A DNA stretch of 60,749 nt, counting the filler, from an uncultured bacterium (GTDB lineage Bacteria; CAYJOG01), in assembly GCA_964371695.1 (NCBI GenBank). It is 8 parts of 8 records of this genome, joined end to end, with 100 filler letters (N's around TTAATTAATTAA, not from the genome) between each part and the next. Parts side by side here need not be neighbours in the genome. Positions count along the whole stretch, not along the records: positions 15,283 to 22,829 come from CAYJOG010000128.1; 7 more parts are not named here. One strand, 5' to 3'. Made by a program: the position numbers and the translations under genes. How positions within the stretch are numbered: the stretch's first letter is position 1; each line of letters starts with the position of its first letter. The notes beneath the pieces are model-generated. The model had not been told where the DNA came from. It did not search any database and saw only the letters and a list, made by a program, of their open reading frames with translations. Shown one piece after another: positions 1 to 60,749 of this stretch.

Positions 1-2
1 AC

Positions 3-1145
3 TTCACCCATGCGCATCAGCACGGCCTGAGTGTGCTCTCGGCGGCCTTGCGCCAGCCCGCGCCTGCGCCCCGTCACACGGCGCGCACCGGCGGTGTGAT
101 TCGTTTTGAATGGCGTCAGGGCAGGCGGCTGAGTTTTTCCGACGCGCTGTGGCTGGCACAGAACGCGCCGCTGGATGAACTGGCCGCCATGGCCACCCAG
201 GCCCGCCAGCGTCACAGGCCGGGGCGGGCGGTGAGTTACATCATCGAGCGCAACATCAATTACACCAACGTGTGTAATGTGTATTGTCGCTTCTGCGCGT
301 TTTATGCCGCGCCGGGCAAGCCAGAGGGCTACGTGCTCAGCCGCGAGGTGCTGTCTCAAAAGCTGAACGAACTGGCCGCAGCCGGGGGCGTGCAGGTGTT
401 GCTGCAAGGGGGGCTGAATCCGGCGCTGCGGCTGGATTATTACGAGTCGCTTTTCCGGTTCATCAAACAGGGCTGGGGCATGGCGCTGCACGCGCTCAGC
501 CCCGACGAAGTGCTGAACATTGCCCGGCTGGAAAACATGACCGTGCGCGGCGTGCTCACGCGCCTGCAACAGGCGGGGCTGGACAGCCTGCCCGGCGCGG
601 GGGGCGAAATTCTGGAGCCGCGCACACGCCAGCGCATCGCCCGCAAAAAAAGCACGGCAGATGAGTGGCTGGGCGTGATGGCCGAGGCCCACCGCGCGGG
701 CATGCAAACAAGCGCCACCATGATGTATGGCGTGGGCGAAGACTGGCCCGCCCGGCTGGTGCATCTGCAACGCCTGCGCCAGTTGCAGGACCTCACCGGC
801 GGTTTCATGGCGTTCATCACCTGGCCCTATCAGCAGGGCGAACTCAGGCTCAAGGCCACCCACCGGGGAGAAGAGGAATATCTGCGCACCCAGGCCATCT
901 GCCGGTTGTTTCTGGACAACGTGCCCCATGTGCAGGCCAGTTGGGTGACCATGGGGCCGGTGGTGGCCGAGCGGGCGCTGGGGTTTGGCGCTGATGATTT
1001 TGGCAGCGTGATGTTTGAAGAAAACGTGGTGAGCGCGGCGGGCACCACGTTTTGCATGAACGAAGAAAACATCCGGCGGCATATTCTGGCGGCGGGTTAC
1101 GAGCCGGTGCGCCGGGGCCGGAATTATCAGTTGCTGGCGTCGTGA
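3..1145 (+). CDS. mqnC: Cyclic dehypoxanthine futalosine synthase (radical SAM, CofH/MqnC family); frame open to the contig edge
   Basis: RNINYTNVCNVYCRFC radical SAM motif; LLQGGLNP, SLPGAGGEIL and GADDFGSVMFEENVVSAAG motifs; menaquinone gene context. Confidence 0.9.
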   Translation, partial: FTHAHQHGLSVLSAALRQPAPAPRHTARTGGVIRFEWRQGRRLSFSDALWLAQNAPLDELAAMATQARQRHRPGRAVSYIIERNINYTNVCNVYCRFCAFYAAPGKPEGYVLSREVLSQKLNELAAAGGVQVLLQGGLNPALRLDYYESLFRFIKQGWGMALHALSPDEVLNIARLENMTVRGVLTRLQQAGLDSLPGAGGEILEPRTRQRIARKKSTADEWLGVMAEAHRAGMQTSATMMYGVGEDWPARLVHLQRLRQLQDLTGGFMAFITWPYQQGELRLKATHRGEEEYLRTQAICRLFLDNVPHVQASWVTMGPVVAERALGFGADDFGSVMFEENVVSAAGTTFCMNEENIRRHILAAGYEPVRRGRNYQLLAS

Positions 1146-1171
1146 GCGGCGTTGTGAAAAATGGTGCGGCG

Positions 1172-2419
1172 ATGAACAGCCGTGTGATTCAGGCCGACTG
1201 GCTGCTGGAGCCGGAGGGGAACCTGTTGCCCGCCGCCTCGGTGGTGGTGGATGACGGCGGTGTGTTGTGGTGGGTGGGGCAGACGCAGGATTTGCCCACG
1301 GCCTTTGCGCCGTTGCCGGTGGAAAAAGTGCGGGGCCTGCTCACGCCGGGGCTGTTGAATCTGCACGCCCATCTGGATTTGTGCTGGGCCTGGGGAAGCG
1401 TGCCCGGCGGCGAGGGCCTGTTTGCCTGGATACTGAGTCTGCGGAATCAACCCCAGCCCGGCGAAGCAGAAAAAGAACGGGCGGCGCTGGACAAGGTGAG
1501 CCGGGCCGTGGCCCAGGGCACGCAGATATTTGTGAGTGTGGGCGAGGGACTGCTGGCGGCCCGCGTGATGGAAAAGACCGGCGCAGTGGGTGCGGCGTTG
1601 TGGGAGGTGCTGGGGCGGGACGAAGCAACGGGCCTTCACCGCATGGCGCTGGCGTTGGATGAAACCCGGCAGCAGCACGCCGGTTTTCTGGAGAAAGGCG
1701 TGTTCACGGGCCTCACACCCCACGCGCCCTACAGTCTGCATCCTCCGCTGTTTCAGGAACTGGCGCAAACGGCGCAAGGCCCCCTGAGTCTGCATTTTGC
1801 CGAGACACCCCACGAGGCGGATTTCTGGCTGCATGGTCTGGGGCCGGTGAAGGACTTTCTGGAAAACCTGGGTGTGCCGCCGGATTTTTCGCCGCCTCCT
1901 GCGGCCAGTCCGCTGGTGTTGCTGGAGGAAAACGCTGCCCCGCTGCTGGCGGTGCATGCCCTGTTTGCCGATCAGTTTGAGGGAGGTCTGAGAAACGCCC
2001 TGCCGGTGTTCTGCCCCCGCAGCACCACTTATATTTCTGGCGCACCGCCCCCTGCGCCGCCCTGGCCCCGTTTTGGTCTGGGCACCGACAGCCTCGCCAG
2101 CGCCCCTGGTCTGCACGTGCTGGACGAAGCCCGTTTTCTATTTGAACTGGGTTTGTGTCCCGATGCGGCGGCGTTGTTCATGGCCATGACGCAGTGGCCC
2201 GCCCGGCATTTGGGCTGGTGGCCCCAACTGGGCGCGCTGAACCGGGGCGCGACGCCGGGCCTGGTGCTGTTTGACGTGCCGCCAGATTGCCCGCCCAATC
2301 ATGTGCTGGGTCGGGCGCTGGCTGCGCCCTCGCGTTCGCTGGTGCAGGCGCGGCTGGATTTTTCACAGGTGGCCCCTGCGCCGCTGCAAGAGAAGGAGAA
2401 CACCTGTGGCGCACACTGA
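1172..2419 (+). CDS. Amidohydrolase, probable aminodeoxyfutalosine deaminase
   Basis: PGLLNLHAHLDL (HxH), PHAPYS, LHFAET, AVH and GLGTDSLAS metal-site motifs; lies between mqnC and ubiA. The start could be the GTG at 1142. Confidence 0.75.
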   Translation: MNSRVIQADWLLEPEGNLLPAASVVVDDGGVLWWVGQTQDLPTAFAPLPVEKVRGLLTPGLLNLHAHLDLCWAWGSVPGGEGLFAWILSLRNQPQPGEAEKERAALDKVSRAVAQGTQIFVSVGEGLLAARVMEKTGAVGAALWEVLGRDEATGLHRMALALDETRQQHAGFLEKGVFTGLTPHAPYSLHPPLFQELAQTAQGPLSLHFAETPHEADFWLHGLGPVKDFLENLGVPPDFSPPPAASPLVLLEENAAPLLAVHALFADQFEGGLRNALPVFCPRSTTYISGAPPPAPPWPRFGLGTDSLASAPGLHVLDEARFLFELGLCPDAAALFMAMTQWPARHLGWWPQLGALNRGATPGLVLFDVPPDCPPNHVLGRALAAPSRSLVQARLDFSQVAPAPLQEKENTCGAH

Positions 2420-3305
2420 AGCCGACTTTCCGCTGTCTTCCCCATCCGGTTTTCTCCGTCAGGCGGCGTTGTTTTTGGGCGCCATCAAGTTTTCGCACAC
2501 GCTGTTTTCACTGCCCTTTGCCCTGAGCGCCGTGGTGCTGGCCTGGCCCCAGGCCGGGCGTCGCCAGCCGGTGGACGTGGTGTGGGTGGTGCTGGCGGTG
2601 GTGTTCGCCCGCACCTTTGCCATGGGGGTGAACCGCCTGGCCGACCGCCGTTTTGACCGCACCAACCCCCGCACGGCAGACAGGCCCCTGGCCCGCGGCG
2701 CGCTTTCCCCCACCGTGGCCTGGGGTCTCACGCTGCTGAGCCTGGGCGGATTTTTTCTCATGAGCGGCCTGCTGGGGGGGCCGTGTCTGGTGCTGTCGCC
2801 GCTGGTGGCGCTGGCGCTGGGGGGCTACAGCTTTTTCAAACGGTTTTCGTGGACCTGCCATTTCTGGCTGGGGCTGTGTCTGGCGCTGGCCCCTGGCGGG
2901 GCATGGGTGGCCGTCACGGGGTCGGCGGCGGGCGCGCCCCTGTGGATGATGCTGGGGGTGCTGTGTTGGGTGGCGGGGTTTGACCTGATCTATGCCACGC
3001 AGGACATTCAACACGACCGGCGCGAAAACCTGCACAGCTTTCCCGCCCGGTTTGGCGAAAAAGCCACCGAATGGACGGCCCTGGCGCTGCACACGCTGGC
3101 GGTGGCGGCGCTGTGGATGCAGGGGCAGGGTCCGCTGCTGCACCGGCCCGGTTATTGGGCCGGATGGGGGGTGTTCTCGGTGGTGCTGGCCCTGACGCGG
3201 GGCTGGGGTTTTTACCGGCCCGCCTTCCGGGGCGGCCCTGTTTTCATGAATCTCAACGCCCTGGCGAGCGTGGCTTATTTCGCCGGGACTTTTTTCAGCC
3301 GATAA
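2406..3305 (+). CDS. ubiA: UbiA-family prenyltransferase (MqnP-like)
   Basis: AIKFSHTLFSLPFAL, NRLADRRFDRTNPRTADRPL and GFDLIYATQD motifs; multiple TM helices; AAGGAG ribosome-binding site before GTG 2406. Confidence 0.9.
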   Translation: MAHTEADFPLSSPSGFLRQAALFLGAIKFSHTLFSLPFALSAVVLAWPQAGRRQPVDVVWVVLAVVFARTFAMGVNRLADRRFDRTNPRTADRPLARGALSPTVAWGLTLLSLGGFFLMSGLLGGPCLVLSPLVALALGGYSFFKRFSWTCHFWLGLCLALAPGGAWVAVTGSAAGAPLWMMLGVLCWVAGFDLIYATQDIQHDRRENLHSFPARFGEKATEWTALALHTLAVAALWMQGQGPLLHRPGYWAGWGVFSVVLALTRGWGFYRPAFRGGPVFMNLNALASVAYFAGTFFSR

Positions 3306-3313
3306 TTCCTGCT

Positions 3314-3342
3314 TTGACACTTTCAGGCAGGCCGATTAAATT
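3314..3342 (+). promoter_or_regulatory. sigma70-type promoter for a leaderless transcript
   Basis: TTGACA-N17-TAAATT, followed 7 nt later by ATG 3350 with no SD sequence. Confidence 0.65.
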
Positions 3343-3349
3343 ACCCCCC

Positions 3350-4255
3350 ATGTTCACCGTTGCCAACCTTCGCACACTCAAAAAGGGGGCCTGCGGCGTG
3401 TTGGGGGCAAGCACGCTGCTGCTTGCCGCCACATCGGCACAGGCGGCTCCCCTTTTATCGTTGTCCGAGGCCCAAAAAGCACCCGTGATGCTGGCCAAGG
3501 CCGAAAGCCCCAAGGCCACCAAGGGCAAAAAGGACACCCAGTCCATGGCCAAGAGCGCCGGTGAATCATTGGCGGCGGGCCTGGAAGAAAAAAAGCGCCC
3601 CAAGCCTTTTTTGATGAACAGCCTCACCCGCGTGGAAACCCACAGCGACCGCAACGCGCCCGATGATTTTCTCTATGGCGTGTTTGTGGTGGGCCGCAAG
3701 GTGCAGCAAAAATCGGTGGCGAGCTTCCTTTATATCTATCGCTACGACATTTCAGACAGCGAAAGCGACGGCCACTTTTTGGGCCTGAACTTCACCAACG
3801 CACCCAAAAAACGCTGGACGCTCTCGGCCACACTGCTGCACACCGAAATGCCCAGCAGCACCAAAGACGCCCGCACCAGCAGCGACAACACCCGCCTCAC
3901 GCTGGGGAGCACCTACACCCTTTGCAGCAAACCCAAAGGCACCCTCACCAGCGGCCTTGCCTTCAACACCGAAACCAATTTTGAAGACGGCCAGACCTGG
4001 GACCTGGACCTGAACTACGACTTTCCCCTCAACCCCAAAACCAAGGGCCGCCTGGGTTATCTGTACACCTACAACCAGGACCTGAGCGATTCCTTCCTGC
4101 ACCAGTTCAGCGCACAGGTGAGCTGGGAACTGAACAAGGATTATTCCCTTTCCGCCGAATACAACTTGGTGGACCCGCTGTTTGACGTGACGGCGGGCAG
4201 TCCCAAACCCGACAACGACAACGTGTTCCGGCTCACGCTGGGCCGGAAATACTAG
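3350..4255 (+). CDS. Exported protein, probable outer-membrane beta-barrel
   Basis: Signal peptide ending ATSAQA; alternating aromatic/polar strands; C-terminal LTLGRKY resembles a beta-signal. Confidence 0.55.
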   Translation: MFTVANLRTLKKGACGVLGASTLLLAATSAQAAPLLSLSEAQKAPVMLAKAESPKATKGKKDTQSMAKSAGESLAAGLEEKKRPKPFLMNSLTRVETHSDRNAPDDFLYGVFVVGRKVQQKSVASFLYIYRYDISDSESDGHFLGLNFTNAPKKRWTLSATLLHTEMPSSTKDARTSSDNTRLTLGSTYTLCSKPKGTLTSGLAFNTETNFEDGQTWDLDLNYDFPLNPKTKGRLGYLYTYNQDLSDSFLHQFSAQVSWELNKDYSLSAEYNLVDPLFDVTAGSPKPDNDNVFRLTLGRKY

Positions 4256-4266
4256 GAGCGGCATCC

Positions 4267-5052
4267 ATGAAAAAAATCACCGCGACATCGTTACTTCGCC
4301 CCGTGCTGGCCCTTTGGGTGCTGGCGCTGGTGCAGAACACCGCCTGGGCGCGCCCCCTGAGCGTGCGGGTGGAAAAAGTCACCGGTCAGGTGAGCGCCGT
4401 GCTCAAAACCGGCAAACGCCCCCTCACCGCCGGGGCGCGGCTTGCCGAGGGCGACAAGATTGAAACCGGCAGCGGCGGCACCGTCATCTTGGTGTGGGAG
4501 ACGGGCCACGTGGTGAAGCTGGGGCCCATCAGCGCCATGGTGCTCAAGTCGGCCCAGCAGTCGGCCCGCAAAGAGACCACCAAAATGCAGATCGACAAGG
4601 GCAGCGTGTTTGTACGGGCCGCCAAGCTGAGCAACAGCGATTCGTCGCTCATGGTGCAGTCGGTGGACCTGCTGGCGGGCGTGCGGGGCACGTCCTTTAA
4701 CGTGACCAAACCCCTGAAAGGCCCCAGCATCGTGGCGGTGCTGCGGGGTCAGGTGCGCGTGGGGGCGGCGGGTGTGGAACGCATTGTGGCCGCGGGCATG
4801 ATGGTGAGCGGCGTGAAGGGCCAGAAACCCAGCGAGCCCAAAAAAGCCCCCGCCAGCACCCTGCAACAGATGCAGAGCGACGATTCCGAAGCCGCCGCCG
4901 TGCAGTCCAGCTCCATCCAGGGAGAGAACTCCGACGCCGCCGCCACCGCTGCGGACAGCGCCGTGGACGCGGTGGACCAGCAGATCCAGAACAGCATCCT
5001 CAACCAGATCAATGAGCCGGGCACCGGGGGCGTGAAGTTTGAAGTGAAATAA
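4267..5052 (+). CDS. Secreted FecR-domain protein
   Basis: Signal peptide; GDKIETG and AGVRGTSF FecR-like motifs; AGGAG ribosome-binding site. Confidence 0.75.
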   Translation: MKKITATSLLRPVLALWVLALVQNTAWARPLSVRVEKVTGQVSAVLKTGKRPLTAGARLAEGDKIETGSGGTVILVWETGHVVKLGPISAMVLKSAQQSARKETTKMQIDKGSVFVRAAKLSNSDSSLMVQSVDLLAGVRGTSFNVTKPLKGPSIVAVLRGQVRVGAAGVERIVAAGMMVSGVKGQKPSEPKKAPASTLQQMQSDDSEAAAVQSSSIQGENSDAAATAADSAVDAVDQQIQNSILNQINEPGTGGVKFEVK

Positions 5053-5180
5053 CCCCGGCGGTTTCATCGCTCCATGAAAAAGCACCGGCAAAGTCCGGTG
5101 CTTTTTTGTGCGGGGGCGGGGGGTGTCGGTGGCCTGTTCTGCCTCCTGCCTTTTTCGCCCTCTTTCGCTACACTACACCG

Positions 5181-6266
5181 ATGCCCGCACCCGGCCAGAC
5201 CGGCATCACCCAGGCCCTTATTCTGGTGGGCGGCAAAGGCACCCGCCTGATGCCCCTCACCCACAGCGCCCCCAAGCCGCTGATGCCCGTGGGCAACATT
5301 CCCCTCTTGCGGGTGCAACTGGAACTGCTGGCCAAAAACGGCGTGAAGGAAGTGGTGCTGAGCCTGTATTACCAGTACGAGCGGTTTCAGGAGGAGTTCC
5401 GCGCCCGCCCCGTGCCGGGCCTGAAGGTGCGGTTCAACCTGGAGGAAGAACCCCTGGGCACCGCCGGTGCGGTGAAACTGGCCGAGGGCATGTTGCAGGA
5501 CAGGTTTTTTGTGCTCAACGGCGACATCCTCTCTGACATTCCCTATCAGGACATGGCGGCCTTTCACCTGCGCCACCGGGCTGCCGCCACGCTGGCGCTC
5601 ATCACGGTGGAAGACCCCACCATCTACGGTGTCATCGAGACCGACCACCGGGGCCGGGTGCAGAGTTTTCTTGAGAAACCGGCCTGGGACGAAGTGACGT
5701 GCAGCACCATCAATGCGGGGGTGTACATCCTCAACAAATCGGTGCTGGAGCACGCCCCCCTGGGTGAGGTGTTCTCGTTTGAGCGCGAGCTTTACCCGGA
5801 CCTGCTGGCCATGGGCAAGGCCATTTATGGTTATCCCTTCAATGGTTACTGGATGGACGTGGGCACGCTGGACAAGTATTACCTCGCCAACATGGACCTT
5901 TTGCGGGGGCGCATCAAAACCCTGGCGGGGCTGAAACTCACGCGGCCCAAAAAGCTCAGCCGCGTCACGGTGTCCGACCCCGTCATGATTCACCCCACCG
6001 CCCACATCAGCCCCGGCGCCATCATTCTGGGGCCTACGGTGATTGGCCCGAACTGCCGCATCGGCCCCCTGGCGCGCATTCGCCAGAGTGTGCTGCACGC
6101 GGGCGTGGAGGTGGGCGAAAAGGTGGACGTGAACAAGTGCATTCTGGGCGACGGCGTGAAAATCAAGGACAACGCCTTTTTGTCTGAGGGTTTGGTGCTG
6201 GCCCAGGGCGCGGTGATCAAAAGCGGCGTGGGCAAGCTGCAATATCTTTATCAAGGACTGGTGTAA
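5181..6266 (+). CDS. NDP-sugar nucleotidyltransferase with left-handed beta-helix C-terminus (mannose-1-P guanylyltransferase-like)
   Basis: ALILVGGKGTRLMPLT..PKPL, EEPLGTAGA, VLNGD, FLEKP and YWMDVGT motifs; hexapeptide repeats. Confidence 0.85.
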   Translation: MPAPGQTGITQALILVGGKGTRLMPLTHSAPKPLMPVGNIPLLRVQLELLAKNGVKEVVLSLYYQYERFQEEFRARPVPGLKVRFNLEEEPLGTAGAVKLAEGMLQDRFFVLNGDILSDIPYQDMAAFHLRHRAAATLALITVEDPTIYGVIETDHRGRVQSFLEKPAWDEVTCSTINAGVYILNKSVLEHAPLGEVFSFERELYPDLLAMGKAIYGYPFNGYWMDVGTLDKYYLANMDLLRGRIKTLAGLKLTRPKKLSRVTVSDPVMIHPTAHISPGAIILGPTVIGPNCRIGPLARIRQSVLHAGVEVGEKVDVNKCILGDGVKIKDNAFLSEGLVLAQGAVIKSGVGKLQYLYQGLV

Positions 6267-6269
6267 AAC

Positions 6270-7570
<1,301 letters not shown>

Positions 7571-7670
7571 NNNNNNNNNNNNNNNNNNNNNNNNNNNNNN
7601 NNNNNNNNNNNNNNTTAATTAATTAANNNNNNNNNNNNNNNNNNNNNNNNNNNNNNNNNNNNNNNNNNNN
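7571..7670. other. Artificial contig linker (others near 15183-15282, 22830-22929, 30455-30554, 38077-38176, 45654-45753, 53206-53305)
   Basis: N-runs flank an identical TTAATTAATTAA, which stops all six frames. Confidence 0.97.
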
Positions 7671-7734
7671 TGGTGTGTGAATGGCCGGGTTCAAAACGGC
7701 CCGGCGCATTATATTCGCGGCGGGCATCTGTTAA

Positions 7735-7948
7735 CCCCCTCTCCCATTTAATGGGGAGAGGGTTGGGGTAATGGGCGCGGGTAGTCTTTTGGGGTTGCGG
7801 CAGCATGTTGATGCTGCCGGGTGCGCCCAGCGGCGCGGCAGCGCCGGGTCATTCAATAGCAAAAAACCAAACAAGGTATTTGTTCTTTGTCTTTGCCACA
7901 GGCGAGACGCCCGTGGCTACTGCTGCGCCGCTTTCGTGGGAATGACGG
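7735..7948. repeat. Composite REP-like palindromic repeat cluster
   Basis: CCCTCTCCC..GGGAGAGGG hairpin; an ~80 bp unit found inverted at ~12295-12378; a GGGAATGACG (CGTC-type) half-site. Confidence 0.75.
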
Positions 7949-8001
7949 CAGGGGGCATGTGGTGATTTTGCTTGCCCAAAGGCCCGGCGCATGGTTTCAT
8001 G

Positions 8002-8029
8002 GTTTCATGATTTCACGAAATCATGAAAC
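8002..8029. promoter_or_regulatory. Perfect 13-2-13 palindrome over the regulator start codon; probable autoregulatory operator
   Basis: GTTTCATGATTTC-AC-GAAATCATGAAAC. Confidence 0.6.
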
Positions 8030-8600
8030 GAGTCCGCCCCCCACCCCCGCCGCAGACCCCGCCCTGCTGGACCCTTACATCCGCGAAGCCTGCCTGACGG
8101 TGGGTGAAGTCATCGAGTTCTGGGGCTTCAAAAAGGACATGGGCATGGTGTGGTGTTTTCTCTATCTGCGGGGCACGCCCGCCACGGCGGCCCAGGTGCG
8201 GGATTATTTCCAGATCAGCGCCGGGCAAACCAGCACGGTGCTGCGGGGGCTGGTGCAGTGGGGCGTGGTGCGGCGCATCACGGCCATGGGGCGCGAGGCG
8301 GATCTGTTCGTGGCCGAAACGGACCTGTGGCGCATGATCAGCAAGGTGTGGCGCGAGCGGGAACTGGGGGTGGTGCGCAAGGCCCGCACCGCGCTTGAAG
8401 AAGCACACCGGGGCGTGCAGGCTCTGCGAAAAAACAGCGGGCCAGACCAGCAGCGGGAGCTTAAAAGTGTGGAGCGCCGCCTGGGCCAGCTCACCCGGCT
8501 TGCCAGCGACGGCGAACGCGCCGTGCGCACTTTTCTGGAACTGTCGCAACTGGATTTTCATTCGGTGGTGCGTTTTCCGAAAGAAAAAAAGGAACCATGA
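8007..8600 (+). CDS. GbsR/MarR-type winged-HTH transcriptional regulator
   Basis: VGEVIEFWGFKKDMGMVWCFLYL followed by an HTH (ISAGQTSTVLRGLVQWGVVRR) and FVAETDLW. Confidence 0.8.
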   Translation: MISRNHETSPPPTPAADPALLDPYIREACLTVGEVIEFWGFKKDMGMVWCFLYLRGTPATAAQVRDYFQISAGQTSTVLRGLVQWGVVRRITAMGREADLFVAETDLWRMISKVWRERELGVVRKARTALEEAHRGVQALRKNSGPDQQRELKSVERRLGQLTRLASDGERAVRTFLELSQLDFHSVVRFPKEKKEP

Positions 8601-8679
8601 GCGCCACCGCCGCCATGCCCGCGCCGGTGCTGGCCCACCCCGCGCTAACTCGTCTTGTTTGTGGACCAACGATGGGTCG

Positions 8680-8882
8680 TGGCCGCGCTGCAAAAGAACC
8701 TACCCTGTTTATATTTTCTGGTTCGCCGGTTTCATCCGTGAAACCTTGCGAACGACGCCGCACGGCTCAGCCCAACCCCAAAAAACGCCTGCTGCTGGTG
8801 GATGCTCATGTAAAGGAGGGTTTCGGCGAGCACTGACCGCGCTGAACCGGCGGCGGGAACGGCCATCCATGGCCTCCAGCCG
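8680..8882. repeat. ~200 bp dispersed intergenic repeat, copy 1
   Basis: Shares a near-identical ~75 bp core and a GGCCATCC(A/C)TGGCC hairpin with 27376-27580. Confidence 0.8.
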
Positions 8883-8899
8883 CTGATGCCACTGAACCG

Positions 8900-9886
8900 T
8901 TGATACTCCTACAACATTATGAAACTTCCCTGGGTGTGGTGGCGCAGGACCTGAGCGCCGTGGCCCAGGTGTTGTCGCGCCGACTGACGGGGCCGGCGCA
9001 GCCCATCCCGCGGGGTGTGGCCCACCTGCTGGAGGGCGGCGGCAAGCGCCTGCGCCCGGCGCTGATGTGTCTGGTGCATCGCCTGTTTGATGCAGATCAT
9101 CCGCAACTGGCCGAGGTGGCCGCCGTGGCCGAGATGATCCATGCCGCCACGCTGGCCCACGACGACGTGATCGACGAGGCCGACCAGCGCCGCGCCGCGC
9201 CCACCCTGCGCCGGGTGATGGGCAACCATCGCGCCGTGCTGGTGGGGGATTATCTTTTTGCCCGCTGTTATGGCCGCCTGAGCGACCTGGGGTTGCACCC
9301 GCTTTGCGCCGCCATGGCCATCACCATCGGCGAACTGGTGGAGGGCGAAATGTTGCAACTGGAACGCACCGGCGACCTGGGTTTTACGGTGGCGGAATAT
9401 GAACAACTGGCGGCGATGAAGACCGGTTCGCTGTTTGGCTGGTCGGCCTATTGCGGGGCGTGGCTGGCGCAGCAGCCAGAGGAGATTTGCGGGGCGGCCC
9501 GCGATTTTGCCCGCCACGTGGGGGTGGCTTTTCAGGTGGCCGACGACCTGCTGGACACGCGCCAGACCAGCGGCAAGGATCTGCATCTGGACCTGCTGGA
9601 AGGCAAGATGACGCTGCCGGTGATTCTGGCGCTGGAAGAAGACCCCGCGCTGGCGCACCCCCTGATGGCGCTGATGCAGCCAGAGGCCGAAAACCCGCAG
9701 GAACGGGCTTTGCACCTGGCGCGTCTGGTGCGGGCCACGTCGGGCCAGGGTGTGCAGGCGGGGTGTCTCGCGCTGGCCCGGCAGCACCAGTCCCGCGCCC
9801 GCGCCCTGCTGGCGGACTGGCCGGCGGGCGAGGCCAAAAACGCGCTGAACGACTTTCTCGAATCCCTGATCAAAAGGAATCACTGA
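8900..9886 (+). CDS. Polyprenyl diphosphate synthase
   Basis: GGKRLRP, HDDVID, KTGSLF, FQVADDLLD and GKMTLP motifs. Confidence 0.93.
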   Translation: MILLQHYETSLGVVAQDLSAVAQVLSRRLTGPAQPIPRGVAHLLEGGGKRLRPALMCLVHRLFDADHPQLAEVAAVAEMIHAATLAHDDVIDEADQRRAAPTLRRVMGNHRAVLVGDYLFARCYGRLSDLGLHPLCAAMAITIGELVEGEMLQLERTGDLGFTVAEYEQLAAMKTGSLFGWSAYCGAWLAQQPEEICGAARDFARHVGVAFQVADDLLDTRQTSGKDLHLDLLEGKMTLPVILALEEDPALAHPLMALMQPEAENPQERALHLARLVRATSGQGVQAGCLALARQHQSRARALLADWPAGEAKNALNDFLESLIKRNH

Positions 9887-9887
9887 C

Positions 9888-10721
9888 ATGCATCTTTCCA
9901 TCGCCCACAGCCCCGACGCCGACGACGCCTTCATGCACTACGCCATTGCCCGCGAACTGGTGGACCTGCGGGGCCTCACTTTTTCTCATGTGATGAAGGA
10001 CATCCAGACGCTGAACGAGGCGGCCAAAATCCAGACTTACGACATCACCGCCATCAGCCTGCACGCCTATCCCTATCTGCACGAAACCTACGCCCTGCTG
10101 CCCAGCGGTGCGAGCACCGGCGAGAAAGATTACGGCCCCTGCGTGGTGGCCCGCGAACCGCTGGCGCTGGCGGCGCTCAGCGGCAAAACCGTGGCCGCGC
10201 CGGGGCCGCTCACCAGCGCCTGGCTGGCGCTGCAAATGGCGGTGGAGGGCGTGACGCCGCTGTTCATGGCTTTTGACGAAATTGAAGAAGCGGTGGTGCG
10301 GGGCGAGGCCGACGTGGGCCTGCTCATTCACGAAGGCCAGCTCACGTTTGAACAGAAGGGCCTGTTTCTGGTGGCGAATCTGGGGACGTGGTGGTTTGAC
10401 CGCACGGGCCTGCCCCTGCCGCTGGGGGGCAACGCCATCCGTCGGGAACTGGGCGAGGACGTGGCGCGCCGCGTGGCGGATGTGTACTGCGAAGGAGTGC
10501 GTTACGCCCTGGATCACAAGGACGAAGCGCTGGATTACGCCCTGGGTTTTGCCCGGGGTCTGGACCGCGATCAGGCCGGTGCGTTTGTGGGCATGTACGT
10601 GAACGAACGCACCTGCCAGTGGGATGCAGCGGGCATGGAATCGGTGCGGCTGTTTTTGAAGGAAGCCGCCCTGCGCGGCCTGACGCCCCCCTGTGAGGTG
10701 ACGTTTGCGGGCCTTTGCTGA
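9888..10721 (+). CDS. mqnD: 1,4-dihydroxy-6-naphthoate synthase
   Basis: AHSPDADDAFM, DIQTLN, LLIHEGQLTF, LPLPLGGN and MYVNE motifs. Confidence 0.92.
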   Translation: MHLSIAHSPDADDAFMHYAIARELVDLRGLTFSHVMKDIQTLNEAAKIQTYDITAISLHAYPYLHETYALLPSGASTGEKDYGPCVVAREPLALAALSGKTVAAPGPLTSAWLALQMAVEGVTPLFMAFDEIEEAVVRGEADVGLLIHEGQLTFEQKGLFLVANLGTWWFDRTGLPLPLGGNAIRRELGEDVARRVADVYCEGVRYALDHKDEALDYALGFARGLDRDQAGAFVGMYVNERTCQWDAAGMESVRLFLKEAALRGLTPPCEVTFAGLC

Positions 10722-12183
10722 CACGCAGGAATTTGTGACCGCACTGGAAAGGGCAGGGGAACTGGTGCGCATCCGGCGGCTGGTGTCGCCCTATCTGGAA
10801 ATCACCGAAATCGCCGACCGGGTGATGAAGGCGGGCGGCCCGGCGCTGCTGTTTGAAAACGTGGACGGCAGCAGTTTTCCGGTGCTCATCAACGCCTATG
10901 GCAGCCTGCGGCGCATGGCCATGGCCCTGGGTGTGGAGGAACTGGATGACCTGGCCCGCCGCATCGAGGACATGCTGGACGTTGACCCGCCCCGGCGGCT
11001 CATGGACAAACTCAAGCTGCTGCCCAAGGTGGCCCAGTTGCGCAAGTTCCCCCCCAAACTGGTGAGCCACGCGCCCTGTCAGGAGGTGGTGTTGAGCGGT
11101 GAAGACGTGGACCTTGCGCGCCTGCCGGTGCTCACCTGCTGGCCGGATGACGGCGGGCCGTTCATCACCTTTGGCCAGGTGTTCACACAAAACCCCGCCA
11201 CGGGCAAAACCAACGTGGGCATGTACCGCCTGCAGGTGATGGAAAAAAACGTCACGGGCATGCACATTCACATGCACCACGACGGTGCGCGCAACGTGCG
11301 GGAATCGGGCGTTGCGCCGCTTGCCTGCGCCGTGGCTTTTGGCGGCCCCAGCGTGATGCCCTATGCCGCCACCGCGCCCCTGCCGCCGGAAATCAGCGAG
11401 CTGTTGCTGGCGGGATTCATTCAGGGGGAAAACGTGCCGGTGGTGAAATGCAAAACCGTGCCGCTGGAGGTGCCCGCCACGGCGGAGATTGTGCTGGAAG
11501 GGTTCATCCGGCCTGATGACGTGCGCCGCGAAGGCCCCTTTGGGGACCACACCGGTTATTACTCGCTGGCGGATGATTTCCCCACCTTTCGCGTCACCGC
11601 CATCACGCACCGCCGGGGGGCGATTTATCCCACCACCATCGTGGGGCGGCCCCCCATGGAGGATTACTGGCTGGGCAAAGCCACCGAGCGCATTTTTTTG
11701 CCGCTGCTCAAAACCCAGATGCCCGAAGTGCGGGACATGAATCTGCCGCTGTTTGGCGTGTTCCACAACTTCCTGTTTCTGAGCATCAAAAAACAGTATC
11801 CCCACCACGCCCGCAAGGTGATGCACGCCGTGTGGGGCACGGGGCAGATGATGTTCAGCAAGTTCATTGTGGTGGTGGATGACGACGTGGATGTGCAGGA
11901 CATGAACGAGGTGATGTTCCGCCTGGGGGCCAATGTGGATCCGAAGCGCGACGTGGTGATCACCGAAGGCCCCATCGATATTCTGGACCACGCCAGCGAC
12001 CGCGTGGGCATCGGCGGCAAGATGGGTTTTGACGCCACACGCAAATGGCCCGGCGAGGGATTCCCCCGCGAGTGGCCCGAAGACCTGGTGATGGCCCCGG
12101 CGGTGAAGGAAATGGTGAACGGTTACTGGAGCGAACTGGGGCCGTGGTTTGCCGCCTTAAAAGCAAATGGGGTGCAGTCATGA
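10705..12183 (+). CDS. ubiD: UbiD-family decarboxylase of menaquinone biosynthesis (MqnL-like)
   Basis: GGPALLFEN, NVGMYRLQ, EGPFGDHTGYY, GRPPMED and DATRKWPGEG. Confidence 0.93.
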   Translation: MRAFADTQEFVTALERAGELVRIRRLVSPYLEITEIADRVMKAGGPALLFENVDGSSFPVLINAYGSLRRMAMALGVEELDDLARRIEDMLDVDPPRRLMDKLKLLPKVAQLRKFPPKLVSHAPCQEVVLSGEDVDLARLPVLTCWPDDGGPFITFGQVFTQNPATGKTNVGMYRLQVMEKNVTGMHIHMHHDGARNVRESGVAPLACAVAFGGPSVMPYAATAPLPPEISELLLAGFIQGENVPVVKCKTVPLEVPATAEIVLEGFIRPDDVRREGPFGDHTGYYSLADDFPTFRVTAITHRRGAIYPTTIVGRPPMEDYWLGKATERIFLPLLKTQMPEVRDMNLPLFGVFHNFLFLSIKKQYPHHARKVMHAVWGTGQMMFSKFIVVVDDDVDVQDMNEVMFRLGANVDPKRDVVITEGPIDILDHASDRVGIGGKMGFDATRKWPGEGFPREWPEDLVMAPAVKEMVNGYWSELGPWFAALKANGVQS

Positions 12184-12199
12184 AATTTTCTAGAAATTT

Positions 12200-12480
12200 C
12201 GCCCCCTCTCCCCTTGAGGGAGAGGGTTGGGGTGAGGGGTTTTTCAAAAGAAAAAAAACCAAACAGATGTTTTTATTTTTTGTTCATGTTTGGCCTCGGC
12301 ACTGTCGTGCCGCTGGGCGCGCCCGGCAGCATCAATATGCTGCCGCAACCTCAAAAAACCACCCGCGCCCATTACCCGGCGCTTCGCGCCGCCCTCTCCC
12401 CATAAAGGGGAGAGGGGACTACGCGGCGTTTTTTATCACCCCACCATCAGGACCACCCTCTCTCCATTGGGGGAGAGGGA
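12200..12480. repeat. Composite REP-like repeat cluster
   Basis: Three CCCTCTCC..GGAGAGGG hairpins plus an inverted copy of the ~7766-7850 unit. Confidence 0.8.
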
Positions 12481-12522
12481 ACGGTGCTGCATCTCTCAAC
12501 TCTCTTTTGAAAGGAAACCGGC

Positions 12523-13170
12523 ATGTCCCGTAAAGCCGAATGGATTCTCTCGGTCACCGGCGCAAGCGGCACGGTCTATGCCCGCCGCCTGCTGGAGGTG
12601 CTCACACAAAACGGCGTGGTGGTGCATCTGGTGATCAGCGAGGCCGCCGCCCGCGTGATGGCCGAAGAAGACGGCTTCAGCATCAGCGCCGCCGCCCCGC
12701 AGGTGGAGCGCCTGGGTGCGGTGAACAGCGATCACGTCGTCACCTACAACCCCAAGGACATCGGCGCGGCCATCGCCAGCGGCAGTGTGCGGGTGGCGGG
12801 CAATGTGGTGGTTCCATGCAGCATGGCCACGCTGGGGGCCATCGCCACCGCCACGCCGCGCAACCTCATTCACCGGGCGGCGGACGTGACGCTGAAGGAG
12901 GGGCGGCGGTTGATTCTTGTGCCCCGCGAAACACCTCTGCACGCCCTGCATCTGGAGCACATGGCCACGCTGGCGCGGATGGGTGCGGCCATTGTGCCCG
13001 CCATGCCGGGGTTCTATCACCAGCCCCGGTGCATCGAAGACCTGGTGGACATGCTGGTGATGAAAATCACCGACCAGATGGGCCTGCAACTGGACCTCGT
13101 GCCCCGCTGGAAAAGCCGGGCCGCTGAGAACTGGGACAACACCCTGCCCCAGGGGGCCGGGCGTGACTGA
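12523..13170 (+). CDS. ubiX: Flavin prenyltransferase
   Basis: VTGASG, IASGS, PCSMATL, RAADVTLKEGRRLILVPRETP and PAMPGFY. Confidence 0.95.
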   Translation: MSRKAEWILSVTGASGTVYARRLLEVLTQNGVVVHLVISEAAARVMAEEDGFSISAAAPQVERLGAVNSDHVVTYNPKDIGAAIASGSVRVAGNVVVPCSMATLGAIATATPRNLIHRAADVTLKEGRRLILVPRETPLHALHLEHMATLARMGAAIVPAMPGFYHQPRCIEDLVDMLVMKITDQMGLQLDLVPRWKSRAAENWDNTLPQGAGRD

Positions 13171-14272
13171 CACGGGCCTGCACGACAAGGTGGCCGAGGT
13201 CATCGCCCGCTACACAGGCGGCGCACGACTGGGGCCGGAGGACGCCCTGGTGCTGGCCACCCAGGCCCCCCTGGGCGTGCTGGGCTGGCTCGCGGAGCGC
13301 GAGGCCCTGGCGCGGCACGGTGAGCGGGTCTGTTACAACGTGAACCTGCACCTGAACCTCACCAACGTGTGCGAGGCCGACTGTTTTTTCTGCTCTTTCG
13401 CCCGTCTGGAAGAAGGCATGCCTGAGGCGAAAACCTTTGCGCTGGACGAAATCGAAGGGTTCATCCGCCAGCGCCTTTCGCCGGACACCACCGAGGTGCA
13501 TATCGTCAATGGCCTGCATCCGGGTTTGCCGTTTGATTATTACCTGGACGCCCTGCGTCTGATTCGCCAGAAGTTCCCCCAACTGCACATCAAGGCCTTC
13601 ACGGCGGTAGAGATTGGTTATTACGCCCGCAAATATGAACTGAGCGTGGCGGCGGTGCTCACAGCGCTGATGGACGCCGGGCTGGGGTCATTGCCCGGTG
13701 GCGGGGCCGAGGTGTTCGCGCCCCGCGTGCGCAAAAAAATCTGCCGCAACAAGGTGAGCGGCGAGGCGTGGCTGGACATCCACCGCACCGCGCACCACAT
13801 GGGCCTGAGGAGCAATGCCACGCTGCTGTTTGGCACGGTGGAAACCTGGGAGGAGCGCATCGAACACCTGCTGGCCCTGCGGGATTTGCAGGACGAAACG
13901 GGCGGGTTTCAGGCGTTCATTCCGCTGGTCTTTCACAACGAAAACAACAAGCTGCACAAACTGAAGGAACCCACCGCCCAGGAGGCTTTGCGGGTGGTGG
14001 CGGTGTCGCGGCTGCTGCTGGACAACTTCCCCCATGTCAAAGCCTATTGGGCCACGCTGGGTGTGCCGGTGGCGCAGATGGCCCTGGCCTTTGGGGCCAG
14101 TGACCTGGACGGCACGGTGGTGAGCGAAAAAATCTATGCCATGGCGGGAGCGGACGCGCCCGGCGCGCTGAGTGTGAAGGAACTGGAAGAACTGATTGTC
14201 TCGGCGGGGCGCACGCCCCAGCGGCGTGACACGCTTTACCGGCCTGTGGAACAGGTGGTGGCCGGGAAATGA
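13163..14272 (+). CDS. mqnE: Aminofutalosine synthase (radical SAM)
   Basis: TNVCEADCFFCSF, EVHIVNGLHP, KAFTAVEI, LDNFPHVKAYW, DLDGTVVSEKIYAMAGA and RDTLY. Confidence 0.9.
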   Translation: MTDTGLHDKVAEVIARYTGGARLGPEDALVLATQAPLGVLGWLAEREALARHGERVCYNVNLHLNLTNVCEADCFFCSFARLEEGMPEAKTFALDEIEGFIRQRLSPDTTEVHIVNGLHPGLPFDYYLDALRLIRQKFPQLHIKAFTAVEIGYYARKYELSVAAVLTALMDAGLGSLPGGGAEVFAPRVRKKICRNKVSGEAWLDIHRTAHHMGLRSNATLLFGTVETWEERIEHLLALRDLQDETGGFQAFIPLVFHNENNKLHKLKEPTAQEALRVVAVSRLLLDNFPHVKAYWATLGVPVAQMALAFGASDLDGTVVSEKIYAMAGADAPGALSVKELEELIVSAGRTPQRRDTLYRPVEQVVAGK

Positions 14273-14295
14273 AAGCGGGGAATCAGTCAAATATA

Positions 14296-14545
14296 AAAAA
14301 CCACCTTATTACCCTCTCCCCTTTACGGGGAGAGGGTGGCCGAAGGTCGGGTGAGGGGTTATGTAAAAGTAAAAAACCAAATTTCTTTTTGGATTTTTCG
14401 CCTTTATTTTACCCCTCAACCCAACCCTCTCCCCAGTGGGGGAGAGGGGGTAAAGGCGGCGCTTCTTCATTCCTCGGCAGTTTCGCGCTTCGTGCTCAGG
14501 CAGGCGGGGACGCCTGCCCTACTTTGTCGCGCCGCTGGGTGCGCT
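14296..14545. repeat. Composite REP-like repeat cluster
   Basis: Paired CCCTCTCCCC..GGGGAGAGGG hairpins and a GTAG-type unit that is inverted relative to 38893-38940. Confidence 0.8.
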
Positions 14546-14566
14546 CAGCAGGTGGGAGTCTGGACC

Positions 14567-15182
14567 ATGACAGAAACCGGCGATAAACAATTCATCAATC
14601 CTCCCAAACCCGCCCTGGGTGTGATTGATTCTCTGAACGGCGCGCCGCCCACTTGGGGGCTGGACGACATTTTTGATCTGAAACCCGGCACGCCCGCCGA
14701 ACTGGCGGTGTGGTTGCTGGAGGGGCGCATCGCGGCGGGGTTTGTGCCCGTGGTGGAGGCGCTGGAAATGGGACAGCGGTGGGTGGGGTTGCCCTATGTC
14801 ATTGCCTCGCCGGGGCCGGTGCGCTCGGTGTGCCTGTTCGGTTTTGAAAATCAAGACCCGCTGTCGGCCCGCACGTTGTGGCTGGACGCCAAAAGCCGCA
14901 CCAGCAACGCCCTTGTGCGCTGGTTGCTGCCCGGTGCGGCCCTGCGCCACCACGATGGCAACGGCCCGGTTCTGGAAAATCTGCAAAGCAGCGAGGCGGC
15001 CCTGGTGATGGGAGACGAAGCCCTGCGGCTGGTGCTGGCGGGCCGCAGTCATGTGGACCTCGCCAGCCTGTGGCGCGAACGCACCGGTGAGCCTTTGGTG
15101 TTCGCCCGCCTCATGGTCAACCCGGATCTGATGGATGAAGAAACCCAGCGGGTGTTGTGCCAGCGGGTGGAGGCCAACCTGC
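14567..15182 (+). CDS. mqnA: Chorismate dehydratase (3' truncated)
   Basis: LGVIDSLNGAP, GPVRSV, SRTSNAL, MGDEAL and DLASLWRERTGEPLVFA; directly follows mqnE. Confidence 0.85.
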
Positions 15183-15282
15183 NNNNNNNNNNNNNNNNNN
15201 NNNNNNNNNNNNNNNNNNNNNNNNNNTTAATTAATTAANNNNNNNNNNNNNNNNNNNNNNNNNNNNNNNNNNNNNNNNNNNN

Positions 15283-15522
15283 GCCGGTGCAACTGCCCGC
15301 CGCCGCGGCTTTGGCCAGCGTGATGGTGGCGCCCGAGAGGGGCACCAGCGTGGCGCTGGCTGCGCGACCCGCCACGGTGCCTGCGTTTACAAACAGGCCG
15401 CCGCTGACGGAGCCGGAGGGGATGGGGTTGCGCCGCCCGGTGCCGCAGCCCGCCAAGGTGGCGAGACTGAGAGCACAGGCTGTCAAGGCGGTGAGTCGGA
15501 CGGAAAGAAGTTTCCTGAACAT
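15283..15522 (-). CDS. Lipoprotein, N-terminal fragment
   Basis: MFRKLLSVR... hydrophobic stretch ending in lipobox LAGC; runs into the gap. Confidence 0.65.
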
Positions 15523-15893
15523 GCGGACGGGGTTCCTCCTGGCTGGTTTGAAAACGTTTGCACCGGCAATAGGGCCGCCGAAAAACACACGTCTTCCGTT
15601 GGTGATTGAGCACAAGTTTAACCCAGGTGGTGTTCAATGCAAATGAGCAAACGGGTGAATGACGTGATGGGCGTCACGCGGCCCATGTGCTGCTGGTTCA
15701 CGCTGCCGGGGGCGCGCTGCGCCCCTCTTTAATATCCCAGATCGCTGGCTGTTACCTGTTGCGCAAACACTTGTGGCGCGACCGCCACACCTGTTGCAGC
15801 GCCAAAACGAACGCTTTATCCCCCAAATGGAGCCAACAGCGGTCAAAACCAGCAAAAACCGGCTGCCGCCCTCCTGAAAAACTTATTTCCGGC

Positions 15894-15910
15894 TTGGCAC
15901 ACAGCTTGCT
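15894..15910 (+). promoter_or_regulatory. sigma54 (-24/-12) promoter
   Basis: TTGGCAC-ACAGC-TTGCT matches the TGGCAC-N5-TTGC consensus with exact spacing, in intergenic DNA. Confidence 0.75.
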
Positions 15911-15920
15911 ATCAGGCATA

Positions 15921-15980
15921 GCCGGAGGGATAACCCCACCATACACAGTTAAAAGACGGGCGAAGGCTCGTCTTTTTTTT
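15921..15980 (+). ncRNA. Candidate ~60-nt sigma54-dependent small RNA
   Basis: Lies between the sigma54 promoter and an intrinsic terminator, with no start codon in the interval. Confidence 0.5.
15951..15980 (+). terminator. Intrinsic terminator (may also act on the - strand)
   Basis: AAAAGACGGGC-GAAG-GCTCGTC followed by a T8 run. Confidence 0.8.
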
Positions 15981-15992
15981 GTTTCAAAAACC

Positions 15993-16931
15993 TCATGGCC
16001 TGCCCTTTTCCCGCCACAGAAGAATGGGCCAAAGAATAAACAGGTGACCCACCAAACCTGCCATGAAAATCCATGCCCAATTTGAGGGTACGAGCCCCAC
16101 CCTAAGCTTGTGAATGCCGATAATGAAAATGGCAGGAATTAAAGACACACATTTCAAAAGCAAGTTCAAAAACCAAAACATGATCAGTTTTGCCTTGCTT
16201 GGGTGAATGCTGCCCAAAAGAGGGGGCGGCAGCGGCCCCGCGCCAAAGGGGCGCGGGAGTTCCATGGGTGGGACCTCAGTCGCCTGCCACTCTTTCAGAA
16301 CCTGATGCAGATGCTGTTGCTCCATGTGATTTTTTTTTGCACTACCGCTGCCTTCGCTGGAAAAAAAACAGATTTCCCTTTCGTGGTCTGGTTGCTGCAC
16401 CCGCAGACACACCAAGGGTTTGGAGAAATAATCGGGCATCTTGAAACCCCACCCCACACCCAGCACCTGCTGCTGGTGCAGGGCAAAGGCGTGTCGGTCT
16501 CCTATGAACACCAGCCAGGGGCCAAAAACCTGCAAAAAACCCAGGTCTTCTACTGCCCAACCGTTATACGTTCTGAACTGATTGACCGGGCAAAAACCTA
16601 CAAATTGCCCACCAAAGTTTGCCGGCAGACGATGATTTTGAGCCAGATGGTCCATCAACTCCTGTTTGACCTGTCTGGCCCCTTTGCCCTTGCGCTGGAA
16701 ATGGGACCAAAAAACACCTGCCGGGCCACTCAACAGGGCCAGAGCAACAAGGAGCCAAGGCAAAATGCCGGGCAAAGGGTTGGTATTATTAAAAATAACT
16801 ACCAGCATTGAGAATGCGAGCGACAAGATATCCATCCTGTTTTGGGCGCTGAGATACTGCGTCAGCCTTGCCTTGTTCAGAAAAGGCTCTGTAGGAGAGT
16901 CTTCCAGGACAGGTGGTGGCAAGGGGTCCAT
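15993..16931 (-). CDS. Hypothetical membrane protein (lower GC)
   Basis: 312-aa ORF with about two TM segments at each end and a central soluble region; no recognisable motif. Confidence 0.6.
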   Translation of the reverse strand: MDPLPPPVLEDSPTEPFLNKARLTQYLSAQNRMDILSLAFSMLVVIFNNTNPLPGILPWLLVALALLSGPAGVFWSHFQRKGKGARQVKQELMDHLAQNHRLPANFGGQFVGFCPVNQFRTYNGWAVEDLGFLQVFGPWLVFIGDRHAFALHQQQVLGVGWGFKMPDYFSKPLVCLRVQQPDHEREICFFSSEGSGSAKKNHMEQQHLHQVLKEWQATEVPPMELPRPFGAGPLPPPLLGSIHPSKAKLIMFWFLNLLLKCVSLIPAIFIIGIHKLRVGLVPSNWAWIFMAGLVGHLFILWPILLWREKGRP

Positions 16932-16967
16932 GGTGTTCAGACTAGCAGGGTGTTTATCAACACCCCG

Positions 16968-18083
16968 CTAATCACGCCAGAACAAACATTCCGAAACAGC
17001 CTGCACCAGCCGCTGGTTGTCTGCCGGGAACACATGGCCGATGTGGCCAATGCGGAAGGTGTCGGCCTGGCTCACCTTGCCCGGATAAATCACGAAGCCT
17101 TTTTCTTTGAGCAGCAGGTAAAAGCGTTTGAACGTGAAATCCGGTGCGTCGGGGTAAAGAAACGTGGTGATGATGGGGGACTGATATTCGTCGGGCAGCA
17201 GGGTTTTGAAGCCCAGCCCCCGCAGGCCATCCACCACCGTGCGGTGATTTTGCCGGTAACGGGCGGCGCGGGCCGCCACGCCGCCTTCTTCGTCCAGCTC
17301 CAGCAGGGCCTGGGCAAAGGCCCGCACCACGTGGGTGGGTGAGGTGTAACGCCATTTGCCGCCCTGGGTTTCCATGGTGTGCCACTGATCGTAGAGGTCC
17401 AGACACAACGAGGCCGACCGGCCCTTCAGTTTTTCCATCTGTTCGCGCTGCGCCAGCACAAAAGCAAAACCCGGCACTCCTTGAATGCACTTGTTGGCGC
17501 TGGAAATCAGAAAATCCGCCCCCACTTCCGCCTGATCCATTTCGATGCCCGCGAAGCTGGACATGGCGTCCAGAATGAACAGCCGCCCATGGCGTTTGAC
17601 GATTTCGCCCACTTTGTCCACCGGGTTGAGCAGGCCCGTGGTGGTTTCGCAGTGAATCATGGCCACGTGGGTGATGGCGGGGTCCGCCGCCAGGGTTTCG
17701 TCCAGACGGGTCAGGTCAGGCGGCTGGGTTTCGGGGGATTCCAGCACCACCAGCTTTTTGCACAGCCGCCGGGCCATCTCGGCCAGACGCGCGCCATAGG
17801 CCCCGTTGCTCAGCGCCAGCAGTTTGTCGTCTGGCCCGATGGCGCAATGGATAGTGGCCTCGACGGCAAAACTGCCGCTGCCCTGCAACAACACGGCGGT
17901 GTAACCAGCCTGCCCGCTGGCCAGGGCCGCCAGACGCGCACGGATGTCCTGCACGATGGCGTTGTAGTCGTCGTCCCAGGTACACCAGTCGCGCAGCAGG
18001 GCGGCGCGCACGCCTTTGCTGGTGCTGAGGGGGCCGGGGGTGAGCAACAGATAGGGGTTTTCGGGAATGTGCGAGAGGTCCAT
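16968..18083 (-). CDS. phnW: 2-aminoethylphosphonate-pyruvate transaminase
   Basis: LLLTPGPLST, DWCTWD, HCETTTG, DAMSSF, SSANKCIQGVPG, WRYTSPTH and GFVIYPGK. Confidence 0.95.
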   Translation of the reverse strand: MDLSHIPENPYLLLTPGPLSTSKGVRAALLRDWCTWDDDYNAIVQDIRARLAALASGQAGYTAVLLQGSGSFAVEATIHCAIGPDDKLLALSNGAYGARLAEMARRLCKKLVVLESPETQPPDLTRLDETLAADPAITHVAMIHCETTTGLLNPVDKVGEIVKRHGRLFILDAMSSFAGIEMDQAEVGADFLISSANKCIQGVPGFAFVLAQREQMEKLKGRSASLCLDLYDQWHTMETQGGKWRYTSPTHVVRAFAQALLELDEEGGVAARAARYRQNHRTVVDGLRGLGFKTLLPDEYQSPIITTFLYPDAPDFTFKRFYLLLKEKGFVIYPGKVSQADTFRIGHIGHVFPADNQRLVQAVSECLFWRD

Positions 18084-18095
18084 GGCGGGTTTAGT

Positions 18096-18764
18096 TTAGG
18101 CCGTGATTTCATCCACGCTGCCAATCACCACGTGGGCCCCCGCCGCCCGCAGTGTGGCCGCGTCATCCGCGCCGGAAAGCACCCCCGCCACCAGACCACA
18201 ACCGGCGTTCACGCCTTCTTCCATGTCCCGCGCCGTGTCCCCCGTCTTGGCCACGCGCCGCACGTCCATCAGTCCCAGTTGTTTCATCAGGGCATGGATC
18301 ATGTAAGGAAAAGGCCGCCCCGCGCCCACGTCTTCGCTCACGATGAGGGCGTTTATGTGGGGGCCAAAACCGTTCTGGTCCACCAGGGCCTGTGCCAGCG
18401 GGCGGGGATAACCCGTGTCCAGCGCCACCTTCACACCGGCGGCCCGCAGGCGGTCAAAACACGCCACTGCGCCGGGGATGGGTTTCACAGGAGAAGCGGG
18501 GCCGAAATAGGCGTCGTTCAGTTCCGACTGAAACCGGCCATAGACCCGCGCCACTTCCGCCTCTGGCGCTTTGCCCCCTTGCAGAAAATGCCGCACCACC
18601 TCCACCTTGTTGGCCCCGTGCCAGTGGTTGAAATCTTCTGCGCTGTAGCTGGCCCCCTCGTGGCGCAGAATGCGGTCCAGCGTTTGATACACCACGCCGC
18701 CTTCGTCCACCACGGTGCCCGCCATGTCAAACACAACCAGATCAATGTTTTCCAGTTTCAGCAT
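18096..18764 (-). CDS. HAD-family phosphonatase-like hydrolase
   Basis: FDMAGTVVD motif I; LDTGY, GRPFPYMI and KTGDTARDM; co-oriented with phnW. Confidence 0.8.
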   Translation of the reverse strand: MLKLENIDLVVFDMAGTVVDEGGVVYQTLDRILRHEGASYSAEDFNHWHGANKVEVVRHFLQGGKAPEAEVARVYGRFQSELNDAYFGPASPVKPIPGAVACFDRLRAAGVKVALDTGYPRPLAQALVDQNGFGPHINALIVSEDVGAGRPFPYMIHALMKQLGLMDVRRVAKTGDTARDMEEGVNAGCGLVAGVLSGADDAATLRAAGAHVVIGSVDEITA

Positions 18765-18854
18765 GAGGGCAGTCTAACCACACCGGGCCAGATGCTTTCC
18801 CGGCTGGCTTTGTCTTCACGAAAAAGCAACAATAGGCGCGCACCCTTGGACACC

Positions 18855-19925
18855 ATGCAAACGGACCCCCTCTCCCCCTCCCGCTGGTCGGCGCGCCGCG
18901 CGCTCGCCGCCTGCGCCCTTGGCCTGGGCCTGCCCCTGCTGGCGGCTGGTTGCAGCGGCGGCAAACAGGGCGGCCAGGAGCTTCTGGTTTACACCGCTTA
19001 TGAAGACGACCAGTACCCGGCGTTTCTTGAGGACTTCCAGAAACAGCACCCGGAAATCACGGTGACCGTGCAGCGGGATTCCACCGGCGTGATCATGGCC
19101 AAGGTGCTGGCCGAAAAAGAAAACCCCCGCGCCGACGTGTTGTGGGGCATTGCGCTCACAGAAATGCTCACCGCCAAGCGCGAGGGCATCCTGTCTCCTT
19201 ATGCCCCCAAGGGGCTGGACAAACTGGACCCCCGCTTTCGCGACAAAACGAACCCACCGCTGTGGACGGGCAACGACGCCTTCATGACGGCCTTTTGTGT
19301 GAACACCATCGAGGTCAAAAACAAAAACCTGCCCATTCCGAAGTCCTATGCCGACTTGGCGGACCCAAGACTGGCGGGTCAGGTGGTCAGCCCCAACCCG
19401 GCGTCGTCGGGCACGGGCTTCATGACGGTGTCGGGTATTTTGCAGACCCTGGGCGAAGACAAAGGTTGGGCCGTGCTGGACGGTCTGCACAAAAACACCG
19501 CCCAATACGTTCACAGCGGCTCGCAGCCCTGCAAGATGGCGGGGGCGGGGGAATATGCCGTGGGTGTGTCGTTTGATTACCGGGGCTTCAAACAAAAAGC
19601 CGAGGGCCAGCCCATTGAAGTCATCCTGCCCGAAGAGGGCAGCGGCTGGGACGTGGAAGCCAACGGCCTTGTCAAAAAACCAAAAATCAACCCCACCGCC
19701 AAAACCTTTCTGGACTGGGCCATCAACGAGAGCGCCATGAAGCTCTATGGCGAAAACGCCGCCGTGCTGGGCCTGAAGGGCGCGGCCAAAGCGCCGGAAG
19801 GGTATCCCGCAGACCCGGCGGCGCAACTGGGCAAAAACGATTTTGACTGGGCCGCCGAAAACCGCCCCCGCCTGCTGGAGGAATGGACCAAACGCTACGA
19901 CGGCAAAAGCGCCGCCAAGGAATAA
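18855..19925 (+). CDS. 2-AEP ABC transporter substrate-binding lipoprotein
   Basis: Lipobox LAAGC; VYTA, RDSTG, PNPASSGTGF and YVHSGSQPC; divergent from the phnW operon. Confidence 0.88.
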   Translation: MQTDPLSPSRWSARRALAACALGLGLPLLAAGCSGGKQGGQELLVYTAYEDDQYPAFLEDFQKQHPEITVTVQRDSTGVIMAKVLAEKENPRADVLWGIALTEMLTAKREGILSPYAPKGLDKLDPRFRDKTNPPLWTGNDAFMTAFCVNTIEVKNKNLPIPKSYADLADPRLAGQVVSPNPASSGTGFMTVSGILQTLGEDKGWAVLDGLHKNTAQYVHSGSQPCKMAGAGEYAVGVSFDYRGFKQKAEGQPIEVILPEEGSGWDVEANGLVKKPKINPTAKTFLDWAINESAMKLYGENAAVLGLKGAAKAPEGYPADPAAQLGKNDFDWAAENRPRLLEEWTKRYDGKSAAKE

Positions 19926-19927
19926 CC

Positions 19928-20989
19928 ATGGCCGCACCCTGTCTGGACCTGAAAGGCATCGAAAAAAACTTTGGCGCTTTTCAGGCGCTCAGGGACATTC
20001 ACCTCACGGTGGAGCAGGGTGAGTTTTTGTGCCTGCTGGGGCCTTCGGGTTGCGGCAAAACCACGCTGCTGCGCATTATTTCGGGCCTGGAGCAGCCCAC
20101 CGCCGGTGTGCTGGCGCATCAGGGGCGCGACATCACCCGCCTGCCGCCCCCCGCCAGAGGCTTTGGCATCGTGTTCCAGTCCTACGCGCTTTTCCCCAAC
20201 CTCACGGCCATCCAGAACGTGGCCTATGGCCTGTATGTCAAACCCGGCTCGAAAGAACAAAAACGCGAGCGCGCCCTGGCCTGTCTGCGGCTGGTGGGTC
20301 TGGAACACGCGGCGGACAAACACCCGGCCCAGCTTTCCGGCGGTCAGCAGCAGCGGGTGGCCCTGGCCCGCGCCCTGGCGCCGGAGCCTGCCCTGCTGCT
20401 GTTGGATGAGCCTCTGAGCGCACTCGACGCCAAGGTGCGCCAGTCGCTGCGCGAACAGTTGCGCCACCTGCAAAAAAGCCTGGGCGTGACCACCGTGATG
20501 GTGACCCACGATCAGGAGGAAGCCCTGGGGCTTTCGGACCGCGTCGCCGTGATGGACCACGGTGTGCTGGTGCAGGTGGACACCCCCACGGCGCTTTATG
20601 ACGCCCCCAAAAATCTGTTTGTGGCCGATTTTGTGGGGGCCATGAACTTTTTGAAGGCCACCAGCAACGGCGGGGGCCATTACACCCTGGGCACAGAAAA
20701 TCTTCAGGCTGCCAGTGACCTGCCCAGCGGTCAGGCCGTCACGCTGGCCATCCGCCCCCAATTGGTGCAACTGGGCGCGCCGACGGGGCCAAACACCCTG
20801 AGCGCCACCGTGGCCGACGCGGAATATCGGGGCAGCGGCTGGCGGGTGCGACTGGTGCTGGGGCAGGGGCAATCGCTGGCCATCGACATCGGCGAAACCC
20901 GCACCAGCCCCGAACTGCATCAGGAAGGGGCCACCGTGAAAATCACACTGCCCCCCGAAGACCTGCGGGTGTTCGCCGAAACACCATGA
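19928..20989 (+). CDS. ABC transporter ATP-binding subunit
   Basis: GPSGCGKTT, LSGGQQQRVALARAL and LLLDEP motifs; TOBE-like tail. Confidence 0.95.
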   Translation: MAAPCLDLKGIEKNFGAFQALRDIHLTVEQGEFLCLLGPSGCGKTTLLRIISGLEQPTAGVLAHQGRDITRLPPPARGFGIVFQSYALFPNLTAIQNVAYGLYVKPGSKEQKRERALACLRLVGLEHAADKHPAQLSGGQQQRVALARALAPEPALLLLDEPLSALDAKVRQSLREQLRHLQKSLGVTTVMVTHDQEEALGLSDRVAVMDHGVLVQVDTPTALYDAPKNLFVADFVGAMNFLKATSNGGGHYTLGTENLQAASDLPSGQAVTLAIRPQLVQLGAPTGPNTLSATVADAEYRGSGWRVRLVLGQGQSLAIDIGETRTSPELHQEGATVKITLPPEDLRVFAETP

Positions 20990-22699
20990 GCCCCGCTGTG
21001 CGCAAACTCCCCGGCAACCAAAGCGCCCTGGTGCGCGCCGGTCTGCTGGTGGTGGTTTTTGCCCTGCTGCTGGTGATGGTGCTGCTGCCGCTGTGGCAGG
21101 TGGTGGTCAAAAGCACACAGGGCCTGGACGGCCAGTTTGTGGGGTTGTCGAACTTCGCCGCCTATGCCCGCTCACCGGCGCTGTTCGCCTCGCTTTTCAA
21201 CAGCCTGTGGCTCTCTGCGGTTTCTGCTGTGCTGGCGGTGGGCCTGGGGTTTGTGTATGCCTATGCGCTCACCCGCGCCCGGCTGCCCGCACCGGGTTTC
21301 TGGCGGGGCGTGGCCATGGCCCCGCTGTTTGGCCCCACGCTCTTGCACGGCATTTGTCTGGTGGCGCTGTTTGGCAACCAGGGCGTGGCCACCCGCGCCG
21401 GACTCACCCTGCCGCTCTATGGCCCTCTGGGCATTGTGCTGGTGGAGTTCCTCTACACCTTTCCCCAGGCGGTGCTGCTCATTTCCACGGCCCTGCGCCT
21501 CACCGACGGACGCCTTTATGAAGCCAGCGGCATGTTGGGGGCGGGGCCTTGGCGGCAGTTTGTCACGGTGACGCTGCCCGGTGTGCGTTATGGCCTGATG
21601 GGCGCGGGCGTGGTGTGTTTCACACTGGCCTTCACCGACTTTGGCGGCCCCAAGGTGGTGGGGGGCAACACCCCGGTGCTGGCCACGGAAATCTACAAAC
21701 AGGTCATTGGCCAACAGAACTTCAACATGGGGGCCACGGTGAGCGTGGTGCTGCTTTTGCCCGCCCTGGGGGCGTTTTTTCTGGATCAATGGGCGCAGAA
21801 AAAACAGTCCGCCGCCATGACCCCCGGCGCGGTGGCCCTGGCTCCCAAACCCCACAAGCTGCGCGACGGTCTGCTGCTGCTGTTCTGCGGGCTGGTGGCG
21901 TTGTCTCTGCTGGGTGTGCTGCTGGCGGGGCTGCTGGTGTCGCTGGCCAAAAGCTGGCCCTACGATCTTTCCCCCACGCTCAGGCACTACACCTTTCAGG
22001 NNNNNNNNNNCCTTTCAGGGGCAGTCCGGCGGTTACAACGCATTTTTCAACAGCATCCGCATGTCAGCCCTCACAGCAGTGGCGGGCACGATCCTTGTTT
22101 TTGGCGGGGCCTATCTCATCGAAAAAGGTCGGGGATTTGGCCTTCTCAAAAAACTCGCCTATGGCGTGGGGCTGATTCCCCTGGCGCTGCCGGGTCTGGT
22201 GCTGGGGCTGGCCTACATCCTGTTTTTCAACAGCCAGAAACTGCCGCTGCCGGGTTTGTCGTTTTTGCCCAATCCCTTTACGGGGCTTTATGGCGGCATG
22301 GCGCTGCTGGTGCTGTGCAACATCGCCCACTTTTACACCGTGGCGTTTTTCACCTGCACCACGGCCCTCAAACAACTGGACAACGCCTATGAGGCGGCGG
22401 CGGAATCATTGGGGGTGCCGTTCTGGGTCACCTTCTGGCGGGTGAGTCTGCCGCTGTCGTGGCCCGCTCTGGTGGAGACCGCGCTCTATTTTTTCACCAG
22501 CGCGCTCACCACGGTGTCGGCGGTGATTTTCCTGGTGAGTCCGGCCCTGGTGCTGGCCTCGGTGAGCGTGGTGAAGATGGAAGACGCGGGCGACCGACAG
22601 GCCGCCGCCGCCATGTGCCTGCTCATCACGCTGGTCAACGCCGTGGTGCGCCTGCTGAGCAGCCTGTTCTCGCGCAAACGCCGCACCGCCGGGGCGTAA
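20986..22699 (+). CDS. ABC transporter permease (two fused TM modules; spans the N gap at 22001-22010)
   Basis: Two EAA loops (LYEASGMLGA, YEAAAESLGV). CCTTTCAGG is duplicated on both sides of the gap, and merging the copies restores one frame. Confidence 0.9.
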
Positions 22700-22929
22700 A
22701 GACAGGAAGTCGGCGGCTGGGTGTCGGCACAAAGTCAGCGGTTACTACAGGCGTCTTGTCCATCGCTGCTCACTTTAGGGGTTGGATTTCACATGGTCTT
22801 GGCGGGAGGGACATCTTTTGCCCTCTCCCNNNNNNNNNNNNNNNNNNNNNNNNNNNNNNNNNNNNNNNNNNNNTTAATTAATTAANNNNNNNNNNNNNNN
22901 NNNNNNNNNNNNNNNNNNNNNNNNNNNNN

Positions 22930-23987
22930 ACAGTTCGTTTCTGGCGGCGGCCAGGGCGCGGGGCTGGAAGGGCGACGTGTTCAACAACTTCCGCACCGGC
23001 TGCATCGGCAGCGGTTTTTGCATGGTGGGGTGTCATTACGACGCCAAACGGGGCGTGATGCTCAACCTGTTGCCCAAAGCCGTGTCGCTGGGGGCAGAGA
23101 TTCTCACCGGCGCGCTGGTGGACAGGGTTCTGCTGGAAAAAGGCGCGGCAAAAGGGGTGGAGGGTGTGCTGCTGGAGCCGGGCACGCCCCGCGAGCCGGG
23201 CGGACGGTTTGTGGTGAAGGCCCCCCGCGTGATCGTGAGCGCGGGCACCATTCATTCGCCGGGTGTGCTGTACCGGTCGGGCGTGAAACACCCGGCGCTG
23301 GGGCAGAACCTGACCCTGCAACCCCACCTGCCCATCTTTGGCCATTACAAAGAAGAAATGAAAAGTTACCGGGGCGTTCCCCAGTCGGTGTTTATCAGCG
23401 AGTTTGACATCGAAGACCCCGACACCGGCCTGGGGGGATACCGCCTGGAGCCGGTGTTCAGCCACCCCGGCATGATGGCCAGCAGCATTCCCTTTCACGG
23501 CCAGGAACACCAGAACCTGATGAACCTGTTCAACCACATGGGCATGACGCTGCTGCTGATGCCCGACCGCCCCACGGGCTACATCACCTTCAAGGGCCGC
23601 CGCAGCGTGATTCATTACACCTGCCGACCCGACGTGCTGGAGCGCGCCCGCAAGGCCGTGGTGAGCGCCTCGCAACTGCATTTCGACGCGGGTGCCCTGG
23701 CGGTGTATCTGCCCGTCAAGGGGCGTTACACACGGATTGAGTCCCTCAAGGCCGTTGAAAGCGCCCTGCCGGAAATGGCCCTGCCCAGGCTCATCAGCCC
23801 CCACCCCCAGGGCACCTGCCGCATGGGCAAAGACCCGGCGACAACGGTGCTGGACCTGAAAGGTCAGGTGCGCGGCGCAAAAAACCTGTGGGTAATGGAC
23901 GGCTCGGTGTTCCCCAGCACCGCCTCGCACCACATCACCATCCCCATCGTCTCCACCAGTTCCCATCTGGCCAAACAGGTGGAGTGA
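22930..23987 (+). CDS. GMC-family oxidoreductase (5' truncated)
   Basis: GCIGSGFCMVGCHYDAK, VIVSAGTIHSP, HPQGTCRMG and VMDGSVFP. Confidence 0.88.
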
Positions 23988-24051
23988 CCACGGGAACCCA
24001 ACACGCCTGAATCCCTTGGCTTAATACTGACCATTCGACCACAATACCCCC

Positions 24052-24612
24052 ATGCCCACCGCCCTGGTGCCTTTGGTGAATGGTTTTGAAGAAATCGAAG
24101 CGGTGGCGGTGGTGGATGTGTTGCGCCGGGCGGGTGTGGACGTGACCACGGCGGCGGCCGGGCCAGTGCAAACCACCGACAGTCTTGAGCGCACCGGCTC
24201 CCACCACATCACCCTGCAATGCGACCTGCCGTGGGAAAAAGCCCGGCGCGGAAAACATGACCTGCTGGTGTTGCCCGGCGGCCCCGGCACGCCCTTGCTG
24301 GCCCAGACCCCCCACCTGCTGGAACTGGCCGCAGCCCAGGCGGCGGCGGGGCGGTGGGTGGGGGCCATCTGCGCCGCGCCTTCGGTGCTGGCAGGGGCGG
24401 GTTTGCTGAATCAGCGCCGGGCCACCTGTCATCCTTCGGTGAAAGACCAAATGACCGGCGCGCTTTGGGTGGACAACCCCGTGGTGGTGGACGCGCCCTT
24501 TCTCACCGCAAACGGCCCCGGCGCGGCCATGGCCTTTGCCCTGGCCCTCACCGAAGTGCTGCTGGGCTCAGAAACCATGCGCACGGTGGCCCGCGCCATG
24601 ATGGTGAGATAA
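24052..24612 (+). CDS. DJ-1/PfpI (YajL-like) protein
   Basis: GFEEIEAV..VDVLRRAG, LPGG, AICAAP nucleophile Cys and TANGPG. Confidence 0.93.
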   Translation: MPTALVPLVNGFEEIEAVAVVDVLRRAGVDVTTAAAGPVQTTDSLERTGSHHITLQCDLPWEKARRGKHDLLVLPGGPGTPLLAQTPHLLELAAAQAAAGRWVGAICAAPSVLAGAGLLNQRRATCHPSVKDQMTGALWVDNPVVVDAPFLTANGPGAAMAFALALTEVLLGSETMRTVARAMMVR

Positions 24613-24621
24613 ACTCCCTTC

Positions 24622-25365
24622 GTGTCATCTGGCCTGTTGCTGAAAAAATGCCGGGGTTCCCTCCATGGCCTGTGCGCTCTGGCGCTGCTGCTGGCGCTTC
24701 ACGGCGCGCCCGCCCTGGCGCTCACGCGGTTTGAAAGCCCCGCCCGCTGGCAGGTGTATCAGGACCTCGTGGGTTTCCGCAAACAACTGGGCGTGGCGCC
24801 GGAGTGTGTGTTGCTCAGCCCCCGCCACAGTTACACCGCCGGGGCCTGGGGCTTCACCCTGCTCAACGGCCCGGACAAAGCCTGCCGCCTTTATGGCGCG
24901 CCGGGCAAACCCTTTGGCACGGCCGCAGTGGACCGCCGCAGCTTCGCCGTGAGTTTTGACGGATTTTTTGCCCGGCTGAAACCCAGCGAGGTGGTGTCGC
25001 CCGACGTGGTGCGCCTGCCCGCCGCCTGGAGCCACCCCACCCTCAACACCTGGGCTGGCCTGGGGGCGCGGGTGCTGGCGGTGGAACTCACCGAGAACCA
25101 GCTCAAGAAGGTGTTTCACGTGGCCCTGCCCCCCGGTGTGACGCTGATGAGCGCCGAGCGCATGGTCCAGGTGGCCGCCACCGTGTGCCGCAGCAATGCG
25201 GGCTGGAACTATGACGTGGTGGACACCGCCACCGGCGACATGGCCACGGTGCGCTGCCACGCGAGCGGCGCGCTTTATGTCAGCACCCTGCACAATCTGG
25301 TTTACGCCCCCGCCCCCGGCACGGTGGAGGGCGTTCAGGACTGGGACGGCCGCACAGAATATTGA
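24622..25365 (+). CDS. Hypothetical exported protein
   Basis: Signal-peptide-like N-terminus; GC3-biased codons; start uncertain. Confidence 0.6.
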   Translation: MSSGLLLKKCRGSLHGLCALALLLALHGAPALALTRFESPARWQVYQDLVGFRKQLGVAPECVLLSPRHSYTAGAWGFTLLNGPDKACRLYGAPGKPFGTAAVDRRSFAVSFDGFFARLKPSEVVSPDVVRLPAAWSHPTLNTWAGLGARVLAVELTENQLKKVFHVALPPGVTLMSAERMVQVAATVCRSNAGWNYDVVDTATGDMATVRCHASGALYVSTLHNLVYAPAPGTVEGVQDWDGRTEY

Positions 25366-25370
25366 CCGAC

Positions 25371-25718
25371 ATGAAAAAAACTGCGTTTCTGAAGTTTGTC
25401 TCCCATTTTCTTCCCTACGCCCTCACGTTGGGTGTATTTGCGCTCCAACGGGGCAAAAACGCACCTGACTCTGACTGGATTTTCATCGTTGTCATGGCCG
25501 CTGTTTCCCTGTGCTTGAGCCTTTGGGCTGGCAGCGATGCGAAGAAAAGGGAGCAGCTTGAAAAAGAAGTCAAATCCCTGGACGGCGCAGTTGTCAAAGC
25601 CGGTTATGAAAAAGTCATTGCTGGATTTCAGGGGCTTGACTTGGCGGATCCTCAGGCTCCGGCTATAATCAAGACCCTGGATGGCCTGTGGGCCGTCATC
25701 AAAAGGCGGGACCAATGA
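25371..25718 (+). CDS. Small two-TM hypothetical protein
   Basis: Two hydrophobic helices and a charged tail; ATGA overlap with the next ORF. Confidence 0.6.
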   Translation: MKKTAFLKFVSHFLPYALTLGVFALQRGKNAPDSDWIFIVVMAAVSLCLSLWAGSDAKKREQLEKEVKSLDGAVVKAGYEKVIAGFQGLDLADPQAPAIIKTLDGLWAVIKRRDQ

Positions 25719-25992
25719 AAATCTATTACACCACGCCGTTTGAAAAAAGCTTGGCCCACCTTGGTGACGCTGGCCGGGGTTCCATCGCCGAGTTCATCAA
25801 ACAGCTTGAGTACCGCGATTTTGAGACGGCGGATGAGCTTGCCCTGCGCATTGAAAAAACCTTCAAGGTAGACGACCAGAAGGACGTGTGGGGGACATTG
25901 CTGAATGGAGCCATCGTCTTTTTTCGGGTGCAAAGATTTCCAGAAGGCGTGGCCTGTGTTTTTTTAACCACCACCATCGCGCCCGAATACGC
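25715..25992 (+). CDS. Small protein with RelE/ParE-like N-terminus (end lost in N gap)
   Basis: MKIYYTTPFEKSLAHL...IAEFIKQL strand-helix-helix pattern; about 92 aa visible. Confidence 0.45.
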
Positions 25993-26002
25993 NNNNNNNN
26001 NN

Positions 26003-27292
26003 TCCGGTCTGTTGTCGTTGCCTTCTCCAGAATCCGTCATTCTCGTCGGTTGCCAGACAGCCGATCAGTCTCCTTATGAACTGGCCGACCGGCTGGCCGA
26101 GCTGGAACGCCTGTTGGGCACACTGGGGGTGACCGTGGCCGACACGCTGGTGCAGCGGCGGCCCAAGGTAGACCCGGTGAGTGTCATCGGCAAAGGCAAG
26201 GTCACCGAGCTGGAGGCCCTGGTGGCGGCCACCGAAGTGCAGGGGGTGGTGTTTGACCGCCTGCTTTCACCCGCCCAGGTGCGGCATCTGGAAAAAGCCC
26301 TGAACGTGAAGGTGCTGGACCGCACCGGTGTGATTCTGGACATCTTCGCCCAGCACGCCCGCACCCGCGAGGCCGCCGTGGCGGTGGAACTGGCCCAGTT
26401 GCGTTATCTGCTGCCGCGCCTCACGGGTTTGTGGTCGCACTTCAGCGAGCAGTTTGGCGGCCTGGGCACCCGCGGCCCCGGCGAAACCCAGTTGGAAACC
26501 GACAAACGCCTCATCCGCCTGCGCATTCACCGGCTGGAAGAAAAACTCAAGGACATTGACCGCGCCCGCAAAACCCGCGCCATTGAGCCACGGGATTTCC
26601 CCATCGTGGCGGTGGTGGGTTACACCAACGCGGGCAAAAGCAGCCTGCTGCGCGCCCTGAGCGGCCGCGACGTACACGTGAAAGACGAACTCTTCAGCAC
26701 GCTGGACACCCTGAGCCGCCGCGTGAATCTCTCGCCCCGCCACTGGGCGGTGTTCACCGACACGGTGGGTTTCATAGACCAGTTGCCCACCCAGTTGGTG
26801 CCCAGCTTCAAGAGCACCCTGGCCTCGGCGGCAGAGGCGGACCTGGTGCTGCACGTGCTCGACGCCAGCGACGAACGGGCAGAGGCCCGTCAGGCTGTGA
26901 CAGAGAGCATTCTCAAGGACGTGGGCGTGGACACGGCGCGGCTGGTGCTGGTGCGCAACAAGGCCGACACCCTGGCCGAGCCGCCGCCGGCGTGGTCTTT
27001 GAACCCCGACAACGAAGTGCTGGTGAGCGCCCTCACGGGCCAAGGCCTGGACACCCTGCGCACGCTGGTGGAGCAGAAACTTTTTGGCGGCCTGGGGCGA
27101 TACACCGTGTTGCTGCAACCTGATGAAGCCAGCCACCTGGGGCCCCTGGGGCGCATCGGCAACGTGCTGAAGGTGCAGGGCACCGAGGCCGGGGGATATG
27201 AACTGTTGGTGGAAGAAAAAGCAGGCGACCGCGTGGCCCGTTATCTGGCCGAGAAAAAACTCACGCTGCTGGCGGGCAAAACGGAGGAATGA
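26003..27292 (+). CDS. hflX: GTPase HflX
   Basis: IGKGK, DRTGVILDIFAQHART, RGPGETQLETD, VGYTNAGKSS, LFSTLD, DTVGFI and NKAD. Confidence 0.95.
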   Translation, partial: SGLLSLPSPESVILVGCQTADQSPYELADRLAELERLLGTLGVTVADTLVQRRPKVDPVSVIGKGKVTELEALVAATEVQGVVFDRLLSPAQVRHLEKALNVKVLDRTGVILDIFAQHARTREAAVAVELAQLRYLLPRLTGLWSHFSEQFGGLGTRGPGETQLETDKRLIRLRIHRLEEKLKDIDRARKTRAIEPRDFPIVAVVGYTNAGKSSLLRALSGRDVHVKDELFSTLDTLSRRVNLSPRHWAVFTDTVGFIDQLPTQLVPSFKSTLASAAEADLVLHVLDASDERAEARQAVTESILKDVGVDTARLVLVRNKADTLAEPPPAWSLNPDNEVLVSALTGQGLDTLRTLVEQKLFGGLGRYTVLLQPDEASHLGPLGRIGNVLKVQGTEAGGYELLVEEKAGDRVARYLAEKKLTLLAGKTEE

Positions 27293-27335
27293 CGGCGGGG
27301 GGGGGCAGGGCAGTTTCTTTTACCAACTCCCGTTT

Positions 27336-27631
27336 TAGAGCAAATTCATAGTAAATTAAGACAAGAAAGGGCACTTGGCCGCGAGGCAAAAAGAGCCAGC
27401 CCTGCTTATATTTTCTGGTTCGCCGGTTTCATCCGTGAAACCTTGCGAACAACGCCGCACGGCTCAGCCCGACCCAAAAAAGGTTGCATTGAGCGAATAT
27501 ATTTGTTGGAACAAGCCTTTCTGCAAGCCCCCACCGTGCTTCACCGGCGGCGGAAACGGCCATCCCTGGCCTCTGGCCACGGGTGTCGCCACCATTGGCG
27601 GGTGGTCTACATCGACTTCGAAAATGCTCTA
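27336..27631. mobile_element. MITE-like element with TA ends, containing copy 2 of the dispersed repeat
   Basis: Imperfect terminal inverted repeats TAGAGCAAATTCATAGT / TAGAGCATTTTCGAAGT (13/17); the right TA is within the TAG stop of the M16 gene. Confidence 0.5.
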
Positions 27632-30199
27632 GGGTGTCACCCACAGCACCACGGGGTTTTTGAGGGTTTCACGGGCCACGCGCTCAACGTCGCCGGAGGT
27701 GACCGCCGAGATGGCCGCGCCCACGCGCTGGTCATAATCCGCCCCCAGGCCCAACAGGTCGTCTATGGCGGCGGCGCGGGCCTGATCGGGCAGCGCCATC
27801 TGCCCCTGTCGGCGCAGGGCCAGCAGGGTTTCCTTGACTTCTTTCAGGCGGTCTTCAGCCAGGGGGGTGGTTTTGAGATTTTCCAGCTCGCCGGTCAGGA
27901 TTTTTTCAAGGAGTTTCTTTTTGGCCGGTGTGGTGTGAAACACCATGAGCAGCGCTCCCTGACCCAGGGCCGGTTGCACTTCGGCCTGGGCCATGTCCGC
28001 CGCCTGGGGGGTGGCCGACACGAGTTTTTCCTGCAACAGACCCTCTACGCCGCCCACGCCCCCCAGGTGGGCCGCCAGCACACTCACTGCCGCGAGGTCT
28101 TTGTGGGCCAGCCCCGGCGAGAGAAAACCCAGGCCGTGGATGACGTGCCCCGCCGGGCCTTCCATGGGCCAGGGGGTTTCTTCGTTGCGGGTTTCGGCAG
28201 CGGGGGCCAGGGGCGCGGCGGGGCCGGGAGGCAGTTTGCCCAGCGAGTTTTCCAGAATGGGCAGCAGGGTGCGGGTGTCTACGTCGCCATACACCGCCGC
28301 CAGCATGTTGCCCGCCACCAGATGTTTGCGGGCGGCCTCACGCAGTTTGGCTGTGTCAAGATTTTTCAGGGACTCTGCCGCGCCGGAAATATCGAGGCGG
28401 AAGGGGTGCTCGCGCCACAAATGCGCCCGCAGGGTTTTCATGGCCATCACACGCCAGTCGTTTTCCTGGGCTTTGCGTTCGTCGTTCAGTTCTTCGCGGG
28501 CGGCGGTTATGGTGGCGGCGCCCAGGGCCGGTTCCTGCACCAGTTCTCGCAACAGCGCAAGCGCCTCGGGCAGGTCGTCTTTCACCACCGTCAGCGAAAG
28601 CCCCAGGGCGTGGTGGCCGCTGCTGGTTTCCAGTTGCGCACCCAGGCGCGTGAGGGTCTGGCGGATCGCTTCTTCATCGTGTTTGGCGCTGCCCCTGGCC
28701 AGGGTGCGGCTCAACAGGCGAAACAAGCCGCTGGTGGCGGGTGTTTCGTGAGACAGACCGCCCCGCGCAAACAGGTGCAGGCTCACCACCTGGGCGCCGG
28801 GGGTGGGGCGCACCAGCACCTTCAGGCCGTTTTTGAGTTTTTCCACCAGCACCGGCGAGGGGTCTGGCCGGGTTTCCGGCTCCAGCAGATTTTTGCCGGG
28901 GCGCTGCATCACCAGGGTCTGGCGGCGGGCCAGCAGGTAGCGGTCCACCACGCGGGCGATGTCCTGCGCGCTCACCATTTCCACGCCCCGGCGGAAGACC
29001 TCTTCAAAGGCCGGGTCGCCGGTGCGCAGATAGTCGTTGCCCACGCGGTCGGTGATGGCGGCGGCCTCCATCTGCGACAGGGCCAGTTGCGAAATCAACT
29101 GCCGCTTGGCCCCTTTGAGCACCTCGGCGCTGATCTGGCCCTGCTTGAGTTTGCCCAACTGGCCATACACCTTGGCCAGAAACGCATCGGTGCTGTCGCC
29201 CGCAAGCTCGGCGCTGAGCACCAGAGCGCTCACCCCCTGGGCGGGCATGAGGTGATGGGTGTTGACCCGCACGATGGCGGGCAGCACCTGACTGCCCAGC
29301 AGCCCCTGTTGGCTGTTGCTCAACAGGGCGGTGAGTACCTCCAGGGCAAAGGCGTCAGAGCCTTCTTCGTCGCTGCCGCTGGTGTGCCAGCCCAGCAGCA
29401 GGCGGCTGCCGGGGGCGGTGGTGATGAGTTCCAGATTGCGGGGGCTGAAGGGGCGCGGCTCGCGGGGAACCAGCGTGGGAGGCTCGGCCCGGCCCGTGGC
29501 GGCGCCAAAAGTGGCGCGGGCTGTGGCTGCCCAGCGGCTGAGGCCCCCAGAAAAATCTCCCGCCGCCACCACCACCGTGCGGCTGGGCACATAGTGCCGC
29601 TTGTAATGGCCAATCAGGGCGATGGTGTCCAGGCTCTTGAGAGGCTCCAGCGCCCCCATCACGGGATAACGCACCGGATGGGTCTGGAACAGCGTCTTGT
29701 AAAAAAGGTCCTGCAGGCGTGCGTCTTCGTTGGTGGTCATGGCCGTGAGTTCCCCGGCGATGGACTGCACCGCTCCCGCGACTTCATCCGGTTTCAGGCG
29801 CGAGGCGAACAACCATTGCGACAGCAGGGCAAAGGCGGTCTGGCCGTGCTCGGCGGGGGTGAGCATGTGAAAAACCGTGGCGTTTTTGGTGGTGTAGCTG
29901 TCGGTCACCGCCCCGGCGGCCCGCAGTTTTTTGAGCATGTCGGCGGCGGTTTCGTGCTCGGTGCTGCCCCCCAGCACCACACGCTCCAGCACATAACTGA
30001 TGCCCGTGCCCAGATATTCCCCCTCGTTGGCGCTGCCGCTGCGCACAAAAGCCCGCAGGCTGAGGGCAGGCGCGCCGGGCACGTGGCGGAAGATCACCAC
30101 CAGGCCGTTGTCCAAGTGGGTGAGCCAGGTGTTGTGGTTCACACGCCCCGGCTCGGTCTGGGCGCTTGCGGGCAGGGCCAGACAAAACAGCCCAAGCAT
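27629..30199 (-). CDS. M16 (pitrilysin)-family protein, exported, lacking zinc ligands; start uncertain
   Basis: Two LxNGL-initiated M16 halves; the HxxEH position reads YVLER; signal peptide ending ALPASA. Confidence 0.85.
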   Translation of the reverse strand: MLGLFCLALPASAQTEPGRVNHNTWLTHLDNGLVVIFRHVPGAPALSLRAFVRSGSANEGEYLGTGISYVLERVVLGGSTEHETAADMLKKLRAAGAVTDSYTTKNATVFHMLTPAEHGQTAFALLSQWLFASRLKPDEVAGAVQSIAGELTAMTTNEDARLQDLFYKTLFQTHPVRYPVMGALEPLKSLDTIALIGHYKRHYVPSRTVVVAAGDFSGGLSRWAATARATFGAATGRAEPPTLVPREPRPFSPRNLELITTAPGSRLLLGWHTSGSDEEGSDAFALEVLTALLSNSQQGLLGSQVLPAIVRVNTHHLMPAQGVSALVLSAELAGDSTDAFLAKVYGQLGKLKQGQISAEVLKGAKRQLISQLALSQMEAAAITDRVGNDYLRTGDPAFEEVFRRGVEMVSAQDIARVVDRYLLARRQTLVMQRPGKNLLEPETRPDPSPVLVEKLKNGLKVLVRPTPGAQVVSLHLFARGGLSHETPATSGLFRLLSRTLARGSAKHDEEAIRQTLTRLGAQLETSSGHHALGLSLTVVKDDLPEALALLRELVQEPALGAATITAAREELNDERKAQENDWRVMAMKTLRAHLWREHPFRLDISGAAESLKNLDTAKLREAARKHLVAGNMLAAVYGDVDTRTLLPILENSLGKLPPGPAAPLAPAAETRNEETPWPMEGPAGHVIHGLGFLSPGLAHKDLAAVSVLAAHLGGVGGVEGLLQEKLVSATPQAADMAQAEVQPALGQGALLMVFHTTPAKKKLLEKILTGELENLKTTPLAEDRLKEVKETLLALRRQGQMALPDQARAAAIDDLLGLGADYDQRVGAAISAVTSGDVERVARETLKNPVVLWVTP

Positions 30200-30554
30200 C
30201 AGGCCCAAGAACCTGTTTATTAAGCCCCTCCTGGACTTTATTAACTCACCGCCAGCGGGGGCAAAGCCCCCTTGGCGGGCAAAAACCTCAGTCAGTCCCA
30301 GACGTTTTTTGACAGGCAGCACCGGCGGATTGTAGCGGCTTGTCGGCCATGAAGTGGCTGGGGATTGGGTGTAGGCAGTTTGCCGATGGTCCGGCTTTTA
30401 GAGCCTGTTTGAAAACGAATGAAGATTTGTTTTCAAACAGGATTGGCAGGCCAGNNNNNNNNNNNNNNNNNNNNNNNNNNNNNNNNNNNNNNNNNNNNTT
30501 AATTAATTAANNNNNNNNNNNNNNNNNNNNNNNNNNNNNNNNNNNNNNNNNNNN

Positions 30555-32703
30555 CACCGCCCCTTGCGGCCCGTGCAGCGAAATTTTTGTGGACATGGGA
30601 CCGGCGGACACCTGGGGAGACAAAAACTTCACAGTGGAGAAAGACGACGACCGTTTTCTGGAAATCTGGAATCTGGTGTTCATGCAGAACCTGCGCAAGG
30701 GGCCGCCGCCGGACAACCTCAGTCCCCTTCCCAGCAAGAACATCGACACCGGCATGGGACTGGAACGCGTGACCTGTGTGCTGAACGGCGTGGCCACCAA
30801 CTATGAAACCGACCTGTTCATGGTGCTGATTGAAGACGCCTGCCAGCGCCTGGGGGCGGCCTATGGCCAGGACGGCGAAACCGACGTGGCGCTGCGGGTG
30901 ATGGCCGATCACCTGCGGGGCGCAGCGTTTCTCATCGCCGATGGTGTGATTCCCACCAACGAGGGCCGGGGGTATCTCCTGCGTCGCATCATCCGCCGGG
31001 CGGTGCTCAAGGCCTATCAACTGGGCGCCCGCGAGCCGGTGCTCTGCCAGATGGTGCCCGCTTTGGTCAAGAACATGGGCGGGCACTTCCGTGAACTCGT
31101 CACCCGCCAGCAGGCCATCACCCGTGCGCTGGCGAGTGAAGAAGACCGTTTTCTCAGCACCCTGCGCCGGGGGCTGGACCTGTTTCACCATCAGGCCGCC
31201 GCGCTTTCGGCGGGGGGGGAACTGTCGGGCGAAAAGGCTTTTTCGCTCTATGACACCTTTGGGTTTCCGCTGGAGCTGACGCAGGAATTGCTGGAGAAAG
31301 AAGGCAAGTCGGTGGACCTGGCCGGTTTTGAGGCCGCCATGACACAGCAGCGCGAGCGCGCCCGCGCCGCCAGCGTGATGCGCGAGGCGCTGTTTGACGA
31401 AGGGGCGGAACTGCTGGGCGATTTGCTGCGCCGCCACGGCGAAACACGCTTCACCGGTTATGACACGCTGAGCGGCGAGGCCCGTGTGCTGGCGCTGATC
31501 AAAGACGGCAAACCGGCGGACGCCCTGAACGCTGGTGAAAACGGCTGGGCGGTGGTGGACGCCACGCCCTGTTACGCCTAAAGCGGGGGTCAGGCGAGCG
31601 ACGTGGCCACGGCGCACCACGACAGCGCCGTGGTGGAACTCACCGGCGTCAAAAAAGCCGTGGACAAACTGGTGCTGCACGGCCTGCACGTGAAAGACGG
31701 CGTGGTGAAGACGGGCGAAAATCTGGTGCTGAAGGTAGACGCCGCGCACCGGCGCAGCACCCAGGCCAACCACACCGCCACCCACCTGCTGCACGCCGCG
31801 CTGCGCCGCCACCTGGGAGACCACGTGCAGCAGGCGGGCAGTTATGTCGGCCCCGACAAACTGCGGTTCGACTTCAGCCACCATCAGGGCCTGGGGGCAG
31901 AAGAACTCAGCGCCATCGAGGACGACGTGAACAGCGCGATCTCCGACGCCGCGCCGGTTTTCACCCACGTCGAAAACATCGAGGCCGCCCAAAAGCGCGG
32001 GGCCATGATGATTTTTGGCGAAAAATATGGCGACGTGGTGCGGGTGGTGGATGTGCCGGGACTGAGCATGGAGTTTTGTGGCGGCACACATGTGGCCAAC
32101 ATCGAGCAGATCGGCCTGTTCGCCTTCACGGCAGAGGGCAGCATCGGCAGCGGCATTCGCCGTGTGGAGGCCGTGACGGGCGAAGCGGCGCGGCGGCTTT
32201 TGCTGGGCCGCTCGCGGGTGCTCAGGGTGCTGGAATCAGAACTCAAGGCCCAGCCAGAGGAAATCCCGGAACGCCTGATCGCCCTGCGTGAAGAACAGAA
32301 AACGCTCAGCAGGGAAATCAAGCGCCTGCGCCCCATGGAGGTGCAGAGCGCCATTGAAAAGGAACGGCAGAAAACCCCCGGCACGCTGGTGATCCTGAAC
32401 TGGAAAAACAAACCGGTGGACGCCTTACGGGAAATGGGCGGCGCGGTGAATCAGCTTGCCGAAGCCACGGTGCTGGCGCAGCTTTCAGAAGAAGGCGGCT
32501 TGTTGAGTCTGGTGATTTCGGCCAACAAGGCTGCGCAAAAAGAGGGCCTTGGTGCGGACAGGTTTCTGTCGGCGGTGAAGGAACTTTTTGGCGGCAAGGG
32601 GGGCGGCTCGTCGGCTTTTGCCCAGACCGGCGCGGCGGGTGTGGACACCGCCGCCGTGACCCAGGCCCTGCGGGATGCGGGAATGACGCCAACTTGCAGG
32701 TAA
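30555..32703 (+). CDS. alaS: Alanine-tRNA ligase (5' truncated; in-frame TAA at 31579-31581)
   Basis: EIWNLVFMQ, IDTGMGLER, GYLLRRIIRRA, LYDTFGFP, NHTATHLLH, EFCGGTH and GGKGGG; both ORF pieces are in the same frame. Confidence 0.95.
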
Positions 32704-32763
32704 TGACAAGCCCCAAAGGAGAGAGGGAGCGATGTCGGGTTGCAGAGACCTGTGAAACAGGCT

Positions 32764-34512
32764 CTACGGTGTGGCGTAATTGGTGTGGGTTTTGAAGCGC
32801 ATGCGGAACTTGTAAGTGCCCGCCCCCAGCGCCACGTTGGCTTCGTACTGGTGATAACCCTGCGCAAGCTGGGCGCGCATTTCGGCGGCGGGGCTGCTGA
32901 CCTGTGTGGTGTTGGTGATGATGTCGGCGTTGATGGCGGTCCAGCCTGCGCCGGCGTGCGTGTTCCAGCAGGCGCTGGAATCTTCGCAGTATTCAATGGC
33001 GAATTCACGGTCGGCGTCGTTGTCCACGTCAAACTCCCGCAGGTTGGCGAACTTGACCCGCACGGTGCGGGCGCCGGGCAGCACCAGATGCTGCGTGTTC
33101 TCAAGCCACCACCGGTCGCCCAGGGCTTTCTGGCCGCTTACCTCAAACGAGGCCAGCACACCGCCGCTGGCGTTGCCGTTGGCGTCAATGCTGGGCAGCA
33201 GCACCGCCTGTTCCCGCAACGTGCCAGAGCCAGAAATAGTCTCGCCAATACGCCGGTGTGTGAGGCCCAGATAACTGCTGCTCAGACTGCCACTGTCCGA
33301 GAGAATCCAGCCGTGGGCGTTGCCCAGTGTGTCTGACTGGCTGAGGTTCACGCTGTTGTTGCCCCATTCAAAGTCTTCATACACCAGCGTGCCATAACGC
33401 ATGTAATCCTCGCAGGCGGTGAAGCCGCTGGCCGCCCCTGGCCAAGCCACATCGGCGCAGCCGGACATGCCGTAGGTTTTCTGGTCGTAGCCGCCACTGA
33501 GGGGGTCCTCCAGCAAAAACTCGCCAGTTCGTTCGATGTCCGCCGGCAACGAGCCATTGGTGGCCACCGTGTTGGTGAGCATGGTGACAGGGAAGGACCG
33601 CTTGGCGGGGTTCAGGCTGCCCGCCGCGTTGGCCAGAATCATGCGTTCCCCCGGCTCGAGCGTGCGGTTGGGCAGGGCAATGGAAATGGAAACGCCCGTG
33701 CTGGCCGGTGTGTAGTGCAGAATCATGGTGTTCAGGTTCACCGACACGCTGAGGGGGTTGAGGATTTCCACATAGTCATCGGTGGTGGTTTCGTACATCA
33801 CCTCGCTGATAACCAGATTGGCCGCCCCCCTGCCCTGGTTGCGCAGGGCGATGTCGGCCTGCAAGGGGGGCATGGTGGCGCACTCGCGCACGTTGGGTTT
33901 GGCCTCCAGGCGCAGCACGTCGGCGGTGGCGATGTGGCTGGCGCTGACAAACCCGCTGGTGCTCACGGCAAACAGGTTGATGGCGAATCCATAGAGGTTG
34001 CGGGCTAGGGGCAGCGCCCCGGTGGGCAGGGCAGGCTCGGTGCCAGTGATCGGTGTGTGGGCGCCAACGAATGTATTATGCGCCGCTACGCCGCCGGGGT
34101 CGGTGACTGGGTTGCTGGGGAAATCGTAATAAAAAAGGTCGCCCCCCCCCGAAACCGTCACCGACGGGCTGTAATAAACCAGCCGCAGGCTGCCGCTGAG
34201 GGTTTGATAGGTCAACCATTTGACATCGCCGTCGTCTACCGTGCCATAGGCCGCCGCGCCGCCGCCGGGGTGGGTGCCGGGGTCCACGTTCAACACCGTG
34301 CCCGCCTGGGACATTTCCAGCATCACGCGGTCAAATACCACGCCAAACTGGCCCTGCACCACTTGACACTGGCGGCTGGTGCGCAGGGTGCGGATGCCGT
34401 CGCGCAGGGGCAGATAAACCGCCACCGACACCGTGGAAAGCATGGCCATGACCACCACCAGCTCGATCAGGGTGAACGCCGCATAACCCAAAGAGGCTTT
34501 TTGCCTTCTCAT
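32764..34512 (-). CDS. Prepilin-type N-terminal protein with lamin-tail (LTD)-like domain
   Basis: A|FTLIELVVVMAML class III signal; LVISEVMY..DYVEILNP..VNL LTD-like motif. Confidence 0.75.
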   Translation of the reverse strand: MRRQKASLGYAAFTLIELVVVMAMLSTVSVAVYLPLRDGIRTLRTSRQCQVVQGQFGVVFDRVMLEMSQAGTVLNVDPGTHPGGGAAAYGTVDDGDVKWLTYQTLSGSLRLVYYSPSVTVSGGGDLFYYDFPSNPVTDPGGVAAHNTFVGAHTPITGTEPALPTGALPLARNLYGFAINLFAVSTSGFVSASHIATADVLRLEAKPNVRECATMPPLQADIALRNQGRGAANLVISEVMYETTTDDYVEILNPLSVSVNLNTMILHYTPASTGVSISIALPNRTLEPGERMILANAAGSLNPAKRSFPVTMLTNTVATNGSLPADIERTGEFLLEDPLSGGYDQKTYGMSGCADVAWPGAASGFTACEDYMRYGTLVYEDFEWGNNSVNLSQSDTLGNAHGWILSDSGSLSSSYLGLTHRRIGETISGSGTLREQAVLLPSIDANGNASGGVLASFEVSGQKALGDRWWLENTQHLVLPGARTVRVKFANLREFDVDNDADREFAIEYCEDSSACWNTHAGAGWTAINADIITNTTQVSSPAAEMRAQLAQGYHQYEANVALGAGTYKFRMRFKTHTNYATP

Positions 34513-34585
34513 CCGCCTCAACCATGATACCCCGAAATCGGGGTTTTTTAACAGTGGGTTGATAAATGGCCTGTAATAGGCCGCT

Positions 34586-35185
34586 TTAGCCGCTGGGCAC
34601 AATGCCCAGGATGGTCATGGCGAAACTGAAGGGGATCCACACACAAATGCCCACAAAAAAGAAGAACACCGCCAGCATCAGCATGGCCAGCAGCCACGCC
34701 ACCAGCACCTCCAGCACCGACAGGTCATAAAACCGCCTCAGCGTGTCCATATATATCAGGTAGCCATAAATGGCCGAAAGGCCAAAGGTGATGGGCCAGA
34801 AGGCGAACAGGCCATAAACATAAGCGGTGGCCTGATAGGCAAACCGGGGGTTGTTCACGCCGCTGAAAAAGGCGCACACCCGGTTGATGAATCCGGCGGT
34901 GAGCTTGATGGCCCACAGGCCCACCAGCAGGTTGAGGGCAAAATAGGCCAGGGCCATGAGGGGGGCCTTGGGGCTGAGATAAAACTTGCCCATGTTCCAG
35001 AACAGCGTGATGAGGGCGCTCTGCAGGGCGGCGGCGATCAGCGCGTAGTCAAAGGCCGGGAACCACTCTTCGGTGTCCAGCGTTTTGAAAAACGCCCTGG
35101 GACGCAGGGCGATGGCCCGGAACGTCGCCACGAGCAGCAAGAGCGGACTGTTGACCGGCGCGGGGGAAGCCACCATCCAAATCAT
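34586..35185 (-). CDS. Yip1-like multi-pass membrane protein
   Basis: ALRPRAFF N-terminal motif followed by about five TM helices. Confidence 0.65.
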   Translation of the reverse strand: MIWMVASPAPVNSPLLLLVATFRAIALRPRAFFKTLDTEEWFPAFDYALIAAALQSALITLFWNMGKFYLSPKAPLMALAYFALNLLVGLWAIKLTAGFINRVCAFFSGVNNPRFAYQATAYVYGLFAFWPITFGLSAIYGYLIYMDTLRRFYDLSVLEVLVAWLLAMLMLAVFFFFVGICVWIPFSFAMTILGIVPSG

Positions 35186-35235
35186 CCCAGACTCTGTTTC
35201 AAAAAGCCAATGCCGGGTGGCCGGACACCCGTTGA

Positions 35236-35910
35236 TTAACCCACCGGCACGGCGGTGAAACGCCGCATGGGGAACGCGGGCAGGCCGTCGGCGAAAATCT
35301 GAAAGGCGCTTACGTCCCGCAGTTCAAAACCATTCTCTCGCAAAACCGCCTCGGTGCGGCGGTTCATGTGGCAGCCCTGGCCGTTGAGGTGCAGCCACAC
35401 CGGGTTCAGCAGGTCCATGAAAAAACCCGACACCGGGTCATCGCTGCGCACGTGTTCGATCAGGCGCACCTCGCCGCCGGGCCTGAGCACGCGCCGCACC
35501 TCGCTCAGGGCGGTGGGCACGTCTTGCACGCTGCACAGCACCAGCGAAATCACCACGGCGTCAAAGGCGCTGTCTTCAAAGGGCAGTGACTCGACCCGGC
35601 CTGTGTGCAGATTGATGCTGGCGGTGCTCTGCCCAGCGCGCACGCGGGCTTTGGCCAGAAAGGCGTCGTCTGTTTCAATGGCGTCCACCACCACGTCGGC
35701 GGGGTAGTGGCTGAACATCAGCCCCGTGCCGCAGCCCACCTCCAGCACGCGGCCCCGCAACCCCTCGGCCAGGGCGCTGCGGTGGTGGGCAAAACCGGCT
35801 TCGTCGCTGCGGGCCATGAGCAGGTCATACAAGTCCTCCTGCGGGTGCTGGGCCTTGAGCCGCAGCGTGGCAGGCGCGTGGGATAAAAAGTGGGCGACCT
35901 CTTTGAGCAT
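35236..35910 (-). CDS. Class I SAM-dependent methyltransferase
   Basis: VLEVGCGTG, LPFEDSAFDAVV, LVLCSV and RVLRPGG..IEHV. Confidence 0.92.
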   Translation of the reverse strand: MLKEVAHFLSHAPATLRLKAQHPQEDLYDLLMARSDEAGFAHHRSALAEGLRGRVLEVGCGTGLMFSHYPADVVVDAIETDDAFLAKARVRAGQSTASINLHTGRVESLPFEDSAFDAVVISLVLCSVQDVPTALSEVRRVLRPGGEVRLIEHVRSDDPVSGFFMDLLNPVWLHLNGQGCHMNRRTEAVLRENGFELRDVSAFQIFADGLPAFPMRRFTAVPVG

Positions 35911-35934
35911 GAGGCAAATGTTACACTGGCCGCC

Positions 35935-36816
35935 ATGTCCAGACATTTCATCAGCGCAAACGGCATCCGGTTTCATGTGGCGCAGGCGGGCAAAAAGGGC
36001 GAGAAACCCCTGCTGCTGTGTCTGCATGGTTTTCCCAGCACACACCATTGCTGGCGGCATCAACTGGCGGCTTTTGAAAAGGATTATTTTGTGGTGGCCC
36101 CCGACATGCGGGGCTACAACCTGACGGACAAACCCAAAGAGGGTTACGACTCCGCCACGCTGTGTGAAGACGCCCACGCCCTGATGCTGGCCCTGGGTTA
36201 TAAAAAGATGACGCTGGTGGGACACGACTGGGGCGGGGCCATCGCCTGGGATTACGCCACGCGGTTTCCCGAAACCCTCGAGAAACTGGTGATCCTCAAC
36301 GCGCCCCACCCGGCGGTGTTTGCGCGGGAAGTGTTCTCAAACCCCGAGCAATTCAAAAAAAGTTGGTACATCTTCTTCTTCCAGTTGCCGCTGTTGCCAG
36401 AGTTGTATCTGAGCGAAAACCGTTATGGCAAGGCCCTGGCGGCCTTCAAGGCCACCGCCGCGCCCGGCAGCAAGGGGGCGTTCACCGATGAAGACCTGGA
36501 GCATTACCGCTCGGCGTTCATGCAGCCCGGCGCCATGAAATGCATGGTGCAGTATTACCGCACCGCTTTTCAGGCCATGGTGAAGGGTTTGCTCAAGGGG
36601 CAAGACCCCAAAAAAGAGGCGAAGGTCATTCACACCCCCACGCTGGTGATCTGGGGCATGCAGGACAACGCCCTGGGGCCGGGCAATCTGGAGGGGCTGG
36701 AAGAATATGTTTCGGACCTCAAAATCCACCGCATCGAAGACGCGGGCCACTGGGTGCAGGAAGAAAAACCCGAAGCGGTCAACGTCACAATGCGGGCCTT
36801 TTTGAAAGGCAAATGA
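35935..36816 (+). CDS. Alpha/beta hydrolase (epoxide hydrolase-like)
   Basis: LHGFP, PDMRGYN, GHDWGG (Asp nucleophile), SWYIFFFQ and AGHWVQEE. Confidence 0.92.
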   Translation: MSRHFISANGIRFHVAQAGKKGEKPLLLCLHGFPSTHHCWRHQLAAFEKDYFVVAPDMRGYNLTDKPKEGYDSATLCEDAHALMLALGYKKMTLVGHDWGGAIAWDYATRFPETLEKLVILNAPHPAVFAREVFSNPEQFKKSWYIFFFQLPLLPELYLSENRYGKALAAFKATAAPGSKGAFTDEDLEHYRSAFMQPGAMKCMVQYYRTAFQAMVKGLLKGQDPKKEAKVIHTPTLVIWGMQDNALGPGNLEGLEEYVSDLKIHRIEDAGHWVQEEKPEAVNVTMRAFLKGK

Positions 36817-37316
36817 CCGTGCGGCTGGTGCTGTTTCGCCACGGCATCGCCATAGACCGGGAAGACCCGGACTGCCCCGCCGATGCAGACCGGTTTCTCA
36901 CCGAAAAAGGTTTGGTGCGCACACAGGCGGCGGCCCGTGGGCTGAAGGCGCTGGGGGTGAGTCCCCAGGCGATTTTGAGCAGCCCCTGGCTGCGGGCGCG
37001 TCAGACGGCGCAAATCGCAGCCCAGGTGCTGGGGGTTCCCGAAAAGGAAATCAAAAACACCAAAGCGTTGTTGTGGGACGCCCCCCCGGCGGCGCTGTTT
37101 GCCGAACTGGCCAAACTGAAGGTGGATGAAGTGCTGTGTACCGGTCACGCGCCCCATCTGGATGAAGCCATTGCCTATGGTCTGGGCTTGACCACGGTTT
37201 TCACCCAACTGAAAAAAGCGGGGGCGGCCTGCCTGGAAATCACACCCGGCCTCGCGCCCTGCGGCGTGTTGTTGTGGCTGGTGACCAGCAAACAACTGAG
37301 GGTGCTGGGAGAGTAG
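36813..37316 (+). CDS. SixA-like histidine phosphatase
   Basis: LFRHGIA, DRFLT, SSPWLRARQTA and GHAPHL. Confidence 0.88.
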   Translation: MTVRLVLFRHGIAIDREDPDCPADADRFLTEKGLVRTQAAARGLKALGVSPQAILSSPWLRARQTAQIAAQVLGVPEKEIKNTKALLWDAPPAALFAELAKLKVDEVLCTGHAPHLDEAIAYGLGLTTVFTQLKKAGAACLEITPGLAPCGVLLWLVTSKQLRVLGE

Positions 37317-37325
37317 GCGCGGCGC

Positions 37326-38076
37326 TCACCACGGCGGCTGAAGCGGCGGGGGCCAGTTTTCGTGGGCTTGCATCACGGCCTGGGTCACGGCGGCGGGGTC
37401 AAGCTCCTGCAGACAGCGGTGAAACCCCTCGCCGTTTTTGGGGCAATGGGGCTGGTGACAACCCAGGCAGTCCAGGGTTGGGTGATGCAGCAGCACCGGC
37501 GTGGGTGCGCCGGGGTGATGGGGCACAAACCGGCTGGTGGTGGGCCCCAGCCACACCACCGCCACCGCGCCAAAAAGCGGCGCGGCGTGGGCGGGCATGG
37601 ACTCCCCACTCACACACACCCGCGCCGCCCCCAGGCGCTGACCCAGCGCGGCGAAATCTTCCCCCACCGCTGCGGCCACGCCCGGCAAGGTTTTGAGCAG
37701 GGGCTGCAGGCGGGGTTCGTCGGCCTGGCCCGCCAGCAGGGTCACCTCCAGTCCGGCAGATTGCAGCAGCCCCACCAGTTCGGCCACGTGGGCCAGGGGC
37801 CATTCCTTGCTGGGCCAGCGCTGGCTGGCGAAGGGGGCCACCAGCACACCTTTGCGATCGGCCTGGGGTGTGGGGGTTGCGTCCTTCCAGGCCATGGGGG
37901 GTGGTGGATAGGGCAGTGGCTGGGCGGCGAAACCCATCTGGCCAAGAAGCCCCGGAATATCGCTGGGCAGGTGTTGCAGCGGCAGTCTTTCGCCAGTCGG
38001 CAACCAGAGACACCGGGCGCTGTAATCCACCACCGGCGCACCGGTGGACTGACCCAGGCGGCGGGCGGTCCAGGTC
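37326..38076 (-). CDS. Glycosyltransferase family 9 (heptosyltransferase-like), 5' truncated
   Basis: APFASQRWPSKEWP, VSGESMPAHAA, WLGPT and a C-terminal Cys cluster. Confidence 0.7.
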
Positions 38077-38176
38077 NNNNNNNNNNNNNNNNNNNNNNNN
38101 NNNNNNNNNNNNNNNNNNNNTTAATTAATTAANNNNNNNNNNNNNNNNNNNNNNNNNNNNNNNNNNNNNNNNNNNN

Positions 38177-38509
38177 GAAATCAAAACCCTGGCGGTCACC
38201 GGCCACGTGCCCATGCCCAACAGCAACACCGAAAGCCCCCACAACCGTTATTTCATCGAGCCGAAGGCCCTGCTGAAGGCCGAGCGGGAGCTGGACGACA
38301 ATGATCAGGCCATGGTGGGGTTTTATCATTCTCACCCCGATCACCCGGCTCGCCCCAGCGCCACCGATCTGAAGTTCAGCGCCGGGCCGGTCTACTGGTA
38401 CGTCATCGTGTCGGTACACCAGGGCAAAAAGCGCGACTTCACCGCCTGGCGGCTCAGCCCGGATGAGAAGGAATTCTGGCCGGAGGAAGTTATTATCATT
38501 GACCCTTGA
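38177..38509 (+). CDS. JAB/Mov34 (M67, Mec+-like) metallopeptidase, 5' truncated
   Basis: VGFYHSHPDHPARPSATD JAMM motif. Confidence 0.9.
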   Translation, partial: EIKTLAVTGHVPMPNSNTESPHNRYFIEPKALLKAERELDDNDQAMVGFYHSHPDHPARPSATDLKFSAGPVYWYVIVSVHQGKKRDFTAWRLSPDEKEFWPEEVIIIDP

Positions 38510-38571
38510 GCCGGTTGTGGACCAGTTGGTCAACCGGCAAAGCGGCAAAATCAACATAAGGAGTTCGTTTC

Positions 38572-38850
38572 ATGGCCGTGAAAATTCGTATTCCCACCGC
38601 GCTCAGGCAATATGCGGGAGACCAGAAAGACGTAGCGGTGGAGGGCGGCACCGTGCAGGAACTGATGGACAACCTGGTGGCCACCCACCCCGCCATCAAA
38701 AAGAACCTGTTCGACGACGAAGGCAAGATACGCAACTTCGTGGTGGTTTATGTGGATGACGAAGACATTCGTTATCTGGACGGCATGAACACCCAGGTGA
38801 GCGAAAACAACATGGTGGCCATTGCGGCGGCCATTGCCGGGGGTTGTTGA
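38572..38850 (+). CDS. MoaD/ThiS/CysO-type ubiquitin-like sulfur carrier
   Basis: VKIRIPTALR, VYVDDEDIRYL and C-terminal AIAGG-C. Confidence 0.9.
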   Translation: MAVKIRIPTALRQYAGDQKDVAVEGGTVQELMDNLVATHPAIKKNLFDDEGKIRNFVVVYVDDEDIRYLDGMNTQVSENNMVAIAAAIAGGC

Positions 38851-38854
38851 AGAT

Positions 38855-39040
38855 TATCCCCTCTCCCCTTTATGGGGAGAGGGTGGCGCGTGAGTAGGGC
38901 GGGCGTCCTCGCCCGCCTGAGCGCGAAGCGCGAAACTGCCGGGTGAGGGGTGGACCATAAATAGAAAACCCAAAAAGGTGGTTTTTTCTTATGAATAAAC
39001 CCCTCACCCCAACCCTCTCCCCATAAAGGGGAGAGGGGGA
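38855..39040. repeat. Composite REP-like repeat cluster
   Basis: Two inverted CCCTCTCCCC..GGGGAGAGGG units with a nested GTAGGGCGGGCGTCCTCGCCCGCC palindrome. Confidence 0.8.
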
Positions 39041-39171
39041 AGGTTGTCCGACTCTCCAATTGATGTTGCCACTTTCCAACGGCGCCTCACCTGAAAAGAA
39101 ACACACGGTTGGGGAACCCATCAACCCCAGCAACCAAACCTGCTTGAATGACTTTCGCAAAGGAACCCATC

Positions 39172-40347
39172 ATGAGCACCCCCGTTTCACCCCTGGAACT
39201 CACACACGACGAAAGCCGTCGTTATGGCCGCCATCTCATCATGCCCGAAGTGGGCGTGAAGGGGCAGCTCAAGCTGAAGCAGGCCAGTGTGCTGTGTATT
39301 GGCGCAGGGGGCCTGGGCAGCCCGCTCATGATGTATCTCGCGGCGGCGGGCATCGGGCGCATCGGCATTGTGGACTATGACGTGGTGGACCACAGCAACC
39401 TGCAACGGCAGATCATTCACGGCAGCGCCGACGTGGGCAAACCCAAGCTGGAAAGCGCCGCCCGGCGCATCAAGGACATCAACCCCAATGTGGAGGTCAT
39501 CTCCTTCAACGAACCTTTCACCGCCGAAAGCGCCCGGCGCATCGTGAAAGATTTTGATTATGTGGTGGATGGCACCGACAACTACCCCACCCGTTATCTC
39601 GTCAACGACGTGTGCGTGCTCGAGGGCAAGGTGAACATCTACGGCAGCATCTTTCGTTTCGAGGGGCAGGCCACGGTGTTCGACGCCAAAAACGGCCCCT
39701 GCTACCGATGTATCTATCCCGAACCCCCGCCGCCGGGCCTGGTGCCCAACTGCGCCGAGGGAGGGGTGCTGGGGGTGCTGCCGGGCATTGTGGGCGTCAT
39801 GCAGGCCACCGAGGTGATCAAGCAGATTCTGGGGGCAGGCGACAGTCTGGTGGGGCGTCTGGTGCAGTTCGACGCACTGGAAATGAAGTTCCGCGAGTTC
39901 AAAATCCGCAAAAATCCTGACTGCGTGTTGTGCTCTGATCACCCCACCGTCACCGAACTGATTGACTACGAAGCCTTTTGCGGCGCGCCCGCCCACGACG
40001 GTGTGCAGACGGCTGTCTCAAGCGGCGAGGACCTCATCATCACCGCCGAGCAGCTCAAGGCCCGCATGGACGCAGGCGACGGGTTTCTGCTGGTGGACGT
40101 GCGCAACCCCGAAGAATGGGAAATCAACCGCCTGCCCGGCGCCCGGCTGGTGCCGCTGCCCGAAATCGAAAGGCGTCTGGACGAGTTCAACGTGAGCGGC
40201 GAAATCGTGCTGTATTGCCACAAGGGCGTGCGCAGCATGCGGGCGCTGGAAAAACTCCAGTCGGTGGGTTACAAAAACCTGAAAAGCCTGGTGGGCGGCG
40301 TGGACCTGTGGGCGCAGAAGATTGACACGGAGATGCTGCGGTATTGA
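39172..40347 (+). CDS. moeB: MoeB/MoeZ E1-like adenylyltransferase with C-terminal rhodanese domain
   Basis: RYGRHL, GAGGLGSP, SNLQRQ, DGTDNY, PCYRC, CxxC and rhodanese YCHKGVRS. Confidence 0.92.
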   Translation: MSTPVSPLELTHDESRRYGRHLIMPEVGVKGQLKLKQASVLCIGAGGLGSPLMMYLAAAGIGRIGIVDYDVVDHSNLQRQIIHGSADVGKPKLESAARRIKDINPNVEVISFNEPFTAESARRIVKDFDYVVDGTDNYPTRYLVNDVCVLEGKVNIYGSIFRFEGQATVFDAKNGPCYRCIYPEPPPPGLVPNCAEGGVLGVLPGIVGVMQATEVIKQILGAGDSLVGRLVQFDALEMKFREFKIRKNPDCVLCSDHPTVTELIDYEAFCGAPAHDGVQTAVSSGEDLIITAEQLKARMDAGDGFLLVDVRNPEEWEINRLPGARLVPLPEIERRLDEFNVSGEIVLYCHKGVRSMRALEKLQSVGYKNLKSLVGGVDLWAQKIDTEMLRY

Positions 40348-40372
40348 CCGGCACCGGCCCTCCGGCCATTGC

Positions 40373-40400
40373 TTGACACCGCAAGCCGGAACCCTAAAAT
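40373..40400 (+). promoter_or_regulatory. sigma70 promoter of the secE-nusG operon
   Basis: TTGACA-N16-TAAAAT. Confidence 0.65.
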
Positions 40401-40436
40401 AGGCGCTCACTCGCCACGGGCGAGGGATGGTATCGC

Positions 40437-40670
40437 ATGTCTACACAAGCAGAAAAACCACAGGCCCAGGGCCAGGTCGGCAACCCCTTCAAGGGGGGCG
40501 CGGGCTTTTTGCGCGACGTCATCGCCGAGAGCAAACGGGTGGTGTGGCCCACCATGGCAGACACCCGCGCCGCCACCGCCACGGTGCTCATCATGGTGAG
40601 CATTCTGGGACTTTATCTGGGTGGTGTTGATTTTCTGGCCAGCCAATTCATGAGTCTTCTTCCCTTTTAA
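40437..40670 (+). CDS. secE: Preprotein translocase subunit SecE
   Basis: FLRDVIAESKRVVWPT followed by a single TM helix; upstream of nusG. Confidence 0.92.
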   Translation: MSTQAEKPQAQGQVGNPFKGGAGFLRDVIAESKRVVWPTMADTRAATATVLIMVSILGLYLGGVDFLASQFMSLLPF

Positions 40671-40751
40671 CTGGCCAAAACGGCCCCGCCCTCACCCCAG
40701 GCGGATTCACACAACCGGGTTAACGCGCAAAGGTTCCAAAGGAGAAAGGTT

Positions 40752-41297
40752 TTGATTCCCACTCTCGCAAGCCCCAATCACAAGTGGTACATCATCCACA
40801 CCCTCTCCGGCCAGGAAGACAAGGTCAAGGCCACGCTGGAGCGCAAGCTGGGTTCAACCCCGGTGGGCCAGAGCGTGGACCAGATCATCATTCCCACCGA
40901 AGAACACATGGAACTGGTGCGCGGCAAGCGCAAGGTGGTCAAACGCAAGATTTATCCCGGCTACATCCTGATCAACATGAACTACAACCCCACCGTGTGG
41001 CACGTCATCAAGAGCACCCACGGCGTGATGGGGTTTCTGGGTGAGCGCGACAAACCCACGCCGTTGCCCGAAGGCGAGGCCAACAGCATTCTCAAACGGG
41101 CCGGGCTTTCCACCCCCAAGCTGCGCATTCACTGGAAGGTGGGCGACGGCGTGCGGGTGCTGCAAGGCCCCTTCGCCAGCTTCACCGGCATGGTCAAGGA
41201 ACTGGACGAACAAAAAGAGCGCGTCACCGTGCTGCTCACGTTCCTGGGCCGCGAAACCCCGGTGGAACTCAATTTTGACCAGATCGAACAGGTTTAA
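40752..41297 (+). CDS. nusG: Transcription factor NusG
   Basis: WYIIHTLSGQE, IYPGYIL, KOW motif GPFASFTG and GRETPVEL. Confidence 0.97.
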   Translation: MIPTLASPNHKWYIIHTLSGQEDKVKATLERKLGSTPVGQSVDQIIIPTEEHMELVRGKRKVVKRKIYPGYILINMNYNPTVWHVIKSTHGVMGFLGERDKPTPLPEGEANSILKRAGLSTPKLRIHWKVGDGVRVLQGPFASFTGMVKELDEQKERVTVLLTFLGRETPVELNFDQIEQV

Positions 41298-41321
41298 GGA
41301 AAAGAAACAAGGAGAAGCACC

Positions 41322-41774
41322 ATGGCGGCGCCCAAAAAAGGTAAAAAAGTCACTGGCTACATCAAGTTGCAGGTCGAAGGCGGCAAGGCCAACCCCGCCC
41401 CGCCCATCGGCCCGGCCCTGGGCCAGCACGGCCTGAACATCATGGAGTTCTGCAAGGCGTTCAACGAACGCACCAAAGAAAAGCAGGGTCAGCTCCTGCC
41501 GGTGGTCATCACCATTTACGCCGACAAGTCGTTCACCTTCGAAATCAAGACCCCGCCGGTGAGCTTTCTCATCAAGCAGGAACTCGCGATAAAAAGCGGC
41601 TCGCAAAAACCCGGACGCGACATCGTGGGCGCCATCACCCACGAGCAGATCCAGAAAATCGCCGAGAACAAGATGAAGGACATGAACACCGACAGCGTGA
41701 AATCGGCCATGAAAACCGTGGCGGGCACCGCCCGCAGCATGGGCCTGAGAATCCAGGGAGGAGCCTTGTCGTGA
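41322..41774 (+). CDS. rplK: 50S ribosomal protein L11
   Basis: [26 protein letters not shown] and GTARSMG. Confidence 0.98.
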
Positions 41775-42469
41775 AAACCAGCAAACGCATGAAAGCCGCC
41801 TATGAAAAGGTGTCTGGCCTGACACCCACCGCCGAGCCGGTGGCCATTTTCAAGGCCATCAAAGAGGCCCCCGCCACCAAGTTTGACCAGACGGTGGAAG
41901 TGGCCGTGCGCCTGGGCATCAACTCCCAGAACGCCGACCAGCAGGTGCGCGGCACGCTTTCGCTGCCCCACGGCACGGGTCGCACGCCCCGCATTCTGGT
42001 GGTCACCAAGGGCGAAAAACTCAAAGAGGCAGAAGACGCCGGGGCAGACTTTGTCGGTTCTGATGAAATCCTCGAAAAGATTCAGGGCGGCTGGCTGGAC
42101 TTTGACATGATGATCGCCACCCCCGACATGATGCCCGTTCTGGGAAAGTTGGGTAAAGTGCTCGGCCCCCGCGGCCTCATGCCCAACGCCAAAAGCGGCA
42201 CCGTCACCGTCAACCTCAAAGAAGCCGTGGAAGATTTCAAGAAGGGCCGGGTGGAGTATCGCGCCGACAAGTTCGGCATTGTGGCGCTGCCCATCGGCAA
42301 GGTGTCCTTTTCTGAAGAAGCCCTGGCCGAGAACCTCGCCTCGGTCATGCGCACCCTGGTGCGGGTGCGGCCGTCCAGCTTCAAGGGCCAGTATGTGCGC
42401 ACCGTGTTTGTGAGCACCACCATGGGTCCCAGCGTGAAGCTCGACACCAACCTGGCCACAACACTGTAA
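41771..42469 (+). CDS. rplA: 50S ribosomal protein L1
   Basis: [22 protein letters not shown] and STTMGP. Confidence 0.98.
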
Positions 42470-42504
42470 AACGGAGTTTTTGCAACGACTGAATGACACA
42501 GCCC

Positions 42505-42620
42505 CTATACCCCACTGAAGAGAGCAGGTGCTTCGGCTTAATTTCCTGCGGAGGTGGCCACCGGGAAGTCTCTCGTGGACCACTTGGGCAAAAGGCGCAA
42601 GTTTCCACGAGAGGAGGTGA
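42505..42620 (+). promoter_or_regulatory. Ribosomal protein L10 leader
   Basis: GAAGAGAGCAGG..CTTAAT..CCTGCGGAGG resembles the L10-leader core; CTCTCGTGGA pairs with TCCACGAGAG, overlapping the SD sequence. Confidence 0.75.
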
Positions 42621-42625
42621 TTCCC

Positions 42626-43150
42626 ATTCCCATCACCAAAGCAAAAAAAGAAACCAGCATCGCTGAGCTGAAAACCATGGTGGACGGCGCAGCCGTGGTG
42701 CTGTTTGCCGACTACATGGGCCTGACAGTGAGCAAGGCCGGCGATCTGCGCAAGCAGCTCAAAGACAACGGCGCGCAGATGCGGGTGATCAAAAACACCC
42801 TGGCCCGCAAAACCTTTCAAGATCTTTCTGGCGCAGAAATCCCTGATGATTTCTGGCAAGGCCCCCTGGCGGTGGTCACCGGCAACGACGCGGTGCTCAC
42901 CACCAAAACCCTGCTGGCCTTTTTGAAAGAAGCCGAAGTCGGCTCAGTCAAGGCGGGCATCGCCGAAGGCGCGTTCGTAAACAAAGCCTACGTCGAAAAA
43001 CTCAGCCGCATGCCCAGCCGCGAAGAAAACCTCGCGCGCATTCTGGGGGCGCTCAAGTCCCCCGTCAGCAAGGTGCATTCCCAGCTTCGCTGGCCCATGC
43101 AAAAGCTCGTGCTCACGCTCAAAGCCGTGGGCGAAAAAAAGGCGTCCTAA
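42626..43150 (+). CDS. rplJ: 50S ribosomal protein L10 (probable ATT start)
   Basis: DYMGLTV, LRKQL, VIKNTLAR and MPSREE; SD GGAGGTGA lies 5 nt before ATT-CCC-ATC-ACC-AAA. Confidence 0.93.
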   Translation: MPITKAKKETSIAELKTMVDGAAVVLFADYMGLTVSKAGDLRKQLKDNGAQMRVIKNTLARKTFQDLSGAEIPDDFWQGPLAVVTGNDAVLTTKTLLAFLKEAEVGSVKAGIAEGAFVNKAYVEKLSRMPSREENLARILGALKSPVSKVHSQLRWPMQKLVLTLKAVGEKKAS

Positions 43151-43189
43151 GCGCCAACCCATTCAAAAAAACCTCTGGAGGAAATCAAC

Positions 43190-43567
43190 ATGTCTGCAAT
43201 CACCCCCGCTCAGGTGCTCGACGCCATTGACACCTGGACCATGGTCCAGGTCAACGAACTGGCCGAAGGCCTGCAAGACAAATATGGCGTGGCCGCCGTG
43301 GCCGCCGTGGCCGCTGGCCCCGCCGCCGCCGGCCCTGCCGAAGAAGTCGAAGAAAAAACCGAATTCAACGTGAAACTCACCGAAGTCGGCGAGAAGAAAA
43401 TCGATGTCATCAAGGCCGTGCGCCAGGTGACGGCACTGGGTCTGAAAGAAGCCAAAGACCTGGTGGAAAGCGCCCCCAGCGTGGTCAAAGAGGCCGTGAC
43501 CAAAGAAGAAGCCGCCACCATCAAGGCCGCCATCGAGGCCGCCGGCGGCAAGGTGACCGTGGAATAA
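43190..43567 (+). CDS. rplL: 50S ribosomal protein L7/L12
   Basis: Ala-rich hinge; [15 protein letters not shown] and [11 protein letters not shown]. Confidence 0.98.
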
Positions 43568-43599
43568 TCCCGGTCCCGGAAATCTGTTTTGTCAAAAGG

Positions 43600-43630
43600 A
43601 GCGGCGGTGAGAACACCGCCGCTTTTTTTT
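43600..43630 (+). terminator. Intrinsic terminator after rplL
   Basis: AGCGGCGGTG-AGAA-CACCGCCGCT followed by a T run. Confidence 0.85.
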
Positions 43631-43644
43631 GGTAGGCTTTTGAC

Positions 43645-43953
43645 ATGCAACTCGTCATCGCTTACATCCGCCCCAACTCCGTGCGCAAGGTGGAACACGC
43701 CGTGGGGGTCCACGGCATTGACAGCATGACCATCCTCGAAGGCCGGGGCATGGGCGAGCAGGGGGGCGGGCGCATCGACAACATTCCCCGCGTGAAGCTC
43801 GAAATGGTGGTGCCCGGCGAAAAGGTGACCGTGGTGGTGCAGGCCATTCTGGAGGCCGCCCACACGGGCCAGCCCGGCGATGGTCTGGTGATCACTCACC
43901 GCCTGGACGGGGCCTGGAAAATTCGCACCAAGGAACCGTATTCGATTGGATAG
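43645..43953 (+). CDS. P-II family protein with shortened T-loop
   Basis: IAYIRP, GRGMGEQ, PRVKLE, TGQPGDG and KIRT. Confidence 0.88.
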   Translation: MQLVIAYIRPNSVRKVEHAVGVHGIDSMTILEGRGMGEQGGGRIDNIPRVKLEMVVPGEKVTVVVQAILEAAHTGQPGDGLVITHRLDGAWKIRTKEPYSIG

Positions 43954-44770
43954 AACCCATCTCATGGGTATTGATGAGATGAGGTCCAAGCCGCCGCCGC
44001 CTGCTGGTCTGGGCATGGTTATCTGGGGGCGCTGGACTGAAAAACAGGTCACCCTGCACTGGACCCGCGAGCCGCAGCGGTCACGGGCGTGGCACCGGGC
44101 GGTGAATCAACACTGGCGGCAGATGCGCCAGGCCCTGCCGTTTGTTTATGACGCGCCCCTGGCGGCGCTGCGGGAGGCCCAGGCTGAGGGCGGGCAGTTG
44201 TCCCTCACCTTCAGCCCCAGCCGTTATCGCTACACCGCCGTGACGCATCAGCCGGATGCCCGGCGGTGGCTGAAGGAATATGGCCCCCAGGGGCTGGGTC
44301 AGGGCGTGGCTTGCGCGCTGTCGCTGGTGTGTCCCCAGGGGCTGGTGCTGGCCCAGCGCAGCCAGCGGGTGATGGGGGGCCAGGGCCTGTGGCACCCCAT
44401 CGCCGGTCATTTCGACCCGCTGACCCACATGGACCCAAAGGGCCGCCCCAGCCCGTTCATCACGGTGCTGCACGAAGTGGCGGAAGAAACGGGTCTGCGG
44501 CCCCGCGAACTGAAAAACCTGACATTGGTGGGGGTGCAGCATCACCCCCGCACACAAAAACCGGAGCTGCATTTTTGGGCCACCACACCGCTTTCTTTTT
44601 CAGAAATCCACCGCCGCGCCCAAAACGCCGCCGACGCCCACGAACACGCGGCGCTGGGGGTGTTTGACCCGGCGGCCCGTGCGGTGCTTTTGTCTCATCG
44701 CCGCACCGCCACGCCCGTGGCACTCGCCTGCCTCTGGCTGACAAACAAGCTTGAAGAAAATTCCGGCTGA
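43946..44770 (+). CDS. Nudix hydrolase (start uncertain)
   Basis: AGHFD...LHEVAEETGL Nudix box. Confidence 0.7.
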   Translation: MDRTHLMGIDEMRSKPPPPAGLGMVIWGRWTEKQVTLHWTREPQRSRAWHRAVNQHWRQMRQALPFVYDAPLAALREAQAEGGQLSLTFSPSRYRYTAVTHQPDARRWLKEYGPQGLGQGVACALSLVCPQGLVLAQRSQRVMGGQGLWHPIAGHFDPLTHMDPKGRPSPFITVLHEVAEETGLRPRELKNLTLVGVQHHPRTQKPELHFWATTPLSFSEIHRRAQNAADAHEHAALGVFDPAARAVLLSHRRTATPVALACLWLTNKLEENSG

Positions 44771-44787
44771 AGTCAGAATCCCGCGTT

Positions 44788-45513
44788 ATGTCAGGGCATT
44801 CAAAGTGGAGCAAAATCAAACGCAAAAAAGGCGCAGAAGACGCCAAGCGCAGCGTTATCTTCAGCAAGCTCATCCGTGAGATTCACGCTGCCGCACGGCA
44901 GGGTGGGGGAGACGAAAACATGAACCCGCGTCTGCGCACGGTGCTGGACAAGGCCCGCGCCGTGAACATGCCCGCCGACAACATCAAGCGCGCCCTGGCC
45001 AAGGCCGAGGCAGGGGCCGACGGCGCGGAGTATGTGGAAATGCTTTATGAAGGTTTCGGGCCAGAGGGCGTGGCGATATTGGTGGAAAGCCTGACCGACA
45101 ACAAAAACCGCACCGTGGCCGATCTGCGCCACATCTTCAACAAGAACAATGGCACCCTGGGCGACAGCGGCTGCGTGGCGTATCTTTTCACCCGTGTGGG
45201 CCAGTGTACGGTGCCGCCGGGCAAAGACCGCGACGCCGCCGAACTGGCCCTGATGGAAGCCGGGGCCATGGACATAGAAGAGGGCGAAGAGGGCCTGGAC
45301 GTGACTGTGGCGGTGGAAGATTTTGAAGCCTTCAAAAAAGCCATGGACGCCGCTGGCATGAAGATGCAGGACGCGGAACTGGCCTATCAGGCAAACACCA
45401 GTCTCACGCTTGCGCCCGCCGCCGCCGAAAAAGTGCTGCGCCTGGTGGATGCCCTGGAGGACAATGAAGACGTGCAGGCCGTGTGGGCCAATTTCGAGAG
45501 CGCGGAGGAGTAG
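44788..45513 (+). CDS. yebC: YebC/PmpR family protein
   Basis: MSGHSKWSKIKRKK, NPRLR, YEGFGP, TDNKNRT and EDVQAVWAN. Confidence 0.96.
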   Translation: MSGHSKWSKIKRKKGAEDAKRSVIFSKLIREIHAAARQGGGDENMNPRLRTVLDKARAVNMPADNIKRALAKAEAGADGAEYVEMLYEGFGPEGVAILVESLTDNKNRTVADLRHIFNKNNGTLGDSGCVAYLFTRVGQCTVPPGKDRDAAELALMEAGAMDIEEGEEGLDVTVAVEDFEAFKKAMDAAGMKMQDAELAYQANTSLTLAPAAAEKVLRLVDALEDNEDVQAVWANFESAEE

Positions 45514-45570
45514 GGCGCTCACATATTTGGGTAAGGGGGCGGGTGGTTCCAAAGAAATGCCGTCACCTCC

Positions 45571-45653
45571 GCGTCATTCCCGTGAAGGCGGGAATCAATA
45601 GCACAGGCATCCTGCCTGTGAAAAAAAACCACCTTATTCCCCTCTCCCCTTTA
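45571..45653. repeat. REP-like cluster truncated at the contig end
   Basis: CGTCATTCCCGTGAAGGCGGGAATC, ACAGGCATCCTGCCTGT and AAAAAACCACCTTATTCCCTCTCCCC (the last also at ~14296). Confidence 0.75.
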
Positions 45654-45863
45654 NNNNNNNNNNNNNNNNNNNNNNNNNNNNNNNNNNNNNNNNNNNNTTA
45701 ATTAATTAANNNNNNNNNNNNNNNNNNNNNNNNNNNNNNNNNNNNNNNNNNNNTTTGCCTGCGCCGCGCCGGGCCGCAGCCGTTCACGACGAACGGCAAG
45801 GCCAATCAATCCAATGAACATTCCTGCTGTTTTGAATGTTCATTGGTATTATTACGTCCACGT

Positions 45864-46748
45864 CTACTCCGAAAATGCTCTAAAGCCCATGCCCAGGTTC
45901 AACATGCCGCGCCACCAGCGGCCCACCGGCAAAAACCCCGCCTCGGCCAGGGGCAGACGGCCCCCAGCGGCAGGCAACAGCGCGCCCACGCTGGCCCTGG
46001 GCTTGAGCAGCGCGGCGGATCTGGCCCGGAGTTTCTCGCGGTTGGTTTCTTCTTCGGCCCCCGCAAACGAAACAGGTTTCAGCAGGTCCGCCGAGGCGAG
46101 GCCGCCGGGGCCGGGTTCGCCGGCGTTGAGCGCGCCGGGCAGGCGAAATTCATAAAGCACATAAGGCTCGCGCCACAGGCCCCACAACTGCGGGTGCAGC
46201 CAGGCGAACGACACCTCGCCCCAGCGGAACACCCTGGCTCCCTGGGCCTGTTTCAGCGACACCCACGGCTCTTTGCGCGCCGCCGCCCAGAACCCCCCGC
46301 CCGTGGCGTGAATGGCGCTCCAGTGATAATCGCCGCTGTCGAGCGCCACGGCGAACATCACCAGAAAGCGGTCTTTTTTGCCGTCGAACGACACCCCCTG
46401 ATAACACGTCCGCCCCGCCGCCGCGCTGTGGAACCCCCGCCGGTTTTTGGCAAAGGCGGCCCGCAGCCCCTGGGCGGCTTTTTGCACCGAGGCGTCCACA
46501 CCAACGTTGGCGCTGCCCAGAATGGTGCCGAACACATAGTGCTGGCCCTTGGCGGCCTGATACCACCCCTTGGCGAAACAAGGCCCCCGCTGGGCCGCCT
46601 GGGCCTGTGCCCCAAGGGGCGAAAGCCCCAGCGCCAGCGACAGCAATAAACCCAGCCCGGCCACAAGCACGCCCATCCGCCGCCCCAACGCCGCCGTTTT
46701 GGGCAAAGCGGTGCAGTCGCTAAAAAATGGCGAGGGTTCTATTTTCAT
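45864..46748 (-). CDS. Hypothetical exported protein
   Basis: Signal peptide ending LGAQA; aromatic-rich mature region; start uncertain. Confidence 0.55.
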   Translation of the reverse strand: MKIEPSPFFSDCTALPKTAALGRRMGVLVAGLGLLLSLALGLSPLGAQAQAAQRGPCFAKGWYQAAKGQHYVFGTILGSANVGVDASVQKAAQGLRAAFAKNRRGFHSAAAGRTCYQGVSFDGKKDRFLVMFAVALDSGDYHWSAIHATGGGFWAAARKEPWVSLKQAQGARVFRWGEVSFAWLHPQLWGLWREPYVLYEFRLPGALNAGEPGPGGLASADLLKPVSFAGAEEETNREKLRARSAALLKPRASVGALLPAAGGRLPLAEAGFLPVGRWWRGMLNLGMGFRAFSE

Positions 46749-46813
46749 CGTGTCTGGTTGTGGTTTCCCAACATAATTATTGGTGGTGTCGGCCAATTCG
46801 TCAGGGGGTAAAT

Positions 46814-48409
46814 TCAGGCTGTGGCCACGGGCGTTTTTTCGGTCCCCGGCAGGCCCGCCTGCCACGGCACCACCTTGAGCTGGCGCAACCGGCGCTGGCC
46901 CCTTATGAGTTTGGCCAGGCGGCCTTCGTCGCCCCGGTTGCCCACCACCGCCCACAGGTCGCGCCACAGGCGGGCCGGATAACGCAGGTAACTCACGGCG
47001 AAAAAACTCAGCAGGCAAAACACCACAAACCACCGCAGGCCCCTGTCGCCCAGCACGTCGCTGTAAGACGCATTCCTGCCGATGGCGAACCAGTGGTAGA
47101 TGTCGTCATATTTCGCGTCGCCCGCCTTGATGCGCCCTTTGGCCAGCAGGTGGTGATATTCCTCGGTGCCGGGCAGGGGCACAAAACTGTGCACGCTCAT
47201 TTCGCGGAACCCCAGCCACGCGGCCTTGAGCACCAGTTTGTAACTGTTTATCAGGCTCTGGCGCGTTTCACAGGGAAACCCCACCATCACAAAACCCCCC
47301 ACCCGAATGCCCGCCCTGAGCGCCGCCTGGCCCGCCACAAACTGGGCCTTTGTGTTCACCCGTTTCTTCACGGCATCCAGCACGGCGGCGTCGCCCGACT
47401 CAAAAGGCAAGGCGAAGTTGCTGCACCCGGCCCGCGCCATAGCCTGGGCGGTTTCTTCGTCGATGGCCTCGCTGCGGGTGCCGGTGGGGAACTGCCAGGT
47501 GCATTTCAGCCCCGCCTTGTGGATTTCCTGGCAAAAGTCCAGCACCCAGCGTTTGCGCAGCACGGCGGTGAGGTCCTGAAACTGAAAATCCACCGCGCCG
47601 TAATCTCGCTGGTAACCGGCCATTTCGGCCACCACCTGGGCGGGGTCGCGGGCCACCCATTTGGTGGTCCACATGTTGGGGCTGGTGCAGAAGGTGCATT
47701 GATAGGGGCAGCCCCGCGTGGCCAGGATGGGCATGTAATGGCCGTGCCAGGCCCCGGTGCCGCAGCGCTGGGCAAAATAATTATCGAGGGGAATGCCGCG
47801 CCAGTCGGGCGGGGGAATGTCGTCTACCGATTTCACCCGCGCCCGCCGCCCCTCGTTCTGCAGCGCGCCGGTTTCGTCCCTCCAGCACAGGCCCGGCAGG
47901 CCCCGCAGCAGGCCACCGGCCACCGCCTCGGCGGGGTCGGCCTGTGCCCCCAGCAGGCCAAACAGGGCCTGGGCGGTTTCTTCGCCCTCGCCCGTCACCA
48001 CCACCTGCACGGGTGATTCCGCAAACACCGTTTCGGTCATGGCGGTGGCGTGTTCCCCCCCCAGCACCAGCAGCAGATCGGGCCGGTGCTGGTGCAGCGC
48101 CGCCAAAAGCTCGCGCATCAGGGGCCAGGTGCTGGAGAACATGCAGGTGACGCCCAGCACCTTGAGAGAGGGGGGCAGGCGCGTGAGGATTTCGCCAAAG
48201 GTGAGGCCCCGGTAATCCCGGCCATCCAGCGCCCAGCGTTGGTCCAGCCCCTCGCCCAGGGCGTCCACCATCAATGGCTCCAGACCCACGGCCCGCAGCG
48301 AAGAAGACAGATAGGCCATCCACAGGGGCGGCATGGCGTTGCCGCTGCCGGGGTTGTGGGGCGAAATGCGAAACGGCGGATTCAGCAGCGCCACCGTGGG
48401 AGAAGACAT
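46814..48409 (-). CDS. Cobalamin-binding radical SAM protein
   Basis: LLNPP, PLWMAYL and LGGEHAT B12-binding domain; TRGCPYQCTFC; MVGFPCET. Confidence 0.9.
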   Translation of the reverse strand: MSSPTVALLNPPFRISPHNPGSGNAMPPLWMAYLSSSLRAVGLEPLMVDALGEGLDQRWALDGRDYRGLTFGEILTRLPPSLKVLGVTCMFSSTWPLMRELLAALHQHRPDLLLVLGGEHATAMTETVFAESPVQVVVTGEGEETAQALFGLLGAQADPAEAVAGGLLRGLPGLCWRDETGALQNEGRRARVKSVDDIPPPDWRGIPLDNYFAQRCGTGAWHGHYMPILATRGCPYQCTFCTSPNMWTTKWVARDPAQVVAEMAGYQRDYGAVDFQFQDLTAVLRKRWVLDFCQEIHKAGLKCTWQFPTGTRSEAIDEETAQAMARAGCSNFALPFESGDAAVLDAVKKRVNTKAQFVAGQAALRAGIRVGGFVMVGFPCETRQSLINSYKLVLKAAWLGFREMSVHSFVPLPGTEEYHHLLAKGRIKAGDAKYDDIYHWFAIGRNASYSDVLGDRGLRWFVVFCLLSFFAVSYLRYPARLWRDLWAVVGNRGDEGRLAKLIRGQRRLRQLKVVPWQAGLPGTEKTPVATA

Positions 48410-48489
48410 GGCCTGATTTTAACGCGGCCACGACAAAACCGGCGGCGGGAAGGAAAAAAGGGAAGTCGGCGGTTGGCCGCCGGGGGTTT

Positions 48490-49014
48490 TTATTTCCCCA
48501 CGCCGCTGCCCTGTTCGATTTCGCCCACCAGGGCCTCGAACAGCACCATCATGTCCTGGTTGGCGCGGCGCAGGCGCTGGGAGAGAATGTTGCCCAGCCT
48601 GCGGGTGATCTCCAGCCCCACGTCGGGCATTTCGTTGCCCAGCTTGAGGAAGTTCTCGCGGTTGAGCGACAGGCAGGTGCAGGCGGTTTCGGCCAGCACG
48701 GTGGCGCTGCGCTTGTCGGCGTCCAGCAGGGCCAGTTCACCAAAAAAGATGGTGTTTTTTTCGTTGCTGGAAAGCCGCACCAGGGTGTATTGCTCGTCGG
48801 CCATGGTGCGTTTGAGAATCACCACGGTGCCCGATTGCAGAATCATCAGTTCGTCGCCCTGCTCGCCCTCTTTGATGATGGTGTCGCCCGCTGCGTAATG
48901 GTGGGCCACAAGGTCTTTGGCGATGCGCATGAGCACGGCGGGGTTTTCCTTGAGGAAATCCAGCAGGGACACCGTGGACAGAAGCTGAATGGTTTTGTCA
49001 TCAAGGCTGAGCAT
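48490..49014 (-). CDS. Stand-alone cyclic nucleotide-binding domain protein
   Basis: IIKEGEQGDELMIL.SGTV and FFGELALL...RSATV; no HTH domain. Confidence 0.92.
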   Translation of the reverse strand: MLSLDDKTIQLLSTVSLLDFLKENPAVLMRIAKDLVAHHYAAGDTIIKEGEQGDELMILQSGTVVILKRTMADEQYTLVRLSSNEKNTIFFGELALLDADKRSATVLAETACTCLSLNRENFLKLGNEMPDVGLEITRRLGNILSQRLRRANQDMMVLFEALVGEIEQGSGVGK

Positions 49015-49056
49015 GAGACACCCCTGGACGGCGGCAGACCAACGAAAAGCCGCCTG

Positions 49057-50325
49057 TCAGGCCCCCCTCTCTCCCGGCTTGGCGTGCCGAAAAACAACGA
49101 TGGCGCTGCTGTGGCTGGGCACGACATAATCGGGGCCTGGGTTGATGATTGGGCGGTTGGGCACCATCTGCTTGACGATTTGCAGATTCCGCACCAGCTT
49201 GCTGATGTCCGGTTCCTTTTGGGCCTCGCGCAGCGCTTCGCTTTTTCGGTGGTAGACATTGCCCACGTTTTCGAGGATGCCGATCAGCAGGTGGCCTTCG
49301 TTGTCGTGCATAAAAGTCATCAGATCCCGAAATGGCCTGTCCACGAATTCCTGGGGATAAGGGATCACTTTCAGTCCCACATGATTCACGTCAATGAGAT
49401 CGCGGATGACCTGACTCACGCCTGAGCCGGTGGAAGCGTTGGCCAGCAGTGTGCGGCTGTAGGCCTGCGACATGATGATTTCATCCGCCCCGGAAAGCCG
49501 CAGGTGTTTTTCCAGCTTTTCGTCCAGCAGTTCGGCGCAGATGTAAAGATCCCGGCTCAGGTTGCGCAGCGACAACACCGCCGTCAGTGTTCGGCTGTCG
49601 ATTTCCTGCGCGGTGGCGCTGGGGTTGGGCATGTCGGCAAACACCAGCGCGGTTTTGGCGCGGCCTGCGTCGGCTCTGGCCAGAACCTGATCATCGTTGA
49701 ATTCCCCGTGGACAAAATTGACGCCCTTGAGCCGGGGAATGGATCGGACGCTGTCCATCACGGCGGGGTCTGCGTTATGCACCAGCACAACCTGTTCGGG
49801 CAGCAGGCCGTGGTTGAGCTGCAGGATGTTTTCCAGGATGGTGGCCATCTCCGGCTTGTAACCACAAATAAGATAATGTTCCTGCATGCGATAACTCATG
49901 AGTCCCTTGCTCTCGCGCACGGTCTGCTCCACCAGGTAAGACGCGATGTTGGCCGTTATGGTACTTACGCTGACCACGCCTACAAACATCAGGCACATGG
50001 CCAGGATGCGCCCCGGCGAAGAACGGGGGGTGATGTCACCATAACCAGTGCCTGTCACCGTGGTGACGGTGTAATAAATCGTATCGATGGAATTGTGAAA
50101 AAGGGAATCCTTGCCGCCAACTTCCACCTGCAGAACCAGGATTCCGATGACAAACCAGAGGCTGACAAAAATGATGGGAAACTTGAATTTCGGATTTTTC
50201 CAGACCAGGCGCACTGGCCGGAACAGCAGACGGTCCAGATGTTGAACCGTCTGTTCACTGGGCGTGACAGCCCTCAGAGCGGCCTTCAGCCTTGCCTTGA
50301 ACTGGCGGGTTCTTTCCTGGAGCAT
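49057..50325 (-). CDS. Two-TM potassium channel family protein with RCK domain
   Basis: TM-pore(TVTGTGYGD)-TM architecture followed by an HYLICGY RCK/TrkA-N domain. Confidence 0.9.
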   Translation of the reverse strand: MLQERTRQFKARLKAALRAVTPSEQTVQHLDRLLFRPVRLVWKNPKFKFPIIFVSLWFVIGILVLQVEVGGKDSLFHNSIDTIYYTVTTVTGTGYGDITPRSSPGRILAMCLMFVGVVSVSTITANIASYLVEQTVRESKGLMSYRMQEHYLICGYKPEMATILENILQLNHGLLPEQVVLVHNADPAVMDSVRSIPRLKGVNFVHGEFNDDQVLARADAGRAKTALVFADMPNPSATAQEIDSRTLTAVLSLRNLSRDLYICAELLDEKLEKHLRLSGADEIIMSQAYSRTLLANASTGSGVSQVIRDLIDVNHVGLKVIPYPQEFVDRPFRDLMTFMHDNEGHLLIGILENVGNVYHRKSEALREAQKEPDISKLVRNLQIVKQMVPNRPIINPGPDYVVPSHSSAIVVFRHAKPGERGA

Positions 50326-50366
50326 GACATGAGAATACAACGTCCCCGGAGGGAGGCAGAAGGGCG

Positions 50367-51479
50367 TCAGCCTTTTTTGGGCGGCAGATAGGTGCAGGCC
50401 TTGGGCGCGGGACGGGAAAGGACAAGGCCGTGGGCCTCGTCGCCAAAGGCTCCGGCGTTTTTCAGAGCCTCCACCAGGGTGGGAATCTGGGCGTCGCCCA
50501 CAATCATGCTGCACGTTTCGCGGGCCTTGGCAGGGCCTTTTTCGTCTTTTTCAAAGCTGTGATATTTCACGTTGCTGATGGTGGCCCCCGCTGCGCCCAC
50601 CGCCATGGCGGCGGTCACCAGGTCCTGCCCCTTGCCCTCGTCGCAGACAAGCAGCAGTTCCTTCAGGCCGGTGAGATAATTTCGCTCCGGGCCTTGATCC
50701 GCCACATAGGTGTGGCGTCGCCACTCGGTGCCGCCCTTCAGTTCGTCCAGCGTGGCCACAATCTGGTCCATGCTGGCGCCATGGGCGCCCAGGCCACGGC
50801 TGATGCCCATGTTCAGCACACCATTGTGAATCGGGAATAAATAGATAAACCCTTTGCCGGGCTGGTCCAGATGGCCTGCGTCAATGAGTTTGTCCATGAC
50901 ATCCTCGGCGTCGGGCCGTGAGCAGGCCAGGGTGATCACTTCTTTCTCGGCGGGAATGGTGATGCGCAAAAGACCCACTTTGTCCCGCACACCGGTGCCC
51001 ACGCCATAGGTCACGCCAGGGGCGCAATGGCCCAGTTCCAGGGCTGCTTTGGCAATGCCCGGACCTTGACCGCGCTGCACAATGCAGCAGATGCCCATCA
51101 GGGAGTCTTCGCCAGAGGGTTCTCCGCCTTCTGCGCTGGCGTTTTCTGCGCAGGCCGGGTGACCCTCCACCCAGTCCATGGTTTCAGACCACGCCATGCC
51201 CCTGCCGGGCACGGACAGGTTGGCGGTGTCGATGACCAGATCCAGCACCTTGCGTTCCCAGGCGGGGCTGGTGAGGATTTGCAGCACGTTCACCGGGTCA
51301 TCGGCCAGGGCAACCCCCTTGCTCAAACCAAAAAGCACCTTTTTTTCTTCAAGGGCGTTGGACCGGCCCTGGGCCACCAGCAGGTTTTTGACACCAGCCT
51401 TGCTCAGGGCGTCCAGCACGTCTTTGGCCGCAGACTGGACCACGAAGGCGGTAATGCGAGAAATGTGTCGCTGACTCAT
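50367..51479 (-). CDS. Protein with three tandem P-II-like domains
   Basis: Three ~95-aa units ending LSVPGRGMAW, LDQPGKGFIY and FGDEAHGLVL; adjacent to a DUF1538 gene. Confidence 0.75.
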   Translation of the reverse strand: MSQRHISRITAFVVQSAAKDVLDALSKAGVKNLLVAQGRSNALEEKKVLFGLSKGVALADDPVNVLQILTSPAWERKVLDLVIDTANLSVPGRGMAWSETMDWVEGHPACAENASAEGGEPSGEDSLMGICCIVQRGQGPGIAKAALELGHCAPGVTYGVGTGVRDKVGLLRITIPAEKEVITLACSRPDAEDVMDKLIDAGHLDQPGKGFIYLFPIHNGVLNMGISRGLGAHGASMDQIVATLDELKGGTEWRRHTYVADQGPERNYLTGLKELLLVCDEGKGQDLVTAAMAVGAAGATISNVKYHSFEKDEKGPAKARETCSMIVGDAQIPTLVEALKNAGAFGDEAHGLVLSRPAPKACTYLPPKKG

Positions 51480-53205
51480 TTAGGCCACCCCCACCTGGAC
51501 CGCTGATTCTTGGGCGGCTGCCTGCTCTTTTTCAAGCATGGCTTTGCGTTTTTTCGTGACCGACAGGCCCACCAGCAGTACCGCCAGGATGGGGCAGACC
51601 GACGCCATGGAGAGGATGCCGAATCCCTCCACCACACCCACTTCGGTGCTGATGCCCAGGCCCATGGCCAACACCAGGGGCACGGTGATGGGGCCGGTGG
51701 TGACACCGGCGCTGTCCCAGCCGATGTTGACAAACTCCTCGGTGGAAAGCCTGGTGATAAACAGCAAAACCAGATAAGGCGGTATCAGCATGTAGGCCAG
51801 GGGGATGTTCCAGATGATCTTGGCCACCCCCAGCATGATGCCCACACCCACGCCCAAAGCCACCGTCTGCATGAGCAGGGATTTTTTGAACGTGCCCACC
51901 GTGAGCTCCTCCACCGTCAACCCAAGGGCGTTGAGGGCGGGTTCCGCCAGCGTGGCCCCAAACCCCATGATGAAGGCGAAAATCAACATCACCACAATAC
52001 CGCCGAGGGTGCCGAAAAGTGGTCCCTTCAGGGGGGTGTAGTTGTAGGTGCTGGTGGATTCATCAAAGCCCTTTTCATGAAAGGGCAGCGTTTCATACTG
52101 ATCCTGCGATTTGGTGTAGAAAAACCGCTCTTTCTCGCCGGTCTCCGTCAGTGCGGTCTGCACCACGGCGGGGTCAAATCCGCTGATGGCCTTGTGCTCC
52201 TCTTTAAGCTCAACGGACTTGAACGCGGCGGGCAGTTTTCCGCCCACCTGCGCCCCCATCTTGGCCAGACCCAGTTCAATGCCGATGTTGAAAAGCCCCA
52301 TGCCAATGACGGCGAACAACACGCCCAGGCGCACTTCATCGCCACGGGGGAGTTTTTCGCGAAGAATGACCACCAGCACCAGCATCAGAAAGATGGAAAG
52401 CGGAATGATGGCCCGCAGGGCCAGAATGCCGTTGCGGGTGGAGATTTCCTTGACATCCAGGGGCGGCGCGCCCTTGCGGGCTTTGGCTTCGCTGGCTGTT
52501 TTCACCGCCTCTTCAGAGCCAAAAACCGCCAAGCGCTGGGCGGCGGTGCCCTGTTCCAGCGCCCAGTCGCCCAAGGCGCCTTTTTTGCCAAAAACCGCTA
52601 TTTCGAGTTTTGAGGAACTTTTGATTTTTTTCAGTTGGTCCAGCATGGCTGTTTCGCCGCCGAACACGCCTGCCTGTGTCTCAGGCGAGGTGTTTTTGAA
52701 CACATAGGCGTACATCTCTTCTTTTGACTTGAACATGCCCTCGACCTGTTCGATGTATTGCTGGCTGAAAAACATCCCTTCTTTCAGGGGCGGGGGAACC
52801 GTTCCCACCTGGGAAATCCCCAGGCCGATCACCGCCAGCACGGGAAACGCCGACGCCAGCGTCACGACGCCAAAACCCGCCGCGCCGGAATCTGCGCTGC
52901 CCACCACGCGGCAAATGCCGATGCCCAGCGCCAGCACCAGGGGCACCGTTACGGGGCCGGTGGTGACACCGCCACAGTCCCAGGCCAGTCCCAGCACATA
53001 GTTGAGGTTCGGATTCAGGAAACAGATCACGGTCAACACCGACAACAGCGTGACCAGAATGTAAATAAACGGTTTCAGCGACCAGTTGTACAAAAAGCGC
53101 AACATGCCAAACACCACCGCAAAGCCCACGCCCACACCCACCGAGAGCACCAGTGTGCTGCTTTGTTTGTTCAGCAACAGGAACAGCAGGGGTGCTTCCC
53201 AGGCC
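51480..53205 (-). CDS. Fused double DUF1538 membrane protein (5' truncated)
   Basis: Two WD(C/S)(G/A)GVTTGP(V/I)TVPLVLA motifs and ATLAEPAL; two soluble insertions. Confidence 0.88.
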
Positions 53206-53339
53206 NNNNNNNNNNNNNNNNNNNNNNNNNNNNNNNNNNNNNNNNNNNNTTAATTAATTAANNNNNNNNNNNNNNNNNNNNNNNNNNNNNNNNNNNNNNN
53301 NNNNNCCATGGCGCTCAGCGCTACGCGCCGGGCGCTTCC

Positions 53340-53362
53340 TTCGAACCCCTCCCTGTCCGCCA
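53340..53362 (+). repeat. Inverted copy of the tRNA-Ser 3' end
   Basis: TTCGAACCCCTCCCTGTCCGCCA matches the last 23 nt of the tRNA at 22/23 positions, in the opposite orientation. Confidence 0.85.
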
Positions 53363-53386
53363 ATTTGGTTGGGGTTTATGAATTGA

Positions 53387-53477
53387 TGGCGGACAGGGAG
53401 GGATTCGAACCCTCGAAGCGCTTTTGGCGCTTACTCACTTAGCAGGCGAGTGCCTTCAGCCGCTCGGCCACCTGTCC
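53387..53477 (-). tRNA. tRNA-Ser(GCT)
   Basis: GGACAGG/CCTGTCC acceptor stem, CT-GCT-AA anticodon loop, long variable arm, GGTTCGAATCC T-arm and encoded GCCA. Confidence 0.97.
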
Positions 53478-53576
53478 AATGCCCGGCCCACTGAGCCGGA
53501 AACCTTATTCTACCGCTTATCCGCCTCGCTCCAAGCCCAAAAAATCCGTGGCCCTCAAAAAATTCCATAGTCCACC

Positions 53577-53615
53577 TTGAATTAGTTTAAGTGGAATAGT
53601 AAAATTTGACTAATT
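53577..53615 (+). promoter_or_regulatory. sigma70 promoter overlapped by an imperfect palindrome (possible repressor site)
   Basis: TTGAAT-N17-TAAAAT; TAGTAAAATTTGACTA dyad over the -10 element; GGAGG SD downstream. Confidence 0.5.
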
Positions 53616-53633
53616 TCCCTTCGGAGGTCATCA

Positions 53634-55454
53634 ATGGGCACAGCCACCATAGACAAATCGCTTTCACTCGAAGAGCGCATCAAAAACGCCGGGGTCCGCG
53701 TGCGGCCTCTCAGCAACTACTACACCGACAACGCCGATCTCAAGTTCATCGTCGAAAAGGTCATTGACTGGGACGCCATCCTGGAGTTCTGCCACGACCT
53801 GGACAAGGACATCTTCCTCGACCTCATCACCACTGCGGGCAAAATCGCGGGCGAGCGCATCGCGCCGCGCCTTACCGTGAACGACCGCGAAGGCAGCTAC
53901 CTCAACCCCGAAACCGGCGAAGTGGACTGGGCCGAAGGCGTGGAGGCCACCGAGGCGGATTTTCTGGAATCAGGCAATGCCTGCATTCTGCTTCACGAGC
54001 ACGGCGGCTTGGGCATGCCCTTTGCCGTGACCAGTGTGCTGGGTGAAATGGTGAGCCGGGCGGACATCGCCGCAGGCATGCGCAGCGGCCTGACCGGCGG
54101 CGTGGCCGAAACCCTCGAGGCATTCGGCAGCGAGGAACTCAAAGCCGCGTGGCTGCCCAAGTTTGTGGCGGGCGAAGTGCGCGCCAGCATGGACCTCACC
54201 GAGGCGCAGGCAGGCTCTGGCCTGGGCGACGTGCTCACCCGCGCCGAAAAAATCCCCGGTCAGCCTGATAACGTGCGCAAAATCACCGGCACCAAAATGT
54301 TCATCACCGCCGGAGATGGTGACCTGCACCTGGCCCTGGCCCGCGACGAAGAAGTCTTTGAAAGCACCAAGGGCAACACCAAGGGCATCAGCATGTACCT
54401 GATTCCCAAAGAGGTGGACGGCAAGTCCAACAACATCACCATCACCAAAACCGAGCACAAGCTGGGCATCAACAGCAGCGCCACCTGTGCGCTCGCTTAT
54501 GACGGCAGCGTGGGTTATCTCGTGGGCAACGTGGGCGAAGGCATGAAACACATGCTGCGCCTGATGTACGGCGCCCGCCTGGGTGTGGCCGCACAGGGTC
54601 TGGGACTGGCCGAGGCCGCCTATCGCGAGGCCTATGACTTCGCCACCAACACCCGCAAACAGTTCGGCAAACGCATTCGCGATTTCGAACTCATCACCGA
54701 GCGGCTGGTGAACATGAAGGCCTCCCTCGAGGCCCAGCGCGCCCTGATGTACGAATGCTCCGTGGCCGTGGACATCGCCTATGGCCTGGACAGGCAGTTC
54801 CGCGACGGTCTGGTGAAGGAAGAAGACAAAGCCGCCAAGCAGAAGCTGCAAAAAGCCATGCACGGCAAGTCCCGCGTGCTCACGCCCCTCATCAAGTACA
54901 TGGCCAGCGAAGAATGTGTGCGCATCGCCAAAGAGGCCGTGCAGGTGCATGGCGGCGTGGGCTTCACCAAGGAATATCTCGTGGAACACTTCTACCGCGA
55001 CAGCATCATCACCACCATCTACGAAGGCACCAGCGAAATTCAGCTTTCCATGGCACTCAGAGACAGCCTGGGGGCGCAACTGCTGGCCGGTGTGATGCAG
55101 GAAGTCAAGGACTTCATCAAGGCCCCGCCCGAAGGCGTGGACACCGATGACCTGGAACTGTTGAAGAAATCCGGCGCGGAGCTGGAGGGCATTCTGCAGG
55201 CCCTCATGGAGCAGTACATGGCCACCCAGAGCATCGGCTACGCCCTGCTGTGCGCCCGCGAAATCGGCGAGATCATCATCGATGTCTACTGCTCTTACCT
55301 GCTGCTCAAACAAAGCCTGCTGGATGACCGCAAAAAGAAGGTCGCCAAGGTTTTTCTGCACAGCGCCTATCCCCGCTGCCTCGCCAAGGCCGCCAAGGTC
55401 AAGAGCAAGAGCAGCATCATTCTGGAAGCAGCCAGTGAAATTCTTGATGCTTAA
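53634..55454 (+). CDS. Acyl-CoA dehydrogenase family protein
   Basis: MDLTEAQAGS, ITGTKMFIT, EHKLGI, ARLGVAAQ, QVHGGVGF and IYEGTSEIQ. Confidence 0.95.
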   Translation: MGTATIDKSLSLEERIKNAGVRVRPLSNYYTDNADLKFIVEKVIDWDAILEFCHDLDKDIFLDLITTAGKIAGERIAPRLTVNDREGSYLNPETGEVDWAEGVEATEADFLESGNACILLHEHGGLGMPFAVTSVLGEMVSRADIAAGMRSGLTGGVAETLEAFGSEELKAAWLPKFVAGEVRASMDLTEAQAGSGLGDVLTRAEKIPGQPDNVRKITGTKMFITAGDGDLHLALARDEEVFESTKGNTKGISMYLIPKEVDGKSNNITITKTEHKLGINSSATCALAYDGSVGYLVGNVGEGMKHMLRLMYGARLGVAAQGLGLAEAAYREAYDFATNTRKQFGKRIRDFELITERLVNMKASLEAQRALMYECSVAVDIAYGLDRQFRDGLVKEEDKAAKQKLQKAMHGKSRVLTPLIKYMASEECVRIAKEAVQVHGGVGFTKEYLVEHFYRDSIITTIYEGTSEIQLSMALRDSLGAQLLAGVMQEVKDFIKAPPEGVDTDDLELLKKSGAELEGILQALMEQYMATQSIGYALLCAREIGEIIIDVYCSYLLLKQSLLDDRKKKVAKVFLHSAYPRCLAKAAKVKSKSSIILEAASEILDA

Positions 55455-55528
55455 AGATTTCTGACAAAACGCCATCCGTGTCGTTTTGTCAGCGCCGTGC
55501 CGGGAAATAAATTCCCGGCAACGAGCGC

Positions 55529-55561
55529 AAAAACCGGAGGGTCTTTGACCCTCCGGTTTTC
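55529..55561 (+). terminator. Bidirectional intrinsic terminator
   Basis: AAAAACCGGAGGGTC-TTT-GACCCTCCGGTTTT. Confidence 0.75.
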
Positions 55562-55901
55562 GGGGCGGGCCATCCAGGCCCGCTCAGCCCCCCTGAAAAA
55601 ACCAGTTTTGCCAGGGGGCCTGACCGATTTTGAGTCAATAAATTAACCAATTGGTTTGATTTTGTCGCCAAAAGGCCTCCTGCGGGGGGCCTTTTTTGGC
55701 TTTCAGCCGGGCAAACGATGCTGTTTTCTGTTAATCTCAACAGTACGTTTCCCGTGTCAACATCGTTAATGAACGTCTGTGGGGGGTACACACCCTCAGT
55801 GGGACAAATTGCGTTTTTGTGACGCAGGACACGTCTTTCGCTTTTCTTAAATGTTAACTTCCAGCAGCTCTTCCCGGAGGTCGAAAAAAGACAAGGCACG
55901 A

Positions 55902-58900
55902 ATGGCCACAGGCAGCAACCATAGGGTTTCAGTCCTGAACGTCGTCCCGGCGATGATTTTGCCGTGGCTGAACTTCGTGTCGTCGTGGGTGGACTGGAAC
56001 CGGCGTCATCGCTGGGGGCCCCTGCGCGAGGCGCTGCGCATGCCGCCCATGCGGTTTCAGGAATGGTGTTTTGCTTTGGGCCTTGGCGCGATGCTGGGGC
56101 TTTCGCCGTTACTGCCCCGCACGGTTTATGCCGGTGCGGTGAAAAGCGGCGGCAGTTACACCATCGAAAAAGACGTGATGAGCAACGGCGGTGTTGAAAA
56201 AACCGGCGGCAGCTACAGCGCGTCAGCGGTCATCGCCCAGCCCGCGGGCTACAAGGACATGACCGGCGGTGTTTATGTCGTGCATGGTGGTTATTACGGC
56301 GGTCACGACGATGACCCGCCCACCGTGTATTCCGTGGTGTTGCTGGACACCGACAGCGATGGCGTGATCAACGAAGCCGTGGTGAGTTTCTCGGAACCCA
56401 TGAAAGACAGCACCATCAACGTGGCCGATGTGGTGGCGGGCTTCAGCATCACCGGCGGCACGGTGGGCAGTGTGGACAACGTGACCGACGCGGGGGGCTT
56501 TGCCAAGGCCAACGCGGTGGACCCCGGCGTGGCGGATGATAACTTCATCACGCTGTCCGTCTCCGGCTACACCCTGGCCACCGCCCCCACCACCGTGGCG
56601 TTCACCTATCAGGCCGGGCGGTTCCACGATCACAGCCAGTTGCAGATGCAGTCGCAGGCCTCGCTCACGGTGGTGGATCAGGCCGCGCCGGTGCTGCAAT
56701 ACGTGCAGGGCCGCGTGGGCAGCGCCAACCTGCTGGTGCAGTTCAGTGAGCCGGTTTACAGCACCCCCGGCGCGGGCAATCTGGTGAACACGGACTTCAC
56801 CTACACCGACATTGACGACAGCCGGGGCGTGAGCAGCGTGTCCCACACGGGAGGCCAGAGCATGGCCACGGTGATTCTGGGTTTTGCCCTGGACAACGCC
56901 AACGACCTGAGCACAGACACCCTGGCCGCCGCGGCCACGAACATCTACGACAACGCAGGCAATGCCGCGCCCACCACGCCCGTCATGGTGACCGAGCGGG
57001 TGCTGGTGTGGAGCGGCGTGGTGAACACCACCATGAGCAACGCGGGCAACTGGGACAAAAACCGCGTGCCCTCCGCTGAAGACCGGCAGGTCATCACCAA
57101 CAACGGCCGCACGCCCGCCACGGTGGACGTGGGTCTGGCTACGGTGGGGGGCGTCACTGTCAACGCCGGGGCCACGCTGGATGGCGGCGGCCAGACTCTC
57201 ACCAATCAGGGCGATTTCCTGGTGTCTGGTGTGTTCAACCCCGCCGGGGGCGGGGTGAGTTTCACCGGCGCGGGGCCTTACACGCTGAGCGCCTCCAGCC
57301 TGGGCGGTTTGCAGGTTTCCGGTCCCACGGTGGTGGTGTCGGCGAGCAATCTGGCGGTGGCGGCCAACCTGGACCTGAACGGCATTCTGAGCGTCAGTGC
57401 TGGTCTGGACGTGGCTCTCACGGGCGACGCCATCGGCACGGGCGGCAACGTGGAGCTTTCCGGCAGCAGCACATTCACCGTGAACGGCAACCTCAACCTT
57501 GGGGGATCGGGCATCGTGTGCGCCGCCGCCAGCACCTGCAACATCCGCCTGTTGGGACAGGTGAGCCCCCTGGGCGGTCTCACTGCCGGGCTGGGCACGG
57601 TGGAATATGGCCGCACCACCGGCATTCAAAACGTGCTGGCCCTCACCTATAACAATCTGGTCATCAGCAACAGCGGCCAGACAGCCACACTGGCTGGTGT
57701 GGCCACGGTGAGTGGTGATTTCACGTTGGTCCTCAACGGTCAGTTTGATGGTGCGTCAAACCTGCTGACCGTCAAGGGGAATGTCACCACGCTGGGGGCA
57801 AACCCGGACCCGTTCCTGAACACGGTGCTGACCCTGACGGGCGCGGGCAACACGCAGCAGATCAGCGTGAGTGATGAACTGACTGGCCTGACGGTGAACA
57901 AGACCGGCGGCGTGGCGCGGGTGGCAAACACCTTCGGCAGCCTGCCGCTGGGGAACTTCACGCTCACCAGTGGCGAGTTTGACCTGAACGGAAAAATTGT
58001 GGCCATGAACGGCCCCGTGCTGATGCAGGGGGGCGTGTTGGTGGCGGACCTCACCGGCAGCAAGCTCACCAGCGTCAACCCCGGCACGGTGCGGTATGCC
58101 CTGGAGGTGAACGGGGCCACGCTGAGCGTGAGCAACCTGATTGTGGAAAGCACCAATGCCAATGGCCTGAGCTTCAGCGCGGGCACCATCACAGCCCTGG
58201 ACAACGTGGAGTGGCGGCAGGGCCAGACGCGCTTTGCCCGGTTTGACGGCGCGCTGGGGGCGCTCACTTTTAACAACCATTACTTCGACGCAGCCCTCAC
58301 CAACAACTTCCGCACCGAGGCGGGCAGCGGCGGCAGCATCACCGTGAACAACGCCACCGGGCCAGGCGCAGGGCCGCTATTTGAAGACCAGCTTGGGGCG
58401 GTCATCAACTGGCCCGGCATGGTCATTCTCTCTGGCGCGTGCAACGGCAACGACCCCATGGCCTATGCGGTGAACGGCGTGGTCATGGGCACGTTTGCCT
58501 GTTCGGCAGGCACTTATGCCACCAACGCCTTGGTGGCGGGCGGCGACAAAGTGGTGGTGTTCTATGACGGCGTGGCCACCAAGGGCGCGGCGGTGATCAT
58601 CGCCAGCGGCGCGGACACGAACGACCTCAACGTCACGGCCAGCAACATCCTGGTGCGCAACGACCAAAGCCCCGCTACGGGCATCGGCACCACCGACATC
58701 ATCACCGCCAGTGGCGTGGGGCCGGTGGACGCGGACATTCCCTGGACAGTGAACGTGGGCACCCAGGTGCGCCCCATCAACAACTCGGTGGTTTATGTGC
58801 CCGCAGGCCATCTGCTCACCAACAGCGTGAACAACGGCCTGGATTTCCAGACCGGCGTGCCGGGCTCCATTGTGGTGAACGGCACGCTGGACCTGGGCAA

Positions 58901-60749
58901 CAACGTCATGAACGTGTGGCCCAGCAGCGCCAACATCACCGTGAGCGGCACGCTGCACATTGGCGGCACCGGCGCTCTGGAAATCAACAACTTCGACGCC
59001 ACCGGCGGCGCCGTGGTGATGTCGGCGGGGGCCAACATCGGCATCGTGGGCAACGTGGCCAGTGTGGGCAGTAATACGACCACCGCCGGCACGTGGCAGC
59101 TCACCGGCAGTGGCGGCCAGACTTTTCCTGCGGCCACGGTGTTTGATCTTCAGTTTCAGAACGCGGGCTGCGGCACGCCCCAGCAACTCACCGGGCATGT
59201 CAACGTCAACAACAACGTCACCATTGCTGCTTCCTGTGTGAGCACCGGCGGGTTTAACCTGTCGGTGTCGGGCAACGTCACCGGCAACAGCGATTTCAAC
59301 ATCAGCGACAGCAGCGTGGTGACGGTGGGCGGCGCCTTCAACCGCACCGGTAACACCACCTTCACCGGCACGGGCACCGGCACGTTGCGTCTGCTGGGCA
59401 CGGTCACTTCGCTGGCCACCACCTTCACGGCGGGTCTGGGCACGGTGGAGTTCGGCAGCACCACGGTGGCGCAGAGCGTGCCCGTTGTCTCTTTCAATAA
59501 CCTGATCATCAGCAACAGCGGCCAGACCGCCACGGCGGCGGGGGCCGTCACCGTGAGCGGTGACTTCACCATCGCCACTACCACCAGTTATTTNNNNNNN
59601 NNNAGGCCATGCAGGCTCGAGCGGTCGCCTACCCGTTGGCCGTTCTTGCCATCCCCATGGTCTGGTGGCTCCGCGGGCGCCAGCGTCCGTTCCCTGTCCT
59701 GTCCGACCTGCTCTTCACGCTCCCGTTCCTGATCGACACCGCGGGCAATGCCAACCCGGTGAACCTGCTGCCGATGCAACTGGCGGGTGCGCAGGCCGTG
59801 CAGACCCTGAGCCTGAGCGACACCCTCGCCTCTCTCACGGTCAACAAAACGAGCGGTGTGGCGCGGCTGGTGAACAGCGGCACCAACCTGACGGTGGATG
59901 GCCTGACGCTCACCACGGGTGAACTGGACCTGAACGGCCGCACGTTGCGACTCACCACCGGCGCTGCGGCGGCGCTGAACGGCGGTGTGCTGCGGGCGGA
60001 CCTCACCGGCAGCAAACTCACCAGCGACAACCCCGGCGTGAACCGCTACACCTTCCACGTCAACGGGTCCACGCTGAGTGTGAGCAACCTTATATTTGAA
60101 AGCGCCGACGCAAACGGCCTGAGTTTCAGCGCCGGCACCGTCACCGCGCTGGACAACGTGGAATGGCGGCAGGGTCTGACGCGCTTCGCCAGCTTTAACG
60201 GCGCGCTGGGCTCCCTCTCCTTTAATAACCATTACTTCGACGCCCCCCTCACCAACAACTTCCGCACACTGGCGGGCAGCACGGGCACCCTCACGGTGAA
60301 CAACGCCGCAGGTCCGGGGGCCGGGCCTGCCTATGAAGACCAGCAGGGCGCGGCCATTGTGTGGCCCGGCTTTGTCACCATTTCGGGCAACCGCAACGGG
60401 GCTTATCCCGTGAGTGTGGCGCTCAACGGCACCCTCAAGGGCACCGACGCTGGGGCAGGGGGCACCTATGCCGTCACCTTCAGCCCGCCCCCGTCGGCTG
60501 GGGACGTGCTGACGGTGTGGTTCGACGACGGCACGGCCACCAAATATGGCTGTCTCGTCACCCGCTCCAACGGCAGCGACATGGCGGGCATCAACCTGAA
60601 CGAAGGCCAGATGGTGATACGCAACGACTGGGGCGCGGACATCACCAACACCCATGTCCAGGCGGGTTTCCTGGCTGACCCCAACATCTGCTGGTCCAAC
60701 GGCGGGGCCAATGCCCTGACGCTGAACCCTGCGGTGAGCGCCTCGGTGC
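55902..60749 (+). CDS. Giant exported repetitive beta-rich surface protein (gap at 59594-59603; open at window end; start may be 56040 or 56049)
   Basis: Signal-like segment ending TVYA; G/T/N/V-rich; Ig-like and beta-helix-like stretches; an internal repeat of ~615 aa continues after the gap. Confidence 0.8.

Follow-up and report, generated by a model that had tools for sequence, protein, structure and literature searches.

A likely sigma-54-dependent small RNA of an uncatalogued family in an uncultured bacterium

Why would a sigma-54 promoter motif point into an intergenic gap that holds no gene in its own orientation? The question is raised by contig C128 (CAYJOG010000128.1) of an uncultured bacterium whose genome (3.43 Mb, 61% GC, 83% complete) was the only one returned by a search of its phylum. 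The window analysed here (60,749 nt) consists of separate contigs strung together via N runs, the first base of C128 being position 15283; positions below are those of the window unless another contig is named. Sigma-54-dependent small RNAs have been characterised in a few model lineages, and a preliminary description of the locus had proposed a free-standing one of about 60 nt. This proposal is supported by the presence of rpoN and sigma-54 activators, the spacing of the motif, the orientation of the terminator and a relative in which the locus aligns; although still a prediction, the interval probably encodes a genuine small RNA under sigma-54 control that belongs to no catalogued family. 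RpoB best-segment identities were 39–58% and no close named relative was found (80 of 411 loci considered).

The promoter motif and the terminator behind it

Both flanking genes lie on the minus strand, as had been described. The divergent neighbour (15283–15522, start at 15522) is the beginning of a lipoprotein-like gene, according to our reading of its LAGC motif, and is truncated by the contig end; the convergent one (16931–15993) is an ORF downstream of phnW that encodes a 312-aa protein of unknown family. Neither has a Pfam match. In the gap between them, the plus strand carries TTGGCAC-ACAGC-TTGCT at 15894–15910 (GG at 15896–97, GC at 15908–09), an exact −24/−12 match precisely where the preliminary description had placed it; from the usual geometry of sigma-54 promoters, transcription would start at about 15921. 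Within the window, the motif taken alone is at chance level (1 match against 0.47 expected; 39 of 100 shuffles contain one), and its weight comes from a genome-wide spacing test and from its position relative to the terminator. Genome-wide, the strict pattern TTGGCA-N6-TTGC[AT] matches seven sites including this one, of which six are intergenic and five lie at most 250 nt before a same-strand gene; six decoy spacers combined gave 14 sites, six of them intergenic and one ahead of a gene. Strict motifs with the correct spacer act like promoters in this genome, and the motif at 15894–15910 is the sole intergenic one without a same-strand gene behind it. Note that these counts depend on a purpose-built gene caller (2949 genes, 84% coding, 16% of the genome intergenic), which overlooked the 312-aa neighbour.

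The motif is followed on the same strand by the strong hairpin and T8 that the preliminary description had reported, i.e. an intrinsic terminator at 15955–15980, with a 7-bp stem (GACGGGC/GCTCGTC) and a GAAG loop at 15955–15972 and the T run at 15973–15980; the stem can be lengthened via AAAA/TTTT pairs (15951–15976). Runs of at least eight T are found in 45 of the 799 predicted terminators of the genome. There is no plus-strand gene upstream on the contig, and a plus-strand transcript must therefore begin inside the gap. Among the 799 predicted intergenic terminators, four calls at three loci have TGGCA-N6-TTGC[AT] within the 200 nt upstream; each of four decoy spacers gave zero. One of the three loci, on contig C9, sits inside a genome-wide repeat, so that promoter and terminator can be paired without an RNA gene; this pair was rejected as a small RNA because it belongs to the repeat, which is about 260 bp long. 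The repeat itself (C9 6715–7100 and many other contigs; dozens of copies, 85–97% identical) adjoins a GGGA-loop hairpin repeat with 91 pattern matches.

The hairpin also faces the convergent transcript, and an unlikely reading of the locus dispenses with a plus-strand transcript altogether: the hairpin would end the phnX–phnW–312-aa mRNA, whose stop codon is separated by 12 nt from the T8 run that flanks the stem, and the motif would be one of the chance matches that two fifths or so of the shuffled windows contain. The two strands of the hairpin are far from equivalent, however. The terminator scan reports it on the plus strand only, and the stem, −10.8 kcal/mol on that strand, drops to −5.6 kcal/mol on the minus strand because a G-U pair turns into an A-C mismatch; it is followed by eight T on the plus strand and only by TTTTAACT (T at five of eight positions) on the minus strand. 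As a reference, we took genes in tandem layout that are followed by a hairpin (266 in all), and retained the 29 cases with at least six T on one side: none of these 29 terminators shows the reversed pattern (at least seven T antisense, at most five sense), although four of them appear reversed if it is enough for the antisense side to have three or more T in excess. The hairpin is thus built for plus-strand termination, which, together with the promoter-like behaviour of right-spacer strict motifs genome-wide, speaks against the convergent reading; it may also be a weak stop for the convergent mRNA, given the nearby stop codon. A real sigma-54 transcription unit is, in our estimation, highly probable.

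The predicted RNA and its conservation

The predicted RNA (15921–15980, plus strand) starts with GCCGGAGGGATAACCCCACCATACACAGTT at 15921 and has 34 non-coding bases before the hairpin. Its predicted layout comprises (i) a weak 5' hairpin at 15924–15940, (ii) an A/C-rich unpaired stretch at about 15941–15951 and (iii) the terminator. A 61-nt RNA folds with −22.9 kcal/mol (z −4.3; 1 of 200 shuffles equally good), a signal that is due to the terminator, since z is only −1.6 for the first 35 nt folded by themselves. As had been noted, the interval lacks a start codon: there is no ATG, GTG or TTG within 15921–15972. Two ORFs overlap the RNA (15687–16085, plus strand; 15752–16135, minus strand) and were rejected as genes: in a hexamer model built from the genome's own sequence, they have the scores of non-coding DNA (−0.78 and −0.84 per codon, compared to +0.13 for the 1st percentile of called genes).

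Among the sequencing runs listed as containing part of the region, six are DNA runs, four of which were examined, and none is an RNA run, which speaks neither for nor against transcription. Two of them (X1 and X4) hold near-exact matches and may be the source of the genome, so that they support the assembly only. A third one (X6), from groundwater and with a different study code, contains a relative about 90% identical, represented by a contig (3396 nt, depth 8.98) that differs from 15283–15655 at 33 of 373 nt. The depth bins of X6 translate into 149, 119 and 28 covered bases: the 149 are exactly 15507–15655, the remaining ~147 are consistent with 15836–15982, and none are left for 15656–15835. 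The relative thus aligns across promoter, RNA and terminator, over a span deduced from the depth bins. For 15836–15982, the listing covers indels and shows two single-base ones of the same depth, namely the loss of base 15917, between −12 and +1, and the gain of an A that follows 15931 and falls within the predicted loop of the 5' hairpin; because the frame is regained after 14 nt, these indels alone do not exclude the overlapping ORFs. It is conceivable that the X6 contig just stops close to 15982; the 312-aa gene is aligned in X6 over 171 nt only (78%). Note that other intergenic stretches (15523–15655 and the gap between phnX and the ABC transporter) align in X6 at the same distance, and alignment alone is therefore no proof of selection.

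Conservation of the promoter–RNA–terminator block, which the preliminary description had put forward as a check, is seen as alignment of the block in that one relative, and further homologues were not found. A search of 40 other genomes with 15700–16000 returned short, same-domain matches only (best E 0.011). In metagenomes, a pattern combining the promoter with CATACACAG matched 103 stretches, and none of the 98 loci inspected by eye displayed a hairpin and T run within the next 50 nt or any likeness to the RNA. The promoter–RNA pattern had no match in viral contigs, and distant blastn gave none in plasmids and phages. Finally, Rfam 15 has no family at gathering threshold in 14500–17500 (E up to 10), the only two matches being unrelated chance ones far under the cut-offs (E 6–7, 14–15 bits), in keeping with the failure of the preliminary description to recognise the family.

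Candidate activator site and regulatory machinery

Enhancer sites had been assigned to a near-dyad, TGTTGCGCAAACA, and to a direct repeat of ACCTGTTGC. Both elements are present within 15754–15797 (TGTTGCGCAAACA at 15758–15770, ACCTGTTGC at 15754 and 15789) and are weak taken alone, some exact 9-mer repeat being found in 417 of 1585 intergenic 220-nt windows, i.e. at chance level. A better candidate, overlooked at the time, lies between them: TGTGGCG-CGAC-CGCCACA (15772–15789), a perfect 7-bp dyad of the form TGT-N12-ACA whose centre is some 140 bp before the putative start. Of the 1585 windows, only 2 contain a perfect 7-bp dyad led by TGT. Among the Desulfovibrio activator motifs described in PMC4641369, TGT/ACA half-sites separated by 9, 11 or 12 bp are common. 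The dyad is a candidate enhancer-binding-protein site, and could equally be a hairpin or an operator of the divergent gene. The stretch that holds it is unaligned in the groundwater relative at 80%, and comparing ten sigma-54 upstream regions by eye revealed no evident common motif.

The genome possesses the machinery that such an RNA would require: rpoN, hfq and csrA, whose presence the preliminary description had left to be checked, all pass NCBIfam cut-offs (TIGR02395 for rpoN), as does fliA (TIGR02479). The sigma-54 activator domain is found at nine loci (E < 1e-32), most of them with receiver domains by NCBIfam matches; none of the nine scores above the threshold for any named activator among the families listed, and none is a neighbour of the RNA on its contig. 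The other strict sigma-54 sites precede fliA, a gene for a DUF3391-like small protein (contig C23) that is divergent from flgM, a YjfB-like gene, a gene for an outer-membrane-type protein and one for a large protein with an exported-looking N-terminus. Because of the fliA, YjfB-like, outer-membrane-type and exported-protein genes, we infer that the RNA most probably operates in the control of motility or of the cell surface. The site ahead of fliA (C636:1524, minus strand) lies 49 nt upstream of the gene, which suggests that sigma-54 stands above sigma-28 in the flagellar hierarchy of this lineage.

Another candidate for a small RNA transcribed by sigma-54, or else a leader, was noticed on contig C106 (minus strand, ~5690–5566) upstream of the YjfB-like gene (58 aa). 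It has the strict promoter motif TTGGCAC-N5-TTGCT, bases after the −12 element that resemble those downstream of the motif at 15894–15910, a length of ~95 nt, a folding energy of −32.8 kcal/mol, a CCUCC anti-SD-like stretch and a final hairpin with T7; Rfam contains no match to it.

The Hfq gene (contig C113, 6607–6879; closest PDB entry, 6gwk) encodes a rim of sequence RAQK, with one arginine, the aligned solved structures having RRER. According to PMC10628458, fewer rim arginines result in weaker annealing, and by analogy this Hfq may anneal more weakly. The csrA gene directly follows a FliW-like gene and precedes flagellin-like genes; the flagellin-like region on contig C181 (2937–5407) displays an apparent tandem duplication, its translation containing stretches that are identical, which may be an artefact of assembly.

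Possible functions and known counterparts

The features above can be assembled into a mechanism. An enhancer-binding protein of the response-regulator type would bind the dyad at 15772–15789 and open the promoter; transcription would start near 15921 and stop at 15980, in the U tail; Hfq would be loaded with the RNA via the hairpin and the eight U; and the exposed A/C-rich stretch would pair with G/U-rich sites in mRNAs, altering their translation or stability. In E. coli, small RNAs bind Hfq via a hairpin followed by a long U tail (PMC4509938), and this feature is present here in the T8 at 15973–15980; before the hairpin, the only U-rich stretch is the UU at 15949–50. That the RNA is a functional regulator is probable, and pairing as its mode of action is an even bet. 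We would give the same balanced weight to the complete proposal, namely a stand-alone RNA gene of about 60 nt, transcribed by sigma-54, whose product acts by base-pairing, probably aided by Hfq.

The A/C-rich seed suggested by the preliminary description is indeed predicted to be single-stranded, but no target rises above shuffled controls. Target prediction from a single genome is weak. Accessible duplexes with the start regions of 2532 genes reached −9.1 kcal/mol at best (5 of 6 seed shuffles equal or better), perfect complementarity to genes extended over 10 nt at most (longer in 25 of 30 shuffles), and no flagellar mRNA was recognised among the top 25 predicted targets. A looser duplex scan of 2615 start regions, 250 of which were rescored, gave long gapped hybrids without a control and was set aside. 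The GGGA-loop repeats (25 of 91 sampled, 8 compared with shuffles) were rejected as partners of the seed too, the net energy being unfavourable (+1.9) and 6 of 60 shuffles as good. A look-alike of the RNA on contig C200 (21 of 23 bases, E 1.2) is antisense to coding sequence, some 60 nt inside the gene for a large exported protein; the RNA could conceivably target it, but matches of 10 nt are at chance level. A presumed resemblance of the RNA to the tracrRNA of type II CRISPR systems was also considered and rejected, no cas1 or cas9 match being found in the 83%-complete genome.

The outcome of the target searches is what one would expect if the promoter were orphaned or incidental, having lost its gene or existing without a regulatory purpose, and fired into the terminator to yield a functionless short RNA. 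This reading also accommodates the atypical codon use of the 312-aa neighbour (−0.2 per codon for the window copy), which fits a recent rearrangement here, as well as the unaligned enhancer region in X6. It sits poorly with the alignment of the RNA body in the same relative, where its indel is confined to a predicted loop, and with a T run that is unusually long and oriented for the plus-strand transcript; we regard it as improbable.

Rather than contacting mRNAs, the A/C-rich stretch might mimic an mRNA site and trap a G/U-rich small RNA, as AgvB does with GcvB. In size and layout, the RNA is close to the anti-sRNAs of the AgvB class from EHEC prophages, which are 51–60 nt long with a C/A-rich single-stranded stretch (CACAACA in AgvB) and a 3' terminator; these, however, are prophage-encoded and have GcvB as partner, and no sigma-54 link is reported for them in the excerpted text (PMC4104026). 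CACAACA itself is absent from the RNA, and no partner was found upstream of 798 predicted terminators: the best helix (−16.9; 3 of 25 shuffles equal or better) is located antisense to a coding sequence, once the self-match on the opposite strand is excluded. A sponge of this kind is thus quite doubtful. The same low standing applies to a broader scheme, in which the sigma-54 motility/surface regulon of this lineage would be wired via two uncatalogued small RNAs, the 60-nt one acting as an anti-sRNA or translational regulator and the ~95-nt one of C106, with an Hfq that has a single rim arginine; if true, it would reveal that a deep and unstudied bacterial branch possesses a layer of RNA sponges driven by sigma-54.

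Finally, sequestration of CsrA by the two GGA motifs, as the preliminary description had envisaged, is very improbable in spite of the csrA gene and of an ANGGA context for one motif, since the only two GGAs (15924 and 15928) start 4 nt apart, whereas a CsrA dimer bridges single-stranded GGAs 10–63 nt apart (PMC3856055), the second GGA is partly in a predicted stem, Rfam gives no CsrB, RsmY or RsmZ match at E up to 10, and the location of csrA between FliW-like and flagellin-like genes is the arrangement in which, according to PMC3856055 and PMC4894983, the FliW protein rather than small RNAs antagonises CsrA.

Qrr of Vibrio, GlmY, CrcZ and NrsZ are transcribed with sigma-54 and an enhancer-binding protein, which is the preferred reading for the RNA described here. 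All four are longer than ~60 nt. Like the present RNA, Pxr of Myxococcus xanthus is stand-alone and intergenic, with a predicted sigma-54 promoter and an upstream enhancer site, but it is 108 nt long, has three stem-loops and lies downstream of its activator gene nla19 (PMC5568312); the RNA of C128 is about 60 nt long and has neither an activator-gene neighbour on its contig nor an Rfam match. In Desulfovibrio vulgaris, non-coding RNAs likewise belong to sigma-54 regulons and TGT/ACA half-sites are found 12 bp apart, whereas two of the listed non-coding RNAs lie directly downstream of their own activator gene (PMC4641369). FlmE (CJnc230) of Campylobacter jejuni is RpoN-dependent, with RpoN in the flagellar hierarchy, a situation paralleled here by the strict sigma-54 site ahead of fliA; it is, however, processed from the flgE mRNA and represses flgM (PMC11187230), unlike an RNA with its own predicted promoter. 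Altogether, the RNA may be likened to Pxr, the Desulfovibrio non-coding RNAs and Qrr in the way it is made, and to the AgvB class in size and make-up. We found no paper in the open full-text library searched on a small regulatory RNA with a sigma-54 promoter in uncultured candidate phyla, the examples there coming from model organisms only. If true, the prediction would extend the design that combines sigma-54, Hfq and a small RNA to a deep bacterial branch, and 60 nt would represent a near-minimal module, a seed plus a terminator, that is easily tested in a heterologous host; it alters no principle and, without a target, answers no open question so far.

The surroundings of the RNA call for some remarks. 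The stretch 15704–15753 resembles C484 559–608 (50 nt, 78% alike, E 7e-4), and both lie upstream of similar lipoprotein-like genes; this likeness was rejected as part of the RNA unit, since it matches a hairpin-repeat family and opens with a GC hairpin having further copies. The look-alikes of the 312-aa protein in the Atlas are unnamed hypothetical proteins, most often from Armatimonadota, and the protein is membrane-like by eye. A paralogue 48% identical to it is encoded on contig C44 (5168–6100), where no such promoter–RNA unit was found. The 312-aa gene follows phosphonate genes of the phnX/phnW type, which belong to a cluster for aminoethylphosphonate use (16968–22700) with a phnW-type transaminase and a phnX-like hydrolase, divergent from an ABC transporter.
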